Virus record (IMG/VR): IMGVR_UViG_2767802241_000002
Span: 77,281-141,280 of that record
From: a virus
Taxonomy: Duplodnaviria; Caudoviricetes
Length of the DNA stretch: 64,000 nucleotides
Direction: 5' to 3' (one strand)
The notes under the pieces were generated by a model that was given only the letters and a program-made list of their open reading frames with translations, did not search any database and was not told the origin of the DNA. Each line of letters starts with the position of its first letter. Position 1 is the stretch's first letter. Both the position numbers and the translations under genes were made by a program. Positions 1 through 64,000 of this stretch are shown here, piece after piece.

Positions 1-174
1 AAGGCAACTGGTGGTCGCCGTGGATCAGGTAACACCAAAGGTGCTAAGCCAGCAGATGCCGCAGGCACAGAGCTGAACGAGGTACGTGCTGCACTTAAAG
101 ATCTAGACATCATGTATGCCGATGATGAAGCATTGGAGCAACTGCAAGCCAAGCTCGCACAAGCAACTGAATAG
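1..174 (+). CDS. 3' end of small phage head-associated protein (partial)
   Basis: Frame 1 is open from the window start to TAG at 172-174 (...DDEALEQLQAKLAQATE*), directly upstream of the DUF4054-like gene. Confidence 0.6.
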   Translation, partial: KATGGRRGSGNTKGAKPADAAGTELNEVRAALKDLDIMYADDEALEQLQAKLAQATE

Positions 175-181
175 GTGATGT

Positions 182-565
182 ATGGATCCACAGGCATTCC
201 GGCAAAAATTCAAATACGACACGGCGCTTCTCAACTTGCCAGACGCAGAAATTGCAGATGCCTTGGAGGAAGCCGACCTTGTTGTATCAACACTGCAATT
301 TGGCGCATTAAAAGAACGTGCTGTGGGTCTATATGCAGCACATATTTTAAAAGTCGCAATCAAATCAAAAAACGGCGCTGGCTTTAACGATGCTGCATCG
401 ATGTCTATTGCGGGGCAATCGGTGAGCTATTCACGATCCAACACAGAATCTTTTTACAGCCACAGTATTTATGGTCAGCGCTATTTAGCCCTTAAAAACT
501 CTATCCCCATTGATGAGCAAGGTACTAATCCCAATCGCTTGGGTGTAAGTGCCTTTGTTGTGTAG
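182..565 (+). CDS. DUF4054-like head-tail adaptor
   Basis: 'LYAAH...SVSY...SIYGQRYL' pattern, similar to 44591..44998; gene position. Confidence 0.75.
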   Translation: MDPQAFRQKFKYDTALLNLPDAEIADALEEADLVVSTLQFGALKERAVGLYAAHILKVAIKSKNGAGFNDAASMSIAGQSVSYSRSNTESFYSHSIYGQRYLALKNSIPIDEQGTNPNRLGVSAFVV

Positions 566-574
566 GAGCACATC

Positions 575-763
575 ATGTCATTTAAATATCAAGCACCAGT
601 GCATTACAAAGCTAAAACTTTGGTTATCGCTGGTAAAGCCCATCAAGTTACAGATGGTGTCATTGAATCAGTCGATGATATCTATCCATTGTTGGTCCCT
701 TTGGGCTTTAGTCGTTATAACGGGTCTGTAGCCAAGAAGCCTACAGCTGCAGTTAAAAACTAA
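575..763 (+). CDS. Small phage hypothetical protein
   Basis: 62 aa ORF with AGGAG RBS, tightly packed in the operon. Confidence 0.65.
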   Translation: MSFKYQAPVHYKAKTLVIAGKAHQVTDGVIESVDDIYPLLVPLGFSRYNGSVAKKPTAAVKN

Positions 764-771
764 GGTGTATT

Positions 772-1251
772 ATGAGCGATATCCGTGTAAATGCTGATGT
801 TGACTTTAATGCGATGAACGATCGGGTACGATTTGAAATACGCCGTACAGTGAATGCTTTAACACTTAAGCTACAGCGAACAGTGCAGGAAGATATGCTG
901 ACCGGTCAACGTCTCAATGTGCAGTCTGGTCGGTTACGTGGCTCGATCTCTTCTAAAGTTGATGAAACGGCGGATTCGATAGAGGGGACAGTGGGGGCTG
1001 GTGGCGCACTGGTACCTTATGCACCAGCCCATGAGTTTGGCTTTAAAGGAGCTGTCACGGTAAAAGCTCATTTGCGCAATATTAAAAAAGCATTTGGTCG
1101 ACCGATTACGCCAAAGCAGATCATGGTGGGAAGTTTTAGTCGAACAATGAATCTGCGTGAACGCTGTTTCATGCGCGATTCATTGGATCAGATCGCCAAG
1201 ATCGTACCTAAGAATATTGATAATGCCATTCAGCGAGGTATTCATGGATAG
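772..1251 (+). CDS. Neck/tail completion protein (HK97 gp10-like)
   Basis: 'SGRLRGSI...YAPAHEFG' motif. Confidence 0.7.
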   Translation: MSDIRVNADVDFNAMNDRVRFEIRRTVNALTLKLQRTVQEDMLTGQRLNVQSGRLRGSISSKVDETADSIEGTVGAGGALVPYAPAHEFGFKGAVTVKAHLRNIKKAFGRPITPKQIMVGSFSRTMNLRERCFMRDSLDQIAKIVPKNIDNAIQRGIHG

Positions 1252-1684
1252 TGAAGCAATATACCAAGCACTTTATCAGCGCCTTTCTCAGATAGACGGC
1301 GTAGTAACAACCAGTCGCCGTCTACGGCATTTTAATCAGGTACCTTCTGAGCAACGTCCGGCATTGTTTATTACGCAAGGCAATCAACAGGAAGCACCGG
1401 TAAAAGGTTTAAATGCCAAGGTGCAGTTGGAAGCTGAGGTTTACTTGTATATTCATGAATCAGATCCAGCGATTGCGCCATCCATACAGTTGAATCGCAT
1501 GATTGATAAGGTTCGTGATGCGATTGCGCCAGATTATCCCGAAGTGTGTGAATATCAAACCTTAGGTGGTTTGGTGGAACATTGCTGGATCGAGGGGACG
1601 ATTGAAGTGTATGAGGCAGCAGAGAATATGCTGGATGACCAAGGCATTGCCATTATTCCGGTGCGAATTTTAACAACCAATTAA
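1244..1684 (+). CDS. Tail terminator-like protein
   Basis: ATG at 1244 overlaps the previous gene; lies just before the tail tube; 'TLGGLV' motif. Confidence 0.65.
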   Translation: MDSEAIYQALYQRLSQIDGVVTTSRRLRHFNQVPSEQRPALFITQGNQQEAPVKGLNAKVQLEAEVYLYIHESDPAIAPSIQLNRMIDKVRDAIAPDYPEVCEYQTLGGLVEHCWIEGTIEVYEAAENMLDDQGIAIIPVRILTTN

Positions 1685-1701
1685 TCACAAACATTTAAAT
1701 G

Positions 1702-1722
1702 ACCGCCATCACGGCGGTTTTC
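1702..1722 (+). terminator. Intrinsic terminator
   Basis: ACCGCC-ATCAC-GGCGGT-TTT; the same hairpin occurs at 4280. Confidence 0.6.
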
Positions 1723-1744
1723 TCATTTTAAGAGGCTTAAAAAT

Positions 1745-2509
1745 ATGGCTCAATATTTATTTGGCGCTGGCAAAGTGTTTGCTACGCCGTTGCAAGATAT
1801 ATATGGTCAGCCGATTAGTGATGCAACACCGGTTGAAGTGGGTGTATTACAGTCAGTATCGGTTGATATCAGTTATGACTTAAAAGAGCTCTATGGTCGT
1901 GGCCAGTTTGCTGTTGATGCAGCACGCGGCAAGGGCTCAATCAAGTGTAAAGCCACGATGGGGCGTATTAACGGCGCTTTACTCAATTCTATTTTCTTTG
2001 GGGGCGTGGTATCTGAAGGCGGTGTTGAAACCATTGCTCAAACCATGAATGGTGAAGTGATTGCCTCTGGTGGAATCGTTAAGCCCACTGTTCCTAATTC
2101 CGGTACCTTTGTTCGTGATCTTGGCGTAACCAATACTAAAGCGGTGCCGTTGGTACGTGTGTCTGGTACACCAGAAGCAGGGCAATATGCAGTTGATGCT
2201 ACAGGTTCATATACTTTTGCCACGGCGGATGTTGGAAAAACCGTATTTATCAGCTTTAAATATTCGGCAACGGTTGCTGGTGCTAAATCTGGTTTAGTGA
2301 CCAACCTAGATATGGGTTATACACCGGAGTTCGCAGTGGATCTGATGCGTGATTATAAGGGTAAGATCATGCAAATGGATTTCTTCCGCTGCACCAGTAA
2401 TAAGCTTGCTTTTAACTCTAAGCAAGATGATTACGATCTACCAGAGTTTGAGTTTCAGCCGATGGCTGATGATTTGGGTCGTGTGTTCAATTGGACTACT
2501 TCGGAGTAA
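1745..2509 (+). CDS. Major tail (tube) protein
   Basis: 254 aa, Gly/Val-rich, lies before the tail chaperones and tape measure. Confidence 0.75.
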   Translation: MAQYLFGAGKVFATPLQDIYGQPISDATPVEVGVLQSVSVDISYDLKELYGRGQFAVDAARGKGSIKCKATMGRINGALLNSIFFGGVVSEGGVETIAQTMNGEVIASGGIVKPTVPNSGTFVRDLGVTNTKAVPLVRVSGTPEAGQYAVDATGSYTFATADVGKTVFISFKYSATVAGAKSGLVTNLDMGYTPEFAVDLMRDYKGKIMQMDFFRCTSNKLAFNSKQDDYDLPEFEFQPMADDLGRVFNWTTSE

Positions 2510-2515
2510 TAACGC

Positions 2516-3093
2516 ATGGAATTAAAGCAAGTTGATTATCCGCGTGGCAATGAAAAAGTAATTGCTGGTCATAAACTAGTGTTTGCGCCGTTACCATTGG
2601 GTGCCATTGAAAAATATCAAGATCAATTGAGTTCGGCGAGTGTACCGATCACGACAATTATTGATGTGGCACATATTTCCTTAAAGCGCAATTATCCTGA
2701 TATTCAGCGAGAATTTATTGCTGATGAAATTCTAGATATGGCAAACATGGAAGAGGTGTTGGGCTTAATCATCAATAGTTCAGGTCTAACTCATAACGGC
2801 GAAAAGACTGGTGAACAGTCGGGGGAATAGACTGGGAGGAGCTATACGCGCATTTGGTGCTCACAACGGGGAGAGATTTTGAATATATCCGCAGTGATTT
2901 TGATATTCCCCGTTTAAATGCATTAACGGCGTGCAATCGTAGAATACCTCCCGTGCCTATCAATATTCATCGCATTCGATTATTAATAGAGGCATTTATG
3001 GGCATTGAAGATGATGAACAAGATAATGTAGAAAATAATGATGATGACGATGAATTGTTAAATGATCTAAGAAACTTTCCGCAGGGTGGTTAA
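2516..3093 (+). CDS. Tail assembly chaperone pair (G 2516..2830; GT via -1 frameshift to 3093)
   Basis: G GGG GAA at 2821-2827, just before the stop. The -1 frame (GGIDWEELYAHLVLTT...) is continuous with ORF 2854..3093. Confidence 0.75.
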
Positions 3094-3177
3094 GGCTACT
3101 GGCGGGAAGTGGTATTCTTCAATAGATTATTTTATATTTTATTGTTATTTTATAAACCCTTATTTGAGGTGTTCATA

Positions 3178-3615
3178 ATGAAGAAATTAATACTTACACT
3201 TTTGGTGTTGAGTTTGGTTAGTGCTTGTAGCAAATCTCAAGAAGAAATTGATTTGGAAAAAAAATCTGAAACTGAAGCCCAATTAAAAGCTGAGAAAGAG
3301 GCGGATTTAAAAAAAGTAGAAGATGCCGTTAAGTATATGTTGAAGGATGGGGAATCAGCTAGATTTAGGAATGTTATTGGTAATTGTGGTGAGGTGAACT
3401 CTAAGAACTCATACGGAGCATATGCTGGCTTTTCAAGGTTCGTGTTTAAGCGAGATAATGGAAAAGTGGTATTTGATAATCCTGATAATCAATATTTTAA
3501 TGCTGTCGTAGCCTCGTTTTGCGATAAAGCATATTTGGACAAATTCCCAGTGGATGATTCGTCTAACAATACTAATTCTGCTGCTCCGATTGATGTTGCG
3601 CCTATAGATAATTAA
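3178..3615 (+). CDS. Lipoprotein (moron)
   Basis: MKKLILTLLVLSLVSA-C lipobox; 'CGEVNSKNSYGAYAGF' motif; AT-rich. Confidence 0.75.
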   Translation: MKKLILTLLVLSLVSACSKSQEEIDLEKKSETEAQLKAEKEADLKKVEDAVKYMLKDGESARFRNVIGNCGEVNSKNSYGAYAGFSRFVFKRDNGKVVFDNPDNQYFNAVVASFCDKAYLDKFPVDDSSNNTNSAAPIDVAPIDN

Positions 3616-3710
3616 TTTAGGGTCTGATAGTGGATTGCGACCCCATGCTCTCTGATAATTAAAATACCCCTGAAGATTAACTAACTCCGAGTTAGTACAA
3701 GTGTGACGAT

Positions 3711-4229
3711 ATGAAAAAATTGAAAGTATTAGGATTTTTAACTCTCTTCTTATCTGCATGTGCAACAACTCCCAAAGAGGCAACTTTTAACCTTCCTGAT
3801 GGTTGGCGATTACCAACAAGTGAGGATGCAATAGATGATTGGGCGAGATTTAATTCACCGAGTCGTGTTGAGGCAGATTTTAATGGTGATGGTAAAACTG
3901 ATAGAGCGCAAATATTATTAAAAAATAATTCCTCTACGGGATATCGGCTTATTGTCGATATTTCAGATGGAGATAATATAAAGCGATTTAACCTCGATCA
4001 AAATGATTCAATTTCTGCCCAAAGCATGGCAATAGAATTATTAGATCCATCTAATGAGGTATGGGATAGCGCTTGTGAAAAAGGTTATTGGGAATGCCAA
4101 CAGAATGAAATTCGGAAGTTTAAGATATCCAAGCCTAGTATCCAATTTTGCTACATAGAGTCAGCTTGCGTAATCTACATGTGGTCAGATCGTAATAAAA
4201 ACTTCACGAAGATTCCATTGTCTGATTAG
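3711..4229 (+). CDS. Lipoprotein (moron), candidate muralytic-enzyme inhibitor
   Basis: LFLSA-C lipobox; 'ADFNGDGKTD' Ca-binding-type motif; several Cys; immediately upstream of the tape measure. Confidence 0.7.
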   Translation: MKKLKVLGFLTLFLSACATTPKEATFNLPDGWRLPTSEDAIDDWARFNSPSRVEADFNGDGKTDRAQILLKNNSSTGYRLIVDISDGDNIKRFNLDQNDSISAQSMAIELLDPSNEVWDSACEKGYWECQQNEIRKFKISKPSIQFCYIESACVIYMWSDRNKNFTKIPLSD

Positions 4230-4279
4230 TTGCTTAGGTAAGACTTAAATATTTTAAGAATACTCAAAAAGATTTTATC

Positions 4280-4302
4280 ACCGCCATCACGGCGGTTTTT
4301 TT
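4280..4302 (+). terminator. Intrinsic terminator closing the lipoprotein moron
   Basis: ACCGCCATCACGGCGGTTTTTTT. Confidence 0.7.
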
Positions 4303-4319
4303 ATGCCTGCGAGGTAGTT

Positions 4320-7300
4320 ATGGCGAATGGTAATAAGGTAGAAGTAAGTATTGGTGCTAACACTTCCGAGCTTAAAACTGGCATGAAAGAGTCAGGTGAG
4401 GTTGTTAGTAAAACTGTAAAAGAAATGGAGAATGCTGGTAAAAGCCTGAAAATTAATATTGATACATCTATTATTGAAAAAAGTTTTACAGATATGTCTC
4501 GTAATGTGCAGGGCAATATGCAAAAACTTAGCACGAATATTAGTGATTCATTTAATAAAAGCTTTGCTTCGATTTCCAGCTCATTTAAATCTGTGAGTAC
4601 GCTTTTAGCTGGTACCCTAACTGTTAGTAATGTCATTGATATGGCAGATAGCTATGGGCAAATGGGTGCGCAGATTCGTAAAGCTTCTACTGATATGGTT
4701 GAATACAATAAAGTCCAAGATCATTTACTAGAAACAGCAAATACAACATATCGCTCACTTGAAGAAGCACAACAGGTTTACCTTGATGTGGGTGGTGCTT
4801 TAAAGGCGTTTGGATCCACCACAGAAGAAGCTTTGCGTATTACTGACAGCTTATCGTTTAGTTTTACCCATAACGCAACAGCATCAGATAAAGCGGCATC
4901 AGCAACCAACGCTTTTATGAAAAGTATTTATAGCAATAAGGTTTCTGGTGATGCCTTTGTCACTATGCTATCAGCTATACCAAGCATTGTTGATGATTTA
5001 TCTACAAGCATGGGGGAATCTAAAGATAAAATTCTTGAAATGGGGAATGCAGGCAAGATCACAGGCAACCAGCTCAAGAAAGCTTTTAATGATAGTCGCG
5101 AGGCAAATGAGGGCTTTGCTAATGATATGGAAAACAGTGTTAATGATGGCTTGCGCGTACTAAAGACTGAATTGACCGTATTTATTGGTAAGGCCAATGA
5201 GGCGCATGCAGTTACCGGAAAAATAGCTGCCGTGCTTGTTGCTCTAGGTAAAAATATTAGTACTGTTGTTGCGGGAGTCAGTGCTGTAGCTGCAGTGTTG
5301 GCGACTAAATATATTACACAGATGGCACTATCGATCAAGACGACAGTTGCTGCTACTATCGAAAATATTAGAAATCAGGCGAGTTTGGCCGGTTTATCCG
5401 CCCAAGCAACGTTAACAACACGTAGTCTAGCTGTATTACGTGGTGCAATGGCGGTGCTCGGCGGTCCTGCTGGCTTAGGTATGTTGGCGGTGCAAGGTAT
5501 TGCAGCTGGCGCTGCATTCTTATATCTGAAAAAAAGTAGCGATCAAGTAGAACCATCGCTTGAAAGTCAGGGTAAATCTGTTGCTGAGCTAAAGGCAGAA
5601 TATGATCGCTTAGATGCCGCCCAACAGCGCGTACTGACGCGTCAGACCAAGGCTGATCTTACAACTGCAGAAGAAGGTTTTAAAAAGCAAGAGATTGCTT
5701 TATTGGGCTTAGTACGCGCCGTGATCAACCATTCTGATGCTACATATGAGGATAAGAAAAAGGCCAAAGAACTATATGACCAGTATCTTGATGGCAAGAT
5801 CAAAGCTGATCAGCTTGCAACCGGTATCAATAATCTTAAGTCGGTCGAAGAAAAGCATAAATCTACTATTGATGAAAAATCAAAATCTTTGACTAAAGAG
5901 CAAGAAGCAGTCTTTAAAGCATTGGATGTACTGAAGTCATATAGCAATGTGACGCGTCAATCAACGATTGATAATAAAGCACATACCAATTCAGTCAATG
6001 AAAAAGCTAACGCTTATGCAAATTTAACTGAGAAACAGCGTCAATATGTAGATGGTGTTAATAAGACAGCTGGGCGTGAACGTTATGTACAGACTAATAT
6101 GGCAGTTACTGGCATATCGCGTGAGCGTGCAGAACATCGTGCTGATGCGCGTGAAGCTGCTGGTATGGGATTTACCAATAAAGATGGTGTGATGCCAAAG
6201 GAGCTTCTGGATGCCGAGCAAGCCTCATGGGACCTTAAGCAGCAGGAAAAAGCACGGCAAGAGGCGGAAAAAAAAGCCTTAGATGCAAAAAAGAAAAGTG
6301 AGGCGGCAAATAATAAGCAGACCGGTAATCGTCTAGTTGGTCTTGTTGGGAGTACTGGGCGTAGCACGGGTAACCATCTTCATTTGCAATACCCCAAAGG
6401 ATCAGGGAAAGGCGGTGTTACTGCACAAGACATGGCTTTGTTACAGTTAGGGGGGCAGACGCTTAAACCAAGTATGTCTAAACACCCATACGGTGAAGAC
6501 AGGGGGAGCCGAGGAAAGCACGGGGGCTGGGATTTTTCTGCACCAGCTGGTACAGAAATTACGACGAATGCCGCCGTGAAAGATGTACAAAAAATGGTGT
6601 CTGAAACAGGTGGTTATACTTCAAGGGTATTTTTTGAGAATGGTGTGGTGCTTGATTTAATGCATCAGATCCCAGCAATGATGCAAAAAGTTAAAGGTGG
6701 TGCTAGTAAAGGGAGTAATACCTCATCAAGTAAAGATAGCTATCAAGCATTCGTTGATGCTGAAAAAAACAAGCTAAACCTACAGCACAAATACGCTTCA
6801 CAGAGAAAACAGGTCGAGCTTGATTTAGAGGAGGAATTGGCGGCGATTCGAGAGTCAACTTTAAGCAAAAGCGAAAAAGAAGACTTTGCTGTAAAAGCTA
6901 AAAAAGAAGCTGCCGACAAGATCAAGGCGATCGAGCTGGAGGAGTTGGAAAATACTCAAGATATGTCTGAACAGATTATTGAGGGTAAAGAGCTACTGGC
7001 ACAGCGGATCTACGAGCTGGAAATGGCACAGACTCAGGCTTTATTTGAAGCTAAGCAAATCTCCAATTCGCAGAGACTGCAGCTTGAGAAGCAGCTGGAA
7101 GATAAGCTTTATCAAACTAAGCGGAATGCCTTGGAAGATCGCTTATCACTGGAAATGAGCAAGAGTGCTTTTAGTGGTAAGAGTGACGGCGTACATAATG
7201 CCAATGAAAGCATAGCGGCTCTAGATAATGAAAAGACCATTTCTGACACCTTAATGCCTGGTCTGATTAATGATGCTCAAATGAAAGATTTTGAAGATAA

Positions 7301-8069
7301 ATTTGGTGGCTTAACCAATCGGATCTCTGGTCTTTGGGATAAAGGCATTCAAGCCATGATGAATGGTACCTTGACTTGGAGCAATGCGACTAACGCCGTT
7401 TTAACAGATATGGCTGGATTCTTTCTTCAGAAGATGGTGACTGAACCATTGCGCGTCTATATGACAGGTTTAGCTCAACGTATGGCGATAAAGCTAGGTT
7501 TTATTAAAACTGAAACGGCGGCTGAAGTTGGTGGGCAAGCAGCTCAAACAACTGCAGTAGTTGCAGGTGAAGGAGTTAAAACGGCAGCTACGGCGACTGG
7601 TGTATTGGCACGTTTGGCGCTTAAGGCTGGCGAAGCAATTAAATCGATCATGATGTATGCATGGGAAGCAATGGCTGGGGCATTCAAAGCGATGGTATCA
7701 ATCCCATATATTGGGCCATTTCTCGCCGTAGGTGCTGGCGCTGCAGCATTAGCATTGGTTGGTGGTTTAGCCGGTAAAATTAAGTCTGCTCGCGGTGGTT
7801 ATGATATTCCTGCGGGTGTGAATCCAGTAACCCAATTGCATGAAGAAGAAATGGTGTTGCCCAAACAACATGCCAACACCATTCGTGCTTTAGGGCGATC
7901 AATGCGTAATGGCGGAATGGAACAACCTGCAATGGCTGGTGATGGTGGTGGTATGTCTACGATTAATATTCAAGCATGGGATTCTAGCGATATTCGCCGT
8001 TTTATGCGTAAGCATGGGCGTGAGTTGGCTGGTGGTCTAAAGGGGTATGGTCGTAACTTTGGTAAATGA
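4320..8069 (+). CDS. Tape measure protein with internal permuted M23 peptidase domain
   Basis: 1249 aa, Ala/Lys-rich and helical with an N-terminal tape-measure domain. Contains GSTGRSTGNHLH and HGGWDF motifs at ~6348-6670. Confidence 0.9.
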   Translation: MANGNKVEVSIGANTSELKTGMKESGEVVSKTVKEMENAGKSLKINIDTSIIEKSFTDMSRNVQGNMQKLSTNISDSFNKSFASISSSFKSVSTLLAGTLTVSNVIDMADSYGQMGAQIRKASTDMVEYNKVQDHLLETANTTYRSLEEAQQVYLDVGGALKAFGSTTEEALRITDSLSFSFTHNATASDKAASATNAFMKSIYSNKVSGDAFVTMLSAIPSIVDDLSTSMGESKDKILEMGNAGKITGNQLKKAFNDSREANEGFANDMENSVNDGLRVLKTELTVFIGKANEAHAVTGKIAAVLVALGKNISTVVAGVSAVAAVLATKYITQMALSIKTTVAATIENIRNQASLAGLSAQATLTTRSLAVLRGAMAVLGGPAGLGMLAVQGIAAGAAFLYLKKSSDQVEPSLESQGKSVAELKAEYDRLDAAQQRVLTRQTKADLTTAEEGFKKQEIALLGLVRAVINHSDATYEDKKKAKELYDQYLDGKIKADQLATGINNLKSVEEKHKSTIDEKSKSLTKEQEAVFKALDVLKSYSNVTRQSTIDNKAHTNSVNEKANAYANLTEKQRQYVDGVNKTAGRERYVQTNMAVTGISRERAEHRADAREAAGMGFTNKDGVMPKELLDAEQASWDLKQQEKARQEAEKKALDAKKKSEAANNKQTGNRLVGLVGSTGRSTGNHLHLQYPKGSGKGGVTAQDMALLQLGGQTLKPSMSKHPYGEDRGSRGKHGGWDFSAPAGTEITTNAAVKDVQKMVSETGGYTSRVFFENGVVLDLMHQIPAMMQKVKGGASKGSNTSSSKDSYQAFVDAEKNKLNLQHKYASQRKQVELDLEEELAAIRESTLSKSEKEDFAVKAKKEAADKIKAIELEELENTQDMSEQIIEGKELLAQRIYELEMAQTQALFEAKQISNSQRLQLEKQLEDKLYQTKRNALEDRLSLEMSKSAFSGKSDGVHNANESIAALDNEKTISDTLMPGLINDAQMKDFEDKFGGLTNRISGLWDKGIQAMMNGTLTWSNATNAVLTDMAGFFLQKMVTEPLRVYMTGLAQRMAIKLGFIKTETAAEVGGQAAQTTAVVAGEGVKTAATATGVLARLALKAGEAIKSIMMYAWEAMAGAFKAMVSIPYIGPFLAVGAGAAALALVGGLAGKIKSARGGYDIPAGVNPVTQLHEEEMVLPKQHANTIRALGRSMRNGGMEQPAMAGDGGGMSTINIQAWDSSDIRRFMRKHGRELAGGLKGYGRNFGK

Positions 8070-8079
8070 GGAGTGAGAT

Positions 8080-8730
8080 GTGTCTGATGTATTGTTTCCT
8101 GAATTGCCGGGGTTGGAATGGGACTTAACCAAAGCCCCAAGCTTTAATACTAAAATCATGACCTCGATCAATGGTCGTGAACTTAGAGCAAGTTATCAGG
8201 CCATCCCTAAATATGACATTACTTTGTCCTTTGGGTTCCTGCGGGAGTCCAAAGGGCGAACTGAGCTGCAGCAACTTGAAGGCTTCTTTTTAGAACGCCG
8301 TGGTGCTTTTGATTCATTCTTGCTGAAGATGCCAGATGATCATCAATTTGACTGTACCTATATTGGCGATGGCTACACAAGCATTTTTCAGCTTTATAAA
8401 AACATGCATACGGCGCAAATCCCATTGAGTCATAGCCAGTCTTTTTCACGACCAGTAAACCCATTGATGTGGAATAAGAGACCAGTGAAATCGATGTGGG
8501 ATGGTAATGCTCAAAAGCCAATGTGGAATAAAGCCACGGCGGGTGTCACCAAAAATGGTCAGGTCATATTGTCTGAGCCGCTAGAAGATGGACAAACGAT
8601 GTCGATCAGCGGCACTTATTACTATCGCTGCCGCTTTAAAGATGATGAGCAGCAATATACCAATTTCATGTATAAGCTCTGGAAAGCCAATAAGGTGCAA
8701 TTGGTAGGATCATTGGGGAATAAGCTATGA
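8080..8730 (+). CDS. DUF2460-like distal tail protein
   Basis: 'P.FNTKI.TS.NGRE.R...FF.ERRG.FDSF' pattern; follows the tape measure. Confidence 0.75.
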   Translation: MSDVLFPELPGLEWDLTKAPSFNTKIMTSINGRELRASYQAIPKYDITLSFGFLRESKGRTELQQLEGFFLERRGAFDSFLLKMPDDHQFDCTYIGDGYTSIFQLYKNMHTAQIPLSHSQSFSRPVNPLMWNKRPVKSMWDGNAQKPMWNKATAGVTKNGQVILSEPLEDGQTMSISGTYYYRCRFKDDEQQYTNFMYKLWKANKVQLVGSLGNKL

Positions 8731-9584
8731 GAAAAGCCTCAGCAAAACTTATTGCATTATTAGATGCTGATCAGTTCTTGATGGCTGATCTATACACGAT
8801 TACGACCATTCAGGGTGATGTTTATCGTTATACCAATTTTGATACACATTTAACGGTGAGTGGTTTGCTCTATCGCGCAGATGGTCCAATCATTAGCCGT
8901 GAAGGCATATCACTGTCATTAGGTGTGGAAGTAGACTCGCTATCTATTTCGATTCAAGTTACCGGTGAAGAATCATTAGATCAAATTCGCATGGTACAGG
9001 CATTTCATAACGGCGTATTGGATGGTGCGCGCTTCAAGTTGGAGCGTGTATTTTTAAATTATATGAATCCCGGTGATACCAGCGCCGGAACTATTAAGTT
9101 ATTTGAGGGGCGCATCATTGAGCCTGAATTTGATCGTAATAGTATTGATGCGCATGTGGCATCGGATACCGATGTTTTAAATGTGCAGATGCCGCGTAAT
9201 CTTTACCAGCCAAGCTGCTTAAACACCTTATTTGACGGTGGCTGTGGATTATTGCGATCAGAATACGCCGTGAATGCAACGCTTGAGACTGGTAGTACGG
9301 AATATCGATTGCTATGTCAGCTAAGTCAGCCGCAAGGTTGGTTTACGCAAGGTGTTGTTGAATTTACCCAAGGTGTAAATAAAGGTCTTAAACGTACAGT
9401 GCGACTACATGAGTCGGGCGCATTGTTATTGACTCTACCCTTGCTAGATATGCCTGCGGTGGGTGAGCTTATTAAGGTTTATCCAGGATGTGATAAGCGG
9501 CTTGATACCTGCATGAATCGATTTAACAACCGTGATCATTTTCGTGGGCAACCTTTTATACCAGTACCGGAGACCGCAGTTTAA
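8727..9584 (+). CDS. DUF2163/BR0599-like tail hub protein
   Basis: 'YQPSC...FD.GCG', 'PGCDKR..TC..RFNN..HFRG.PFIP'. Confidence 0.85.
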   Translation: MRKASAKLIALLDADQFLMADLYTITTIQGDVYRYTNFDTHLTVSGLLYRADGPIISREGISLSLGVEVDSLSISIQVTGEESLDQIRMVQAFHNGVLDGARFKLERVFLNYMNPGDTSAGTIKLFEGRIIEPEFDRNSIDAHVASDTDVLNVQMPRNLYQPSCLNTLFDGGCGLLRSEYAVNATLETGSTEYRLLCQLSQPQGWFTQGVVEFTQGVNKGLKRTVRLHESGALLLTLPLLDMPAVGELIKVYPGCDKRLDTCMNRFNNRDHFRGQPFIPVPETAV

Positions 9585-10006
9585 TGAGAAACCTAGATGC
9601 AGTAGCTGAGGCTATGACTTGGCTGGGTACGCCGTATCACCATCAAGGGCGGGTGAAAGGTGTTGGTGTGGATTGCGGAACTTTAATTTGTGAAGTGTAT
9701 GAGCGTGTTGGGCTAATGGATCATTTAGATCCGCGCCCATATCCACCAGACTGGCATATGCATCAACTTGGTCAACGCTATCTTGAGCATGTGAAAAGTG
9801 TCTGCTTTGAAGTTACTGAGCCGCAGCCGGGTGATATTGTTTTATACCATTTTGGCAAGTGCATTAGCCACGGCGCAATTGTTGTTGAATGGCCCACGAT
9901 CATTCATTCGTATATCCATCAAGGTGTCATTCTCCAAGATGGTACCAAAGGAAGTTTAGCCCGGCGAATAGCTGGGTTTTTTCGTATGAAGAGGCTAAAA
10001 GAATAA
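9584..10006 (+). CDS. Tail NlpC/P60 cell-wall peptidase
   Basis: 'WLGTPYHHQG..KGVGVDC...H(GAI)'. Confidence 0.9.
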   Translation: MRNLDAVAEAMTWLGTPYHHQGRVKGVGVDCGTLICEVYERVGLMDHLDPRPYPPDWHMHQLGQRYLEHVKSVCFEVTEPQPGDIVLYHFGKCISHGAIVVEWPTIIHSYIHQGVILQDGTKGSLARRIAGFFRMKRLKE

Positions 10007-12495
10007 TGGGCGGACTTTTTAAAGGTGCAACGATCAGCATGTCTGATACCCGCATTAACTCGATGCGGATTCAGCAATCAGCCTATGGTCTATGTCAGCC
10101 ACTGGTGTATGGTAAGACACGCATCACGGCTAATATGTTTTGGTACGGCGATTTCACTGCCATAGCACATACTACAACCACTAAATCGGGCGGTAAGGGC
10201 GGTAAAACCAAAACACGTAATACCACCTATACCTATAGCGCATCATTAATGCTGGGGCTATGTGAGAATCCAATTAAAGATATTGGTATCGTGTGGCGTA
10301 ATAAAGAACAATTGGTTGAAAAGCAAGAAAATGGAATTAAATTGCAGCCGATCGATCAACTTGGTTTTGAGTTGTTTGATGGCAAGAATAATTCTCGATG
10401 GGGTTATTTACAGACCAAACACCCCGATGAAGCACTGAATTATCCATATCTTGGCTATGTGGCCAGTGCCAATTACGACCTAGGTGATAGTGCAAGCCTC
10501 TCAAATCACACCTTTGAAGTGATTAGTACTATTACGCTTTCAGATACGATCCATGATGCTAATCCAGCTGATGTGATCAAAGACTTTATAACAAATCCGC
10601 AGTACGGCGCAGCGCCCAATATTAACATTGAAGATTTATCGGAATTTCGCACCTACTGTCGGGCTGCTAATTTATTGATTAGTCCTGCGTTTACGGAGCA
10701 GAACAAAGCAGCAGAAACCATTGATGAAATTGTTAATGCGGTAAATTGCGCCGTAGTGCCAAGCCCAGATGGTCTAAAAATTAAATCGTTTGGAGATAGC
10801 GCAATCACGGGAAATGGTGTGACATTCACGCCAGATCTAGCACCGGTCTATCACCTTACCGACGATGATTTTATCGGTGAAGACGAACCAATTAGAGTGC
10901 GCCGTAGCCGTGATACCGATGCTTATAACCACACTCAGATTGAGTATGTGAATCGTTACAACCAATACAACACTGAAACTGTAGAGGCTAAAGATCAGGC
11001 AAATATAGAAATGTTTGGCTTACGCACTGAAGATCCGGTGAAGCAAGCATTCTTTTGTGAGCCTAAGATCGCTAGACATGCCTGCCAGCTCCGCCTGCAG
11101 CGTTTGCTGTATGTGCGCAATGAGTACGAGTTTAAATTGGGGTGGAAATATTGCCGTCTTGAGCCAATGGATATCGTAACGCTCACAGATTGGGACATAG
11201 GGCTTAATCGCTTTCCTGTTCGCATAACTCGCGTAGAAGAAGATGATGAAGGCTTGCTGACAGTCACGGCTGAAGAATTAGCTATCGGCTCCAGATCTGC
11301 TGTTGAATACGATTTGCAATCGTCAAATGGATACCAAGGCGGTAATGAAGAGCCGGGAAATGTAAATGCGCCAGTAATCTTTGAGCCACCATTAGAGTTA
11401 ACCGGCGGCCAAAATGCGATTTATGTGGCTGTATCTGGTGGTATCAATTGGGGTGGTTGTAATGTTTGGGCCAGCTTAGATAATGCGACCTATGAAATGA
11501 TTGGCACTGTATACGGATCAGCACGTTACGGGTATCTCAAAGATGGGGTTGATGCTGAAGCAACCTCAATGCAAGTACAGTTAAATACTTCAGGACAGAT
11601 ATTTGGTGGGACTTTGGCTGATGCTCAAGTCGATGCAACGCTGTGCAAGCTCGGTGATGAGTATGTCAATTATCAACAGGCAACTTTAAATGGAGCGGGT
11701 TTATATACGCTAGATGGACTACTGCGTGGTCGTTTTGATGATGCGCAGGCACATAATACCGGTGAGTCATTTGTGCGTATCGATCGGGCCATCTTTGAGT
11801 ATTCAATCAATAGTAATTTAATTGGTAAGCGTATTTACTTGAAATTCACCAGCTTCAATGGTCTACAGCAAAAAGAGCAATCACTAGATGAGGTATCAGC
11901 ATATAGCTATACGGTTAAGGGTGGAAAACCTGCAGGTGTCAAAGGTTTATCCCTACAGTCGCCGTTTCTCGGTACGAGCTTTAAAGTGCAGTGGCTCAGT
12001 GCAACGGGTGCGATTGGTTACGCCGTGCAAGTCTGGTCGAATGGCCGGATGCTGCGAGAAGTGGACGCAGCAAACTTGGACTATAGCTACTCTATTGAGG
12101 AAGCGAAAGTCGACGGCATTGAGCGTTCATATGATATTCGTGTCGCCAGTAAGAATAGGGATGGCATAAGCAGCTACGCTGAGCTTTCAATTAGCAACCC
12201 AGTGCCAGATAAACTATTAAATGTTTATAGCTCGGCAACTAAGGATTCAGTAACTATAAGTTGGGTGCCAAGCGATGCACCGGATTTAAAGGATTATGAG
12301 GTTTGGATTAGTACAGATGCAAACTTTAATCCTGAACGAACTGCATCCGCGTGGATCGGTACTGCGACTACATGCACGATCAGCAATCTGCAATCAACCA
12401 CAACGTACTATGTGCGTGTAGCTGCACGTGACGTATGGAAAGCAACAACTTGGAATTATTCAGATCGGATTACACAATCTACAGCTGAGGCTTAG
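10006..12495 (+). CDS. Central tail fibre / host-specificity protein with C-terminal FN3 domains
   Basis: ATG at 10006 overlaps the upstream stop; 'P.VYG', 'NPAD', 'YYVRVAA' motifs. Confidence 0.85.
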   Translation: MGGLFKGATISMSDTRINSMRIQQSAYGLCQPLVYGKTRITANMFWYGDFTAIAHTTTTKSGGKGGKTKTRNTTYTYSASLMLGLCENPIKDIGIVWRNKEQLVEKQENGIKLQPIDQLGFELFDGKNNSRWGYLQTKHPDEALNYPYLGYVASANYDLGDSASLSNHTFEVISTITLSDTIHDANPADVIKDFITNPQYGAAPNINIEDLSEFRTYCRAANLLISPAFTEQNKAAETIDEIVNAVNCAVVPSPDGLKIKSFGDSAITGNGVTFTPDLAPVYHLTDDDFIGEDEPIRVRRSRDTDAYNHTQIEYVNRYNQYNTETVEAKDQANIEMFGLRTEDPVKQAFFCEPKIARHACQLRLQRLLYVRNEYEFKLGWKYCRLEPMDIVTLTDWDIGLNRFPVRITRVEEDDEGLLTVTAEELAIGSRSAVEYDLQSSNGYQGGNEEPGNVNAPVIFEPPLELTGGQNAIYVAVSGGINWGGCNVWASLDNATYEMIGTVYGSARYGYLKDGVDAEATSMQVQLNTSGQIFGGTLADAQVDATLCKLGDEYVNYQQATLNGAGLYTLDGLLRGRFDDAQAHNTGESFVRIDRAIFEYSINSNLIGKRIYLKFTSFNGLQQKEQSLDEVSAYSYTVKGGKPAGVKGLSLQSPFLGTSFKVQWLSATGAIGYAVQVWSNGRMLREVDAANLDYSYSIEEAKVDGIERSYDIRVASKNRDGISSYAELSISNPVPDKLLNVYSSATKDSVTISWVPSDAPDLKDYEVWISTDANFNPERTASAWIGTATTCTISNLQSTTTYYVRVAARDVWKATTWNYSDRITQSTAEA

Positions 12496-12511
12496 ATTTT
12501 TAGTTTCAACC

Positions 12512-12538
12512 AAAACCCACCACACGGTGGGTTTTTTT
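12512..12538 (+). terminator. Intrinsic terminator
   Basis: AAAACCCACC-ACAC-GGTGGGTTTTTTT. Confidence 0.7.
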
Positions 12539-12551
12539 ATGGGGTAATGAA

Positions 12552-15038
12552 ATGCCAATACCATCAAAAGAGCAAATGACTGGAAGCAATGTTTCCGAAT
12601 CGCAGTTTAAAAGTGGAATGGATAATATTGTTGATTATCTAAAAGATGCCGAACAAGAGAGTTTAATTCTAGATGAAGAAAGTCAGCTGAAGCTATTTAA
12701 GCCTACAGTTGGACGCCACGCCAAAACTTTAGATAGTGGAAAGGTCTGGCGCTGGGACGGCGCACGCTGGAATGATGCGGGGCTGAGTGATTTAGATTTG
12801 GCGAAAGATATTATCAACAACCCTGTTTTAGTATTTACAACATCAATTTCAGTTGACAGCGATGGCGTTGTAACTATTCCGTCTTTCTATGCAATGAAAG
12901 TCGGTGCTATGAAACTATATGATAGTGAATTCATTTTTGCACCAGAGGGATACGGATATGCTTATACTCTTTATTATAATTTCGATACGCATGAAATAAC
13001 ATTCTCGCAAGCAAGTGTTCGCCCGAAAAGTGGTAGTGAAACTTTGATCGGTGTTGCGTATCATGGCCGCTTCGCATCTGAATATGCTGTTAAGTATAAG
13101 AATGAAACAAATGTAATTCCCAAGCTATCTAATGAAGTGCTTAATGCACGTTTAGTTCCTGAGTTACCACTTGACTTTCTTTATGCATTTAATAGTCCAG
13201 ACAGTCCAGATTCCGCACCAGTTGTTGCTATTAACGACACAACGTTGCAGAGCCTTGGTATTCGACATGCTCAAAAGTTAGATCCGCTTGGAAAGCGTGG
13301 TGGTTTTGCACAAGTATCTTTGTTTGATCGCAAAATAAGAAACAGTATGCACTATATACTAGCTATTCTAGTTTGCGATCCTACGGGTGTATTTGACTTC
13401 GGTACGGGTGGTGGTGCAAGGGCGTATTTCGGAAAAGCAAGCGCAAACAACTCAGATTATGCAAACTTTAAAACATTAGATGCTAGAGAATTTGACTTCA
13501 ATCAGCTTAGCTCAACTGTACGATTATACTTTTCAGAGCAACGTAATGTTGTTCTAGATCAAGCTAAGTACCCTGACTCTTATATAAATAATAGTCTGAT
13601 TGGCGCACGTGTAGGCGCTGATGCTCCAAATGTAATGTACATCAGCGGGTACTGGATCTCATATACTGCTGACATTAAAGGCTACAAGTCTCAGATTTCA
13701 CTATCAGATACTTACTACCCGTCTTTTGAGCGCGTGAGTGATGCAACAATTCTGAGTTATTTGTATTTACGCAGTGTAAAAAATACTGCTGATGTATCAA
13801 AGATAAATAGTGAATTAAGAGGGTTAGAAGAGAAAAAGCAAGATAAGTTTACATCAACATTGCAAAGTCTTTATGCTGATTTACACAATCCATTGATGTC
13901 TGTGAATATTAAGTTAGTTGGTGACTCAATCACATGGGGGACAGGTGCAAGCAATGTTTCTGCATCATCCCCACGAACAGGGAGGTTAACTGATCCACGA
14001 AATACCACAGACCCAAAAAGCCCAACTTGGGCTAACTTATTGCGCCAGTATTTGGTAACCACGTTTACAGATGGGCAGTTGATAGAAGATGCACCAGGTA
14101 GTGCGTATGGTGAAAGTGAAAATATAATTATTCTCTCTAAAGATGCAAATCTATTCAAATTTGCAAATCCTAATAAAACTGTAAAATTTACAACGGAATA
14201 TATAAGAACGTTAATCAAAGGTGCAGCAGTAGATAGCAAGGAATATTTAGATATTGTTCCACCAACTTATCCATCAAATTATCCTTCTGAATTTTCATTT
14301 GAAATGAATGGTTCGGGTTTTAAGATTGTTTTGGCTAAATTCGCAACAGGTACACCAGAGACATATTTTGCGAATGTTTATATTGATGGCGTTCTGCATA
14401 AAAAGATTGAGCTTACTGCTGATACAACTGCATTTAATTATGAAGAAGTTATAACACTACCAAATAACGGTAAGCATTTAATTACGATCAAAAATGAAAG
14501 TTCAATAATGAGTGCTATGCGTATTCAGAATATAGTTGTCAAAAAATCTGTAAAAGTAAGTAATGACGGAATTATTGGAAGTACGACAAAATCCTGGTTA
14601 GAACGTGTCAAGTTATCTGAGTCAATTAAACATAATGATGATTATGTATTTGTGCAGCTTGGTACAAATAACCGTGGATATGGTAGTGCTAATGATTATT
14701 CACTAAACTCTTTTTCAACTGAACTTCGAAAAATTGTTGATGATATAGATACATTATCAAACGGCAATGCAAAAGTTATTCTAATGTGTGCTAACGCGGT
14801 CACATTAAATGACTATCCGACGTCAGAAAATAATCAACATAGTTCAATGAAAACAATCAACTCAGCAATTAAGCAAATCGCTGATGAAAAGAAATTAAGC
14901 TTTATTAGTAATTATGAAGCAACCCAGCAATTGAAGCTTGATAAAGTTGATTTCTTAAAAGATGGATTGCATCCGAATGATTACGGCTATCGAGTGATGT
15001 TTGAGAATATAAAGCGAAATATTGTTGATCAAAAATAG
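12552..15038 (+). CDS. Tailspike-like protein with SGNH/GDSL esterase domain
   Basis: VGDSITWG, QLGTNN and DGLHPN blocks; phage-type N-terminal anchor; AT-rich. Confidence 0.8.
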   Translation: MPIPSKEQMTGSNVSESQFKSGMDNIVDYLKDAEQESLILDEESQLKLFKPTVGRHAKTLDSGKVWRWDGARWNDAGLSDLDLAKDIINNPVLVFTTSISVDSDGVVTIPSFYAMKVGAMKLYDSEFIFAPEGYGYAYTLYYNFDTHEITFSQASVRPKSGSETLIGVAYHGRFASEYAVKYKNETNVIPKLSNEVLNARLVPELPLDFLYAFNSPDSPDSAPVVAINDTTLQSLGIRHAQKLDPLGKRGGFAQVSLFDRKIRNSMHYILAILVCDPTGVFDFGTGGGARAYFGKASANNSDYANFKTLDAREFDFNQLSSTVRLYFSEQRNVVLDQAKYPDSYINNSLIGARVGADAPNVMYISGYWISYTADIKGYKSQISLSDTYYPSFERVSDATILSYLYLRSVKNTADVSKINSELRGLEEKKQDKFTSTLQSLYADLHNPLMSVNIKLVGDSITWGTGASNVSASSPRTGRLTDPRNTTDPKSPTWANLLRQYLVTTFTDGQLIEDAPGSAYGESENIIILSKDANLFKFANPNKTVKFTTEYIRTLIKGAAVDSKEYLDIVPPTYPSNYPSEFSFEMNGSGFKIVLAKFATGTPETYFANVYIDGVLHKKIELTADTTAFNYEEVITLPNNGKHLITIKNESSIMSAMRIQNIVVKKSVKVSNDGIIGSTTKSWLERVKLSESIKHNDDYVFVQLGTNNRGYGSANDYSLNSFSTELRKIVDDIDTLSNGNAKVILMCANAVTLNDYPTSENNQHSSMKTINSAIKQIADEKKLSFISNYEATQQLKLDKVDFLKDGLHPNDYGYRVMFENIKRNIVDQK

Positions 15039-15085
15039 TATGGCGCATATAGCGTCTTTTTTTACGTCTAAATTCAGGAAAGATC

Positions 15086-15370
15086 ATGTCTGAAAACAGT
15101 AGTGTTGTCGTCGAAACGGCGTCAGCAGCAGTAACTTCTTTGTCCTCAAAAACTGCAATGGTCGGCGGCAGTGTCGGCTTTGTTGCATGGTTTGCATCAC
15201 TTGATTGGATTGCAATAGTCAGTATCTGCGTTGCAGTTGTTGGTGGTGTAATCAGCGTTTGCAATTTCTTTGTAAATCTCAAATATCAACGTCAAAAAAA
15301 TAAACGTGAGCAGGAGATTCATGAGCTCACAAAGCGAAAACTGGAAGGGGATTGCAATGTCAAAAAGTAA
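15086..15370 (+). CDS. Holin
   Basis: Two hydrophobic segments and a basic C-terminus; precedes the endolysin; nearly identical to 60671..60952. Confidence 0.8.
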   Translation: MSENSSVVVETASAAVTSLSSKTAMVGGSVGFVAWFASLDWIAIVSICVAVVGGVISVCNFFVNLKYQRQKNKREQEIHELTKRKLEGDCNVKK

Positions 15371-15902
15371 ATATCTCATTGCTGGAACACTAGCCGCCTC
15401 GCTTACCGCAGGCGGTTTTTTTATATCTGGTGTAAGTGATCAGCAGGTGCAAGAGACTGCAAAAGCAGAAGGGTTCACAGCAAAGCCAATTATTCCAGTA
15501 AAAGGGGATGTGCCCACGATTGGTCACGGCACGACAAAATACCCTAATGGGGTACGAGTTAAAATGTCAGATCCAGAAATTACACGTAAGCAAGCGCATG
15601 AATACTTGAAAACACATATAAATCAGGAAGCCAGAGGGTTTAACAATTCATTAAATGGGGTGAAGGTGTCTCAGGCAGAGTACGACCTTTATATGGACTT
15701 TGTTTACAACTTCGGTATTGGTAACTGGCAATCATCATCAATGCTTCGCAACTTGAAAGCAGGACAATATACGCAAGCCTGTAAGTCGCTTTTGCTATAC
15801 AAGTTTTCGTCTGGTCGTAACTGTTCTATTCGCTCGAATGGCTGCTATGGCGTCTGGACCCGACAAGTCGATCGGCATAAGAAATGCTTGGAGGCACAAT
15901 GA
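15357..15902 (+). CDS. Endolysin, GH24 lysozyme with SAR-like N-terminus
   Basis: E-X8..9-D-X..T triad (EGFTAKPIIPVKGDVPTIGHGT); Gly/Ala-rich N-terminal segment. Confidence 0.85.
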   Translation: MSKSKYLIAGTLAASLTAGGFFISGVSDQQVQETAKAEGFTAKPIIPVKGDVPTIGHGTTKYPNGVRVKMSDPEITRKQAHEYLKTHINQEARGFNNSLNGVKVSQAEYDLYMDFVYNFGIGNWQSSSMLRNLKAGQYTQACKSLLLYKFSSGRNCSIRSNGCYGVWTRQVDRHKKCLEAQ

Positions 15903-16384
15903 ACTGGTACCTGATTTGGAAATACAAACACTGGATCGCAATCGCGGTCCTTTCTTTTATGTACCTTGGGCAAGTGGCTTATACCAATCATTTAGGTGGT
16001 GAGTTGCGTACGGCCGAGGCAAAACATCAAGCTTATATCGATAACCAAGAAAAACTGTTAGTGCTGGCACGGGCCGATGCTGCTGTTAAAGAAAAGCAAT
16101 GGTCTGAACAACTGTTAAAAGCGGAGAGAAATTACAATGTTCGAATTAAACAAATCGCTGCTGATGCTGCTAGTGCTCAGTCCGCTGCTGACAGCTTGTC
16201 AAAGCAACTCGATACAGCCAAAAGCCGTATGTCCACAGCTCCCCGTGAGACCATCATTAAGTACGTCAATACCAGCTCAGACATACTTAAAGAGTGTGTC
16301 GCTGAATATCGAACGCTGGCAGAAGCAGCTGACGGGCACGCAGCTGATGCAAAGCGATTAATCGATGCTTGGCCTTCGGAGTAA
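15899..16384 (+). CDS. i-spanin (Rz-like)
   Basis: N-terminal TM segment then coiled coil; follows the endolysin. Confidence 0.8.
   Translation: MNWYLIWKYKHWIAIAVLSFMYLGQVAYTNHLGGELRTAEAKHQAYIDNQEKLLVLARADAAVKEKQWSEQLLKAERNYNVRIKQIAADAASAQSAADSLSKQLDTAKSRMSTAPRETIIKYVNTSSDILKECVAEYRTLAEAADGHAADAKRLIDAWPSE
16137..16361 (+). CDS. o-spanin (Rz1-like), nested in Rz
   Basis: LLTA-C lipobox, Pro-rich, in an alternative frame within Rz. Confidence 0.75.
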   Translation: MFELNKSLLMLLVLSPLLTACQSNSIQPKAVCPQLPVRPSLSTSIPAQTYLKSVSLNIERWQKQLTGTQLMQSD

Positions 16385-16397
16385 TGGTTTTGATTAT

Positions 16398-17576
16398 TTA
16401 GTATTTCTGCAAAGTTAATAACCATTGTGATATTGATGTTTTAGCGATCCCTAACATTAATTCGTATGTAGGGGTCACTAATTTCTCAATGGTTTTATCC
16501 TGAGTTTCAGAAAATTGTATAGTTTCAAAAAATTTATTGTAAATTGATTGTGGGTCTGTATGGGGTGGTTGTTTACCTGCGTGCACAAAGCCGCTTCTAT
16601 AAGCATATGTCTTTTTGATGATAGATATCAGATCATTTTTTTGCATTTTTGAAGGGTGAAATTCAGATGATGAGTCATATGGATATTCATTCCAATCATA
16701 TCTTGAGATAACTATATTCTCCCAAATTTCAGGGGGAGCAAATTCAAAAATAAAATCAGTAAAGATATCAGTCAAAGCTTTCTTGTCATTTGCATGTCTA
16801 ATTCTTTTATATTCTGCAAATAATTCCTCGAGTGATGGATCGCCTTTAGTTAGTTCTTGCCAGTGACTTTCTTTAAGCCTTGTATCAATGTTACGTTCAA
16901 CTTTTAGACTGTTTTTGTTGTTCTGAGCAACAGCCTCAATAGCTGAAATCAATAATAAATATGCTAAACCAAAATCGTCTCTTTTAAAAACCAGAGATAA
17001 TTGAAGTAACCGTATAGACTGAAGAAAAATTACATAGTTCTTTTCGCTAATGGTTTTTAAATTTTCAATAAGTTCATTTAATTCGAGTATAAAACAATCC
17101 TCTTCATCTGTTTTAAGTAAGCTGATATGAGCTCCTGGGCCAGCTGCTAAGAATGGAAGAGTTAATGCAACTTCATCGATACAGTGCTGTGGAATATTAT
17201 TAATGTCATTAAACTCTAATCCGTAGCCATTTCGTGGGCTTTTAACTGGGGTTAGCGTCACAAAACTGACTAATGTACTAAGAATTTCTCCAAACAGATG
17301 TGGTTGTGTGGATAGTTTATTTAATATCCAATTAGGATTTTCAAGAAAACTAAAAAGCGATTTATAAGAAGCAGGAAGACTAATACTTATACTTGGTTGA
17401 ATGGTGAAATCCGCAAGTTTCCAAGGTTTACTTATTTCAAAAGTTGTGCTTATACAACTAAATGATGGTTGTTTTTCACCAAATTGGAATTCCTGATTCT
17501 TGTTGTATAAATCTGATCGCAAGTAGTATAAACACTCTTCGAACAAAACATGGTCTGCTAATACAAATCTAGGCAT
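16398..17576 (-). CDS. HEPN-domain protein (ApeA-like), candidate defence RNase
   Basis: 'LAYLLLISAIEAVA' helix and 'YAYRSGFVHAG' RxxxxH motif; AT-rich; opposite strand after the lysis genes. Confidence 0.65.
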   Translation of the reverse strand: MPRFVLADHVLFEECLYYLRSDLYNKNQEFQFGEKQPSFSCISTTFEISKPWKLADFTIQPSISISLPASYKSLFSFLENPNWILNKLSTQPHLFGEILSTLVSFVTLTPVKSPRNGYGLEFNDINNIPQHCIDEVALTLPFLAAGPGAHISLLKTDEEDCFILELNELIENLKTISEKNYVIFLQSIRLLQLSLVFKRDDFGLAYLLLISAIEAVAQNNKNSLKVERNIDTRLKESHWQELTKGDPSLEELFAEYKRIRHANDKKALTDIFTDFIFEFAPPEIWENIVISRYDWNEYPYDSSSEFHPSKMQKNDLISIIKKTYAYRSGFVHAGKQPPHTDPQSIYNKFFETIQFSETQDKTIEKLVTPTYELMLGIAKTSISQWLLTLQKY

Positions 17577-17945
17577 ATTCTAACTAACCTTAATTAAAAC
17601 AATCAGAAGGGTAACATGATAATTTAAAATATGTATGACGGTTTGAGATTAGCGTACGATGTTGTCACCTAATTTTGTTGTTGTAAATAATGTGGTAGTT
17701 TACGACAGGTTTCTTGACAGCTTATAATTCTAGATAGTGATACACTATCAAAAATAAAACATAACATATTGAAAAACATGAATATAAAAATAATAGAGTT
17801 TAATAGCAATTCATTGAAACGGGTTCAACTCCCATCACCCCTTAAATTTATCCCTGCATCTTTCCTGGTTAGGATTCATTTTTAATATTCCGCATTTTTC
17901 CACATGTATTAACCTAACTATATGATATTTATTTTAATAATTTCC

Positions 17946-17961
17946 CCGACCCTCGGGACCA
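17946..17961 (+). other. tRNA 3'-end-like fragment, candidate attR of prophage A
   Basis: CCGAC-CCTCGGG-A-CCA reads as T-stem 3' strand, acceptor strand and ACCA; followed by a strong terminator. Confidence 0.45.
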
Positions 17962-17984
17962 AGATTCAGAATCTTAGATTCTAT

Positions 17985-18020
17985 AAAAAACCCCAAGCAT
18001 ATAAGCCTTGGGGTTTTTTT
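17985..18020. terminator. Bidirectional intrinsic terminator
   Basis: AAAAAACCCCAAG...CTTGGGGTTTTTTT. Confidence 0.75.
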
Positions 18021-18059
18021 ATTGTCTAAATTTAAAGGCAGTGAAAAGCAGTCTACGTT

Positions 18060-18257
18060 GCTGACAGCTTGTCAAAGCAACTCAGTGAAGCCCAACGCCG
18101 TGTGCCCACAGCTACCACCAAAACCATCGTTGAATACATCGATGCCAGCGCAGACGTACTCAAAGCGTGCGTCGCTGAATATCGAACAGTGGCAGAAGCA
18201 GCTGACGGACACGCAGCTGATGCACGGCGATTGAGTGAGGGGTGGCCAATAGATTAG
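18060..18257 (+). pseudogene. 5'-truncated Rz/Rz1 spanin remnant
   Basis: Nearly identical to 61742-61925 of prophage C; lacks the TM segment and the signal peptide before the Rz1 lipobox. Confidence 0.85.
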
Positions 18258-18340
18258 GCCACTCTAAATTTACACAACAAAATTGAGACTTGTATTTGAT
18301 TATGATAAAAATATGCAAAATATTTTAGAAAAGAAGAACG

Positions 18341-18859
18341 ATGAAAGGTTTTGCAATTCATAATGCCCCAACGGATCACGGCGGTTTAATTCCATCGACT
18401 CAGGTTAGAAGCTCACAGCAAGGCAATTTATTTGTACGTGCTGGTGATGGTCATTTTTGCCCTAAGTGTAAATGCTGGTCTACAGTAATCAAAAGCCACG
18501 ATCTCATAATCTTTGATGGTAAGGCTGTGGCTTATGCAGGGGACAAGTTAACTTGCGGTGCAACTATTCAACCACAGCAATCTCATGTTGTGGGAGATAG
18601 TGGAGGGGTTAATTATACTGGTGTTGACAATTTAAAAGTGGAAATTTTAAGTTACTCTGATAAATATCAGCTTTTAGATGAAAGTACATCTGAGCCACTT
18701 ATTAATCAGCATTATAAAATTTATAGAGAAAGTGGGGATATTATAGAAGGAAAGACTGATAATAATGGTTATACACAAAATATTTTAAATGACAACAATG
18801 CTGAGGTGGTTACAATTGAGGTTGTTGGGGGTGATGTGGATTTAAAGGATTTATTATAA
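18341..18859 (+). CDS. PAAR-domain protein with C-terminal extension
   Basis: 'TDHGG...GD.H.CPKC...A.AGD.LTCGA'; extension with 'Y.I....G....G.TD.NGYT'. Confidence 0.85.
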   Translation: MKGFAIHNAPTDHGGLIPSTQVRSSQQGNLFVRAGDGHFCPKCKCWSTVIKSHDLIIFDGKAVAYAGDKLTCGATIQPQQSHVVGDSGGVNYTGVDNLKVEILSYSDKYQLLDESTSEPLINQHYKIYRESGDIIEGKTDNNGYTQNILNDNNAEVVTIEVVGGDVDLKDLL

Positions 18860-19398
18860 TGAAAATATCGAGAACTTTAAGGCCGGATAATAGAGAAAAA
18901 GAACCTGTTAAAATTTTAGTTAAAACAAGATACCGAATATACATTATTTTAAATAATAATTTTATAATTACTGGTACTCATGCAGGAATGTTATTAATAA
19001 GCCCAAAAGGATATGAGCTATATGACCCAAACGGTAATTTTCACTATGAAGGTATTGCAGAAGGCACAATGCGCGTTTTCCCAGTAGATATCACTGACCA
19101 TAAAACTCAAAAAGACATTTTTAAAAAATATTTAGATTTTCAGCATGTTGAAGGTGAAGACGTTTATATCTATACATTTCATGTAAGTAAAAATGAGTTT
19201 GATGAGGTACAAAAAAGAATTTATGATCAAGTGAGATGTGGAGGTTCTTTTAGTTGTACCAAATGTGTATCAAATGCCGTTGCTGGGATTGGTGTGTTTA
19301 AGAGTATAGATCAAGATGTTTTTTTACCATCCTCACTCAAAAGACAGCTGGATAAAATATCAACACCCATAAGAATTGCAAGGAATACAAATGAATAA
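18859..19398 (+). CDS. Putative effector, possibly a permuted papain-like enzyme
   Basis: Translationally coupled to PAAR; 'GTHAG..I....YDPNG' before 'SC...VS', i.e. His before Cys. Confidence 0.5.
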   Translation: MKISRTLRPDNREKEPVKILVKTRYRIYIILNNNFIITGTHAGMLLISPKGYELYDPNGNFHYEGIAEGTMRVFPVDITDHKTQKDIFKKYLDFQHVEGEDVYIYTFHVSKNEFDEVQKRIYDQVRCGGSFSCTKCVSNAVAGIGVFKSIDQDVFLPSSLKRQLDKISTPIRIARNTNE

Positions 19399-19786
19399 GA
19401 AGCTACTAATTTTGGATTTTATATTATTGAATTTGCAGATTAGTATTGGTTTAATTTTAAGTTTTTCAACGATAAAATATTTTTATATTGGTGAGGGCTA
19501 TATAGGCTACATATGGGCGGTAGTTATAATATGTAATATACTTTTTATAATATTTATGAAATTTCAGAAAGTGCTTACTCTAAAAAATTTTATTATTATT
19601 TCGCTGTCTGCAAGCTTGGTTGGATTTTTTACCCAAATATCAAATAAGCCAACTGCCAATATTTCATTAGAGAATTTTGTTTATATGTATATTGGAAGCA
19701 TATTTGTATTGTATTTGATTATAAGTAGTCCTATATCTTTGATTATTGAGTGTATTTATAAGAAAAGATTTTTAAAAGCGAGATGA
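19391..19786 (+). CDS. Putative membrane immunity protein (4 TM)
   Basis: Very hydrophobic, overlaps the effector stop, very AT-rich. Confidence 0.55.
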   Translation: MNKKLLILDFILLNLQISIGLILSFSTIKYFYIGEGYIGYIWAVVIICNILFIIFMKFQKVLTLKNFIIISLSASLVGFFTQISNKPTANISLENFVYMYIGSIFVLYLIISSPISLIIECIYKKRFLKAR

Positions 19787-19993
19787 CATTGTTATTTCTA
19801 TTCTAATAAATGATGGATTCTCATAAATTAAAATCAACAGAAGTTTTACGCTGACCTAATGTTGGTATTGCCGACATCAATTTACTCGGAAATTTGATAC
19901 TAAAACCTGAATTAAGGCTAAATCCCCAATTTGTCAACCAAGATTTATGGCTAAAAAGGGGATTTGTCAACTAAGTGAATTTGCCTTAAAGAG

Positions 19994-21007
19994 TTATTGG
20001 GCATCTAGCATATCTGCAATATCATCAATATCAGGGTTGTAGTAAGTATTGACTAACATTTTTATATTTCGATGACCGGTGACTTTTGCTAAAACCTCAA
20101 CAGGGAGTTTCTGATTATTCACAAATCTAGTAATTGCTTCGTGCCGGGTGTCGTGAAAGTGAAGATCACTAAGTCCTACTTTACTTTTCCTTCTTTCCCA
20201 CATTAAACGAAAAGCATTTTCTGATTGAGGGATAAGCCTTTCATTATCATGTTGAATTAGGCTGAGAAGAGCTAAAGCTTTTTTGGTCAGGGGCACATTT
20301 CTAGAGTCGCCATTTTTTGTTTCCGAAAGGTGAATATGCCGATCAAAAATATCAGTCATCTTAATATTTAGAATTTCCCCACGGCGCATAGCAGTTTCAA
20401 GTGCAAATAAAAATGCCCATGCAACATAATGCTCTGGATCACTAGGGATTTGATCAAATTGATAATTAAGAGCCTCTAAAATTTTCTTAATCTCATCATC
20501 TCTAATTCTGCGATTCCTTGCTTTGGGCTTGGTTGGTTTTTTTATCAGCAGCCAAGGGTTGGAATCAATTAGAAATAGCTCTTTCACGGCATATGAAAAA
20601 ACTGCACTATATAATGCTATTTCTCTTAATACGGTATTTGGTCCAACCACTTTTAATCTTGTGTTGCGCCAGTTTGTTAAATGGCGTGGCGTGATATCGT
20701 AAATGGACATGTTTGCCAACTCACCAAATTTATCCTCAAAAGATTTTAACTGCTCTTTGACATAGATCGCACCGCGTAGGCTTTTCCCTACATTTTCATA
20801 ATATTTATAAAATAGGGTTTTAAAAGGGTAGTGAGGTTTTATGTCAGATTCTTTATCAGAGAGTCTTGCCTTGCTTTCAAGAATTTTCTGAGCAGCCCAT
20901 TGTTCGCATTCTTTAATCGTGTCTCTGGTGCACGACAGTCTTTCACCATTGATCATGATCTTTATGCGGTACGAACTACCACGTTTTTCTGGCTTTGGAA
21001 TTTTCAT
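19994..21007 (-). CDS. int: Tyrosine integrase of element B
   Basis: TAMRRGE, HFHDTRH, TGH and YY catalytic motifs; paralog of 62981..64000. Confidence 0.95.
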   Translation of the reverse strand: MKIPKPEKRGSSYRIKIMINGERLSCTRDTIKECEQWAAQKILESKARLSDKESDIKPHYPFKTLFYKYYENVGKSLRGAIYVKEQLKSFEDKFGELANMSIYDITPRHLTNWRNTRLKVVGPNTVLREIALYSAVFSYAVKELFLIDSNPWLLIKKPTKPKARNRRIRDDEIKKILEALNYQFDQIPSDPEHYVAWAFLFALETAMRRGEILNIKMTDIFDRHIHLSETKNGDSRNVPLTKKALALLSLIQHDNERLIPQSENAFRLMWERRKSKVGLSDLHFHDTRHEAITRFVNNQKLPVEVLAKVTGHRNIKMLVNTYYNPDIDDIADMLDAQ

Positions 21008-21189
21008 AGATTACCCCCTGAAAAGCAGGATAACCTTGGGGCAATCTTGGGACAATTTATTCCCCAATTTCCCAATAAATTGGGGAAAACAAGGAAATTG
21101 AGGAAATAGGGTGATGTAATAGCAGGCATTAAAAAAGGCTCCAAGCTATTGATATAACTTGAAACCTTTTAGCCGTAAGGCTTTAAACT

Positions 21190-21234
21190 TGGTAGGCATA
21201 TCCAGATTTGAACTGGAGACCTCTACGATGTCAA
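21190..21234 (-). other. att site: 3' half of tRNA-Val(GAC)
   Basis: Minus strand reads TTGACATCGTAGAGGTCTCCAGTTCAAATCTGGATATGCCTACCA (anticodon loop to CCA); the 5' half is absent. Lies between int and xis. Confidence 0.85.
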
Positions 21235-21273
21235 GGAATGAGAATTGCAATTAAAACAATTACTTATGTTTAA

Positions 21274-21293
21274 TTGGCGTAATTTTGGCGTAA
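21274..21293. repeat. Direct repeat TTGGCGTAA x2, candidate integrase arm sites
   Basis: Tandem 9-mers next to att. A different set (TTGGGGCAAT/TTGGGACAAT) lies on the other side at 21036-21056. Confidence 0.55.
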
Positions 21294-21367
21294 ATGTGAA
21301 GTTATCCACAATATTATTTATTAGTTTGTAGTGTATTTTATCATATTAAAGATATTAAAAAAGAGAG

Positions 21368-21655
21368 CTAACTTGCTCTCTTTCTTCCTCGCTTAGATGA
21401 GGCTCCTTGAAGTATTCCAGAAGCCAGTTCTGGATCGTATAAAGCCTTTCCTATGGTCCCTTGATTAATAGATGATAGTTTTCGGCGAATAGTATCAACT
21501 GAGATATTATGCATCTTTGCTAACTGAGCCGCAGTAACTAACTCTTGTTTAGCTTTCTCTAGTTTAGTGACAGTCGCACCGCAGATATTCTGCCCCAACG
21601 TAATTTGTGGTGGAGTATTCGCCTCTAAAATAACAATATATTGTTGTACGCCCAT
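21368..21655 (-). CDS. Excisionase-like HTH protein
   Basis: 'VTAAQLAKMHNISVDTIRRKL' HTH; adjacent to att. Confidence 0.7.
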   Translation of the reverse strand: MGVQQYIVILEANTPPQITLGQNICGATVTKLEKAKQELVTAAQLAKMHNISVDTIRRKLSSINQGTIGKALYDPELASGILQGASSKRGRKRAS

Positions 21656-21798
21656 CACTCTCTCCACATCGCTTCTTTAAATTTCGATTCAGTTATTAAT
21701 TCTTCAATTTCATATAAATAAACATTATGAAATATATGGGTCATTTTGTTGCCGAACACAGTAAGTGTCCGGCTGATCGATGAATAGCTAAACTTCAT
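21655..21798 (-). CDS. Small hypothetical protein (47 aa)
   Basis: MKFSYSSISRTLTVFG...MWRE*; overlaps both neighbours; below the ORF-track cutoff. Confidence 0.55.
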   Translation of the reverse strand: MKFSYSSISRTLTVFGNKMTHIFHNVYLYEIEELITESKFKEAMWRE

Positions 21799-23062
21799 GT
21801 TCACGCTCCAGTGCTGCACGGCGTTTATAAACCTCAGCCATCAACTTCTTCTGCATATCCGGTGCTCTGGCACTGATATCTATTTCAAGTGCATCAAGTG
21901 CCGTGAGATCTGCTGCATTTTGAATATCACGCATAAGGCTTGGAGCTTCGGAACTTACTGACTGCTCGAACTGTGATAAACGTTTACTAATAGCAACCAA
22001 TAATGGTTTACGTTGCTCTTCGCTCCATGCAGTTGTATAGCGAACTGGCGCATTGGCTTCTGTCGGTGTTTGTGCATTTACTACATCAACAAGCAGATCA
22101 TCGAGTTTGATTTGATATTCGCGTTCGTCAAATGCATCCTCTAAATCTTTCAGAATGCTGTTGGTAAACATGCGGGATTGCGCAACAGAGTTCTTTAAGC
22201 GTTCCAGTTCATCTTTGCTTGATGCCTTTGCCACATCAGCTTTAATTTGCTTAGCAATGTTCAAAGGGTTTAATTCATCTGAAATTGAAGCCAGTACTTT
22301 CTTACGTTCATCGTATGTGGTCATTAACAAATGACCTTGTTCGCCGTGTAAATTACGAAGATCAGGCAGCAGGGCTTCTAGTTCTTCAACTGAAGTGGCT
22401 GCAGCAATACGTTCACGTAGAATCTTGATTTCATCTTTATTGTTGCTGAAATCAATCAAGTTATCCGTCTTAACAACGGTATCGCCGACAGCTGTGATGG
22501 TTACGGCATCAGGTTCAGCTGCCTTTAATGACTCAATGGCAGCATCGGTCGAGGTTGTATCTTGAGCATCACTAATTGCAGTTTGTGCCGCTTCCTTTTT
22601 AACTCTTGGTTTTCGAGTCTGCTTGGGTTTTTCGTCATCTAATCGGACAACAGGGCAGTCGCCAACCAGCTCGCGACCTAAAACCCTACTAAATGCCTGT
22701 AACTGCCGTTTAGCATTATCTTCATCTCGTTGCGCAAAACCGCTATTAATTGCTTTAACTAGCTTTGAGAAAGTAGCTTTATTAAACTCACTAATGTGAA
22801 TAGATGTATCATGCGTATTAACGATATAGATTTCCTGACCTTCAACAATTTCATCAAAGGTCAATGGCTTAGTGAAAGTAATACCAGCGATTTCAATTGT
22901 TTCAATCTTGATGCAAAATTCATAACCAGACTTGGCAAAAATGGTCGCAGGGAATTGGTCCAAATCATCAAATTCAAGCATTTCACCTGCAGCACGGCAA
23001 AGCACATGCTTGCCGGACATTACTGCGTTAAAAGCTTCTTGAGCAGAAATTAGATTGTTCAT
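21788..23062 (-). CDS. Phage early hypothetical protein with helical repeats
   Basis: 424 aa; repeated 'I..A.S.EEL' units; coupled to the upstream ATPase. Confidence 0.75.
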   Translation of the reverse strand: MNNLISAQEAFNAVMSGKHVLCRAAGEMLEFDDLDQFPATIFAKSGYEFCIKIETIEIAGITFTKPLTFDEIVEGQEIYIVNTHDTSIHISEFNKATFSKLVKAINSGFAQRDEDNAKRQLQAFSRVLGRELVGDCPVVRLDDEKPKQTRKPRVKKEAAQTAISDAQDTTSTDAAIESLKAAEPDAVTITAVGDTVVKTDNLIDFSNNKDEIKILRERIAAATSVEELEALLPDLRNLHGEQGHLLMTTYDERKKVLASISDELNPLNIAKQIKADVAKASSKDELERLKNSVAQSRMFTNSILKDLEDAFDEREYQIKLDDLLVDVVNAQTPTEANAPVRYTTAWSEEQRKPLLVAISKRLSQFEQSVSSEAPSLMRDIQNAADLTALDALEIDISARAPDMQKKLMAEVYKRRAALEREHEV

Positions 23063-24168
23063 GCCACATTTACCTCGCGTGCATATTTTTCAATATCAGC
23101 TATAACTTCAGATAGGCGTGATGGGTGGATCTGCATCAGTGAATCAATTCCCAAGTATTCGCATGTTGATTTAACATCAAGACCGCGTGATGCAATTAGC
23201 TGTTGCAACTCGTTACGCTGCTCAACTGTCATTGCTTCCGTTTCATTTGCAGGTTGGTAATTCTGCTGGTGTAACTGAGCCTCATGCTCTCGATTAGCTT
23301 GCTCTCTTTTTTGAATAATAGAGATTAGGCTGTTGCGAGTTTCTTCGAATTTCTGCTGCTGTAGGTCTAGCAAGCTGTTCATTTGGCGCTTAGCGCAATA
23401 ATTATCAATATTCACACCGGCTTGAATCATTAGGTTTTCAATTTCTAGGTATTGATCGCCGTTTATTGTTGCGTCGGCAGATCCTGACTCAAGCCATTGC
23501 TTTAAGCGGATGCCAGTTTGCTCTGTAATTTGTTCTGGTTGAACGAATAGTCCGGTACGATCTTTTGTTGCATTTGCATAGTAGTCGCCGTGAGTAATAT
23601 CTAGAACGGTAGTGAACTCATATTCGATACCATCACGTTGCTCTGATTTGAGTCCAAGCTTTTCAACTTTCTTTTTACCGTTGGTATCATTGGTTTGCAC
23701 GGTGTCCATTTTGCTGCGCATAGTGACAATGATGTTGATACTTGAGTGCAGCATTGCATCAATAAATTTACGATGGCGCGGAGTAACCTCACTCCATGCA
23801 CCCCACGTATTACCTTTAAACTTTCCTTTGCCAAGTGCATCTACGATTTCTAAACAACCGCCAACACCCGACCATTCATGTGTAATACTGTCTAAAATAA
23901 CAGTTGAATATCCAGCGTGTTCAGCAGCTTGAATTGCGGAAATAAACTTCTCTGGTGAATAAGGTGGTTGAATATTTGCTGTATCGAACTCAACAACATC
24001 GGCATAAAGTTCAGCACTACTATTTTCTGTATCTACTACAGCAATCTTACCCCCAATGCCTTTAGCAATGAGTAGTGCACCCATTGTTTTACCTGAACCA
24101 GTAGGGCCAGAGAGTGCGAGGCGCAATTTAGCGTTTTTACGTTCTGCTTTTTTGAAAAATACTGACAT
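23059..24168 (-). CDS. Sak4-like AAA ATPase recombination protein
   Basis: GPTGSGKT, VVDTE, ILDSITHEW and EYEF motifs. Confidence 0.85.
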   Translation of the reverse strand: MSVFFKKAERKNAKLRLALSGPTGSGKTMGALLIAKGIGGKIAVVDTENSSAELYADVVEFDTANIQPPYSPEKFISAIQAAEHAGYSTVILDSITHEWSGVGGCLEIVDALGKGKFKGNTWGAWSEVTPRHRKFIDAMLHSSINIIVTMRSKMDTVQTNDTNGKKKVEKLGLKSEQRDGIEYEFTTVLDITHGDYYANATKDRTGLFVQPEQITEQTGIRLKQWLESGSADATINGDQYLEIENLMIQAGVNIDNYCAKRQMNSLLDLQQQKFEETRNSLISIIQKREQANREHEAQLHQQNYQPANETEAMTVEQRNELQQLIASRGLDVKSTCEYLGIDSLMQIHPSRLSEVIADIEKYAREVNVA

Positions 24169-24629
24169 TACGCATCCTCCCCAAGACGGTTTTTCATCAT
24201 GTAACCAGCTATCAAAGCATTGATATTGCGGTGATCGTTGTAGTCAGTGAAATCGCTGAACTGGTTGCCATCGCGTGTGGTTACTGTATTCACGCTAAGC
24301 TGGGTCACATCGATAGCAGTGAACTCAGAACCTGGTACGCCGTAACTGTCTGGAATAGCTTCAAAGTCGAAAGACACATTCAAAGCAAAGTCATCGAGCA
24401 GAATATTCGCCGTGCCAGAGTTGTCACCAGTTAAGACAAGGGACTGCAATTCGTAGGTAGAAGGAATCGCAGCAGGGGAAGCCACTGGAGCCACGGCGTC
24501 GGATTTAACGGTACTAAAGCCGACAGCACCCAATGCGCTACATAGAACAAGCGCGCTAAATGGTCGACGGCGTACAAGAGTTGTAACACCCGATAAACCG
24601 GGATTGAAAGAAATGGGTTTTGCGTTCAT
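24168..24629 (-). CDS. Phage hypothetical protein
   Basis: First gene of the leftward operon; hydrophobic N-terminal segment. Confidence 0.65.
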   Translation of the reverse strand: MNAKPISFNPGLSGVTTLVRRRPFSALVLCSALGAVGFSTVKSDAVAPVASPAAIPSTYELQSLVLTGDNSGTANILLDDFALNVSFDFEAIPDSYGVPGSEFTAIDVTQLSVNTVTTRDGNQFSDFTDYNDHRNINALIAGYMMKNRLGEDA

Positions 24630-24701
24630 AATCCACCTGTTGTTGTGAAAAGCCCCGCGTCCGTCCAAAGAGTGGGGCTTTTTGTTGTTTGATGGGCTTA
24701 T

Positions 24702-24752
24702 TATTCACTATTGAATAGGATTATTCAATATTAAATAATTCATTAGTGAATT
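24702..24752. promoter_or_regulatory. OL operators (three 16-bp WATTCA-N4-TGAATW-like sites)
   Basis: TATTCACTATTGAATA 24702-17, TATTCAATATTAAATA 24722-37, AATTCATTAGTGAATT 24737-52; they match the cI-cro intergenic sites. Confidence 0.8.
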
Positions 24753-24847
24753 ATTTGTCTATTTATTGATCTTTTTTTATTCTTGGATAAATAAAAACCC
24801 ACTGCAAGAGTGGGTGTTGAGGTATAAAAATATATTTTTAATAGACT

Positions 24848-26014
24848 TTACGAAGAGCTGCGTTTAAAATTTTCGTCATTCATACAATATTCTAAAGAAT
24901 CCCTTAATATGCCAACTGCACGATAGATATATTCAGGTTTATCTAAAAATATGGAGCCATTGGCTTGAACCTCAAGTCCAGCCCGATCTAGCTCAGAACG
25001 CTTAATCTGATCTATAGGTATATTAAAATGTATTGTTGGTCGTTTTCTATTCACATCGTATCTAAAAAGCCATCGATTATTTTTGCCTTGATATAGCATT
25101 GAAAAATAGCTTTCTGTATCTTTTGCAACCAGATCCACATCGGGGAAAAGTTCGGTGACGATTTTTTGCAAATCTAATTCATCCTTAGTTGTGATGATTT
25201 TATCATTATCAGGATTTACAATATAATCCACATGATCAACAACATTGGAGTCTGTTTCATCTACTTGCTGTTTTTGTTCAATTGGTTGAGCTGTAATAAT
25301 CGTCGGGGAAGATAATCCCTTAACAACAGTATCACTAATTACTTGTTGCACAGCTTGCTTAACAAATGGCTGAATGGATTCTAAAAACTTAGTATTAAGT
25401 TGGCGAGGAATGCTGGCTTGTTGGGCAACATAACGTACAAAATCTATATCAGCCTCATTAATACATTTTCTAATAACAGCTTTAAATTGTTGGATATATT
25501 GGTTTTCTTCTGCAAAAAAACGTAACTTTTCTGCATGAAAGTTATCATGTCTAAATTCTGCTAGCTGTATTAAATCTTCTGGTCTCGACTTAGTGAAATC
25601 GATAGTTAAAAATGGTTTCTCGTCCATTACATTTGTATTAATTAAATCGGTAAAGAATCTCCATTCTCGCCCATTAGTAATAGCCCCAATAGTTACACCA
25701 AGACTACTATTAAAATATCTAGACAGTTGAGGTGCGTGATTAGTTAAATCAGCAGAATAGGATTTTGCCTCAATAAACATAACAGGTTGATTGTTACAAT
25801 ATAGAGCATAATCAACCCTTTCTGTAGCTTTAACTCCAGGAAAGTCTGCTGCAAATTCTGCTAAAACTTTGGTTGGGTCATAAGGGCTAAACCCCAATAT
25901 ATCAAGAAGTGGCAAGATTAAAGCTTGCTTAGTAGTTTCCTCTGTAGTGCAGTGTGTACCAACTTTTTTAACATGCTCAATATGATTCTTTAATCTTTCG
26001 ACAAAATTATCCAT
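24848..26014 (-). CDS. HsdR N-terminal-like PD-(D/E)XK nuclease protein
   Basis: 'EETTKQALILPLL..LG', 'VDYAL...FIEAK', 'QLSRY', 'TNG.EWRFF'. Confidence 0.8.
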   Translation of the reverse strand: MDNFVERLKNHIEHVKKVGTHCTTEETTKQALILPLLDILGFSPYDPTKVLAEFAADFPGVKATERVDYALYCNNQPVMFIEAKSYSADLTNHAPQLSRYFNSSLGVTIGAITNGREWRFFTDLINTNVMDEKPFLTIDFTKSRPEDLIQLAEFRHDNFHAEKLRFFAEENQYIQQFKAVIRKCINEADIDFVRYVAQQASIPRQLNTKFLESIQPFVKQAVQQVISDTVVKGLSSPTIITAQPIEQKQQVDETDSNVVDHVDYIVNPDNDKIITTKDELDLQKIVTELFPDVDLVAKDTESYFSMLYQGKNNRWLFRYDVNRKRPTIHFNIPIDQIKRSELDRAGLEVQANGSIFLDKPEYIYRAVGILRDSLEYCMNDENFKRSSS

Positions 26015-26153
26015 TTTTACCCCAAATAAATTAACAGTTAAGATTTCACTATATTTGTTTTGCTGAACGACTTAATGTGGTTTCCAGACAAATATTAGTT
26101 TCAGTTTTGCAATTACTCAACAATAAGAGCTTGCTTGTATTTAATGCATGCTT

Positions 26154-26870
26154 TTACCATTTCTCTATTCTAGCAATCTGCCAAACCCAGCCAATAACCT
26201 CAAACTGCTGGCTTGCAATTTCATTGGCTGTTAGTGTGATCTCTGGGAATTCGGCATCATTATCAGAAACAATTCGAACCCCACCAAAAGGCAGGTTGTA
26301 TAGGCGTTTGGCATAGTGAAGCCCACCAATGCATACTGCGAAAATCTTGCCATCTTTAATAGTTTTGCGTCCCAGATCAACATGAATCGTATCGCCATCA
26401 CTAATAGTTGGGCTCATTGAATCGCCTGAGGCTGTTGCAGCTACAGCATTTTCTTTTGTGATGGATAGATTTCTTAGAGTTGCTTTAGGTATTCTTAATT
26501 TGCGTGTTTCGTTTGCAATATATTCGTTAATACACCCAGAACCACATGCAAAGGAAAAATCCTTAAAGAAGGGAATCTCTACCTCATCATCATCCAAAGG
26601 TGTTGTTTCATCCCAAGATTCTACACGAACAAATTCTTTTTGCTTGCCGCCTGTTTTTTCAAGTAATTGAATATCAATATCAAGTAAATCACCAGGCGTA
26701 TATCCAGACCAAGCTGAAAGAGCTTCTAGTGTGCTTCTTCTTGGGTTTTCCGTAAGACCTTGTTGAATCCGAAAGACTGTAGCTTGAGGAATATTATGCT
26801 CTTTACTCAACTCATTCGGATTGGTCTTATGTTTTTCTAGCAAGTACTCAATATTGGATTTAAGAAACAT
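26154..26870 (-). CDS. cI: CI-like repressor (HTH + S24 peptidase)
   Basis: N-terminal HTH, ACGSG cleavage region, GDSMSP, KRL and VSDN motifs. Confidence 0.9.
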   Translation of the reverse strand: MFLKSNIEYLLEKHKTNPNELSKEHNIPQATVFRIQQGLTENPRRSTLEALSAWSGYTPGDLLDIDIQLLEKTGGKQKEFVRVESWDETTPLDDDEVEIPFFKDFSFACGSGCINEYIANETRKLRIPKATLRNLSITKENAVAATASGDSMSPTISDGDTIHVDLGRKTIKDGKIFAVCIGGLHYAKRLYNLPFGGVRIVSDNDAEFPEITLTANEIASQQFEVIGWVWQIARIEKW

Positions 26871-26901
26871 AAAGCAAGAACTCCAAATCAATAATTCATT
26901 T

Positions 26902-26973
26902 TATTCAAAAAAGAATATTTCATAAAGATATAATTCACTTATGCATTGACTTCTATTCACTAATGAATAAAAT
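26902..26973. promoter_or_regulatory. OR operators and PR promoter
   Basis: Sites at 26902-17, 26932-47 and 26954-69; TTGACT (26946)-N16-TAAAAT. Confidence 0.75.
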
Positions 26974-26993
26974 AGGTGTAAAGGAGGAATCTT

Positions 26994-27203
26994 ATGAATA
27001 TTCAAGAAAAAATTTTGTTTTTAAGAGGTCGGGGATTAACCCAGTCTCAGATCTGTGCATTCACAGGAATTTCCCAAAGCTCAGTTTCTAAAATAGAAAA
27101 TGGTGAGCAATCTGATGTGACATACCGAAAAGGCATTGCTCTAGATATTCTTGTCAGTAGTGAACAAACAAAAAACCAAAGTGATAGCAAATTAATTGCA
27201 TAG
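26994..27203 (+). CDS. cro: Cro-like HTH protein
   Basis: 'LTQSQI...GISQSSVSKIENG'; divergent from cI. Confidence 0.85.
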   Translation: MNIQEKILFLRGRGLTQSQICAFTGISQSSVSKIENGEQSDVTYRKGIALDILVSSEQTKNQSDSKLIA

Positions 27204-27212
27204 GAGAATCCA

Positions 27213-27497
27213 ATGCCTAAATCTACTGGTCGCTTCCGACCAAAAAGAAATGAAAAGAAAACTATCTGCATGTCAACACACTTGGATGATGAGGTTGCAG
27301 AGCATATTGCTACTAAGGCGTATGAGCGTGAATGGTCAAATAGCCAGTATTTAAGATGGTTAGCCATACAAGATAAGAAGCGTTGTGAAGATGACGATGA
27401 TCTTACGGCGTATGTATCTGGTACACCAAGAGAACAGATAAATCCGTTCAGACGAACTGAACTTTGCGAACACTGCGAACGGAAATTGGACAAATAA
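27213..27497 (+). CDS. Small regulator in CII position (RHH-like)
   Basis: Follows cro; beta-helix-helix pattern. Confidence 0.55.
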   Translation: MPKSTGRFRPKRNEKKTICMSTHLDDEVAEHIATKAYEREWSNSQYLRWLAIQDKKRCEDDDDLTAYVSGTPREQINPFRRTELCEHCERKLDK

Positions 27498-27555
27498 AAA
27501 CCGCTTCCAGCGGGAACTGGAAAGCGGTCAGTAACTTAAATCGTGAGATTCAAAT

Positions 27556-27816
27556 ATGAAATCAAATATATCAAAACCATCCGTAGCAAGCAATGACACG
27601 GCGACAGATTACATTGTTGGTGATGTGGTTGTTTATGAGGATGGGATTATCGGCTTATCCTCTCTTCAAACAATTGAAGCTTACCAGCCAGATGATCATT
27701 ACTGGCTTGCAGGTGGTCAGTTAGTTCATGCAACCCACATCCGCCACGCGACCACGGCTGAAATTACCGCACGGCGCCGTTTAGACATTTCAACAAATGG
27801 GGTGTTGATCGCATGA
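27556..27816 (+). CDS. Phage hypothetical protein
   Basis: 'VGD.VV...R.AT..EI.A.RRL', shared with 30912..31130. Confidence 0.65.
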   Translation: MKSNISKPSVASNDTATDYIVGDVVVYEDGIIGLSSLQTIEAYQPDDHYWLAGGQLVHATHIRHATTAEITARRRLDISTNGVLIA

Positions 27817-28112
27817 ATACACAATTTCAAGCACCGTCGGTGGACCACTGGCAACAGCAGAATATCCAATCTTTCCATGAGCCAGCATTAAGAATGCTGA
27901 ATGACATGCTGGAGCGCAAGAAAGAAAATCTTAGACGCCGTGGTTATAACGAAAACAATGCTGCAGTGACGAAAGAGGAGTTAGCACGTTCGATGGAGCG
28001 TTATTTTCGTATTGCCAATTTTTTAGCGCAGCGGATTGTTAAAAGCATGGTGAATGCCGGGGTTGTTGAATCATTTGGTAGCTATGTAAAGCCCAAGGTG
28101 GTGCGGGTATGA
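27813..28112 (+). CDS. Phage hypothetical protein (winged-helix-like)
   Basis: ATGA overlaps on both sides. Confidence 0.65.
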   Translation: MNTQFQAPSVDHWQQQNIQSFHEPALRMLNDMLERKKENLRRRGYNENNAAVTKEELARSMERYFRIANFLAQRIVKSMVNAGVVESFGSYVKPKVVRV

Positions 28113-28969
28113 GCCACTATGCAACGCTAGCTAGCTTGGGGAGAGCGATCGCTTACTTCCCCCAGCTTGGCATTTATTTAGGTAATCCATTGGCAGGTAT
28201 TTTCTTAAGCCAGTTAATTTATTGGCATGATAAAACTGAGAATGAACTTGGGGTTTATAAGACTTCAGAGGAGTGGACAGAGGAAACAGGACTGTCTTAC
28301 AGACAGCAGGCAACAGCACGCACATTGCTCAAAAAATTAGGTCTTATAACTGAAACTGAAAAACGTTTAGAACATAAATTGTACTTCAAACTCAACATAA
28401 ATAAGTTTGATCTGTGGTTTGAAAACTGTACTAATTTTAAGCGAATTGGCGAACAACAAAAATGTAATTCGCGAGATGCGGATAGTGAAACTCCCGAACG
28501 ACGAAAACGCAATTCGGGGGAATACGAAAGCGCAGTTCGGGGGGATACGGATGCGCAATTCGTTATACACAAGATTACTACAGAGAATACTTCAAATATA
28601 TCTCTCTTAGCGAATGAGCAAAATTCGACTGAGTCAGATTCGCGTTTTGCAATAGATTTAACCACTGCGAATACAAGATTAAAAATGCGAGGTTTGCAAG
28701 AAATCACTCAGGCTGAGCTCAGTGAGCTTTTGGATGCGATGTATTTGGAATATGGGCATCGTGGTGAGATGGTAAAAAACCAAGTACTAGGGAAGTTGGT
28801 GCAATGGGTAGATCGTAAGCAAAACACACCTCTGATTACTGGGACTAGGAAAAGCCAAACATCACGATCAACAGGCGCATTGAACCGCAATGTCAATGAT
28901 GCATGGGCTAATCAACCACGGTATCAAGGACCAGTTGAGCACACTGAAATACCGGAGGATTTTATCTGA
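28109..28969 (+). CDS. Replication initiator
   Basis: 'LSQLIYW...YKT.EEW.EETGLS' wHTH; precedes the DnaC-like gene; contains internal repeats. Confidence 0.8.
   Translation: MSHYATLASLGRAIAYFPQLGIYLGNPLAGIFLSQLIYWHDKTENELGVYKTSEEWTEETGLSYRQQATARTLLKKLGLITETEKRLEHKLYFKLNINKFDLWFENCTNFKRIGEQQKCNSRDADSETPERRKRNSGEYESAVRGDTDAQFVIHKITTENTSNISLLANEQNSTESDSRFAIDLTTANTRLKMRGLQEITQAELSELLDAMYLEYGHRGEMVKNQVLGKLVQWVDRKQNTPLITGTRKSQTSRSTGALNRNVNDAWANQPRYQGPVEHTEIPEDFI
28459..28562 (+). repeat. Iteron-like repeats (phage origin)
   Basis: Four imperfect copies: AAATGTAATTCG, AAACGCAATTCG, AAGCGCAGTTCG, ATGCGCAATTCG. Confidence 0.6.
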
Positions 28970-29724
28970 TGAATGCAATCTCTCTAATTAACCAAGGTTT
29001 TCAACAAACCCAAGAATATTGCGCAACACATCAAGTTGCAAAGGTTCAAGCTGGATCACATCAAATTTGCCCTAAGTGCGCCGTGATTGAAGTTGAATCA
29101 AATAACAGAAATCGTCAGGCGGAAATTGATCGCATGGTTCGTGAAAAACATTTCTCAGGTGCCATGCTTCCAGTGCGTCATGCCGACTCTGGTTTTAAGA
29201 ATTACATAATTAACCCAAACAACCTTGGTCAGGCGAATGCAAGAAGCCAATGTGTGAATTATACGAAATCGATTGCTGCAGGCGTTAAATCGAATTTAAT
29301 CATGGTTGGTAGTACTGGGACGGGTAAAACCCATTTGGCGGTTGCCACGGCGCGCACATTGCTCAACAAAGGCATGTTTGTACGCTACATCACAAGTGAA
29401 GAGCTAGCCCAGCGAATCATGAATGCTTGGGATAGGGACAGCAAAGGTCAATCAGAGGAATCAATAATCCATGATTTCACACAGTATCACTTACTTATCT
29501 TGGATGAATATGGGTTACATGATCGTGAAAAACGTCTAGAGCTGGTTCATAAAGTTTTGTATGCACGCTATGACGCTGGTAAGCCAACGATGTTGATTTC
29601 AAATTTCACCATGGCTGATTTACAGAAAGACTTAGGCGACCGTCTTTGGTCTCGTTTTCAGCATGACGGTTTGACGGTGGTTGAGTGTAATTGGGCTGAT
29701 CAGCGAGTGGGGGAAGTGGCGTGA
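28969..29724 (+). CDS. DnaC/IstB-like helicase loader ATPase
   Basis: GSTGTGKTHLA, LLILDE, ISN and DRL.SR motifs. Confidence 0.9.
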   Translation: MNAISLINQGFQQTQEYCATHQVAKVQAGSHQICPKCAVIEVESNNRNRQAEIDRMVREKHFSGAMLPVRHADSGFKNYIINPNNLGQANARSQCVNYTKSIAAGVKSNLIMVGSTGTGKTHLAVATARTLLNKGMFVRYITSEELAQRIMNAWDRDSKGQSEESIIHDFTQYHLLILDEYGLHDREKRLELVHKVLYARYDAGKPTMLISNFTMADLQKDLGDRLWSRFQHDGLTVVECNWADQRVGEVA

Positions 29725-30694
29725 AAGATCCTTTAGATAATAAAACTCTCGATTGGTGTGAAGAAATTACAAAAGGTGGTTTGAATGAGTTGGCTCTTTT
29801 CGCAGGCGCTGGTGGTGGAATACTCGGATCGCATCTCATGGGATGGAACACAGTCTGCGCAGTTGAACGTGATGCCTACGCCGCACAAGTTCTGGCGCAA
29901 CGACAAAACGATGGAATTCTCAAGCCTTTCCCGATTTGGTCTGACGTTACAACTTTTGACGGAAAGCCGTGGCGAGGAATTATTGACGTTATATCTGGCG
30001 GATTTCCATGCCAGGACATCAGTTCGGCCGGAAAGGGTGCTGGAATCGATGGGGAGCGCTCAGGACTTTGGTTGGAGATGGCGCGAATTATCAGTGAAGT
30101 ACGACCGGCATTCGTGTTCGTGGAAAACTCACCAATGCTTGTGGGAAGAGGACTTACCAGAGTCATTGGTGATCTTACCCAAATGGGGTATGACGCAAAA
30201 TGGGCTCGTCTTTCAGCATCCAACTTTGGAGCGCCCCATCAACGCGATCGGCTCTGGATTGTTGCCCACACCCAAGGCGTCAGATCACAAGAACAGAACA
30301 TCACCAGCAGATTTCAATCGCAAATCGCCCGGACTAAGCGCAATAGTTCATACATGGCCGACACCCAAAGCATCAGATTGGAACAAACGCGGCAAAGTCA
30401 GTGCAGATCCACGCAATGGTTTACCGGGTGCGGTGATGAATTTTCCTACTCCAACAGCATCGGATGCAAACAAGTGGAGCAACGAGTCTCTGGAGGAACG
30501 CAAAGCCAAGGGCAGACAAGTGCGACTCAATACAGCGGTATCACCCCAAGGGGGAGCTGGTGGCATGTTGAACCCGACTGGGTCGAGTGGCTAATGGGGT
30601 GGCCCATCGGGTGGACAGACTTAAAGCCATTGGCAATGGGCAAGTTTCAGAAGTGGCAAGAAGCGCATTTGAAATATTAGGCGGTGCAGCATGA
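29721..30694 (+). CDS. C5 cytosine methyltransferase, large polypeptide (1-bp deletion near 30575)
   Basis: LFAGAGG, GGFPCQD, ENS and HQRDR motifs. Motif X (DRLKAIGNGQV) lies in another frame ending at TGA 30692-94, which overlaps the next ATG. Confidence 0.8.
29785..30680 (+). CDS. Nested alternative-frame MTase polypeptide (TRD + motif IX)
   Basis: 269-codon nested ORF with three PTP(K/T)ASD repeats. Restoring 1 bp gives LNPDWVEWLMGWPIGWT. Confidence 0.65.
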
Positions 30695-30915
30695 TCCATC
30701 AAAAACAATTAGAAAGCGCGGCATTGGCGGCGGAAGTTGAAAAGTTTTTAGCGAAGGGTGGGAAGGTCAAGCAGATCGTCAATGAGCCTGTCAAGGTTAA
30801 ACATGGCACAAGCGATCAGTATAAAAAGCGCAGTTGTCGTTGTGAAAAATGTATGGCTTGGGCGTTGAAAACTGGCGTTATTAAGACGACAAAATTAAAA
30901 GGGACTAAGGCATGA
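30691..30915 (+). CDS. Small Zn-finger-like phage protein
   Basis: 'HGT...Y....CRCEKC'. Confidence 0.65.
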   Translation: MIHQKQLESAALAAEVEKFLAKGGKVKQIVNEPVKVKHGTSDQYKKRSCRCEKCMAWALKTGVIKTTKLKGTKA

Positions 30916-31130
30916 CTATGACTGACTTTAAAGTGGGGGATTTGGTGGTTGCTGTTCATCCAATGGATAGAAGTTTATGTACTGTTGAGCGAGTTAGCAG
31001 TAATGCATTAAGAGCAATAACGGCAGATAGGAGTTTTGCGTTAATTGGCCTTCCATGTGATTTCAGGCCTGCAACACCAGAAGAAATCGCAGCAGGACGT
31101 CGTTTGGAGGTGATCAATGAAAGCGAATGA
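30912..31130 (+). CDS. Phage hypothetical protein
   Basis: Motif shared with 27556..27816; start/stop overlaps. Confidence 0.65.
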   Translation: MTMTDFKVGDLVVAVHPMDRSLCTVERVSSNALRAITADRSFALIGLPCDFRPATPEEIAAGRRLEVINESE

Positions 31131-31437
31131 GTTTGTTAAGCAGCTTGGCTGGTTAAAAGCGTGCTCGGTCGTAAATCACTATTCTGGTGTTGTTGAGTAC
31201 AAGTCGAGGGATGGGGATTTGCTGTTTAAATTTCACGTTAATGATCTTAAGCGCCTCGTTGAGTCGCATGAGATTGTTGCGATTCACGGGCTGGAGAAGT
31301 CTAAGGAAATCGTAGCCAATGCACCTAGTGATGATCATTACTATTCATGGGTATTGGGTGGTTCTGGTGTTCACGATAAGACTGTCAACATCGGAGAGTT
31401 GCGAAAAGCCATTGCCGACGTGGAGAGCTGCCAGTGA
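31117..31437 (+). CDS. Phage hypothetical protein
   Basis: Overlapping operon ORF with GGAGG RBS. Confidence 0.65.
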   Translation: MKANEFVKQLGWLKACSVVNHYSGVVEYKSRDGDLLFKFHVNDLKRLVESHEIVAIHGLEKSKEIVANAPSDDHYYSWVLGGSGVHDKTVNIGELRKAIADVESCQ

Positions 31438-31826
31438 AATTAACAAAAGAACAACGCGAACAGCTTAAGCAAAAGTACGGCGGTCATTGTGCTTATTGTG
31501 GGTGCACATTAAGCGACAAGTGGCATGCTGATCATTTTGAACCTATACGCCGTAATAACGATGGTACATGTTTAAATCCTGAGCTTGATGTATTTCAAAA
31601 CCTTATGCCAGCTTGTCCTGTATGCAATAAAAATAAGCATTCATATCCTTTGGAGTACTGGCGAAAAACACTCGAGGATGCAAATAGAAAATTAACCAAA
31701 TATGTAGCTAATTATCGTTTGGCCCTCATGTTTGGGCAAGTCAAGGAGACAACTCAACCAGTAGTTTTTTATTTTGAAAGGTATGGCACACCTGATGTTA
31801 TTCGGGAGGCATCAAATGAAAGATAA
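31434..31826 (+). CDS. HNH endonuclease
   Basis: CAYCG...DH...NL.PAC..CN..K. Confidence 0.85.
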   Translation: MKLTKEQREQLKQKYGGHCAYCGCTLSDKWHADHFEPIRRNNDGTCLNPELDVFQNLMPACPVCNKNKHSYPLEYWRKTLEDANRKLTKYVANYRLALMFGQVKETTQPVVFYFERYGTPDVIREASNER

Positions 31827-31916
31827 AAACATTCTAGCGCTGGCGATCGTTGTGTATTTGGTGCTGTGCGCCGTGGCTAATGGGTCTGAGTCGGTTAATC
31901 ATGCTGTGGCGTATCT

Positions 31917-32144
31917 ATGAACATGACGACAGATCGAGATTTACAGAGCGAGTTCAATGAATTACTTGCATTCAATGAGCGCATTGATCGTGAGCGAAAT
32001 ATGTATCGAGATCAAGCAAGGATGTATAAACAGCGTAATGCTAGCGCTAAATCGCTTGTAGATAGTCATTTTCGGTTTAATAAAGACAATCCTGAAATGA
32101 CATTGAAAGCTATTCAGCGCGCACTTATTGGGACTGGTGATTAG
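31917..32144 (+). CDS. Phage hypothetical coiled-coil protein
   Basis: In-operon ORF. Confidence 0.55.
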   Translation: MNMTTDRDLQSEFNELLAFNERIDRERNMYRDQARMYKQRNASAKSLVDSHFRFNKDNPEMTLKAIQRALIGTGD

Positions 32145-32548
32145 TGAGCAGCATTCCATTAGCTGAATATCGAAAGATGATCAAAGCCAGACCTAAGGTT
32201 AAATCACGGCGTCCGGTGCGCCGTGGTACTAAGACTGTTAGTGAAGGTGAAGCAACACTGGCTCAGCATCTAAAGGCCCATGGCATTGAGTTTGTTCAAG
32301 AGTTTAAATTCTGCGAGACGCGAAAATGGCGGGCTGATTTTCATATCGTTGGGCATAAATTGCTTGTCGAAGTGGAAGGTGGGATTTGGTCAGGTGGCAG
32401 GCATACACGCGGTAAGGGTTATCAGGCAGATATGGAGAAGTACAACGCGGCAACGATGCTGGGCTATACGGTACTAAGGTTTAGCACGGCGGATGTGAAG
32501 AGTGGTGGAGCGATAGAAAGTATTAAGGGGATGGTGGGTAATGCGTAG
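32144..32548 (+). CDS. DUF559/Vsr-like endonuclease
   Basis: 'EFKF...RKWRADF...VEVEGG...D.EKYN.A..LG..VLRF'. Confidence 0.8.
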   Translation: MSSIPLAEYRKMIKARPKVKSRRPVRRGTKTVSEGEATLAQHLKAHGIEFVQEFKFCETRKWRADFHIVGHKLLVEVEGGIWSGGRHTRGKGYQADMEKYNAATMLGYTVLRFSTADVKSGGAIESIKGMVGNA

Positions 32549-32699
32549 GAATAATAACCAATGGCTGCATATCTTGGTATTTATTGTATTTGCGATTTGT
32601 GCTGTGGCATTCGATGCATACAACACGATTCAAGTCTGTAAAACGCAGGATGTGTATTGGGTTAGTGGTACGCAGCATACGTGTAAATGGTTTAAGTGA
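32541..32699 (+). CDS. Small membrane protein (52 aa)
   Basis: MRRNNNQWLHILVFIVFAICAVAF...; fills the gap between the nuclease and Q. Confidence 0.5.
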   Translation: MRRNNNQWLHILVFIVFAICAVAFDAYNTIQVCKTQDVYWVSGTQHTCKWFK

Positions 32700-32709
32700 G
32701 GTGGTGGCG

Positions 32710-33202
32710 ATGGGTGCAGCAGTAACGATTATGCAAGCAACAGATTGGAAGAAATACAGTTTTGAAGAATGGTGCCGACAGCTAGGTGCATGGATCAATG
32801 GTGATAACGAAACCATGGTGCGTGTCGTAAAAACCATGCCGCTAAAACGGAATTACTCAAAAACATAGAGAAAAGTTACTGGCCATGTATATGAGTGATG
32901 AAGACTTAAAAGACCGATTATGCGTGCGCCGTAGGGGTACATGTTGTCAATTGGATAGTAATGAAGCGCGTGCAATTCAAAAGCTTTTAATTGACCTTCA
33001 GTCGGTTGATGATGAAATTGTTCAAGAGTGGATTGGGGCAATCTGGTGGCATTATGTTATGGGTGAGTCGATTCGTGACATCGCAAGCAGTAATAACACT
33101 TATGTGGCCCAAATACAGCAGGATATTAGATGCGGCTTGGCATTTATTAAATCCCGTTACCCTAATTTTGAGATTGAGAAATTTACCAAGACTAAAAGTT
33201 AA
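32710..33202 (+). pseudogene. Q-like late antiterminator, frameshifted near 32850-32880
   Basis: Two fragments (...FEEWCRQLGAW... and a C-terminal sigma-like HTH); followed by a promoter and terminator. Confidence 0.65.
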
Positions 33203-33216
33203 AATATTTAACACTC

Positions 33217-33308
33217 TTGACTGTATATACAGGGTATGGCATATTTGTGTTAAGTTGGCGATTTATGTATTTAACGCCGTTTAAAGCCTCGCACTTGCGG
33301 GGGTTTTT
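33217..33308 (+). promoter_or_regulatory. Late promoter and downstream terminator
   Basis: TTGACT-N17-CATATT after Q; hairpin GCCTCGCA-CT-TGCGGGGT-TTTT at ~33285-33308. Confidence 0.5.
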
Positions 33309-33324
33309 ATATGCGGGAGTATGT

Positions 33325-34333
33325 ATGTTTGAGAATACGACAAAAAACCAACATTATGTTTCTCAATGTGAGCAAGATTAATGCGATCGATAGTAATGTA
33401 AATAAGGAAAATCGTCGTATTTTCAGTTTAACATTACAAATAAATATACTTTGGAGTTTGATCTTGTAAGCCTCAGTGGAATTAAAATTGAGAAAAATCT
33501 AGCATTGATGACTTATATAGTTTTTTTATTAAAGACGATCGTACCAGGGAGAATTATGAAAATTTCTTTAAGCGTTACGAAGATAAGATATATGCGACAA
33601 CAAATAACCTGCTGAATACTAATGATTTTCCTGCTAAGGAGTTTTTAGACTTAATTACAGCAAAGTTTATGAATTTATTACGTAACCCTTGGAGTATTCG
33701 TTTTGTTGTCGAAAATTTCGGATTTGTGCTTAGATACGATAATCCAGTTCACGGTTACGAAGCTGAATATGCGAAAATTGATGAACTAAGTGTTTTGCCT
33801 AAAATTTTAGATGAATTTTCTGTGAGTGAAGATGATTATAAAAAATGGCTGAAAATAATATTCTATTTTATAGTAGTGGATAATAATCATGGAAGCAATT
33901 CAACATTTTTAGATAAGTTATTGAAAACTTTCTAAACACTAATAATAAAAACTATATTTATACTTATTTATTTATTTATGATGATGAAATTTGTTTGTTA
34001 TCAGATAAAAGTTTAATTATGTATAGCAATAACGAAGAAGAAGATTTATCAATTTCATTTAACCTTTCAAAAAATGCATTTTTAATGATTGAGTCAAGAA
34101 AGTACAAGCATCATTATGAGCATGATAATAACTTCACTGAACTTGAGACTGGTGAAGTGATCATTGATCCTACATTTAAGCTTAATAATGTTCAGTTGAT
34201 TAAAAATAGATATGATTCAGGGTGGTTTGAGTATTGGAAGAAATATAATGCAAGGGTAATTTCTCAGAGTTCAAAGACGTTTTATGCAGCTGAAGAAAAA
34301 TTTGAATTTGAGGAAACAAGTAAAGCCAAATAG
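33325..34333 (+). pseudogene. DUF4238-like cargo gene broken by several indels
   Basis: Starts MFENTTKNQHYVSQCEQ; fragments 33669..33935 and 33995..34333; very AT-rich. Confidence 0.55.
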
Positions 34334-34365
34334 CTATAAATTTCTTCTTATTTTTTGAAATGAAT

Positions 34366-34442
34366 ATACCTATAGCTCAGTTGGATAGAGCATCCGCCTT
34401 CTAAGTGGGTGGTCACAGGTTTGAATCCTGTTAGGCGCGCCA
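34366..34442 (+). tRNA. Degenerate tRNA-Arg(TCT)
   Basis: TAGCTCAGTTGGATAGAGCA D arm, CTTCTAA anticodon loop and GCCA end; mismatched acceptor stem and TTTGAAT T-loop. Confidence 0.65.
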
Positions 34443-34537
34443 TATTCTAATCAGGTGTAATCACACCATTTTAAACCTATCGAATTCGATACCTTTACCC
34501 GCCGTGAGCGGGTTTTTGCATTCTAGGAGTCTGAGAA

Positions 34538-34759
34538 TTGAAATTGAAAATTTTAGCAGTTGGGATTCTAGGTGCTGCAGCACTTGTAGGTTGTGCACGT
34601 GATGCACAGATGGCATCTAAAAACCTTTCTTATGCAGCTGATAACTTTCAACTTGATCGCCGTGTGGTTTTTTATAATGGCATTACGGGTGAGTATATTC
34701 TCACGATTGAAGGTAAGTGCTCGTTTGATGCTGTAAGCGAACGTACGCGAGATTGTTGA
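34538..34759 (+). pseudogene. Phage lipoprotein, apparently 3'-truncated
   Basis: LVG-C lipobox; 'NLS.AADNF...RRVVFYNGITG..ILTIEG.CS'; ends abruptly before a terS gene. Confidence 0.55.
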
Positions 34760-34767
34760 TAAGGCTC

Positions 34768-35238
34768 ATGGCATTAACCGAGAAAATGAAAAAGTTTGCT
34801 CGCGCCATTGTTGATGGTGCAACAAACAAAGAAGCAGCTATTTCAGCAGGTTACGCAGAAAAGACAGCATCTCAACAGGGGTCGAAACTCAAAAATGATT
34901 CTGAAATTATTATCTACATCGAAAAGTTAAAGGCCGAAAAAGAAGGTCGTTCTTTAACTCCAAGTAAGCTGCAAGTTAAACCTGAATCAAGTTGTGAAAA
35001 TGATAATCCCTTTGAAGGCAATTATGCCCAAGATGATCCACTTCAATTTCTAATTGACGTTATGAACGACAAAGAGAATGAAATGGGCTTGCGGCTTCAT
35101 GCTGCCAAATCAGCACTCCCATACGTCCACGGCAAAGTAGCTGAAAAGGGCAAGAAAGAAACTAAAGAAGATGCAGCTAAAAGTACTGCAAATGGTGGCG
35201 GGAAATTTGGAACATTAGGCTCGCAACTGAAAAGTTAA
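34768..35238 (+). CDS. Terminase small subunit-like protein (orphan)
   Basis: 'F......G....AAISAGY..KTA..QGS.L', 'AAK..LPY.H.K'. Confidence 0.75.
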   Translation: MALTEKMKKFARAIVDGATNKEAAISAGYAEKTASQQGSKLKNDSEIIIYIEKLKAEKEGRSLTPSKLQVKPESSCENDNPFEGNYAQDDPLQFLIDVMNDKENEMGLRLHAAKSALPYVHGKVAEKGKKETKEDAAKSTANGGGKFGTLGSQLKS

Positions 35239-35307
35239 TAATTAAAATTTGGGTAGTTTATTTTCACACTCTAAATTAATATCCCTTTGAAACTGTATGG
35301 GGGATGT

Positions 35308-35967
35308 ATGATTAGAGTTTCATTAAAAACAAAACTGATCAGAGCAATTAAAAATGTAGCATTTGCATCAGTTGCATTTTTTGTAATTGGAGCGCTGTTA
35401 AAAAGCGATGGGCCAAAGCTGGATTTGTCTAAAATTTACGAGCTGGTCAAAGATACAGTTGCATTCTTTTCTGCTTTTTTGGGTCCTGTCTTTGCCTATG
35501 TTCTTTTTAATGACTGGCGTGGAGAGCATATTGAAAAAAAACTAGAAGCAGATAGTGAATCAATCTTTAAAGCGATACAGGAAATTTACCTAAAACTATA
35601 CGAAGTTAGAATGAGTATATGTACAAAAGCTACGCTAGAAGAGACTGAGGGATTGAGGGTTAATATGTCTATGGAATTGTTAACTGTAGATATGATGAGG
35701 GTAAGAAACTACATTAAACTCCTCAAGGAAGAAAATGATTGTGCTTTAAATTTTATTCAACAAGCAAATGATATCGTAGATTCATTAAACAAAGTAAATA
35801 ATGAGTTTTATGACATTCAGGGTGCATTTACGATGAATCATAAATCTAAAAGAGAATACGAATTTCTCAGTCCAATATTTGAAAATACAAAAGAGCTTAC
35901 TAAAAACGCTAGCAAAATAGATCAGTTAAACGATGTTTGTAAAGAATTACAGGTAAAAAACGCATAA
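35308..35967 (+). CDS. Membrane-anchored cargo protein
   Basis: Two N-terminal TM segments ending 'LFNDWR', then a helical domain; AT-rich. Confidence 0.7.
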   Translation: MIRVSLKTKLIRAIKNVAFASVAFFVIGALLKSDGPKLDLSKIYELVKDTVAFFSAFLGPVFAYVLFNDWRGEHIEKKLEADSESIFKAIQEIYLKLYEVRMSICTKATLEETEGLRVNMSMELLTVDMMRVRNYIKLLKEENDCALNFIQQANDIVDSLNKVNNEFYDIQGAFTMNHKSKREYEFLSPIFENTKELTKNASKIDQLNDVCKELQVKNA

Positions 35968-36000
35968 ACTCACAACAATGGTTTTTTTATTTCCCAATAT

Positions 36001-36140
36001 TGTCTGAATACGTGGGCGACACGGTGAGAGAGAAAGCAATGTCCTGAACCAGAATGGGGATGCGTAGCAAGGTTTTCGAATGTACCAGTAAACATCGGCT
36101 TATCTCAGCCATTCATGCAGGGTTCGCATCCTGCCAGATA
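36001..36140 (+). ncRNA. Candidate tRNA-like structured RNA
   Basis: 5' TGTCTG pairs with 3' CAGATA; T-arm-like GCAGG-GTTCGCAT-CCTGC; terminator-like hairpin at 36155-36176. Confidence 0.4.
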
Positions 36141-36189
36141 ATTTATATTTACATGCCACCTTCGGAGGGTTTTTTAATGGGTGAGATTT

Positions 36190-36753
36190 ATGGACCAGAT
36201 CCGACCATTCCCCCCGACTGACTTCATTGATCAGGCGGAGGAAGAAGAAGCAATACGATTGGTACCCGCCGTGGATTTAAAACAGTGGGTAGTCGATAAC
36301 TTTTTAACGCTTGGTGGCGCGCTACATAATCCAGACCATGACCACATTGCTGAGTTATTACATGATGATGAAACATTTTTAGCTTTTGCGTGGGCATCAT
36401 CTGCCGCCGTGGCTAAAAAGCGTATGGTGTTAGGTCAATGTGAAAAGGTGATGTTTAATCAGGGCGGATGGAAGAAAGCACGACAGGAACAACAGATGCG
36501 CGACTGGTTCGGCGCCGTACCGGTCTATTTAATCACTGTAGACGCTTCATTCTGTGAACAAGCTTCTGACCGTGATTTTTGCGCCCTGATCGATCATGAG
36601 CTATATCACATCGGCGTAGAACGTGATGAAGACGGCGAAATCATTTACAGCGATCATACTGGGTTACCCAAACATTACTTAGCAGGCCATGATGTCGAAG
36701 ATTTATCGGTGTGGTCAAACGATGGGGAGCAAGCGAAAGCGTTAAACGATTAG
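36190..36753 (+). CDS. Putative phage metallopeptidase (C-terminus frameshifted)
   Basis: HELYH and HDVE motifs; continues in fragment 36711.. (VKRWGA). Confidence 0.75.
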   Translation: MDQIRPFPPTDFIDQAEEEEAIRLVPAVDLKQWVVDNFLTLGGALHNPDHDHIAELLHDDETFLAFAWASSAAVAKKRMVLGQCEKVMFNQGGWKKARQEQQMRDWFGAVPVYLITVDASFCEQASDRDFCALIDHELYHIGVERDEDGEIIYSDHTGLPKHYLAGHDVEDLSVWSNDGEQAKALND

Positions 36754-36889
36754 TCGAGGTCGCACAGAATCCGCCGTTTGTACCAGATTTAGACATAGCA
36801 AAAATGCTGCGGAAACTGCGTAATCAATTGAGCCGAAAGGCTCTTTTTTTTGCCTATTTTGTTGGACGTAGCAGGACAAAGGTGAGTTT

Positions 36890-37346
36890 ATGGCGGCACT
36901 TAAAGAGCCTGTAAAAATCTTTATAGTTCAGTCTCTTGCTTGCTTTGAAACCCCTCAACAGGTAGCAGATGCTGTCAAACAAGAATATGGCATAGAAATT
37001 GATCGCAGACAGTGTGAGGGCTATGACCCACTAAATACTCGGGTCGAAATCTTAGTAAGAAATTAAAGGACTTATTCGACCGCACTCGCAAGGATTTCCG
37101 AGAAATATTGAAGACATTGCAATTGCGAACAAGGCTTTTCGTTTGCGTGAACTGCAAAAGATGTATGACGATTCAGGTAAAAATAAGCGAGCTAAGCAGA
37201 ATTTACTAAAGCAAGCTTTTCAAGAGACCGATGGGCGAGTGACCAAGCATGACGTCACAACAAACGGCGAGTCTATCAATAGCATCAAGCCTACTTTAAT
37301 CGAACTGGTGGCACCCAATGTCAAAACAACAGAAGGTACAGATTGA
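36890..37346 (+). pseudogene. DUF2280-like terminase small subunit, frameshifted
   Basis: MAALKEPVKIFIVQSLACFETPQQVADAVKQE... then ...IANKAFRLRELQ; directly upstream of terL. Confidence 0.75.
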
Positions 37347-38601
37347 GCTACCACCCAAAATTAATACCAATCTTCAGCACGGCGAACGTCCGATATAGAT
37401 CATCATGGGGCGGCCGTGGATCAGCTAAAACGAGAACGTTTGCACTCATGACGGCGATTAAGGGTTATATGTTTGCTGAGGCGGGGATAAGCGGTTTAAT
37501 CCTTGGTGCACGTGAGTTTATGAATACGCTGTCTGAATCTTCTATGGAGGAGATTAAGCAAGCCATTCGCTCAGTCCCTTTTCTTAAAGCTTATTACGAG
37601 AATGGGCGAGAACTATATACGGACGAAGAATCGCCGTGTGAGTTATGGTTTTGCTGGTCTGCGGCATAACTTGGATAGTATCAAGTCCAAAAGCACGCAT
37701 TTTACTATGTTGGGTCGATGAAGCTGAAACCGTCAGCGAAATTGCTTGGCGTAAGCTTTTGCCGACGGTACGTGAGGATGGCTCAGAGGTCTGGGTGACA
37801 TGGAACCCTGAACGCCGTGATAGTGCCACAAGCAAGCGATTTCGGCATGAGCAGATATTCGATGAGCTGACCGGTGAACTAATCGGCGTCGGCTGTGAGA
37901 TGAATTACAGCGATAACCCATGGTTCCCTGAAGTCTTAGAAATTGAACGGCGGCAAGATCAAGCCAACCAAGACGATGCAACCTATCGCTGGATCTGGGA
38001 AGGTGATTATCTTGAGTTATCGGAAGCGCAGATATTTAGGAATAAGTTCGAGATTAAGGATTTTGAACCTGACCCACAAACGTGGGATGGACCATATCAG
38101 GGCTTAGACTTCGGCTTTGCGAAAGATCCAACCGCGGCCACAAGATCATGGATACATGATGATTGCCTATGGATTGAGTATGAAGCAGGTGCGGTGGGAT
38201 TGGAGCTTGATGATACCAAGCCTTTTATCTGTAATAAGATTCCTGACTTTGAGAAATACCCGACCTATGCTGATAACGCGAGGCCTGAATCTATTAGCCA
38301 TTTACGTGGTAAAGGTTTAATACGCATGCGGGCTTGTGAAAAGGGTAAGGGCTCTGTTGAGGATGGTATCGAACACATTAAGTCATTTAAATGTGTTTAT
38401 ATCCATTCGCGATGCAAAGAAACACTTAAAGAATTTCGCAATTACTCATATAAAAAAGATCGCCTCACAGATGAAGTGCTGCCGATTATTGTTGATGACT
38501 GGAACCACTATATTGATTCATTACGTTATGCACTTGAAAAAGTCATGAAGCGTAAGACTGGTTTAAAAATCAATCCATCCATTTTGAACGGACTGCGTTA
38601 A
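37318..38601 (+). pseudogene. terL: Terminase large subunit (PBSX type), frameshifted
   Basis: GGRGSAKT, WVDEAE, TWNP, GLDFG and NHYIDSLRY motifs spread over several frames. Confidence 0.85.
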
Positions 38602-38603
38602 AT

Positions 38604-40102
38604 ATGAAAAAACATAAAAATCTGCTCGAAAGAATGGGCTGAGTTTAAAAGCTAGAGAGGTTGCAGCACTCGAAAAGCAAAATAAGATTAATCAGCAAAT
38701 GGTGAGTTTGATTAGTCAATTGAATAGTAATCAACCAACGTCAAATGCTGGTTATTCATTGCCTGAGATTCACCCCCCGTGGTACCTAAAGGTAAGACGG
38801 CGGCGATTGCGCAAGATAGTTGTGGTTTTGATGCTTATGCCAACAGGACCACAATTTTATAGCGGATTTTTAGGCTATCAACGCCTTGCACTAATGTCAC
38901 AGTCTAGTGACTATCGCGCCGTTCCTGAAACCACGGCGAACGAGATGACGCGTGCATGGGGCAAGGTTAAAATCAAAGGGGACGGCGATGATCAATTAGC
39001 TGATCGAATTGTATTGATTGAGAAAAGATTAAAGAAACTTAAAGTTCGTGAACTGATGCGAAAACATATCGAGTGTGAGATGACTTTTGGTCGCTCACAA
39101 TTGGCGATCAGTATCAAAGGGCATGAAAATAAAGCCGATGTACCATTAGTAATTTCTCCATCAGGTGTACCGAAGGGAAGTCTACAAAGTTTTAGCCATA
39201 TTGAACCAATTTGGTCAACACCGAGTGCTTACAATGCAAGTAACCTATAGCTGATGATTTCTTCAAGCCCAGTAAATGGTTTTGTACTTGGCAAGGAGAT
39301 TCATGATGATCGGTTATTGACGTTGATTACTCGACCAGTGCCGGACATGCTGAAGCCTGCTTATAACTTTAGCGGCGTATCAATGTTGCAGTTGATGCAG
39401 CCCTATGTTGAGCGCTGGCAGCGGACGGTCGATAGTGTGAGCGCTTTAATTAAGGCATTTTCAATCACTGGGTTAAAAACCAGCATGGATAACGTTCTAT
39501 CTGGTGGTGAGGGAAGCAGTGCGCAACTTGTCATGCGTGCACAACTATTCTCAATGCTGCGCGAAAACCTCAATACGATGTTAATTGATAAAGAAAGTGA
39601 AGAACTTTTTCAGATTAATACGCCGTTGACGACGTTAGATTCACTTATTCAAAAGTCACAGGAACAAATGGCAGGACCATCACATACGCCGCTGGTTAAA
39701 TTACTAGGGATTACCCCTAGCGGTCTAAATGCGAATAGTGACGGCGAGATACGCGTCTATAACGATTATATTTCATCGTTACAAGAGTCGTTTATGCGAC
39801 CGCAGCTTGAAGTGATCTTGAATCTTGTTCAGCTGGATTTATTTGGTGAAATTGATGAAAACATCTTCTTTGAGTTTGCATCACTACATCAACTGAATGA
39901 TGAACAACAAGCAACAGTGAATAAAACCAAAGCTGAGGCAGCACAAATTCTTATCAGTTCGGGTGTGATTGGTCAGGATGAGGTACGCGATACATTGTCG
40001 AAAGATGAATCGGGTGATTACAGCGGTATAGATAAAGATAAGTTGCCTGATCCTATGGATTTAGATTATGAAGGTAATCAAGAAACCGTTAACGCTGCCT
40101 GA
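38604..40102 (+). pseudogene. Portal protein (DUF1073-like), frameshifted
   Basis: 'F.GY..LA.MSQ', 'YNF.G.S', 'PLVKLLG.TP.GLNA.SDGE'. Confidence 0.8.
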
Positions 40103-40862
40103 GATAATACCTAATGCTGGAGTTGAGCGAGCTTATCAACGGGCAATTTTCGCCGTAATACGCGATATGCAGGAAGATGTAAGGATAACACTGCTTAAAG
40201 AGTTTAAGGATTCTGCACGGCGCGAGAAGATAGCCATGGATGGCATATCAGACTGGGCAGCTCATGTTATTGACTTGCTTGTTGACCGATGGACTAGAAA
40301 GCTCGATTTGCTTGGACCAAAGATAGCAGAGCTTTTCTTAAACAAAAGCTTAGTTAATTATGATGTCCAGTTTAAGCGGCATTTGCGCAGTGCTGGCTTT
40401 ACGGTTCGTATACAGTTATCACTAATGCAAGAAGAAGCACTAAAGGCTGTGCTTGCAGAGAATATCGGACTGATTAAATCGATTGGCACACAGTATTTAG
40501 CAAACGTGCAAACACATGTTTGGCAATGTGTAACCAGTGGCTATGATCTTGGTACTTTGTCTAAAAATCTGCAAAAAGATTTTGGCGTGTCAGAGCGCCG
40601 TGCCGCATTTATTGCACGAGATCAAGGTGCTAAAGCCCATGCCGTTATTGAACAGGCACGGCGTAAAGAATTGGGCATCACAGAAGCAATTTGGCTACAT
40701 AGCCATGCAGGCAAGAAACCTAGACCATCACACTTGGCGGCGCATGGTAAAGCATTTGATATATCGAAAGGTATGTATTTGGATGGTAAGTGGGTATTAC
40801 CGGGACAAGAAATAAATTGTCGTTGTGGCAGTAAAGCAATTATTGAGGGGATTGTTGGATGA
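40068..40862 (+). CDS. Head morphogenesis protein (MuF/SPP1 gp7-like)
   Basis: 'IARDQ', 'PRPSH', 'PG..INCRC'. Confidence 0.85.
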   Translation: MKVIKKPLTLPEIIPNAGVERAYQRAIFAVIRDMQEDVRITLLKEFKDSARREKIAMDGISDWAAHVIDLLVDRWTRKLDLLGPKIAELFLNKSLVNYDVQFKRHLRSAGFTVRIQLSLMQEEALKAVLAENIGLIKSIGTQYLANVQTHVWQCVTSGYDLGTLSKNLQKDFGVSERRAAFIARDQGAKAHAVIEQARRKELGITEAIWLHSHAGKKPRPSHLAAHGKAFDISKGMYLDGKWVLPGQEINCRCGSKAIIEGIVG

Positions 40863-41041
40863 TGCTGGATCATAGTTTTACGGGGAAAGAAAATTTAGAA
40901 AAACAAGATATCAGGCTTCAGCTTGTTATTGAGTTTAAACACTTGCTTATAGATCAGTATGGTGGTGATGCTTTGGCATATTTAGCTGACATTGATAAAA
41001 TAACCAAGTATATTGCTGATGGTAAATTGCAAAAAACCTAA
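40859..41041 (+). CDS. Hypothetical protein
   Basis: ATGA overlap with MuF. Confidence 0.5.
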   Translation: MMLDHSFTGKENLEKQDIRLQLVIEFKHLLIDQYGGDALAYLADIDKITKYIADGKLQKT

Positions 41042-41042
41042 A

Positions 41043-41231
41043 TTAATTAACCCTCTTATTCTCATCAAAAAATTGAATTGCTTGGATAAGCAATTCATTG
41101 TGACTTAAGTTGTGACGTTTTGCCACATCTTCAATGTATGCGATATCATCGAGTTTAAGTTTGAAGCCTTTAACTTTGACATTGCGTTTTAAGTCACTGG
41201 CGTGCTGAATTTCTGATCTTGATTTAGTCAT
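41043..41231 (-). CDS. Ribbon-helix-helix DNA-binding protein
   Basis: 'VKVKGFKL..DDI..I...A....LS..ELL..AI'. Confidence 0.7.
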   Translation of the reverse strand: MTKSRSEIQHASDLKRNVKVKGFKLKLDDIAYIEDVAKRHNLSHNELLIQAIQFFDENKRVN

Positions 41232-41301
41232 AGTTTTGTCCTATAGTTGATATTACTTGGAGGAGAGGCTAGATAGCTGGAACTATCTAACCCTTGTTGT
41301 C

Positions 41302-41367
41302 TTAGTTAGCTGATCTTGAGATCAAAACTAAGAGAACAATAACGATGATCTTGATAAGGTGTTTCAT
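41302..41367 (-). CDS. 21-aa hydrophobic Ibs-like peptide
   Basis: MKHLIKIIVIVLLVLISRSAN*, preceded by GGAGAG RBS. Confidence 0.6.
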   Translation of the reverse strand: MKHLIKIIVIVLLVLISRSAN

Positions 41368-41437
41368 CGTATCTCTCCAAGGCATTTGTAACATTAAGCT
41401 GTTACGGTCATCATTGCTTAATTGCGTTGATAGACTC

Positions 41438-41466
41438 ATTGTAGGTTAACCTACAATTTGAGTCAA
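41438..41466 (-). promoter_or_regulatory. Sigma70 promoter with palindromic operator
   Basis: TTGACT-N17-TACAAT overlapping the perfect palindrome TTGTAGGTTAACCTACAA. Confidence 0.75.
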
Positions 41467-41565
41467 TAGAATTCTTTGAAAAAGCTCACTTTTGTGGGCT
41501 TTTTTATTATCTAAATTTTACTTAACCACCTTCGGGTGGTTTTTTTATGCCTGAACGGTGAGTAA

Positions 41566-42681
41566 ATGAATATAAAAATCGCCATGGATAAATCGATGCG
41601 CCGTTACGATGGCAACGGTCATTTGATTGTAGAAAAGACCATCATTTCAAAAGCTGCGATTAATCCATACAAAGGTAAAGAAATCCCCAACTTTGAGCAG
41701 CTAGGGCTTGACCCTAAAAAAACTTATATGCTGCTTCGAGATCCAGCGGAATTACAAAATGCTTTAGATACATTCAAGGGTATTCAATTGCTGATTAAGC
41801 ACATCCCTGTTAATGCGGATGAGCCAAGTAAGACGCTAACAGTGGGTGCAATTGGCACCGATGTAGCCATGGAAGGTGATGATGTCGTTGCATCAATGCG
41901 GATATGGGATCAAGAAGCAATAGACTTGATTGAATCTAAAAAATTGCAAGAGTTGTCAGCGGGTTACGCATATGCCGCTGACATGACTTCTGGTGATTAC
42001 AACGGCGAACACTATGACGGTGTGATGCGAAGTATTCACGGAAATCACGTAGCGCTAGTCGAGTATGGTCGCATTGGTCGTGACGCGATTATTGCTGACC
42101 ACTTACCACCTGAACTAAGGGAAAAAAACATGAAGTTAAAAAAAGGCTCAACGCCGAAAATTCTAGCTTTGCTACAGCGCATTGCTCAAGACTCGGACAT
42201 TACCGAGGATACAGTCGAGGAAGTTGTGAAAACCGTCGGCGATAGCATCGAAGATGAACCGAAGGCTAAAGATAATGATCCAGCCGACCCTGATGCGAAT
42301 GATGAAGATAGCAAAAAAGCTCAAGACAAAGACGACGATAAAAAAGCGGCTAACTCTGATGAAAGTAAAAAGCCTGCGATGGATTCTGTGCAAATCGCAT
42401 TAGATGCTGAAAATCGCGCTGTAGCGCGTGTAACAGCATTATTCGAAGCGCGTAAACAAGTTGAACCATTAGTGGGTGTAGTGGCAATGGATAGTGCCGA
42501 AGCCGTGTATGAATTTGCATTAAAAAAACATGGCATTGATACGGCTGGTGTCCATCCAAGTGCGTACAAGTCTATGGCTGGTTTATTGTTAAAGCAAACA
42601 ACATCACCAACAGTCGCATTAGATTCAGCATTCACTGAGCTTGATGAGCGTACAAACAAACTGGTAAGCCGTTTCGGCTAA
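41566..42681 (+). CDS. DUF2213-like prohead protease/scaffold
   Basis: 'ELSAGY', 'NHVALV..GR.G' and an acidic linker. Confidence 0.85.
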   Translation: MNIKIAMDKSMRRYDGNGHLIVEKTIISKAAINPYKGKEIPNFEQLGLDPKKTYMLLRDPAELQNALDTFKGIQLLIKHIPVNADEPSKTLTVGAIGTDVAMEGDDVVASMRIWDQEAIDLIESKKLQELSAGYAYAADMTSGDYNGEHYDGVMRSIHGNHVALVEYGRIGRDAIIADHLPPELREKNMKLKKGSTPKILALLQRIAQDSDITEDTVEEVVKTVGDSIEDEPKAKDNDPADPDANDEDSKKAQDKDDDKKAANSDESKKPAMDSVQIALDAENRAVARVTALFEARKQVEPLVGVVAMDSAEAVYEFALKKHGIDTAGVHPSAYKSMAGLLLKQTTSPTVALDSAFTELDERTNKLVSRFG

Positions 42682-42691
42682 AGGGGAATAT

Positions 42692-43165
42692 ATGTCATTT
42701 CAACAAACATTAAATCGCGATTTACCTCTCGGTGTTGAAGGCGATTTCGCATCAACCAATCCTTATCATTCTGTATTAGCTGGAGAGGGAGCCTTAACTG
42801 CAGGTGAGGCAAGTGTAACAGTAGGGCGTTTTGCTTGGGCAGATCCAGAAACAGGGATGGTGAGCAATAAAAAAATTGAAGGAGGCGTAATTGGTTTTGT
42901 ACGCCGTGAGCAGACAGCAATCATTGTCGAATATCTTGCTGAATCATCACTAAAAGTGCCGAAAGGTTTTGGTGTAACTTTGTACGACGGTGGTGATTTT
43001 TGGGCACGTTTTGAAGAAGGTGCAACCATTGGTCAAAGCGTATTTGCAAGCGATACAGATGGTACCGTGCAAGCTGCAGACTCTGCGCCTGCTGGGCACA
43101 CAGATACGGGCTTTAAAGTAGCATCAAATGCTGCTGTGGGCAATCTGGCTAAAATCACAAAATAA
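42692..43165 (+). CDS. Capsid decoration/cement protein
   Basis: 'GDFAS.NP', 'VGRFAW', 'GDFW'; lies between scaffold and capsid. Confidence 0.7.
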   Translation: MSFQQTLNRDLPLGVEGDFASTNPYHSVLAGEGALTAGEASVTVGRFAWADPETGMVSNKKIEGGVIGFVRREQTAIIVEYLAESSLKVPKGFGVTLYDGGDFWARFEEGATIGQSVFASDTDGTVQAADSAPAGHTDTGFKVASNAAVGNLAKITK

Positions 43166-43176
43166 GGGAAGTAAAA

Positions 43177-44178
43177 ATGCCACAACCTTTAAATATTCAA
43201 GCGTTACAGCGAAGCGCTGGTATCGTCTTTTCAACAGGACATCAAGTACAAGAGCTTGATGCTCGCGTACGCCATAGTATGGCTATGGACAGCGGTTTAA
43301 TTACAACACCGAATGCCGGTATTCCTGCATTATTTACGCAGTGGGTAGATCCGCATGTTATTGAAGTACTTGTTGAGCCAATGAAAATGGCTGAAGCATT
43401 TACGGAAGTAAAAAAAGGTGATTGGACTACAAGTTCGGCAATGTTCCCGATGGTTGAGTCAGTTGGTGAAACCTCAGGTTACGGCGATTTCAATGAAAAC
43501 GGTATGAGTGATGCGAACACCTCGTTTCCATCTCGTCAGCCATACCACTACCAGACCATTATCCGCGTTGGTGAACGTGAAATGGAAATTATGGGTGCGG
43601 CTAAAATTGACTGGGCAAGTCGTAAACAGATTTCCGCCGTACTAACTTTGAATAAGTTTCAAAATAAATCGTATATCTATGGCGTTAAAGGTCTAGAGAA
43701 CTACGGCATGATCAATGATCCTAATTTATTGCCATCTATTACCGACACTGATTGGACTACCAAGGATGGTGGTGAAATTTACGAATCAATTCAAAAACTG
43801 TTTAAGCAATTGGTTAAGCAAACTGGTGGTCTAATTGATCGTAGTGAAAAGATGACCTTAATTCTTTCACCTGATATGGATACTGAATTCACTAAAACCA
43901 ATCAGTACAACGTGAACGTCACTGACCAGCTCAAAAAGAACTTTCCAAACCTTAGTATTGTCACCGTACCTGAATACTCAACAGGTGCAGGGGAGTTGCT
44001 ACAACTGATCGTTGATGAATATCAAGGTCAAAAAACGGCGGAACTTGCATTTACTGAAAAAATGCGTGTGCATCCGCTTATTCAAGGCAAATCTGGTTGG
44101 GAGCAAAAACGTTCGCAAGGTACTTTTGGTGCAATTATTTACCGTCCATTGTTTATTGCATCTGCCTTAGTTGGTTAG
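43177..44178 (+). CDS. Major capsid protein (DUF2184-like)
   Basis: 333 aa; 'KGDWT', 'YG..NDPNL', 'G.IIYRP'. Confidence 0.85.
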   Translation: MPQPLNIQALQRSAGIVFSTGHQVQELDARVRHSMAMDSGLITTPNAGIPALFTQWVDPHVIEVLVEPMKMAEAFTEVKKGDWTTSSAMFPMVESVGETSGYGDFNENGMSDANTSFPSRQPYHYQTIIRVGEREMEIMGAAKIDWASRKQISAVLTLNKFQNKSYIYGVKGLENYGMINDPNLLPSITDTDWTTKDGGEIYESIQKLFKQLVKQTGGLIDRSEKMTLILSPDMDTEFTKTNQYNVNVTDQLKKNFPNLSIVTVPEYSTGAGELLQLIVDEYQGQKTAELAFTEKMRVHPLIQGKSGWEQKRSQGTFGAIIYRPLFIASALVG

Positions 44179-44238
44179 GTTGATCTATAAGTAAAATGCC
44201 GCCGTTATGGCGGCTTAATCATTTTTGGAGATTATAAA

Positions 44239-44589
44239 ATGGCGTCACAACCACGCACACGCACGAAAGCAGTAGAAACAGTAACAGTGGGATGTAAATT
44301 AGCTAACGGTTTCATTATGCAGGTCGACAATACCACTCTAACCATTAACGGCTTTAATAAAAGCACGGTTATTGGTAGTCATGGCATTACAGAGAAAGTG
44401 CCAAAAGATTTTTGGGAAGCTTGGCTTGCTGAAAATAAAGATCGGAAACTTTGCACTGGTGGTTTTGTCTTTGCGCATGAATCAGCGAAATCAACTGCAG
44501 CTGAAGCGAAAGAAAAGTCTGATAATAACTCAGGCACTGAACCTTTGGACCCCAAAGATAAATCTACAGGTGTGGAAGAGGTGGATTAG
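44239..44589 (+). CDS. Phage structural hypothetical protein
   Basis: 'V.CKL.NG', 'V.KDFW.AW'. Confidence 0.7.
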   Translation: MASQPRTRTKAVETVTVGCKLANGFIMQVDNTTLTINGFNKSTVIGSHGITEKVPKDFWEAWLAENKDRKLCTGGFVFAHESAKSTAAEAKEKSDNNSGTEPLDPKDKSTGVEEVD

Positions 44590-44590
44590 C

Positions 44591-44998
44591 ATGGACGGCG
44601 TAGTTGTTTTTGATAAAGACAAATTTAGGCAGCTTTATCCAAAATTGGATTTTAATGACGCGCAGCTCGATATGTTTTTCTTGGAAGCAACTATGCTTTT
44701 GAATAACACACCATGCAGTTGTGTCAAAAGCTTAGTCGAGCGTGAATTATTGCTTTTCTTACTGGTTGCACATCTCGCCACACTACAAGCCCGACTAGAT
44801 TCTGGTAATGAGGCAGTTGGTCGTGTGGGGAGTGCGTCGGAAGGTAGTGTGTCGGTATCAATGGACTATGGTCAAACTACGCCTGGTGAAAAATGGTATG
44901 TGCAAACGCCGTATGGTGCAAAGTACTGGCAGCTGACGGCACGCTATCGTTCTGCTTTGTATGTTGTGACAAATTATCCAATGCCAGTGAGGCGTTAA
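44591..44998 (+). CDS. DUF4054-like head-tail adaptor
   Basis: 'LLVAH', 'SEGSVSVS', 'QTPYG..YW'. Confidence 0.8.
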   Translation: MDGVVVFDKDKFRQLYPKLDFNDAQLDMFFLEATMLLNNTPCSCVKSLVERELLLFLLVAHLATLQARLDSGNEAVGRVGSASEGSVSVSMDYGQTTPGEKWYVQTPYGAKYWQLTARYRSALYVVTNYPMPVRR

Positions 44999-45424
44999 AT
45001 GGTTAAGAAAACAGGTAATTTGGCGGCTGCTTTAGCCAAGTACGCCAAACCTAGTGTGTCGATGCGTGTTGGCGTGCTGGAGGAAGCAACTTATCCTGAT
45101 GGCTTGCCAGTTGCTCAGGTGGCTTTTTGGAATGAGTACGGCACAAAGCGAGCGCCACCACGACCATTCTTTCGGACATTAGTACATGCACAAAAAGACA
45201 ACTGGATTAAAAGTATTGGTAATCTGGTTCAGCAAACTGGTGATCCACGGCGCTCTATGTTATTGGTTGGCGAGCAGATCAAAGGTCAATTGGTTGAATC
45301 TGTACTGAGTTGGAGTGATCCACCTAATGCGCCATACACTATTGCTAAAAAAGGATTTGATGCACCGCTGCGCGATAGCGGGCAGTTATCAAGATCATTC
45401 AGTGTTGAGGTGAATGATGATTAA
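44999..45424 (+). CDS. Neck protein
   Basis: 'NEYGT...PPRPF', 'PPNAP.T...KG...PL.D.G'. Confidence 0.75.
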   Translation: MVKKTGNLAAALAKYAKPSVSMRVGVLEEATYPDGLPVAQVAFWNEYGTKRAPPRPFFRTLVHAQKDNWIKSIGNLVQQTGDPRRSMLLVGEQIKGQLVESVLSWSDPPNAPYTIAKKGFDAPLRDSGQLSRSFSVEVNDD

Positions 45425-45797
45425 TTTACGCGGTATAGCCAATAGTATTATCACTGCAGTAAATCCGAATATTTCAGCCGTGCTCAAAGTAAATGACGGG
45501 TACGATGTCAATGATTGTGGTGATCAAGTGCCCAAGTATTCAGAGCATAAAATCATTATTCAAACGCAAAGTCTCGAGACAAAAGATCTAGAGCATCTCA
45601 ACTTAGTTAATCAGCAAGGTCAGTTTATTTACGCTTATGCAAATGGGTGTATCTCTGCACTACGCCGTGCGCTCGGTAAAGGCTCAGAGCAATTGATATT
45701 TAAACCGTATGGCGAGGATGATGATGTGGTTTGGAATGTAACCAAGGTGATTGAGTCTTATCCAACATGGGTCAAGGTACTTTTATGGCGACAATGA
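45414..45797 (+). CDS. Head-tail joining protein
   Basis: Gene order and overlaps. Confidence 0.65.
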   Translation: MMINLRGIANSIITAVNPNISAVLKVNDGYDVNDCGDQVPKYSEHKIIIQTQSLETKDLEHLNLVNQQGQFIYAYANGCISALRRALGKGSEQLIFKPYGEDDDVVWNVTKVIESYPTWVKVLLWRQ

Positions 45798-46276
45798 ATA
45801 ACATTGACTATCACAATGCAATCTACAAAGAAGTCCGGTCATATTTGATCGGGCTTTTTTCATGTGAAGTTATTAAAGGCTATCAGAATGATTCGCCGTT
45901 GCCGCAGAACGGCGTTGTTATGACGATTATCAGTGAACGTGATACAGATCAAGCAGCTAGTTATTACCAAGAAGAAGAGGGTACTGCTTACGTGCAGAAC
46001 TCTGTTGAAGTCATGCTGCAGCTTGATTTTTACGGGGATTGGGCTGCAAGCCGAGCCAGACAAATTGCCAATTTTTGGCGGAGCGAATACACAACTTCAG
46101 CACTGAACACTTGCCAACCACTGTATAGCAAACAACCTGTGCGATTGCCATTTGTGAATGAACAAAACCAAAATGAACAGCGTTGGCTGTTAGAAGTTTA
46201 TCTGCAATACAACCCTGAATTTAAACAGGATCAAGCTTTTCTTGATCTACCAATAATTAGTACAGAGAGGGCTTAA
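45785..46276 (+). CDS. Tail terminator-like protein
   Basis: 'QLDFYG', 'LQYNP'; precedes the sheath gene. Confidence 0.65.
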   Translation: MATMNNIDYHNAIYKEVRSYLIGLFSCEVIKGYQNDSPLPQNGVVMTIISERDTDQAASYYQEEEGTAYVQNSVEVMLQLDFYGDWAASRARQIANFWRSEYTTSALNTCQPLYSKQPVRLPFVNEQNQNEQRWLLEVYLQYNPEFKQDQAFLDLPIISTERA

Positions 46277-46277
46277 G

Positions 46278-47744
46278 ATGCTTCCATCAATTCCTGCAAG
46301 TAATATCGTCAACATTAATCCCGCCGTTGTCGGCACAGGGGGAACACCATTAGCACTCAATGCGGTGGTATTAAGCGATAGCAGTATTTACCCCATTCGT
46401 GAATACAATAATGCCGATGCTGTTGCAGATGCGTTTGGTATTAATAGTCACGAACATCGTTTCGCTCAGATTTATTTCAATGGTATTGAAAATGCCACAC
46501 TGGTTCCAGAGTCATTATTTATTGCTAAATATAATACTGGTGATGTTGCTGCAAAATTAATTGGCGCAAGCTTGCGAACGCGAGAGCTTGCGGATATCCA
46601 AAAAATTAAAGGTCAGCTCAATATTTCAGTTGATGGTGTTGTTATGGCTGCCGCGATTGATCTATCTAGAGCAACAAGCTTTAGCAATGCAGCAGAGGTG
46701 ATTACGACGCTAGTAGGCGTGCTTTGTTATTTTGATACGCAAATTCAAGCCTTTATTATCAAGTCGACCAGTACAGGGGGAAGCTCTGCATTATCCTTCG
46801 CAACTGGTGATGTGGCTGACAGTCTAGGATTATCGAAACAATCTGGTGCTATTGTTGATAATGCATCAACAACGGACACGGTTGAGTCTACTGTAAAACG
46901 AATTACAGGCTATACCCTAAATTTTGCTTCCATTACTTATATTGGTCACTATTTTAATATTGATCTATGTAAGCAGATTGCTAAATGGAATAGCCAGCAA
47001 AATAGTCGTTATTGGTTTGTTTATTACAATGAAGAACCTACGGCGCTTATGCCAAATAATGACACTTGTTTTGGTGCATGGCTCAAAGAATATGAAATCG
47101 ATGGTACTACGCCAATTTATGGTGGTTTAGAGCAAGCTGCCCTAGCTTGCAGTTATGCTGCTTCGATCAATTTTAATGAAATCAACGGTCGTGCGACCAT
47201 GGATTTTAAAGGTCAATCAGGCATGGCTGCCACAATTACCGATCAAGATGATGCTAAAGCACTAGAAAGCAATGGATATGCTTATTATGGCGCATGGGCT
47301 ACAGCCAATGATCGTTTTGTCTTTTTCCGTCATACCGTAGTGTCAGGCAAGTTTAAATGGGTGGATGCTTATTTAAATCAAGTTTACTTCAACTCACAGC
47401 TACAACTGGCTTATGTGACGATGCTAAAAAACTATAAGTCAGTCCCTTATAACGCTGAAGGCAAAGCCATTCACCGCGCAGCCGCCAAGGATCCAATCGA
47501 TCAGATGTTTAATTTTGGTGGGATTCAGGCAGGTGTCACCTTATCGAGTCAACAAAAAGCACTGATCAATCGTGAAGCGGGATTTGATGCAGCAAGTCAA
47601 CTCTATTCAAACGGCGTAGCAATGTCAGTTGGCGATGCGACACCACAAATTCGCGGAAAACGTGCATCGCTACCGCTTAAGCTTTGGTACACCGACGGCG
47701 GTAGTGTTCACACGGTTAACCTTGCTTCAATTAACGTGCAATAA
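46278..47744 (+). CDS. Tail sheath protein (DUF3383-like)
   Basis: 'SIPAS.IV.I.P.V', 'W.D.Y.NQ', 'WYTDGGSV'. Confidence 0.85.
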   Translation: MLPSIPASNIVNINPAVVGTGGTPLALNAVVLSDSSIYPIREYNNADAVADAFGINSHEHRFAQIYFNGIENATLVPESLFIAKYNTGDVAAKLIGASLRTRELADIQKIKGQLNISVDGVVMAAAIDLSRATSFSNAAEVITTLVGVLCYFDTQIQAFIIKSTSTGGSSALSFATGDVADSLGLSKQSGAIVDNASTTDTVESTVKRITGYTLNFASITYIGHYFNIDLCKQIAKWNSQQNSRYWFVYYNEEPTALMPNNDTCFGAWLKEYEIDGTTPIYGGLEQAALACSYAASINFNEINGRATMDFKGQSGMAATITDQDDAKALESNGYAYYGAWATANDRFVFFRHTVVSGKFKWVDAYLNQVYFNSQLQLAYVTMLKNYKSVPYNAEGKAIHRAAAKDPIDQMFNFGGIQAGVTLSSQQKALINREAGFDAASQLYSNGVAMSVGDATPQIRGKRASLPLKLWYTDGGSVHTVNLASINVQ

Positions 47745-47755
47745 GGAGAAGAATC

Positions 47756-48202
47756 ATGGGAATGGGCCATAATCCAAAAACATTAACATCCGCTAATGCT
47801 GTGGTGATGATTCGCTGCAAAGGTGTTTATGACAGCTTTACTCGATTACAGGGATTTCAGGCAGACAATGCTTGGGCATTTGGTGAGGCGACTATCGGTG
47901 AAACACGCATGGGTGTGGATGGACAGCAATCTGGTGGTTATACACCACATGAAACGCCGTGGACTTTGTACTTAGAGGCAAATAGTCCATCTGTTGCTGT
48001 GATGGAAAATATCCGCAAGGATTTTAACCAAAATATGGAAACACGTTTGATTGATATCGTAGTTGAGATTCCATCTATTGGCAGTCGTCATGAAGCATCT
48101 GGTTTCTGGGTGAATCTCACTGGTGGTCCATCAGGGCAGAAAATTTTAGCGGGCAGTCAATATAACTTCCGCCTGGTAGATAACGGCGGAGAACAGATGT
48201 AA
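47756..48202 (+). CDS. Tail tube protein
   Basis: 'TSANA', 'MGVDG..S.G', 'L.A.SPS'. Confidence 0.8.
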   Translation: MGMGHNPKTLTSANAVVMIRCKGVYDSFTRLQGFQADNAWAFGEATIGETRMGVDGQQSGGYTPHETPWTLYLEANSPSVAVMENIRKDFNQNMETRLIDIVVEIPSIGSRHEASGFWVNLTGGPSGQKILAGSQYNFRLVDNGGEQM

Positions 48203-48815
48203 TGGCACGTAAAGAAAAAGTTGTAAAAATTGAAAAAGGTCGTGATGTAGGTAAATCATTTCTAATCACTGAAATGCCAATTATGAAGGCAGATCAATGG
48301 GCAATGCGCGCATTATTCGCCTTAGCCAAAGGCGGTACTGATATCGATGGCATTGATCCAAGCGGTGGAATGCTTGAGATGGCGAAAGTCGCTACGTCTG
48401 CAATCAAGGGACTAAATAGTGATGAAGGCATTGAGCTGCTCAATGAATTACTTGAATGCATCAAGATTGTGCCGAGTGGTGGTGTATCCCGCGATGTGCT
48501 CTGGGATGATGATGTTGAAGATATTTCAACGTTATTTGTGCTGCGAAAAGAAGCCTTAATGTTGCATATCGATTTTTTAACTTCAGGCAGTTCCCAAGAT
48601 TCGAGCAACTAAAAGCTGGACTGCCAATCCGTGACGATGTCCTTGCTAAAACCATCAATGTAAGCACCACAGCCAGTCAAGCTTTACAGACTGGCATGGT
48701 GACTTATGTTGAATTAGATAGCGTGTTAGGGCTTGAGGATGTACTCAATGTAATTGAAGTGCATCAAGTTGCTGAATTTAACAAACAAATTATTAGAGGT
48801 GCTGCTCATGAGTAA
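48202..48815 (+). CDS. Tail assembly chaperone (48202..48612) with -1 frameshift extension to 48815
   Basis: T TTT TTA at 48573-79; the -1 frame is open for ~80 codons (...ELDSVLGLEDVLNVIEV...) and overlaps the TMP start. Confidence 0.75.
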
Positions 48816-51804
48816 TATTGTAGAGGCTCTTTTTGTTCAGCTTGGTTTAGACACCAATGGTTATACAGAAGATGCAAAAAAGGCTGTAGATCAAAATAAT
48901 AAACTTGAAAAGTCTCTCGATAAAGTTGAGCAGCAATCTATTACCGCAGGAAAGGCACTGGATGGCTTAAAAGGTGTTTTGTCAGCAGTCACTAAAACAG
49001 TGGCAGGAATGGCCGCCGTGATTGTGGCAGGTACTGGTCTTGCTAAACTCGCCCAAGAGGCACGCCAAGCCAATGATGAACTGTATTTCTTAGAAAAAAA
49101 CCTCAATATGTCGGCTCAATCTATATCTGCATGGCGTGGTGCTGCTGATGCGATGGGTGGTTCAGCTGAGGGAATGACGGCGACATTAAAAGGTCTTTCT
49201 CGTTCAATCAACGATTTTGTTGTGATGGGCGATGCCTCAATGCTTCCATACTTCAATGCCATGGGCGTGAGTATGGTTGATGCGAATGGTAAAGCGAGAG
49301 ATATGAACGATGTACTGCTTGATATGTCTGAATCATTATCTGGTATGAACCAGCAACAAGCCTATAGTCTTGCCTCTAGCATGGGTTTTGATGAGGGTAC
49401 AATTAACATGCTGTTGCAAGGTCGAGATGCGTTAAAGGAAACGCTGGATCTGCAAAATAGCATGTACAGTTCCAGCAAAGAAGATTTAGAGAACAGCCGC
49501 GAGCTAACGAAGCAACAAGCCATCATGAATGCGCACTGGAATTCCATGAAGCTGATGATTGGTAATGCTTTGACGCCAGTTTTAACAAAGCTTGTAAAAC
49601 TGTTTAATCAAATGTTCGAGTTTTTTCAGAAGCATCAAAATACCATTAAGCATGTCTTTGAAGGGATTGCTGTTGTCATTGGCGCGGTATTAATTCCTGT
49701 TTTATATGCCGCAGCTACAGCGGCGTGGGCTTTGATGGCGCCGTTCATGCCTATGATTCTACTAGTCGGTGCATTGGGTGCTGCATTTATCTTGTTATAC
49801 GACGACTATAAAACTTGGGCTGAAGGTGGTGAGTCGCTTTTAGACTGGGGTAAGTTTAAAAAGTTCTTTACGACGACTGTTGAAACCGTTGATAAACTCA
49901 AAAAAGGTTTCCATGATCTTAAAAATGGCTATCAAGACTGGGTTGCGAGCGCGACCAGTAAATCAACAGAATGGTTACGTTTGAAGGGCTTTATTGATGA
50001 AAATGGTTTGTCGGTTGATTCATTGATTAAGGGGTTTAAAAATCTTGCTAGAGAAATGTTAGATAAAGTTATCCCAACTTTGAAAGGCTATGCGTCGATC
50101 ATCACCAAAATCTTTAGCGGTGATTTTAAAGGCGCGATGGAAGAAGCTGGGCAGATGATGGAAAACTTTGCTGAGCGTGTTGATTCCACATTTAACGCTG
50201 TGAAAGATAAGGTACTTGAGGTTACGGACACGATTGCGGGTAACGACCCTAATGCAGAAAATTCGCTTACATCTACGGTCGGTAAATACAACCTTGATAC
50301 TAAATCAGCTGTTTCTGAGGCAAGAAAAGTCCAGTTGCCTAATCCAAAACTACCAGAATTGGTGAGTGGTGGAAGCTCGCCAGTGCTTGAAAAAGCATCT
50401 AAAGAAACAGTTGCAGCTGCTGATTATGCAGTTGCCCATGCGCTAAAAGCGAGTGAAGGAAAATGCGCAAAATATGTGAATGATTCTTTACGCTCACAAG
50501 GCTTTAAAATCTGGGGGCACGGTAAAGAAGTTGCGGGCAACTTAATTAAAAGTAATCAAGGGTTTAAAAAAGTCGAATACAACAAAGACTATGTGCCACA
50601 AATCGGGGATGTAATGTCGATGGGCGCTTATAGTCCTGCGCACAAAGCGCAACAAATCAAAAAGCATAAAGTTGAGGCGGGTCATGTTGCTATTTACACA
50701 GAAAAAGGTTGGGTGTCAGATTTTATGCAGGGGGAAAAGTACGGAAATACAGGCGCTGGCGGGAAGGGTTATTTCGATGCAATCAAAGCTGGCACATTAA
50801 AGCCGACAATTGCGCGCCGTTCGACTCCCGTTGCTAAACCTGCTTCAAACGGCGGATTTAAAATGCCTAGCTTGATTAGTGGTGCACATGCTGCAACGCC
50901 GCCAAATACTCATCAGAACATGGCTCTTGAAGCAGTCGCATTACATCTTAAAACGTTGCAAATGATGGGTGGGAATAATAGTGGGAGGGATTTCAATGAT
51001 TTGATGTCTGCGGCGGCAGATAAGTACAACATAAAAGATGTAAGAGAGCGTGCTGCGTTTATGGCTATTGTCGGGCATGAAACGGGGGATGGTAAAAAGC
51101 TATCAGAAGATATGCGATATTCGTATAAGGGGTGGAAAAATATTTCACCACGCCAAGAAAATGTAAGAAATTGGTTAAAAGCACATACTGAAGCAGATTT
51201 CAAAAAATTATCCGCAACAGACAAGCTTAACATTATGTATGAAGGAATGAACGGTAACAAGCCTGGTGAAGGTGCTAAGTTCAAGGGGCGTGGAGCAATT
51301 CAGTTGACTGGGCGTGCTAACTATCAAGCATATGCAAATTATGCGAATCGACAAGATATTATGAGTAACCCCGATCTTCTTGCAACAGATAAGCATCTAG
51401 CTGCTGACTCTGCTGCGTGGTATTGGAGTGTTTATAGAAAATCTGCATCCAAAGCTGCTAAAGAAGGTGATATTAAAAAAGCTAGAAAACTTGTGAACGG
51501 GGATGAAATTGGTATGGATGATGTTTTACGCCGTTACCAAGAATTGTTAAAAAATACAAATACAAAGAATTCATCACTAGTCAATAATGATGCACTATCT
51601 AGACTACAATCTTTTCAAAATACTGGTAACATGCTGAATAATAAGCAATCACCGACTATGAATAATAATCAAAAAAAGATTGATGTCAATATTGGTGATA
51701 TTAGCGTTATGACAGCATCGAATACAGTCACTGGAACTGTCCAAGACGGTTTTGCGGCTGCCAAAGACGGTGTTAATCAGTTAATGACGGGGATGATTGT
51801 GTGA
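48808..51804 (+). CDS. Tape measure protein with Tae3-like amidase and GH19 domains
   Basis: Helical N-terminal part; CAKYV...GHVAIY...WVSDF.Q at ~50410-50820; HETG...KGRGAIQLTGRANY at ~50990-51545. Confidence 0.9.
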   Translation: MSNIVEALFVQLGLDTNGYTEDAKKAVDQNNKLEKSLDKVEQQSITAGKALDGLKGVLSAVTKTVAGMAAVIVAGTGLAKLAQEARQANDELYFLEKNLNMSAQSISAWRGAADAMGGSAEGMTATLKGLSRSINDFVVMGDASMLPYFNAMGVSMVDANGKARDMNDVLLDMSESLSGMNQQQAYSLASSMGFDEGTINMLLQGRDALKETLDLQNSMYSSSKEDLENSRELTKQQAIMNAHWNSMKLMIGNALTPVLTKLVKLFNQMFEFFQKHQNTIKHVFEGIAVVIGAVLIPVLYAAATAAWALMAPFMPMILLVGALGAAFILLYDDYKTWAEGGESLLDWGKFKKFFTTTVETVDKLKKGFHDLKNGYQDWVASATSKSTEWLRLKGFIDENGLSVDSLIKGFKNLAREMLDKVIPTLKGYASIITKIFSGDFKGAMEEAGQMMENFAERVDSTFNAVKDKVLEVTDTIAGNDPNAENSLTSTVGKYNLDTKSAVSEARKVQLPNPKLPELVSGGSSPVLEKASKETVAAADYAVAHALKASEGKCAKYVNDSLRSQGFKIWGHGKEVAGNLIKSNQGFKKVEYNKDYVPQIGDVMSMGAYSPAHKAQQIKKHKVEAGHVAIYTEKGWVSDFMQGEKYGNTGAGGKGYFDAIKAGTLKPTIARRSTPVAKPASNGGFKMPSLISGAHAATPPNTHQNMALEAVALHLKTLQMMGGNNSGRDFNDLMSAAADKYNIKDVRERAAFMAIVGHETGDGKKLSEDMRYSYKGWKNISPRQENVRNWLKAHTEADFKKLSATDKLNIMYEGMNGNKPGEGAKFKGRGAIQLTGRANYQAYANYANRQDIMSNPDLLATDKHLAADSAAWYWSVYRKSASKAAKEGDIKKARKLVNGDEIGMDDVLRRYQELLKNTNTKNSSLVNNDALSRLQSFQNTGNMLNNKQSPTMNNNQKKIDVNIGDISVMTASNTVTGTVQDGFAAAKDGVNQLMTGMIV

Positions 51805-52220
51805 TGAAAAAAATACTTGGGCTTTGTTTTTTACTTGCTTCATTTGGTATTGAAGCTGCCAGCAACGTGGTTTTTCTTTGTGATGTTAAAGGCGGCAAGC
51901 AAGTAAAAATTACTAAAATTGGTGATTATTATCAGTACAGCTTCGGAAAGCCGAATAATCCAGAACTCGTTTTTCGAAATAGCAAAGCCCAAGTTATTAA
52001 ACAATCGCCGCGGTGGGATGGCATGGGAAGCCACATGTGGGCAGGGATGCTTTTTAAAAACGGTGCTTATGAATATCATGTGACAGACAGTATTGATCGA
52101 ATGAATGAAGAGCATGCAGTTCATTCGGGTGTTACTGTGTCGAAAGGTGATACCTATTTAACATACGTACAGTGTGTTAATGAGGCTCAAGCGAAATGGG
52201 ATGATGAGTTTATGATTTAA
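51804..52220 (+). CDS. Secreted protein, candidate muramidase immunity
   Basis: Signal peptide, two Cys in the mature chain, 'YSFGK...PEL', 'FKNG.Y.Y'; start overlaps the TMP stop. Confidence 0.7.
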   Translation: MKKILGLCFLLASFGIEAASNVVFLCDVKGGKQVKITKIGDYYQYSFGKPNNPELVFRNSKAQVIKQSPRWDGMGSHMWAGMLFKNGAYEYHVTDSIDRMNEEHAVHSGVTVSKGDTYLTYVQCVNEAQAKWDDEFMI

Positions 52221-52295
52221 TTAATGTATCCAAAATATAAAAATAGATAAATATTTAGATGTTTTATTAACGGGTTAACGGGGAACAACAATTTT

Positions 52296-52793
52296 ATGAA
52301 ATTTGCTCTTTTAAAGAAGTGGCAGGTCATATGCTTATTTGCAATTTCTTGCTCAATGTCTTCATTTGCAAATGCAGATGACGCTGGGCCAATTCGAACA
52401 ATTCAAGCTCTATATAGCCATTCAATGGAAATGAATAAACATTTTCGAGATTACGATAGCAATAACTTATTAGCGAAATTTGCTACTAAAGATTTAAAAC
52501 AACTCTTTATCGCTGATGACCAACTCATGGAACGGACAGGCGAGCTAGGCTGTATAGAAATTGATTTAATGTGGCTGACAAATGGTGATGCTGAGGGTGC
52601 TGAGTTATTTTTAGAACAAATTGATGATCGTCATGTAGCTGTTGTAATTGGCCAAACGGAGGACATGGAAAGTCGTTCTTTAATCTATCAGATGGACTGT
52701 GATGGCGCTGCTTGTAAAATTAATGATTTGATTATTGGCGGTGAATTTTCATTTAAACAAGGTTTGGCTGAATGTTTAAGTGAGGCTGAGTAA
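52296..52793 (+). CDS. Secreted DUF3828/YbjP-like protein, candidate amidase immunity
   Basis: Signal peptide; 'I.ALY...L..F....L..L...D......G...CI..D......D...C....CKI.D'. Confidence 0.6.
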   Translation: MKFALLKKWQVICLFAISCSMSSFANADDAGPIRTIQALYSHSMEMNKHFRDYDSNNLLAKFATKDLKQLFIADDQLMERTGELGCIEIDLMWLTNGDAEGAELFLEQIDDRHVAVVIGQTEDMESRSLIYQMDCDGAACKINDLIIGGEFSFKQGLAECLSEAE

Positions 52794-52864
52794 GGGCTTT
52801 AAGCCACCACGATAATAGATAATTTAAAAGTGATATTGAAACATTTTAATAACGGGGTGAAGTT

Positions 52865-53157
52865 TTGAAAAATTTCTTTTTTTTTGATGCGGTACTTTCG
52901 ACAAAGATAATCACACTGATCTACTGGGTCATGCTTTTATTTGGATTTTAGGGATTGGATTGATCGTTGTTGGTAATCAAGCCTCTGGACATTTGCAGTT
53001 TAGCGGTGGTCTTGGGATTATTGCTGGAATTGCTGTGATTATTTTCGGCACTCTGATTGCTCGACTATGGGCTGAATTCATGGTTGTAATATTTAAGATT
53101 CAGCAGAATACACGGCGTACTGCTGAGGCGTTAGAGCGACGGAATAATATCCTTTAA
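52865..53157 (+). pseudogene. DUF4282-like membrane protein, frameshift near 52947
   Basis: MKNFFFFDAVLSTKIITLIYW... joined to ...ARLWAEFMVVIFKI..N. Confidence 0.6.
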
Positions 53158-53230
53158 AACAAAAACCGCCTTCGGGTGGTTTTTTACAATGAAAATTAGT
53201 ATCTTGATTAAAATTCAAGGAATTTTGAAT

Positions 53231-53575
53231 ATGAATAAGCTTTTAGTGACTACTTTGATTTTAATTATCTCAGGGTTATCTCATGCTAATCAGTCAAGAT
53301 ATGTTTTAAGTGATGATAAACAGTTATGCGAAGCAGCTAGTTATTTTGCAGCAGTAGCACTTGAGGGGCATTACCGTGGTGAAGATAAGAAAATTCTTCT
53401 TGATTACATAAATGAAAGTCAAGAGATACCTAACATAAAGAAAACTTACTTCAAAATGCTTTTAAATGAAGCCTACAACAAGCCTATTTATTCATCTGAA
53501 GAAGAAATGAAGAAGGCGCTTATGAAGTTTCATGATGATACGTCTAAGGATTGTATGAAGAAAGCATTAAGATAG
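53231..53575 (+). CDS. Secreted hypothetical protein (moron)
   Basis: Signal peptide and two Cys; bracketed by CCTTCGGG terminators at 53163-85 and 53596-616. Confidence 0.65.
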   Translation: MNKLLVTTLILIISGLSHANQSRYVLSDDKQLCEAASYFAAVALEGHYRGEDKKILLDYINESQEIPNIKKTYFKMLLNEAYNKPIYSSEEEMKKALMKFHDDTSKDCMKKALR

Positions 53576-53744
53576 TCTGATATCAAGTTATACACACCAC
53601 CTTCGGGTGGTTTTTTAATACCCAAAGAAAAAACCCCGATGTTTGCCGCACCGGGGTTTTTGTATATCAACCCAAAAAGAGGATGGATAAAATTATATGT
53701 TTGATAAAGATAACAAATTTTCGTTTAAGTTCCTAGGAGTATTT

Positions 53745-53873
53745 ATGGAAGCCATAAACTTGAAGCCCAATAGTTTTGTAAAAATCTTTTGGCACCTTGC
53801 ATTGATTGCTGTGTTTATTATGTTTTCGCGCTTTGCAATTCAGGTTGCAAGTCATTATATGGGGCTGGTCTGA
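53745..53873 (+). CDS. 42-aa single-TM peptide, type I toxin-like
   Basis: AGGAG RBS; MEAINLKPNSFVKIFWHLALIAVFIMFSRFAIQVASHYMGLV*; upstream hairpin at 53628-53661. Confidence 0.5.
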   Translation: MEAINLKPNSFVKIFWHLALIAVFIMFSRFAIQVASHYMGLV

Positions 53874-53948
53874 ACATATGAAATATTTAAATTAAAACCG
53901 ACCTAATTCAAGGTCGGTTTTTTAATGCCTAAAATTTGGAGATTAACC

Positions 53949-54578
53949 ATGATGGAAGGAATGCCCGACATACCTGATTTTAAGGGGCTAGCCACCTCTG
54001 GAACTGATGCGGGGATTAGCCTTGGTGGTGCTGCGCTAATCAATACTGTTCTAGGAAATTATTGGGGAATATTTAACGAGTACGGCGTACCTATTCTTTT
54101 AGCTGATAACGTTGTCTCGTTAAACCATTCTGAATCATTTCAAATTTGTAATGCACCGGTCGAAAAAGGCGGATTTGTTAGCTATAACAAAGTAAAGGAG
54201 CCTTTTAAGGCAACGGTACAATTGAGTAAAGGCAGCGGAGGAACCTTGGCGCGCGGCGCTTTTCTTGCTCAGATTGACATGCTTGCAAACAGTACACTCA
54301 AATTTAATATCGTTACGCCTGATTACGTTTATACCAACGCTACTATAGTGCGGCATAGTAATGCTCGATCCGCAGAGGACGGCGCACAACTCATTAAGGT
54401 TAACATTGATCTTGAGGAGGTTATGGAGGCTAAAGTTGATTATTCATTTGAGGAAGTTAAAAAACCTGACGATGCCAAAACAAAGGACGGCGGAGAGCGT
54501 CAGCCACAGGATGCCAGCGGCAATGCATCGATACTGAAAAAAGCAGCAGATGCGGTTAAAGGTATTTTTGGAAATTAG
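53949..54578 (+). CDS. Baseplate/tube initiator (Dit-like) protein
   Basis: 'PVE.G.F.SYNKV..P'. Confidence 0.7.
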   Translation: MMEGMPDIPDFKGLATSGTDAGISLGGAALINTVLGNYWGIFNEYGVPILLADNVVSLNHSESFQICNAPVEKGGFVSYNKVKEPFKATVQLSKGSGGTLARGAFLAQIDMLANSTLKFNIVTPDYVYTNATIVRHSNARSAEDGAQLIKVNIDLEEVMEAKVDYSFEEVKKPDDAKTKDGGERQPQDASGNASILKKAADAVKGIFGN

Positions 54579-54580
54579 TC

Positions 54581-54856
54581 ATGATATATACAATCCCGCT
54601 CGACGCCGTGCCTAATCAAACGGTCAGCACGACAATAAATGGCAAGCAATACCGCATTACACTTGAAACACGGTTAGATCAGCTTTATGCAACGATTGAA
54701 GATAATGCTGGACTAATTATTGCTAATCGCATTTGTCTAGCATCTGCTCCAATTACTAGGAACTTTGTATTTATTGATTTGGATGGTAGTCAAGATCCGA
54801 TCTACTCAGATATTGGTCCTAATGGGTGCTTTAAATTGGTGTGGAGAAATGAATAA
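54581..54856 (+). CDS. Baseplate protein
   Basis: 'IPL..VPNQ', 'F.D..G..DP'. Confidence 0.7.
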   Translation: MIYTIPLDAVPNQTVSTTINGKQYRITLETRLDQLYATIEDNAGLIIANRICLASAPITRNFVFIDLDGSQDPIYSDIGPNGCFKLVWRNE

Positions 54857-55721
54857 GAAAATAATCAAAGTATCGGTGATGCTCAATGACGATAATTTTA
54901 ATGATTCCGGTGATAACACATTAACTTTTACTGGCTTAAAAACATCTGTATCGGTCATGTTTGGTAACGGTGCACTCATGCCCTTTGCACAAATTAAGAT
55001 CTATGGCTTAAAGCTAGAAAATTGCTTAAAGCTGCTACGCGTTCGATGGAATGAAATGAAAGCGCTCATGAATCGCGTGCGGATCGATGCGGGCGAAGAG
55101 GGTGGAGATCTTGTCAAAGTGTTTGAGGGTAATATCACTTTTGCTTATCCTGACATGAGTAATGCGCCGAATGTTGCCTTAGTTATTGAGTCGCAATCTG
55201 CTGTTTTTGAAAATATGAAGCCAGTGCCATCTACATCATTTGAAGGGGAGAATGATGTAGCAACTATGATTGAAACTATCTGTAAAGATATGGGATATCA
55301 GTTTGAAAATAATGCTGTAACGCAAATTATTGAAGGTCAATATTTAGCAGATAGTAGTATCGCAAAGATTCAAAACATTGCACAAGCCGCAGATATAGAT
55401 CTTTATATTGAACAAAATCTAATAGCTATTGCGCCGAAAGGCGGTAGCAGAAATATCAAGGTTCCGACCATTTCTCCGAAAGCAGGTTTAATTGGCTATC
55501 CAACACCTGATTTACGTGGAGTTTCATTTAAATGTCTTTATGACCCTGCAATTCGTTTCGGTGGGACAGTCTCTATTAGTGATAGTGAAATTACGGTATG
55601 CAATGGTGATTGGCGAGTCTATGGCGTAGATATATATCTAGATTCTAATACACCAAATGGTAATTGGTTTTGCGAAGTCAACGCAACATTCAAGGATAGC
55701 GCAAATGCAGTCAAAAAATGA
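54849..55721 (+). CDS. Baseplate hub protein
   Basis: 'IYGL', 'F.G.I..A', 'GLIGYP'. Confidence 0.75.
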   Translation: MNKKIIKVSVMLNDDNFNDSGDNTLTFTGLKTSVSVMFGNGALMPFAQIKIYGLKLENCLKLLRVRWNEMKALMNRVRIDAGEEGGDLVKVFEGNITFAYPDMSNAPNVALVIESQSAVFENMKPVPSTSFEGENDVATMIETICKDMGYQFENNAVTQIIEGQYLADSSIAKIQNIAQAADIDLYIEQNLIAIAPKGGSRNIKVPTISPKAGLIGYPTPDLRGVSFKCLYDPAIRFGGTVSISDSEITVCNGDWRVYGVDIYLDSNTPNGNWFCEVNATFKDSANAVKK

Positions 55722-56388
55722 AAATATGGGTTTGCTGAAGCCCGAGCAGGCTATGGGAGGAGCAGCTCAATTTAATGCTGTATTCCGCCACCTGACAGGA
55801 AAGATGCAGACGATTATGCTGGTTGAAATTACCTCTGTACAGGGCGAAGGGGTGGAGCCTGTTGGCTCGGTTAGTGTCAGACCTATGGTGTCTATGCTGG
55901 ATGGGGCAGATAATATTATTGAACATGGGACAATACATAACGTCCCTTTTTTTCGTCTGCAGGGTGGGAAAAATGCGGTAGTACTTGATCCACAGGTCGG
56001 AGACATTGGTCTGTGCGCATTTTGCTCGCGCGATATTTCAGCTGTGAAACGAACCAAAGCAGCAGCACCACCAGCAAGCAAACGCCAATACGATTGGTCG
56101 GATGGTTTATACATTGGTGGATTCTTGAATGACACCCCAGTGCAATACATTCAATTTGCAAAGGACCATATTAAGGTCTATTCCCCCAATAAAATCATTC
56201 TTGATGCCCCTGATGTTGAAACGACAGGCAATTTAGCGGTTGCTGGTGATGTTACGGTCGAAAAATCTATAACGGCGCAAGGCATTATCAAATCATTAGC
56301 TGATGTGATGGCTAAGGCTATCAGCCTTATTACGCATAAACATCCGGGCGTTCAAAATGGCAGTTCAAGCACAGGACCCGCGCAATGA
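55705..56388 (+). CDS. Baseplate spike (Gp138-like)
   Basis: 'P.FRLQGG..AV..DP.VGD.G'; C-terminal HKH metal motif. Confidence 0.85.
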   Translation: MQSKNENMGLLKPEQAMGGAAQFNAVFRHLTGKMQTIMLVEITSVQGEGVEPVGSVSVRPMVSMLDGADNIIEHGTIHNVPFFRLQGGKNAVVLDPQVGDIGLCAFCSRDISAVKRTKAAAPPASKRQYDWSDGLYIGGFLNDTPVQYIQFAKDHIKVYSPNKIILDAPDVETTGNLAVAGDVTVEKSITAQGIIKSLADVMAKAISLITHKHPGVQNGSSSTGPAQ

Positions 56389-56738
56389 AGACTTTATTTT
56401 TAATGCCCAATACGTGGGATTTAGCGCTTGATGTGCATGGAAATTTAGCCACAGCAACATCAACTTATCAACGTGCCCAGGACATTGCCAGTGCTTGCCG
56501 AGTTTTTAAACAAGACATGTATTTCAATCAAACTGAAGGTATTCCTTATCTAGAAGATATCTTAGGTAAAGGTAAATACTCACTAGCGCTGTACCGTAAA
56601 CATTTAACTGATGCCGCGCTTTCAATCGAAGGTGTTACAGAGGTTAAGGTCGATTTATATCCTCTTAATAACCGCCTGTTACGGGGGGCAATCCAATTTA
56701 AAGATAAAGACGGAAAAACAGGAGTTATTGATTTATGA
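56385..56738 (+). CDS. Baseplate wedge (sheath initiator-like) protein
   Basis: 'WDL.LD..GN.A', 'GIPY'. Confidence 0.7.
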   Translation: MKTLFLMPNTWDLALDVHGNLATATSTYQRAQDIASACRVFKQDMYFNQTEGIPYLEDILGKGKYSLALYRKHLTDAALSIEGVTEVKVDLYPLNNRLLRGAIQFKDKDGKTGVIDL

Positions 56739-57931
56739 CCTTCCCCCTTATTGAGATTACCGAAAAAGGCGTAATTGCTCCAACTACCGATGCCGTGGTT
56801 GCTGGCTTGTGGGACTTATTTAAACAAGCCTTTGGTGATGATCTAAATATTGACATGCGTACACCACAAGGTCAGCTCGTAACATCATTAGCTGCCATGA
56901 TTCAAGATGAACGTAATCAGATGATTGAATTACTCAATATGACAGATCCACGTTATTCAAAAGGCGTGTGGCAAGAAGGTATTGGCAATATCTATTTTTT
57001 GAATCGTAAGCGCGAAACATATTCAACAGTTGAACTGAGTGTGATGGGGCTACGTGGTGTTAAGGTTGCGGCAGGTACTCAGTTTTCCGATAGTCTTGGT
57101 TATGTCTGGAAAACTTTGAATGATGTAACGATTGATGAATCAGGAATAGCGGCTGTAAAGGCTGAATGTACAACACCAGGACAGATTTCTGCAGCAGCAC
57201 ATTCAATTAACACATTGGTTAAATCAATTTCTGGTATCGATCGTTTAACAAACCCGAAAGCTGCCCAACTTGGGCGTGAAGAAGAGGGGCGGATTGATTT
57301 TGAAGAGCGTCGACGTTTATCAGTAGCACTGAATGCAAAAAACACCAATGCGGCAACTTATGGCGCCGTAGCTGATATCGACGGTGTTGTGAGTTTGTAT
57401 GTTGAGGATAATCCAACAGATGAAACTGTACATAGTGGTATCACTCGGTACCCATTAATTCGCAATAGTATTTTAGTTTCTGTGATGGGGGGTGACGATT
57501 ATGAAATAGCTAATACTTTATTGATTAAAGCTGGATCAGGCTGCTCATTTAACGGTAACACAGAGGTAATCGTTAAAGATACTGAGAATTTCCAGATTAG
57601 ACCGCCAACTTACAAAGTTAAAATTTTGCGTCCTACGGCAGTACCTGTTTATTTCAAGATTGTTTTAGAGGATCTATCAGAACTCTCATTTCATGATGAG
57701 TCAAATATAAAAGATGCGTTGATTGATGCCACAAAATCAGGGAAAACAAAGATGAATATAGGGTTACCTGTGATTGCATTACGTTATGTCTGTCGTATTT
57801 CTGCTGTAGCTGATTTGGTTCTAGAATCATTACGAATTAGTAGAGATGGTATTAATTTTACTGATGTTTTGGAGTTTGGGGTGGACGAGTTTCCCTGTAC
57901 TTCAGGAGAATATATCGAGTTCGTGCAATGA
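56735..57931 (+). CDS. Baseplate J-like protein
   Basis: 'TPQGQL', 'G...E....FE.RR'. Confidence 0.85.
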   Translation: MTFPLIEITEKGVIAPTTDAVVAGLWDLFKQAFGDDLNIDMRTPQGQLVTSLAAMIQDERNQMIELLNMTDPRYSKGVWQEGIGNIYFLNRKRETYSTVELSVMGLRGVKVAAGTQFSDSLGYVWKTLNDVTIDESGIAAVKAECTTPGQISAAAHSINTLVKSISGIDRLTNPKAAQLGREEEGRIDFEERRRLSVALNAKNTNAATYGAVADIDGVVSLYVEDNPTDETVHSGITRYPLIRNSILVSVMGGDDYEIANTLLIKAGSGCSFNGNTEVIVKDTENFQIRPPTYKVKILRPTAVPVYFKIVLEDLSELSFHDESNIKDALIDATKSGKTKMNIGLPVIALRYVCRISAVADLVLESLRISRDGINFTDVLEFGVDEFPCTSGEYIEFVQ

Positions 57932-58557
57932 TAAATGTCTATGAAACTTTGATGTCACAATATGCAAATAGTCCAGTATTGCTCAAAATGATTGAGGGAC
58001 TGAATGAATGTATTGATCCATCCAAAAACATTGATGATTTTTACCGAATAGTTTGGAACGTGCATACAGCCAAAGGTTTTGGGTTAGACCTATGGGGACG
58101 TATTGTCGGAATAAATCGAAATATTGGTACATCAAGCCCTGAAGCAGAGGCGTTTGGTTTTAAGTCTAAAAAGCCGTCATTTTATCCATTTAATCAACGC
58201 CCTTTTAGTGGTGCTGGAACTAAGTTCGCATCCTTCAAGTTGAGTGATGAACAATATCGTCGATTAATTCTAATAAAAGCTGCCGCAAATTTAACTTTGG
58301 CAACAGCACCGAACATCAATAAATTTTTGAAGATGATTTTTAATGATCGTTGCTATTTTCTTATAACAGGTCATATGACAGCTCGTTATGTTTTTGAATT
58401 TAAGCTAAGTCCATTGGAGCGAATCATCGTTTTTAAACTTAATTTATTACCAAGACCGAGCGGTGTTCTAGTCGAGTATTTAGAAAGTCCTATCGGGAAA
58501 ATTTTTGGGTTCTCTGGAACGGGTTTTCAGCCATTTAATCAAGGAGTTTTTGCTTAA
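57928..58557 (+). CDS. DUF2612-like baseplate protein
   Basis: 'SQYANSP', 'TA.GFGLD.WGRIVG', 'PRP.GV'. Confidence 0.85.
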   Translation: MINVYETLMSQYANSPVLLKMIEGLNECIDPSKNIDDFYRIVWNVHTAKGFGLDLWGRIVGINRNIGTSSPEAEAFGFKSKKPSFYPFNQRPFSGAGTKFASFKLSDEQYRRLILIKAAANLTLATAPNINKFLKMIFNDRCYFLITGHMTARYVFEFKLSPLERIIVFKLNLLPRPSGVLVEYLESPIGKIFGFSGTGFQPFNQGVFA

Positions 58558-60203
58558 TGAAAAATCCAGCACTAATTGCCGTACCATTTGCATCAAATGG
58601 TATGAAAAACAAAATTAATATTGCCCGTGAAAATGGTCAAGATCCAGAGGATGCAACGTGGTCACAGGGTTTCCCTCGTATTACGATGACTGCTATTGAA
58701 GATGGTGGTCTACCACCTAAGGGTTTAGATTTTAATGGCGTATTTTATGAGCTTTCAGACAATGCTGCATTTTTAGCAAAAGGTGGTCGTTATAAATTTG
58801 ATGCTAACTTTGTAGAGCAGATCGGCGGTTATAATAAAGGGGCTATACTTCAGTCGGATGATGGGATGGTTGAGTTTTTATGTCTTATTGATGGCAATAA
58901 AAGCAACCCGAATAAAAATCCTGAAGGCTGGAAAGTCTATGCTGGTGGTGACACTAAAATTGAGGATGCATCAACCAGTCAAGCTGGAATTGTAAAGCTA
59001 AATAATACGCTGACGAGTGATAGCACGACGGAAGCGTTGACAGCAAAACAAGGTAAAGCTTTAAAAGAATTAGTAGAGCAAAAACTCGGAAAAAATGACA
59101 CTATAGCCTCAGCTAAAAAGTTGGAAACAGCACGTAAAATCACTTACAACGGTGATGCAACTGGAAGTCTATTATTCGACGGCTCCAAGGATGTTGAGTG
59201 CCAATTAACGCTTAAAGCTAGTGGCGTAAAAGCTGGAAAGTATGGTTCTGCATCGCAATTTCCTGTACTCACGGTGAATGATAAAGGACAAGTTACAGGA
59301 GTTGATTTGAGTGATATTAAATCTGCTTCTACGACTGAAAGCGGTATTGTAAAGCTGGGTGATACGCTGACGAGTGATAGCGCAACAGAAGCACTAACAG
59401 CAAAACAAGGTAAGATTTTAAATGAATCAAAGCTTTCATTAGAGCAAGCCTTATATGATATGAAGCGATCATATCGCCACATTGAGCTTAATATGGGTTC
59501 AATTCAGACCACTCGTGTAGATTTACCGAAAGGGTTTAATGGTGAGATCACAGTAAAAGTCGTTGCTGCTACAGATGGGTTTGTAGACATTATTGGCTCA
59601 ATGGTCATGATTGGTGGTTTGGGTTACGCTACTGGTCGGGACAAATATATCCCCAAAGGCGAGCTTAAATGTACACATATCGGTTTAAATATAGAAAACC
59701 TCTTCTATATTGGTCCGACTGTTTTATGGGACTCAGAAAAGCAAAACGGTTACTTTTACATTTTTAAGAGACAGACAGGGAGCATAACACAATGTTTTTA
59801 TGTAGATTTGCTTTCATCTTATAAAATTACTGATGTCGTGAAATTTACAGACGTTACAAAAACTGTTCCAACTATTATTGATAAAACAAATTTTGTTGAT
59901 GGCGGTTTTGGTGTGAATCAAAAATGGGTTGATCTGAAGAGCCAGCGTAAATTTAATACCATTTACACCAATACATCTGGCGCACCAATATTTATTGCAG
60001 TTTCAGCAAAAAAAGGATCAGGTTCTTTAGATGTTGAATCGCCAGCTATGTATGTGGATGGTGAAATGGTGTGGCAAGAGAGTTGGTTGCTCAGTAAAAT
60101 TATTATTGTTCCTCCGAAGTCTATTTATGAGCTAAGAGCAGATAAAAATCCAACAGCAAATCCTATAATAGAACAATGGGATGAATTTAGGAGGGAAGTT
60201 TAA
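58557..60203 (+). CDS. Tail fibre protein
   Basis: 'GFP..TM.....GG.PP.G.DFNG'; two 'AST...GIVKL..TLTSDS.TEALTAKQGK' repeats. Confidence 0.85.
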   Translation: MKNPALIAVPFASNGMKNKINIARENGQDPEDATWSQGFPRITMTAIEDGGLPPKGLDFNGVFYELSDNAAFLAKGGRYKFDANFVEQIGGYNKGAILQSDDGMVEFLCLIDGNKSNPNKNPEGWKVYAGGDTKIEDASTSQAGIVKLNNTLTSDSTTEALTAKQGKALKELVEQKLGKNDTIASAKKLETARKITYNGDATGSLLFDGSKDVECQLTLKASGVKAGKYGSASQFPVLTVNDKGQVTGVDLSDIKSASTTESGIVKLGDTLTSDSATEALTAKQGKILNESKLSLEQALYDMKRSYRHIELNMGSIQTTRVDLPKGFNGEITVKVVAATDGFVDIIGSMVMIGGLGYATGRDKYIPKGELKCTHIGLNIENLFYIGPTVLWDSEKQNGYFYIFKRQTGSITQCFYVDLLSSYKITDVVKFTDVTKTVPTIIDKTNFVDGGFGVNQKWVDLKSQRKFNTIYTNTSGAPIFIAVSAKKGSGSLDVESPAMYVDGEMVWQESWLLSKIIIVPPKSIYELRADKNPTANPIIEQWDEFRREV

Positions 60204-60607
60204 TGCGATACTTTAAAAAAGATGACTCAATCTATGCATATGATGTGGACCAAGAGCATTTAATTACTGATGAATGTGTAGAATTGCTCGGCAATGAATT
60301 GGATCGACATATCAATCCACAAAATTATCTGACGGATGAGCAACGCTGGGAAATTAAGAAAAACTCGCTTGGTGTTCTTACGCGCCGTCGATTTAAATTA
60401 GCATTGCTTGAAAATGATTTACTTGAAAAGATTGAATCAGAAATAGCAGCAATTCAAGATGATTATCTACGTCAATACATTCAAATTGAGTACCAGGAAG
60501 GTACTGAGTTCCATCGTACCAGTGAGTCGATTCAGGTTATGTGCGATCTACTTGGTCTGACTGAGGATCAAATTAATCAAATGTGGGAACACGCTTTAAC
60601 ACTTTAA
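60203..60607 (+). CDS. Tail fibre assembly-like protein
   Basis: Follows the fibre; 'LT.R.FKLALL...IE......F.R'. Confidence 0.65.
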   Translation: MRYFKKDDSIYAYDVDQEHLITDECVELLGNELDRHINPQNYLTDEQRWEIKKNSLGVLTRRRFKLALLENDLLEKIESEIAAIQDDYLRQYIQIEYQEGTEFHRTSESIQVMCDLLGLTEDQINQMWEHALTL

Positions 60608-60670
60608 CAAATACAGGCATGGACGAGGGCGCTTAAGCGTCTTTTTTTGTGCCTGTAATTAGGAAAGATC

Positions 60671-60952
60671 ATGTCTGAAAACAGTAGTGTTGTCGTCGAT
60701 ACGGCGTCAGCAGCAGTAACTTCTTTGTCCTCAAAAACTGCAATGGTCGGCGGCAGTGTCGGCTTTGTCGCATGGTTTGCATCGTTAGACTGGATCGCCA
60801 TAGTCAGTATCTGCGTTGCAGTCATCGGTGGTGTAATCAGTGTTTGTAATTTCTTTGTAAATCTCAAATATCAACGTCAGAAAAATAAACGTGAGCAGGA
60901 GATTCATGAGCTCACAAAGCGAAAACTGGAAGAGGATTGTGATGTCAAATAA
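60671..60952 (+). CDS. Holin
   Basis: Nearly identical to 15086..15370. Confidence 0.8.
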   Translation: MSENSSVVVDTASAAVTSLSSKTAMVGGSVGFVAWFASLDWIAIVSICVAVIGGVISVCNFFVNLKYQRQKNKREQEIHELTKRKLEEDCDVK

Positions 60953-61451
60953 CACGAAAGTCCCGATCAAAACCCTAGCCGCATCTGCGGCTTTTTTTGT
61001 GGCTTTAATTGGCTATGAGGGTTATAGCTCAAAACCCTATAAAGACAGTGGTGGAGTACCGACTATCGGCATTGGCTCCACGGCGTATGAAAACGGACAA
61101 CGCGTCAAAATGACTGATAAGCCAGTCACTAAAGAACGGGCAATTGAAATATCTAAAGCTCATGTATCTAAAGATGAAATTGCATTTCGAAAATCACTAC
61201 CGGGTGTAAAGCTCAGTCAAACTGAATACGACGTCTATTTAGATTTTACATACAACTTCGGCCAGGCGAACTGGAATAGCTCATCGATGCGCCGCTTACT
61301 CATTCAAGGTCAACATCGGCAAGCCTGTGATGCACTTTTGAAATGGAAATATGTTGCGAAAAAGGATTGTTCAGTCCGATCTAATAATTGCTGGGGCGTC
61401 TGGACCCGACAAGTCGAACGACATAGCAAATGCATGGGGGCAAACTCATGA
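60942..61451 (+). CDS. Endolysin, GH24 lysozyme (SAR-like)
   Basis: EGYSSKPYKDSGGVPTIGIGST catalytic triad. Confidence 0.9.
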   Translation: MSNNTKVPIKTLAASAAFFVALIGYEGYSSKPYKDSGGVPTIGIGSTAYENGQRVKMTDKPVTKERAIEISKAHVSKDEIAFRKSLPGVKLSQTEYDVYLDFTYNFGQANWNSSSMRRLLIQGQHRQACDALLKWKYVAKKDCSVRSNNCWGVWTRQVERHSKCMGANS

Positions 61452-61933
61452 CATATTTATACATTGCTGCAAAGTTTTGGCGAGAAATCTTAATCGGACT
61501 TCTCGCTTTTTTATTGCTGCTGGTTATGGCGCTGCTCAATAGTGAAAAATCAAAGCTCATAAAGTCTGAGGCAAAACATCAAACTTATGTTGTTAACCAG
61601 GACAAATTACTGGCCCAAGCTCAAGCCGATGCTGTAGCCCAAGAAAAGGCAATGACACAAAAACTCTTAGATGCGGAGAGAAACTATAATGCTCAAATCA
61701 AACAAATTACTGCTGATGCTCATGCCGCTGATCTTGCTGCAGACAGCTTGTCAAAGCAACTCAGTGAAGCCCAACGCCGTGTGCCCACAGCTACCACCAA
61801 AACCATCGTTGAATACATTGATACCAGCGCAGACGTACTCAAAGCGTGCGTCGCTGAATATCGAACAGTGGCAGAAGCAGCTGACGGACACGCAGCTGAT
61901 GCACGGCGATTGATTGAGGGGTGGTCTGAGTAG
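61448..61933 (+). CDS. i-spanin (Rz-like)
   Basis: TM segment plus coiled coil. Confidence 0.8.
   Translation: MTYLYIAAKFWREILIGLLAFLLLLVMALLNSEKSKLIKSEAKHQTYVVNQDKLLAQAQADAVAQEKAMTQKLLDAERNYNAQIKQITADAHAADLAADSLSKQLSEAQRRVPTATTKTIVEYIDTSADVLKACVAEYRTVAEAADGHAADARRLIEGWSE
61689..61913 (+). CDS. o-spanin (Rz1-like), nested
   Basis: LQTA-C lipobox, Pro-rich. Confidence 0.75.
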   Translation: MLKSNKLLLMLMPLILLQTACQSNSVKPNAVCPQLPPKPSLNTLIPAQTYSKRASLNIEQWQKQLTDTQLMHGD

Positions 61934-62091
61934 TTCATGTCATCTTTATAGCAAGTGTAGAAGTCTGGGTGAATAGTAGACGTGAAATCCTATAAATAAA
62001 AGCGCTTTATTCAGGAGGCTAAGGCGCTTATGGGTGTATTCTATTGGGTTTAGATTTTCTTAAATAAGAATTCCTATACTAATTCAGTAAA

Positions 62092-62793
62092 TTATCTGAA
62101 TACGCCTACTTCAAAAACCTTTTTCATATCGTCTTTAAACGCTAAAAAATATTTGTCAGCTAACCCCATTGAACCACCTGCATTTGGAAATACTACTATT
62201 TTACAATTTTCAAAATCGTAAAAACTTATTTTGAACTTTATATAACTAGAGCCATCATTTTTTTTAACATCACGTTGCTCTATTCTAGTATTGCCAATTT
62301 GATTCCCTAATATCTCTTTAACATCTTCTCTTTCCTTAATTCGATTAAAGTTATCAGCTAACTCTGATCCAAAAAACAAAATAACAGAAGGGTTTAAAAA
62401 CTTAATATGGCTGATGAAATTCTCATCATATTCTCTATATTCCCCAGGCTCTCTCTTTGTTGGTTGTGAACCTAAAGCCCAGTTAGTCTGAATAAAATAC
62501 TTTTCGAAATTCTCTATTGGTGGTGTATTGATCTGCCATAAGTCAAATATCCACTTTTTAACATTTCTATCATAGACTGAGTTGAGATCTTTTTTAAATC
62601 TTGGTTTTTTATCAAAAAAAGTATATTTTGCTTCGTTATCACAAGTAGAAAAATCAAGGTGCTGAATTCTTTTAGCATCCCCATACTCGTATCCACAAAT
62701 CATTACACCTCTATTATCATTAAAACCCTCAAAAAGAGAATTACCTAAATTGTAATCTTCATGGATGTTGTACTTTTCTTTTTTCACAAACAA
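62092..62793 (-). CDS. Uracil-DNA-glycosylase-superfamily-like cargo protein
   Basis: 'VMICGYEYG', 'IQTNW', 'HI..LNP.VILFFG', 'IVVFPNA' in UDG motif order; AT-rich. Confidence 0.5.
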   Translation of the reverse strand: MFVKKEKYNIHEDYNLGNSLFEGFNDNRGVMICGYEYGDAKRIQHLDFSTCDNEAKYTFFDKKPRFKKDLNSVYDRNVKKWIFDLWQINTPPIENFEKYFIQTNWALGSQPTKREPGEYREYDENFISHIKFLNPSVILFFGSELADNFNRIKEREDVKEILGNQIGNTRIEQRDVKKNDGSSYIKFKISFYDFENCKIVVFPNAGGSMGLADKYFLAFKDDMKKVFEVGVFR

Positions 62794-62980
62794 ACCCCTT
62801 TAAGTTTTTCAAATTAAAAATTATCTCATATCCGTATAAGCGATATTAAGTTAATTTTAGAGAAGTTTAATCAAAACTTCTCTCTTATAAATGGCTAGGT
62901 TAAAACTTGAATTAAGGCTAAACCACCAATCCGTCAACCAAAAATCATTGAAAAAAATGAGTTTTGTCAACCAAGTGGCT

Positions 62981-64000
62981 TTAGCCCTGTGAGTTAAACA
63001 TCTCAACAAGTTCATCGGCATCGGGGTTATAGTAAACATTAACCAGTACTTCTATTTTCTTGTGACCAGTGATCTTCGCTAAGATCTCGACAGGTAACTT
63101 TCGATCTTTAACCATTCTTGAAATCGCTTCATGTCGCGTGTCATGAAAATGCAGATCATCTATATTTGATTTTAATTTTCGTCTTTCCCATAACTGCCTA
63201 AAAGCATCTGAAGTCTGAGGAATTATCTTTTCATCTTCATGGGGTATCAGATTAAGTAATTCTTTGGCAAACAATGAAAGCGGCACATTTCGTTTGGTAC
63301 CATTTTTAGTTTTGGGTAAGTGTACATAACCGTCATATATCTCACTGCGCTGCATACTCAGGATTTCACCACGGCGCATTGCTGTCTCGATAGCAAACAA
63401 GAAACCCCATGCAACATAATGTTGTGGCTTACTGGGCACCTGACCAATTTCGTACTCTAGTAGTTCGAGCATTGTATTGATTTCATCTTGTGAAATTCGT
63501 CTATATCTCGATTCTGGTTTACTTGGCTTGGTGATCTGCATCCACACATTTGAATCCAACAGAAACATTTCTTTCTGTGCGTAGGTGAACATTGCAGAAT
63601 AAAGTGAAATTTCTTTGAGTACAGTGTTATCTGAAACTTCTTTAATTCTTTTATTTCGCCATAGGGTTAAATCTTGTGGCGTAATTTCATAGATACTTTT
63701 GTGCGCAATTACGCCAAGCTTTCTGTCGAAAGTATTGTATTGGGATAAGATCCAGTTTTTTGATTTTGAGTGCTTACCAACTTTATCCCAGTATTCATCA
63801 AATAATTGTTTGAATGAGTAGGGTGGTTTAGCATCATTTTCTACAGTCTGACCATTGCTAGACTTATGTTCAAGTAATTTTGTTGCCGCCCATTGCTCAC
63901 ATTCTCTCGCTGTATCACGAGTGGCAGAAAGACGCTTACCATTGATCATAATCTCAATTCTGTAAGCATCACCTCTTTTTCTTGGTTTTGGAATTTTCAT
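62981..64000 (-). CDS. int: Tyrosine integrase of prophage C
   Basis: TAMRRGE, HFHDTRH, TGH and YY motifs; ATG at the window edge. Confidence 0.95.
   Translation of the reverse strand: MKIPKPRKRGDAYRIEIMINGKRLSATRDTARECEQWAATKLLEHKSSNGQTVENDAKPPYSFKQLFDEYWDKVGKHSKSKNWILSQYNTFDRKLGVIAHKSIYEITPQDLTLWRNKRIKEVSDNTVLKEISLYSAMFTYAQKEMFLLDSNVWMQITKPSKPESRYRRISQDEINTMLELLEYEIGQVPSKPQHYVAWGFLFAIETAMRRGEILSMQRSEIYDGYVHLPKTKNGTKRNVPLSLFAKELLNLIPHEDEKIIPQTSDAFRQLWERRKLKSNIDDLHFHDTRHEAISRMVKDRKLPVEILAKITGHKKIEVLVNVYYNPDADELVEMFNSQG

Follow-up and report, generated by a model that had tools for sequence, protein, structure and literature searches.

The C5-methyltransferases of the Bacillus phages SPR, phi3T, and rho11s are single chains with tandem short variable units between motifs VIII and IX, and in these multispecific enzymes each unit accounts for one specificity. 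Two-chain C5-methyltransferases have also been described. M.EcoHK31I of E. coli HK31 (YGGCCR) is a heterodimer (Lee, Kam and Shaw 1995; PMC2836561, PMC3404938) which, according to the accessible sections of PMC2836561, needs both chains for activity, is helped to associate by the N-terminus of its beta chain, and works when the two chains are expressed separately. That beta comes from an alternative frame, the precedent invoked in the earlier note on this DNA, is in print in the accessible text of both papers. M.AquI (CYCGRG) is another two-chain enzyme, as described in the accessible part of PMC3404938. A full-text literature search for a wide phage family of this type returned only the M.EcoHK31I and M.AquI literature: PMC4684702, PMC11054321, and PMC11445585, in the parts accessible, deal with Rz/Rz1 or consist of figure legends, PMC3711429 does not mention the present gene, and the MT-A70 enzyme of PMC10810198 has a neighboring, nonoverlapping partner.

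Long overlaps between genes on the same strand are regarded as uncommon in bacteria and the viruses that infect them, and gene-calling programs suppress such overlaps. In the family treated below, typically one frame receives an annotation and the other is left out or labeled "hypothetical." Here, we describe such an overlap in a 64,000-nucleotide stretch of viral DNA (the window). Our preferred reading, to which we assign a probability of roughly 0.7, is that the locus is an orphan C5 methyltransferase gene of an Acinetobacter-type temperate prophage, that it belongs to a two-frame, two-chain family, and that the window copy has been frameshifted and inactivated.

Organization of the window locus

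The locus and its immediate neighbors comprise the following features:

28969..29724, + strand: 5' neighbor, DnaC-like helicase loader (phrog_50, E 4.8e-62)
29721..30680, + strand: frame A ORF in its present form (alpha', 319 aa), GTG start, stop at 30678-30680
29773..29779, + strand: Shine-Dalgarno-like AAGGTGG within the alpha coding sequence, 5 nt 5' of the beta ATG
29785..30594, + strand: frame B ORF in its present form (beta', 269 aa), +1 frame, ATG start
29796..30266, + strand: alpha catalytic region, motifs I-VIII
29796-29819, + strand: motif I, LFAGAGGG, frame A
29997-30023, + strand: motif IV, GGFPCQDIS, frame A
30123-30134, + strand: motif VI, ENSP, frame A
30240-30266, + strand: motif VIII, QRDRLWIVA, frame A
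30262..30564, + strand: three beta modules, LPTPKASD at 30262, WPTPKASD at 30355, FPTPTASD at 30442
30267..30569, + strand: alpha linker, frame A, overlying the beta modules
30573..30577, + strand: position of the lost base, CCC at 30573-30575 and then GA
30576..30680, + strand: predicted motif IX and beta tail, DWVEWLMGWPIGWTDLKPLAMGKFQKWQEAHLKY and a stop, fused in frame A to the alpha linker
30578..30694, + strand: predicted motif X segment, frame C, LGRVANGVAHRVDRLKAIGNGQVSEVARSAFEILGGAA and a stop, with motif X at 30614-30694
30691..30915, + strand: 3' neighbor, 74-aa ORF with weak PHROG matches (phrog_15673, E 2.1e-10)

The frame A product is readily assigned. Residues 25-202 of alpha' match Pfam PF00145 (E 1.2e-38), the chain also matches TIGR00675 (E 1.1e-28, 100.8 bits; cutoff, 100.65), and motifs I, IV, VI, and VIII lie in a Rossmann-type large domain, in agreement with the earlier reading of the main frame as carrying motifs I-VIII. 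The Pfam model covers the N-terminal half only and does not extend to the half holding the target-recognition domain (TRD) and motifs IX and X. A putative TRD plus motif IX exists in the window, though in a different frame, and motif X is absent from the translated chain here and forms the C-terminus of alpha in relatives; motifs IX and X are predicted labels, assigned from position, structural alignment, and consensus.

The nested +1 frame, also noticed previously, is open for 269 codons and contains three PTP(K/T)ASD repeats. Beta' comprises an N-terminal part that overprints the alpha catalytic domain, followed by the three PTPxASD modules, and ends as MLNPTGSSG and a stop, ahead of motif IX. 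Read from the sequence, AAGGTGG is its putative ribosome-binding site. Beyond the linker, frame A runs on as EPDWVEWLMGWPIGWTDLKPLAMGKFQKWQEAHLKY to its stop. The remaining segment, DRLKAIGNGQV, the motif X of the earlier note, lies in a separate frame: frame C reads DRLKAIGNGQVSEVARSAFEILGGAA up to a TGA at 30692-30694 that overlaps the ATG (30691) of the next ORF, and no window ORF reaches it, leaving the locus without a translatable motif X. At the other end, the TGA of the helicase loader overlaps the alpha GTG start (GTGA). The window alpha starts 64 nt upstream of beta, and its N-terminal extension of 21 aa is shared with one relative (L007); in the family, beta typically starts 4 nt after alpha. 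Around the locus lie small early ORFs together with genes for a CI-like repressor, O-like and DnaC-like replication proteins, and an HNH endonuclease; among these neighbors there is no cognate restriction endonuclease.

Beta' residues 60-235 match positions 31-214 of 329 of phrog_1008, "DNA methyltransferase" (E 1.2e-20), and 3848 homologues were found at E<=1e-3. None of the 120 homologues listed has a Pfam domain, and beta itself falls in no Pfam or NCBIfam family. Its profile retrieved a single chance-level row from solved structures (E 0.32), its language-model recognition score was low, its Atlas matches were unnamed viral clusters only, and when modeled alone it folded poorly (pLDDT 50.5, pTM 0.23).

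For alpha, the profile matched M.HhaI over residues 16-179 (E 1.1e-18), and the model of an alpha homologue (pTM 0.67) was confident at residues 20-190 and 310-335, with a linker at residues ~200-305 of pLDDT 31-50. Residues 20-331 of the model superpose on M.HhaI residues 10-327 with Z 15-16.5 and ~190-208 of 327 residues aligned, motif X forming a helix (pLDDT 81-86) aligned to the C-terminal end of M.HhaI. As modeled, alpha matches the large domain of M.HhaI only, without a small domain, and its linker appears junk-like, a stretch that would need only to remain open.

Conservation and selection in the two frames

In each of four phage relatives, two full-length ORFs overlap; the annotation lists alpha alone in ABMM1 and S9-5 and beta alone in phPA-G and Gerry. 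An alpha with motifs I, IV, VI, VIII, and X accompanied by a beta with motif IX was found in 69 of 78 viral loci. A bacterial set was collected through alpha alone (80 loci, of which the 78 with GGFPCQ were counted); in 70 of these 78 the beta frame spans at least 95% of alpha, and in 75 motif X lies on alpha and motif IX on beta, the other three deviating from the standard layout. The third frame is open for just 17-53 codons in 80 viral loci. Of 142 loci, 135 retain the beta ATG, and the alpha Asn codon at this position is AAT in 132 loci and AAC in 0; AAT is used also in 32 of the 38 loci with GC >=0.58, i.e., against codon bias. Even variants whose alpha ends after motif VIII keep a full-length beta from the same ATG. 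A beta profile search recovered 5,925 clusters (50% identity) at E<=1e-30 and 22,188 at E<=1e-10. Judged by these comparisons, the two-frame layout is a conserved family trait and appears common to thousands of phages.

The earlier note had also proposed a test for joint avoidance of stop codons. Both frames are open end to end in relatives, and resampling of synonymous codons in 33 related loci showed this double openness to be beyond chance: the median probability was 0.007 for the beta frame being open over the alpha N region (3.9 stops expected) and 0.000 for the alpha frame being open over the beta C region (6.6 stops expected). Which frame is protected was read from 50 independent pairs by counting substitutions silent in one frame and changing in the other. 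Alpha-silent/beta-changing substitutions outnumber alpha-changing/beta-silent ones 975 to 164 in the N region (350 alpha-synonymous substitutions expected), fall to 53 against 430 in the modules plus motif IX (142 alpha-changing, beta-silent substitutions expected in the linker/module region), and prevail again in the last 25 alpha codons, 131 to 22. The corresponding rate ratios are 0.10 for the modules and 0.15 for motif IX (beta-protected) and 4.8 for motif X (alpha-protected). Purifying selection hence switches from alpha (I-VIII) to beta (modules and IX) and back to alpha (X), where the motifs change frame. The N-terminal ~155 residues of beta evolve mostly as though alpha alone mattered, and part of what is conserved there, such as the word SWKT, is simply the +1 reading of an alpha motif (VI in this case); this part of beta may be little beyond a leader.

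The three beta modules of the window are 41-48% alike over 90 nt and are therefore not recent duplicates. Betas of the family carry one to five xPTP modules, and the module region has been swapped in cassette-like fashion between near-identical genes (e.g., L009 vs L011 and L088 vs L090), which fits the earlier suggestion of variable specificity. The modules are likely the target-recognition region. Further support for this division of labor comes from the single chain of Mycobacterium phage WillSterrel (391 aa): the alpha profile matches its gene product over residues 20-160 (E 3e-24), and positions 159-282 of the beta profile match WillSterrel residues 197-357 (E 1.4e-11), the beta modules and LNPxWVEWLMGW being aligned to this stretch with its three LLPTP modules. 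On these alignments, the alpha and beta profiles together tile a natural single-chain mycobacteriophage enzyme. In the two-frame genes, the WIVA strand of alpha and the LLPTP head of beta are encoded by the same nucleotides.

Collectively, the comparative evidence strongly supports a C5 methyltransferase of the M.EcoHK31I kind, with two chains encoded in two frames. In window and relatives alike, beta lies in an alternative frame of the alpha gene. The second hallmark, motifs I-VIII and X on alpha and motif IX on beta, is not displayed by the window ORFs in their present form: the deletion described below moves IX onto alpha and strands X.

The missing base and alternative readings

Aligned with Acinetobacter phage ABMM1, the window shows a sole frame-changing gap at this place, one base at CCG-ACTGG. 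NPxW is in frame with a downstream W[VI]EW.M in all 144 related loci bearing the pattern, which read LNPxW-VEWLMGW within a single frame; only the window departs from this, by one base. Contigs from the runs of three other organisms each have one extra C behind 30572, and L007 and these three runs have CCCC where the window has CCC; across relatives the site reads CCCCGA, CCCAGA, CCCGGA, or CCCGAA. The closest intact beta (P0002) contains LNPDWVEWLMGWPIGWTDLKPLEMDKFQKWQEAHF uninterrupted in one frame. The ABMM1 gap, the 144 loci, and the three runs thus agree with the earlier proposal that one base added at ~30575 would repair both frames. With the window one base short at the CCC run 30573-30575, the C-termini of alpha and beta are swapped: alpha runs into motif IX, beta ends before it, and motif X becomes untranslatable. 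The deletion is the only lesion; apart from it, each of the three segments is undamaged and closely resembles P0002 and L007.

This base could be missing from the assembly rather than from the strain, in which case one more C at 30573-30575 would restore an intact, ordinary two-frame member. Such an error seems to us rather unlikely. It would be in keeping with a missing base located in a homopolymer, where sequencing errors also fall, and with a single 3.74-Mb contig, which suggests long reads; moreover, no reads of the source strain were found (no run contained more than 0.09 of the sampled words), and the four runs compared at the locus contain only ~90%-alike relatives or metagenome fragments. 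A run of 3-4 bases is, however, a weak error hotspot, the genome has a completeness of 100, and no frameshift split occurs in 88 orthologous long ORFs covering 116 kb, 86 of them being unbroken (38,623 aa) and the remaining two having no out-of-frame partner. The exact 269-aa truncated beta also recurs on a separate 1143-nt Logan contig, a recurrence that does not imply an independent sample or sequencing technology, and the three bacterial GGFPCQ loci of 78 without the standard layout show that deviating copies exist. The base loss is thus probably genuine, and the window copy most likely represents a recently inactivated gene, predicted to be inactive rather than a working variant. The dual-frame, two-polypeptide enzyme proposed in the earlier note would apply to the family and not to the window copy itself. 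Phase variation at the C run was considered and rejected because the run is short (3-4 bases) and not conserved, and neither junction, inspected by reading, shows a canonical slippery heptamer that might rescue the window copy by slippage. A DNA search of 36 same-genus species representatives gave no match, which says little because other Acinetobacter genomes gave protein-level relatives.

Two further readings concern how the family is expressed. A single polypeptide could arise through two programmed ribosomal frameshifts, with alpha read to motif VIII, a +1 shift for the modules and IX, and a return for X; the constrained segments do rebuild a single-chain enzyme in order, and natural single-chain relatives exist. 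But such a scheme needs neither an open beta frame upstream nor an open alpha frame in mid-gene, yet both are kept, the beta ATG being maintained against codon bias, and inspection of sequences by reading revealed no conserved slippery site at the two junctions. Because the WIVA strand and the LLPTP head share nucleotides, one chain cannot contain both, and M.EcoHK31I functions, in the accessible text of PMC2836561, as two separately expressed chains. We therefore regard programmed frameshifting as the least probable of the readings considered. Scarcely more credible is that beta, while real, initiates internally near a conserved WGM methionine at ~30190, the 135 open codons upstream being an alpha by-product. 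Selection in the N region mainly guards alpha, the conservation of the beta N-terminus is partly the +1 reading of alpha motifs, and in the Paenibacillus phage DevRi the beta frame has upstream stops and a nested beta begins ~200 nt inside alpha. Set against this are the upstream ATG in 135 of 142 loci with AAT and never AAC, the median chance-openness of 0.007 per locus, the full-length beta retained from the same ATG where alpha ends after VIII, and, in the window, the Shine-Dalgarno-like site preceding ATG 29785.

Proposed function and relation to known enzymes

Under the two-chain reading, a gene in the early operon, directly after the replication genes, would have ~0.9 kb of its DNA read in two frames. 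Alpha, with motifs I-VIII and the motif X helix joined by a loose linker of ~100 residues, would provide the AdoMet-binding, catalytic large domain. Beta, in the frame shifted one base downstream, would provide the small domain for DNA recognition through an N-terminal part under weak constraint, its one to five xPTP modules, and IX. On the model of M.EcoHK31I, both chains would be translated and bind each other, associating into one enzyme that would protect phage DNA from restriction; reading of the target sequence by the modules and the protective role are likewise presumed.

More tentatively, the family is possibly among the largest complete same-strand dual-coding cases in bacterial viruses. 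The alpha:beta ratio would be governed by start-codon choice, since the two starts share a ribosome-binding site and are usually separated by 4 nt, and the xPTP units might serve as exchangeable specificity cassettes, proposals that we hold to be possible but less likely than not. If they hold, phages could quickly re-aim or multiply protective methylation through xPTP cassettes, and the TRD of M.EcoHK31I-like enzymes would lie on beta, contrary to its printed placement on alpha. The numbers of beta-profile clusters suggest that many phage "hypothetical proteins" may be methyltransferase recognition halves. The family offers a natural system in which two proteins share one sequence and constraint alternates between frames, in which start-codon choice would apportion two subunits, and in which target change in phage methylases can be followed. 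For the source genome, the practical point is that its prophage methylase is probably inactive.

M.EcoHK31I, compared here by its published description (the enzyme is absent from the 10 records returned by a plasmid search with beta), is the closest precedent in its accessible accounts: it, too, has two chains, with beta encoded in another frame of the alpha gene. There, beta is nested wholly inside alpha, whereas in the present family it spans nearly the whole gene. The predicted TRD of M.EcoHK31I is placed on alpha (PMC2836561 and PMC3404938, in their accessible parts); here, alpha shows relaxed constraint and no ordered structure in its middle, and it is beta that carries the variable modules under constraint. 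M.EcoHK31I comes from a restriction-modification system, whereas the window locus is that of an orphan enzyme within the early operon of a prophage. The split described for M.AquI, in which one chain bears I-VIII and the other IX-X, is found in 4 of the 78 viral loci (L041, L047, L081, and L083), in which alpha is still wholly overprinted by the N-terminal part of beta; unlike in M.AquI, most of the family and the window segments assign motif X to alpha.

Among phage genes, gp56/gp57 of the Paenibacillus larvae phage DevRi likewise has a second-frame CDS inside a methyltransferase gene, with xTP modules and LNPDWVECLMGFPIGWT, and its GenBank record annotates both CDSs as DNA cytosine methyltransferase; its beta differs in starting ~200 nt inside alpha, and the accessible part of PMC6070908 does not discuss the overlap. 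WillSterrel gp71 (L167), an example of the single-chain actinophage methyltransferases, presents motifs I-VIII, three LLPTP modules, LNPxFxEWMMGWPxGW, and GNGVVP in the same order as the two-frame genes, but all in one frame; its +1 frame has stops and contains a beta-like stretch over motifs VI-VIII that ends in a first LLPTP. Finally, the analogy with the multispecific enzymes of SPR, phi3T, and rho11s leads us to conjecture that each beta module, like each of their tandem units, may confer one specificity.

The window gene and its missing base

The earlier note's proposal that this prophage-borne gene (29721-30694) is a dual-frame, two-chain C5 methyltransferase is, at the level of sequence, strongly supported by the layout, selection and domain tiling in relatives. 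Read in the window, the frames, motifs and modules are exactly as that note described them:

29721 to 30678-30680: frame A ORF (alpha), from GTG to stop; its GTG shares bases with the TGA of the DnaC-like gene upstream
29796-29819: motif I, frame A
29997-30023: motif IV, frame A
30123-30134: motif VI, frame A
30240-30266: motif VIII, frame A
29785 to 30594: frame B (+1) ORF (beta), from ATG, 269 open codons, C-terminus MLNPTGSSG, then stop
30262, 30355 and 30442: module heads LPTPKASD, WPTPKASD and FPTPTASD, frame B
30692-30694: TGA closing frame C, LGRVANGVAHRVDRLKAIGNGQVSEVARSAFEILGGAA, and overlapping the ATG of the next gene

Frame A is matched by Pfam PF00145 (residues 25-202, E 1.2e-38) and likewise by TIGR00675; beyond motif VIII it continues with about 100 junk-like residues and ends in EPDWVEWLMGWPIGWTDLKPLAMGKFQKWQEAHLKY and a stop. 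Alpha starts 64 nt upstream of beta, with a 21-aa extension common to the window and the related locus L007, and a separate AAGGTGG site precedes the beta ATG by 5 nt. On the 5' side lie a CI-like repressor (minus strand) and O-like and DnaC-like replication genes, and on the 3' side small ORFs and then an HNH endonuclease; among the neighbouring genes checked, no restriction enzyme adjoins the methyltransferase gene.

The 74-aa ORF at 30691-30915 contains cysteines in a CxC...CxxC-like arrangement and is weakly matched by HNH-related PHROGs. Since its ATG (30691) shares bases with the stop codon that closes the stranded motif X frame, translation of this ORF was probably coupled to that of alpha until the base was lost. 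A tRNA-Arg (anticodon TCT, 34366-34442) lies within the early/late junction region of the prophage. The GC content of the gene is 0.507, versus 0.416 for the genome and ~0.42 in both flanks, and its DNA is 76-80% identical to Salmonella and Pseudomonas phage genes. This departure from the host composition may be maintained by dual coding, or may reflect recent acquisition of the gene.

As it stands, the window encodes an alpha fused to motif IX and a beta without it, and motif X is reached by no ORF. The claim that a single base is missing near ~30575 is borne out on several counts. Aligned to Acinetobacter phage ABMM1, the window is one base short at CCG-ACTGG; NPxW, out of frame here with the downstream W[VI]EW.M, is in frame with it in all related loci having that pattern (144/144); and sequencing runs of three other organisms gave contigs (~90% alike) that all have an extra C behind 30572. 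Together with the L007 sequence at the same site, AACCCCGAT, these data identify the lesion as a one-base loss within a short C run. There is no second lesion: as far as MLNP beta is undamaged, as are the motif IX tail and the motif X segment, and all three closely resemble their closest unbroken relatives (the beta protein P0002, 85% identity, and L007). The window copy is probably a recently broken gene.

The lost base could be a sequencing error or a real deletion. No sequencing run of the source strain was found (best share 0.09), and three proxies were therefore used for the read check. The genome is one contig of completeness 100. Of the long ORFs in a genome of the same genus, 88 have an orthologue at >=60% identity; 86 of these (38,623 aa in total) map in one unbroken match with coverage of 90% or more, and no out-of-frame partner was found for the remaining two, so that indel errors are rarer than ~1 per 39 kb. 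The identical 269-aa shortened beta is also present on a 1143-nt Logan contig, which may represent an independent sample or technology. Overall, we consider it likely that the deletion is real.

Overlapping frames across phages and bacteria

Two full-length overlapping ORFs occur in each of four phages, infecting Acinetobacter, Salmonella, Pseudomonas and Ralstonia; their records annotate only one of the two, alpha in two records and beta in two. In a set of 80 viral loci found through beta, an ATG start is present in 78, and 69 of these 78 combine an alpha with motifs I, IV, VI, VIII and X and a beta with motif IX; the other nine comprise four with a short alpha and motif X also on beta, one running off the contig edge and four that the stringent motif patterns did not recognize. 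In the third frame, open stretches reach just 17-53 codons. Because these loci had been picked via beta, the comparison was repeated with 80 bacterial-genome loci picked via alpha alone, from Pseudomonadota, Verrucomicrobiota, Planctomycetota, Chloroflexota and other hosts. GGFPCQ is present in 78 of them, 75 of which pair motif X on alpha with motif IX on beta. Stops in the nested frame of homologues would have spoken against the two-frame reading; in all 78 loci the beta frame extends over at least 88% of alpha, and in 70 of them over 95% or more. A search with a beta profile returned 38,594 representatives with a cut-off of E<=0.001; tightening it to E<=1e-10 left 22,188, and to E<=1e-30, 5,925.

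Four layouts were distinguished: full overlap, in the majority of relatives examined; a nested beta starting ~200 nt inside alpha, in Paenibacillus phage DevRi; a short alpha combined with a beta that bears motif X, in loci L041, L047, L081 and L083; and, in actinophages, a single chain. The two start codons of most loci lie 4 nt apart (NTGAATG) behind one purine-rich site, the alpha start within this motif being ATG in 68, GTG in 38 and TTG in 14 of 142 loci.

Alpha lacks motif X in the four loci of the third layout, stopping soon after motif VIII in L081 and L083 and running on for >300 codons in L041 and L047; their betas are 360-460 aa long, with motif IX separated from motif X by a long spacer, and P0067 is a 440-aa beta with motif X at its end. 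The known two-chain enzyme M.AquI is split alike, although in these loci alpha is wholly overprinted. GenBank calls both DevRi coding sequences (603-1658 and the nested 805-1509 of locus L168) DNA cytosine methyltransferase, noting the inner one as 'Not called by any program'; the accompanying paper, in the sections available, lists two such genes without comment (PMC6070908).

Selection, domains and modules

Synonymous-codon resampling per locus with flanking codon usage (33 loci with >=300 flank codons) gave a median probability of 0.007 that the beta frame is open by chance over the alpha N region, and of 0.000 that the alpha frame is open over the beta C region. The beta ATG is kept in 135 of 142 loci; the overlapping Asn codon of alpha from which it arises is AAT in 132 loci and AAC in none, AAT being kept even at GC >=0.58 (32/38 loci). 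Isolated substitutions in 50 phylogenetically independent pairs were classed by their effect in each frame. Alpha-silent, beta-changing substitutions numbered 975 in the N region (350 expected) versus 164 of the reverse kind (331 expected), 53 (152 expected) versus 430 (142 expected) in the modules and motif IX, and 131 (49 expected) versus 22 (40 expected) in the last 25 alpha codons. Purifying selection thus acts on alpha up to motif VIII, on beta at the modules and motif IX, and on alpha again at motif X, and the opposite frame of each segment is much less constrained. The N-terminal ~155 residues of beta are weakly constrained, their apparent conservation being partly a +1 reading of alpha motifs, e.g., SWKT from FVENSP.

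A model of alpha computed for L007 from 69 sequences (pTM 0.67) is confident at residues 20-190 and in a C-terminal helix at 310-335, with pLDDT of 31-50 at residues 200-305. Its residues 20-331 align to 10-327 of M.HhaI with Z of 15-16.5 over about 190-208 of 327 residues (Foldseek E 4.9e-11), and the predicted fold fits a large domain without the small domain. Beta predicted alone gave a poor model and matched no solved structure by sequence. The enzyme of Mycobacterium phage WillSterrel carries motifs I-VIII, three LLPTP modules, LNPAFPEWMMGWPTGW and GNGVVP on a 391-aa single chain in one frame; on this chain, residues 20-160 are hit by the alpha profile (E 3e-24) and residues 197-357 by positions 159-282 of the beta profile (E 1.4e-11), so that both chains jointly amount to one ordinary C5 enzyme. 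Over motifs VI-VIII, the +1 frame of the WillSterrel gene (613-1788 of locus L167) reads beta-like, YDPDTRSWK...WPKTGYMSGG...SLLPTPETG, through a first LLPTP head to a stop, perhaps a remnant of an ancestor with two frames, or else just a shadow of conserved alpha codons.

The three modules of the window are 41-48% alike over 90 nt and are therefore old units rather than recent duplicates; across 110 loci, xTP heads beyond the first number 0 to 4. Among 45 pairs with N regions 93% to <100% identical in DNA, the module regions are <60% identical in protein in 19, often with unequal length, a pattern that reads as cassette exchange. The suggestion of variable specificity fits this exchange and stands to that extent. 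In a seawater metagenome run, hundreds of contigs match just the two conserved gene ends (29778-30263 and 30534-30695), and the joints leave out 330-570 bases in between, which would be expected were the ends common to many relatives and the module regions different.

Likely role and relation to known two-chain enzymes

Phage orphan methyltransferases shield phage DNA from host restriction, and protection of this kind is the likely role of window-type enzymes, judging by analogy. No description of a wide two-frame phage family was found in the literature searched.

The precedent for the family is M.EcoHK31I. According to the available parts of its published description, beta is encoded in another frame inside alpha, alpha carries motifs I-VIII, X and a predicted TRD, and beta carries motif IX; both chains are needed, and N-terminal truncation of beta weakens their association (PMC2836561, PMC3404938). 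Measured against that description, the phage family is set apart by its near-complete overlap, the different placement of its start codons, the constrained variable modules on beta and the orphan status of its gene.

What the first reader, a model, noticed from the sequence alone, without database searches (positions are those of the whole stretch)
50400..52793. Tape measure protein with two T6SS-like wall hydrolases followed by two candidate cognate immunity genes
Seen: the TMP C-terminal half carries a Cys/His amidase (GKCAKYV...GHVAIY...WVSDF.Q) and a GH19 domain. Two signal-peptide, Cys-containing small genes follow, the first translationally coupled, and they interrupt the tail operon. 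Known: the amidase motifs match Tae3-type T6SS amidases, and such effectors are encoded next to periplasmic immunity proteins. By eye the second gene resembles the DUF3828/Tai3-like type. Inference: a polymorphic enzyme-immunity system built into a phage tail, one inhibitor per enzyme. It could give superinfection exclusion by blocking wall penetration, self-protection during assembly, or cross-protection against T6SS effectors. I know of no description of this for tape measures, and prophage A shows a parallel layout.
Basis: partly seen in the sequence, partly recalled or inferred. Interest (0 to 1): 0.88.

Follow-up and report, generated by a model that had tools for sequence, protein, structure and literature searches.

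The report
Phage tail enzymes with candidate inhibitors
An Acinetobacter prophage carries two cell-wall-cutting enzymes inside its tail tape measure protein, followed by two exported small proteins that look like their inhibitors, one of which always travels with its enzyme in other phages.

Summary
The 998-aa tape measure protein (TMP, 48808-51804) carries a Tae3-like Cys/His amidase (PDB 4HZ9 chain A, E 0.007; C23/H81 align with C553/H626) and a GH19-type domain (Pfam 4.5e-11). Two signal-peptide genes follow. The first overlaps the TMP stop (TGATG). They open a 2.1-kb cargo block that lytic relatives lack.

"One inhibitor per enzyme" is half supported.
- ORF A (51804-52220) is an unnamed beta-barrel family. 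It follows a close GH19 relative in 4 of 4 phage records and is absent from 5 of 5 TMP relatives without GH19. It also occurs alone in 19 of 24 loci.
- ORF B (52296-52793) has the DUF3828/Tai3 fold; its best solved match is Tai3 itself (Z 10.7). Its family profile also hits the gene after an Acinetobacter T6SS Tae17-like effector.
- ORF B does not track the phage amidase. Relatives with the same amidase lack it, including a complete provirus, and a GH19-only relative has it.

The most likely role is Spackle-like protection of lysogens. Other first-stage notes of this scan describe similar layouts on other DNA. Prophage A shows no parallel layout.

The parts
48202..48612 (+). tail assembly chaperone, upstream of the TMP
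   Evidence: phrog_1932 at 5e-42; same position as in phage Scipio
48808..51804 (+). tape measure protein, 998 aa. The N-terminal 457 aa and the last ~50 aa are shared with Obolenskvirus TMPs. The middle is a variable enzyme cassette.
   Evidence: 44% identity to Scipio TMP over aa 3-457 and 43% over aa 946-992
50410..50811 (+). Tae3-like Cys/His amidase domain (about aa 535-668; C553 at 50464-50466, H626 at 50683-50685)
   Evidence: PDB 4HZ9_A E 0.0069 with C23/H81 aligned; 32% identity to the amidase domain of a Tae17-like T6SS effector; 59-61% to the TMP amidases of L155-L157
50992..51555 (+). GH19-type (lysozyme/chitinase-like) domain (about aa 729-916)
   Evidence: Pfam PF00182 4.5e-11; PDB 4ok7 endolysin 1.7e-20, with HETG and SED aligned to HESG and QEN
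51804..52220 (+). ORF A: exported 138-139 aa beta-barrel protein; its start overlaps the TMP stop (TGATG); candidate GH19 partner or inhibitor
   Evidence: follows a GH19 relative in L055, L054 and BK070131.1
52296..52793 (+). ORF B: exported 165 aa DUF3828/Tai3-fold protein
52866..53157 (+). DUF4282 membrane-protein gene that looks frameshifted (N-terminal part 52866-52949, rest 52960-53157), then a terminator-like hairpin at about 53163-53186
   Evidence: Pfam PF14110 2.1e-08 covers profile positions 31-84 only; sequence read
53189..53575 (+). ORF D: exported helical protein of unknown function, followed by two terminator-like hairpins (53594-53617 and about 53631-53665)
   Evidence: phrog_2315 8.1e-10; a homolog lies next to an ORF A homolog in L066
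53697..53873 (+). ORF E: 58-aa membrane peptide, followed by a terminator-like hairpin at about 53896-53925; a homolog sits in the same slot of L120
53925..54578 (+). Dit-like tail tube initiator; the tail operon resumes here
   Evidence: Pfam PF21821 1.8e-09; matching genes in Scipio and L120

Best explanation
The slot between the TMP and Dit genes of this temperate Acinetobacter myovirus holds exported partner proteins of the wall hydrolases that the TMP carries into the periplasm at infection.

ORF A is a periplasmic, disulfide-bonded beta-barrel. It most likely binds and inhibits the GH19-type domain. ORF B is a Tai3-fold (DUF3828-like) periplasmic protein. It most likely neutralises Tae3-type amidases. 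These could be the amidase of this TMP, of related phages, or of T6SS Tae17-type effectors of rival Acinetobacter.

In a lysogen or an infected cell the two proteins would sit in the periplasm and disarm the enzymes of incoming virions of the same enzyme type. That would limit wall damage and block DNA entry. This is superinfection exclusion of the T4 Spackle-gp5 kind, built like a T6SS effector-immunity pair.

Shown: the domains, the folds, the gene order and the co-occurrence. Inferred: export, binding, inhibition, timing of expression and the phenotype.
For: (1) Enzymes: the Tae3-like amidase has its catalytic Cys and His aligned, and the GH19 domain is recognised by Pfam and PDB.

(2) ORF A tracks GH19.
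- A close GH19 relative (44-52% identical) is directly followed by an ORF A homolog (35-36% identical) in 4 of 4 phage records: the window, L055/L120, L054 and BK070131.1.
- Two carrier types are involved. The GH19 domain is inside a TMP in two Acinetobacter prophages. It is in a 378-385-aa head-module protein in the other two.
- In L055 the ORF A start again overlaps the TMP stop.
- In 50,697 phage records ORF A hits one record, BK070131.1. The hit lies directly after the best of 104 GH19 matches.
- TMP relatives without GH19 lack ORF A anywhere in the record: 0 of 5 (G247-G249, Scipio, WUPSU).
- In G086 and G194 the only GH19-type gene of the genome (one search profile, E <= 0.001) lies 1.4-2.1 kb upstream of the ORF A homolog. 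In G086 the genes between them are co-oriented and closely spaced.

(3) ORF B.
- The model has pLDDT 89. Its top VIA match is Tai3, at Z 10.7, rmsd 2.8 A and 111 of 122 residues.
- Its family profile hits the uncharacterised PDB protein 3kzt at E 0.0013. 3kzt is also its top Foldseek match.
- The family keeps a QD motif. Passages of preprint 10.1101/2025.03.19.644130 say a QDX motif is involved in Tae3 inhibition.
- The family profile hits the lipoprotein gene directly after a VgrG-linked Tae17-like effector in G085, at 52 bits.

(4) The block is an insertion relative to lytic kin. It carries terminator-like hairpins.

(5) Chromosomal single-gene, low-GC copies of ORF A are 76-87% identical to phage copies. 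This fits a stand-alone protective gene.
Against: - No binding or inhibition evidence of any kind was obtained.
- ORF B does not co-vary with the amidase. 0 of 32 viral loci with a Tae3-like amidase have an ORF B-family gene in the fetched flanks.
- The close relatives L155-L157 (same amidase, TMP directly followed by Dit) have no ORF B-family gene in the whole record. G248 is a 100%-complete provirus with an integrase and G249 is 97% complete.
- L055 has an ORF B homolog (27% identical) but no amidase.
- Of 29 other ORF B-family loci fetched in the genus, only G085 has an amidase within 1.5 kb.
- Window ORF B reads NGD where the family has QD.
- No Pfam DUF3828 hit, neither for ORF B nor for 7 homologs.
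- 19 of 24 ORF A loci have no GH19 within 5 kb.
- 0 of 33 other long GH19-type proteins in Acinetobacter have ORF A nearby.
- The ORF A fold is a common small barrel. Its best Z is 8.6, to an unrelated protein.
- In G086 and G194, ORF A is the third exported gene after the enzyme, not the first.
- No expression data were found.
Confidence: 0.5

Rival explanations
1. The small genes are ordinary morons. They are exported proteins of unrelated function (envelope, adhesion or stress) that landed in a permissive slot behind the TMP. Their likeness to immunity proteins is only a shared fold.
For: The slot holds five unrelated small genes with their own terminator-like hairpins, and one looks frameshifted. 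Both families mostly occur away from any hydrolase: ORF A in 19 of 24 loci and ORF B in 28 of 29 other loci. DUF3828-fold proteins have other roles, such as YbjP with TolC. In G091, ORF B homologs sit in two prophage-like loci between putative tail-fibre and lysis genes (gene roles read by eye).
Against: ORF A follows GH19 in 4 of 4 phage records across two different carrier proteins. It is absent from 5 of 5 GH19-less TMP relatives. It is the only ORF A hit in 50,697 phage records, and it lies next to the best GH19 hit. That is hard to get by chance.
Confidence: 0.22
2. The main role is cross-protection of the lysogen against T6SS peptidoglycan hydrolases of rival Acinetobacter, as prophage-borne orphan immunity genes. 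The TMP enzymes are only relatives of the true targets.
For: The ORF B family includes the gene in the immunity position after a Tae17-like effector. Tai17 is named as the cognate immunity of Tae17 in passages of PMC11461821. A table in PMC6833914 lists A. baumannii T6SS effectors with GH19/COG3179 and CHAP domains, Tce9 and Tae8. ORF B occurs in a prophage whose TMP has no amidase. G000 itself has no other Tae3-like amidase at E <= 0.001.
Against: 0 of 33 long GH19-type proteins in the genus have an ORF A- or ORF B-family gene nearby. ORF A is tied to phage GH19 proteins rather than to VgrG loci. ORF B and the Tai17-position protein are not detectably alike pairwise (E 0.15).
Confidence: 0.15
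3. The small proteins protect the producing cell, or help assembly, while the hydrophobic TMP with active enzymes is made late in infection.
For: ORF A is translationally coupled to the TMP here and in L055, so it is made with the late tail proteins. The TMP has long hydrophobic segments (aa ~290-340; Pfam membrane-protein hints).
Against: A complete provirus with the same amidase in its TMP has no ORF B- or ORF A-family gene at all. The TMP has no signal peptide (by eye), whereas the partners look exported, so they would not normally meet before lysis. This last point is inference.
Confidence: 0.08

Closest known systems
T4 Spackle (gp61.3) and the gp5 tail-spike lysozyme
   Same: A phage-encoded periplasmic protein binds the lysozyme domain of the phage's own tail-borne wall enzyme, inhibits it, and so gives superinfection exclusion (abstract of PMC7677548). 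That is the logic proposed here.
   Different: The enzyme classes differ: GH19-type and Tae3-like amidase here. The carrier differs: TMP, not tail spike. ORF A is predicted as an all-beta barrel and ORF B as a DUF3828-type fold. The partner genes here lie directly beside the enzyme gene, and the phage is temperate. Neither fold search listed Spackle. No binding is shown here.
Tae3-Tai3 T6SS effector-immunity pair (Ralstonia pickettii, PDB 4HZ9)
   Same: The amidase domain aligns with Tae3, including C23 and H81. The ORF B model's best solved match is Tai3. Both partners are small exported proteins. [quoted passage not shown]
   Different: Delivery is by a phage tail, not T6SS. The candidate partner is the second gene downstream. 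Sequence likeness to Tai3 is about 12%. There is no Pfam DUF3828 hit. The Q of the family's QD motif is replaced in the window protein. Phage relatives with the same amidase have no such partner.
Acinetobacter baumannii Tae17/Tai17 (VgrG17-linked bifunctional hydrolase)
   Same: Same genus. A two-enzyme wall hydrolase with a Tae3-like amidase domain (PMC11796386 passages). In G085 the gene after the Tae17-like effector belongs to the ORF B family by profile, at 52 bits.
   Different: The second enzyme is a lytic transglycosylase, not GH19. The effector is T6SS cargo. I did not see the published Tai17 sequence, so equating it with the G085 gene rests on position only.
Ltp-type superinfection exclusion lipoproteins (S. 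thermophilus phage TP-J34)
   Same: A prophage-encoded surface-exposed lipoprotein involved in superinfection exclusion (abstract of PMC3952083, seen in the listing).
   Different: A Gram-positive system. That its target is the incoming phage's TMP, rather than a TMP-borne enzyme domain, is recalled and was not read here. No sequence or fold relation was tested.
PliC/MliC periplasmic lysozyme inhibitors
   Same: Small periplasmic beta-barrels that inhibit lysozymes. PliC and PhiA chains appear among the ORF A fold matches at Z 5.3-5.7.
   Different: Those Z values are within the noise for small barrels, and there is no sequence relation. That these inhibitors target c-type lysozymes is recalled.

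Membership tests
Tae3-type T6SS amidase (papain-like Cys/His) | Sequence similarity to Tae3 with the catalytic Cys and His in register | tested here: met
   4HZ9_A E 0.0069 for the domain alone. C23 aligns with C553 and H81 with H626, and the WxSDFxQ motif is shared. The dyad is named in PMC11796386.
Tae3-type T6SS amidase (papain-like Cys/His) | Delivered by a T6SS (VgrG/Hcp/PAAR linkage) | tested here: not met
   The domain is internal to a phage tape measure protein. It works like Tae3 but is not a T6SS effector.
Tae3-type T6SS amidase (papain-like Cys/His) | Peptidoglycan amidase activity | not testable with these tools
   Needs an enzyme assay.
GH19 (Pfam PF00182) lysozyme/chitinase-like | Pfam match above the curated cut-off | tested here: met
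   43.4 bits against a cut-off of 25.5, but only profile positions 103-158 are covered. The whole domain aligns with GH19-type endolysin 4ok7 at 1.7e-20.
GH19 (Pfam PF00182) lysozyme/chitinase-like | Two catalytic Glu residues | tested here: inconclusive
   HETG and SED align with HESG and QEN of 4ok7. That these are the catalytic Glu positions is recalled, not checked.
Tai3 / DUF3828 (PF12883) immunity proteins | DUF3828 fold | tested here: met
   VIA: Tai3 4hz9_C Z 10.7, YbjP 10.6, 3kzt 9.9, ahead of MlaC at about 9 and generic NTF2-like folds at 7 or below. Foldseek: 3kzt probability 1.0, Tai3 0.96.
Tai3 / DUF3828 (PF12883) immunity proteins | Pfam DUF3828 sequence match | tested here: not met
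   No Pfam hit for ORF B at E <= 10, nor for 7 homologs at E <= 1. There is only a borderline profile hit to 3kzt, E 0.0013. That 3kzt belongs to DUF3828 is recalled.
Tai3 / DUF3828 (PF12883) immunity proteins | Signal peptide (periplasmic location) | tested here: inconclusive
   A leader MKFALLKKWQVICLFAISCSMSSFA followed by NA was read by eye. No predictor was run. The database copy of the gene is called from a later Met and lacks it.
Tai3 / DUF3828 (PF12883) immunity proteins | [quoted passage not shown] | tested here: inconclusive
   The family consensus has QD with a nearly invariant D97. The window protein reads NGD. Whether this is the same loop as in Tai3 was not checked residue by residue. 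The preprint's Table S4 was not seen.
Tai3 / DUF3828 (PF12883) immunity proteins | Synteny with a Tae3-type amidase gene | tested here: inconclusive
   Met here and in G085. Not met in 28 of 29 other family loci, nor in 32 of 32 viral amidase loci.
Tai3 / DUF3828 (PF12883) immunity proteins | Binds and inhibits the amidase | not testable with these tools
Needs a bench test.
Spackle-like phage inhibitor of its own tail lysin (functional class) | Encoded by the phage that carries the enzyme, and exported | tested here: met
   Gene order and leaders. Export is inferred from sequence.
Spackle-like phage inhibitor of its own tail lysin (functional class) | Inhibitor co-varies with the enzyme among relatives | tested here: met
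   For ORF A and GH19 only: present together in 4 of 4 records, absent together in 5 of 5. Not met for ORF B and the amidase.
Spackle-like phage inhibitor of its own tail lysin (functional class) | Gives superinfection exclusion | not testable with these tools
   Needs plating assays.

The most novel reading that the evidence does not exclude
ORF A founds a previously unnamed family of periplasmic proteinaceous inhibitors of GH19-type muramidases. Phages move it together with the enzyme domain as an enzyme-plus-antidote unit between different virion proteins (tape measure or head-module protein). Bacteria capture it as a single-gene chromosomal island to resist such phages. With the Tai3-fold ORF B, the TMP-Dit slot would then be a polymorphic 'entry-enzyme immunity' locus. 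It would decide which phages, and perhaps which T6SS attackers, can breach a lysogen's wall.
Probability: 0.3. Interest if true: 0.8.

Novelty: new variant of a known kind. Interest (0 to 1): 0.62.

Why it matters
If ORF A inhibits the GH19 domain, it would be a protein inhibitor class for GH19-type lysins. From recall, I know of none for that enzyme class. It would also be a second, independent example of the Spackle principle, this time in temperate phages and arranged like T6SS effector-immunity pairs.

It would show that tape measure enzyme cassettes and their antidotes shape superinfection exclusion among Acinetobacter prophages. That bears on phage host range in a genus where phage therapy is pursued. 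The host-chromosome copies of ORF A would be a simple, testable anti-phage defence acting at wall penetration.

The negative result for ORF B and the amidase matters too. A Tai3-fold gene next to a Tae3-like domain is not enough to call a cognate pair.

Tried and rejected
Searches that gave no name or lead:
- Pfam, NCBIfam, PADLOC and PDB sequence searches on ORF A and ORF B gave no family.
- The word-indexed search of 5.8 billion proteins returned only the window's own proteins.
- Foldseek on the ORF A model gave nothing clear, with TM about 0.3. The wide VIA search gave common small-barrel matches: best Z 8.6, T6SS BtaiB complex chain 6.7, PliC/PhiA 5.3-5.7. I do not read a family from these. 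A search for BtaeB/BtaiB papers gave nothing useful.
- The ESM Atlas gave only unnamed 'secreted protein' clusters.

Collection scans:
- Single-protein scans of viral contigs with the amidase and with the GH19 domain found nothing. Alignment-based scans then worked.
- The metagenome scan with the GH19 alignment gave one distant locus without ORF A.
- The genome-contig scan with ORF A gave 5 loci, none with GH19.

Ideas tested and dropped:
- ORF A as a general partner of GH19 effectors in Acinetobacter: 0 of 33.
- ORF B as an obligatory partner of phage Tae3-like amidases: 0 of 32.
- Only temperate relatives carry the partners: the amidase-only relative G248 is a provirus with an integrase.
- A parallel layout in prophage A.

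Expression: no RNA holder was listed for 50400-54600, and read laying was not used.

Complex prediction returned no verdict.

Literature limits:
- 'Not in print' rests on two full-text searches only.
- Supplementary files were not opened. Table S4 of preprint 10.1101/2025.03.19.644130 (criteria for Tai3-type DUF3828) and the supplements of PMC6833914 (immunity genes per effector family) may bear on the ORF B and Tai17 claims.

Rows dropped or limited:
- L056 is the same contig as L054, L120 the same as L055, and L066 the same place as L002/L072. Each was counted once.
- Loci L074, L080, L081 and L087 are cut by contig ends.
- Only 30 of the 50 ORF B-family places were fetched, with 1.5-kb flanks.
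- Only the 33 GH19-type ORFs of 430 aa or more were fetched. The ORFs shorter than 430 aa were not.

Full report
What is there. The window lies in an Acinetobacter genome. Related phage DNA comes almost only from Acinetobacter phages (82 of 83 records), and a same-genus genome contig is titled A. calcoaceticus. Positions about 43-60 kb are the structural module of a myovirus prophage related to Obolenskvirus phages, with 65-72% patchy nucleotide identity. The gene order matches phage Scipio: sheath, tube, tail assembly chaperone, TMP, Dit-like initiator, hub, spike, gpW and gpJ.

The tape measure protein. The TMP is 998 aa (48808-51804). Its first 457 residues are 44% identical to the Scipio TMP, and its last ~50 residues are 43% identical. 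The middle is different. It holds a Cys/His amidase and then a GH19-type domain.
- No Pfam or NCBIfam model hits the amidase. It matches PDB 4HZ9 chain A at E 0.0069, with C23 and H81 aligned to C553 and H626. Passages of PMC11796386 identify that chain as Tae3 of Ralstonia pickettii, with that catalytic dyad, and chains B and C as Tai3.
- The GH19 domain passes Pfam's cut-off. It aligns over its whole length with GH19-type endolysins, 4ok7 at 1.7e-20.

The TMP middle is a swappable cassette. Among relatives I saw four states.
- No amidase and no GH19, with only a weak SLT hint: Scipio and WUPSU, 676-696 aa.
- The same amidase plus a different second domain: L155-L157, about 902-916 aa, amidase 59-61% identical. 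An AAYNWG motif read by eye suggests a transglycosylase; this was not tested.
- GH19 only: L055/L120, 52% identical GH19.
- Amidase plus GH19: this window.

The slot behind the TMP. In Scipio, WUPSU and L155-L157 the Dit-like gene follows the TMP within a few to about 60 nt. Here 2.1 kb intervene (51801-53924), holding five small genes.
- ORF A (139 aa): its ATG overlaps the TMP stop as TGATG, behind a GGGGA.
- ORF B (165 aa): it has its own Shine-Dalgarno-like GGGGAA.
- A DUF4282 membrane gene that looks frameshifted.
- ORF D (128 aa, phrog_2315).
- ORF E (58 aa).
- One terminator-like hairpin was called by the scan and three more were read by eye.
- This is the anatomy of a moron or cargo block.
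- The related provirus L055/L120 uses the same slot. It has an ORF A homolog with an ATGA overlap with its TMP, an ORF E homolog, an ORF B homolog and other cargo, then Dit.

ORF A. It is a real gene.
- Homologs occur in 17 of 246 other Acinetobacter species genomes, and in Neisseriaceae and Pasteurellaceae.
- Two cysteines are invariant in 13 sequences.
- The AF2 model is a nine-strand antiparallel barrel, pLDDT 82.
- It has no Pfam, NCBIfam, PADLOC or PDB sequence match.
- Fold searches give only common small-barrel matches.

What speaks for ORF A is its context.
- Viral contig L054 has terminase, portal, a Mu-F-like gene, a 385-aa protein whose C-terminal GH19 domain is 47% identical to the window's, an ORF A homolog (35%), then the capsid gene.
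- GenBank prophage BK070131.1 has the same layout. It is the only one of 50,697 phage records with an ORF A match, and it holds the best of 104 GH19 matches.
- With L055 this makes 4 of 4 phage records in which a close relative of this GH19 domain is directly followed by ORF A. Two different carrier proteins are involved.
- Whole-record searches find no ORF A in 5 of 5 TMP relatives that lack GH19.
- In G086 and G194 the single GH19-type gene of the genome lies 1.4-2.1 kb upstream of the ORF A homolog. It encodes a 442- or 433-aa protein whose C-terminal part matches the same GH19-type endolysins. In G086 two other exported-protein genes lie between, closely spaced.

Against a general rule for ORF A.
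- 19 of 24 ORF A loci have no GH19 within 5 kb.
- 0 of 33 other long GH19-type proteins in the genus have ORF A nearby.
- GH19 endolysin-like loci have none.
- The stand-alone copies in Eikenella and a Neisseriaceae MAG are single-gene, low-GC islands. GC is 45.5% against about 60% in one and 31.6% against about 40% in the other. They are 87% and 76% identical to the phage-borne copies. I read these as captured protective genes, which is inference.

ORF B. It is also a real gene.
- A profile search of 1.8 billion representatives finds 287 relatives.
- The family occurs in 39 of 246 other Acinetobacter genomes.
- The model is confident: pLDDT 89, and above 94 in the mature part.
- Foldseek's top match is 3kzt at probability 1.0, with Tai3 at 0.96.
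- On a second look with VIA the top match is Tai3 itself: 4hz9_C, Z 10.7, rmsd 2.8 A, 111 of 122 residues. It is tied with YbjP (10.6) and 3kzt (9.9), and ahead of MlaC at about 9.
- The family profile reaches 3kzt at E 0.0013.
- Passages of preprint 10.1101/2025.03.19.644130 say that Tai3 is the best-characterised DUF3828 protein and that a QDX motif is involved in Tae3 inhibition. The ORF B family has a conserved QD. The window protein reads NGD there.
- The family profile also hits, at 52 bits, the lipoprotein gene directly after a VgrG-linked 588-aa Tae17-like effector in G085. That effector's amidase domain is 32% identical to the window's. Tai17 is named as the immunity of Tae17 in passages of PMC11461821. 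I did not see its sequence.

The covariation test fails for ORF B.
- Of 32 viral loci with a Tae3-like amidase, none has an ORF B-family gene in the fetched flanks.
- The three close relatives with the same amidase in the TMP go straight on to Dit. G248, a 100%-complete provirus with an integrase, and G249, 97% complete, have no ORF B-family gene anywhere.
- The GH19-only prophage L055 has an ORF B homolog, 27% identical.
- Of 29 other ORF B-family loci fetched in the genus, only G085 has an amidase within 1.5 kb.
- So the amidase-bearing TMP needs no ORF B in cis. This argues against self-protection. It leaves ORF B as an optional protective gene, perhaps aimed at amidase-bearing phages or at T6SS Tae17-type attack.

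Mechanism.
- Shown: the domains, folds, gene order and co-occurrence.
- Inferred: both small proteins are exported. The TMP enzymes reach the periplasm when a virion injects. ORF A binds the GH19 cleft. ORF B binds a Tae3-type amidase as Tai3 does, by inserting a loop into the active-site cleft (passage of PMC6099711). The result is exclusion of phages with the same entry enzymes.
- The closest working precedent is T4 Spackle, a periplasmic protein that binds and inhibits the gp5 tail lysozyme (abstract of PMC7677548).
- Translational coupling of ORF A to a late gene does not fit lysogen expression by itself. Whether an internal promoter serves the block is open. A weak promoter-like site lies at 51614-51642, and the region has fewer such sites than shuffled sequence.

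Limits. No RNA run was listed. Sample sizes for the covariation are small, and the records fall into three lineages, not nine independent events.

Earlier notes of this scan. Unchecked AI notes describe similar layouts elsewhere. One describes an enzyme-plus-partner cassette system in Acinetobacter prophage TMPs (e1-3420364). Another describes a Snodgrassella TMP with a Tae3-family amidase followed by Tai3 relatives (e1-5323443). I read them after forming my view. They agree with it, and I did not test them on their own DNA.

Verdict. This is a new variant of a known kind: Spackle-like exclusion with T6SS-like effector-immunity architecture. ORF A is an unnamed family worth a bench test.

Noticed in passing
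window 52866-53157: The DUF4282 gene looks broken by a frameshift. An N-terminal piece (52866-52949, MKNFFFFDAV...) ends at TAG, and the rest continues in another frame from 52960. Pfam covers only profile positions 31-84 of 86.
   Followed up: partly
window 53163-53186, 53594-53617, 53631-53665, 53896-53925: Four terminator-like hairpins lie inside a tail operon. Two have nearly the same stem (CCGCCTTCGGGTGG and CCACCTTCGGGTGG). The last one ends at the start codon of the Dit-like gene. How late transcription reads through them is unexplained.
   Followed up: no
L023-L051 (Acinetobacter genomes): Tae3-like amidase homologs in short ORFs of about 150-230 aa (about 37% identical to the TMP domain) occur in 94 of 246 other Acinetobacter species genomes. 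They sit in chromosomal, non-phage context. In L025 a small exported-looking gene follows directly. Function unknown.
   Followed up: partly
L068 4941-5399; L067 5001-5408: Stand-alone ORF A copies sit in the Eikenella longinqua and a Neisseriaceae MAG chromosome. They are single-gene low-GC islands between housekeeping genes, 87% and 76% identical to the phage-borne copies of L054 and L055.
   Followed up: partly
L083 5968-9503 (G086) and L084 (G194): A chromosomal cluster of closely spaced, partly overlapping co-oriented genes: a 131-aa gene, a 442-aa protein with a C-terminal GH19-type domain, two exported proteins (179 and 237 aa), then the ORF A homolog. No VgrG lies nearby. It looks like an effector with an immunity array of unknown delivery route.
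   Followed up: partly
L055 2646-4816: The TMP of the related provirus is split into two overlapping frames (2646-3191 and 3125-4816). This is either a frameshift or an assembly error.
   Followed up: no
L154 3573-6990: An 860-aa glycine-rich virion-type protein has the same amidase (57% identical) plus a further lysozyme-like segment (read by eye). Its end overlaps a gene with a lipobox (LLLSAC) that is not of the ORF B family.
   Followed up: no
G000:C1:3383799-3384206 (outside the window): The same genome holds a second ORF B-family domain inside a 309-aa ORF.
   Followed up: no
window 4320-10006: The prophage A tail module: its TMP has a sub-threshold Peptidase_M23 hit (E 0.0016), and a separate NlpC/P60 tail gene lies at 9584-10006. 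No exported small genes lie beside them.
   Followed up: partly
L066 5401-5781: An ORF D homolog (E 8e-6) lies directly after the ORF A homolog in an A. calcoaceticus chromosomal island, so parts of the cargo block travel together outside phages.
   Followed up: no
L080 (G051:C5) 483-920 and 8089-8571: ORF A-family and ORF B-family genes lie 7 kb apart on one short contig without any hydrolase hit. This may be an island of stand-alone protective genes.
   Followed up: no
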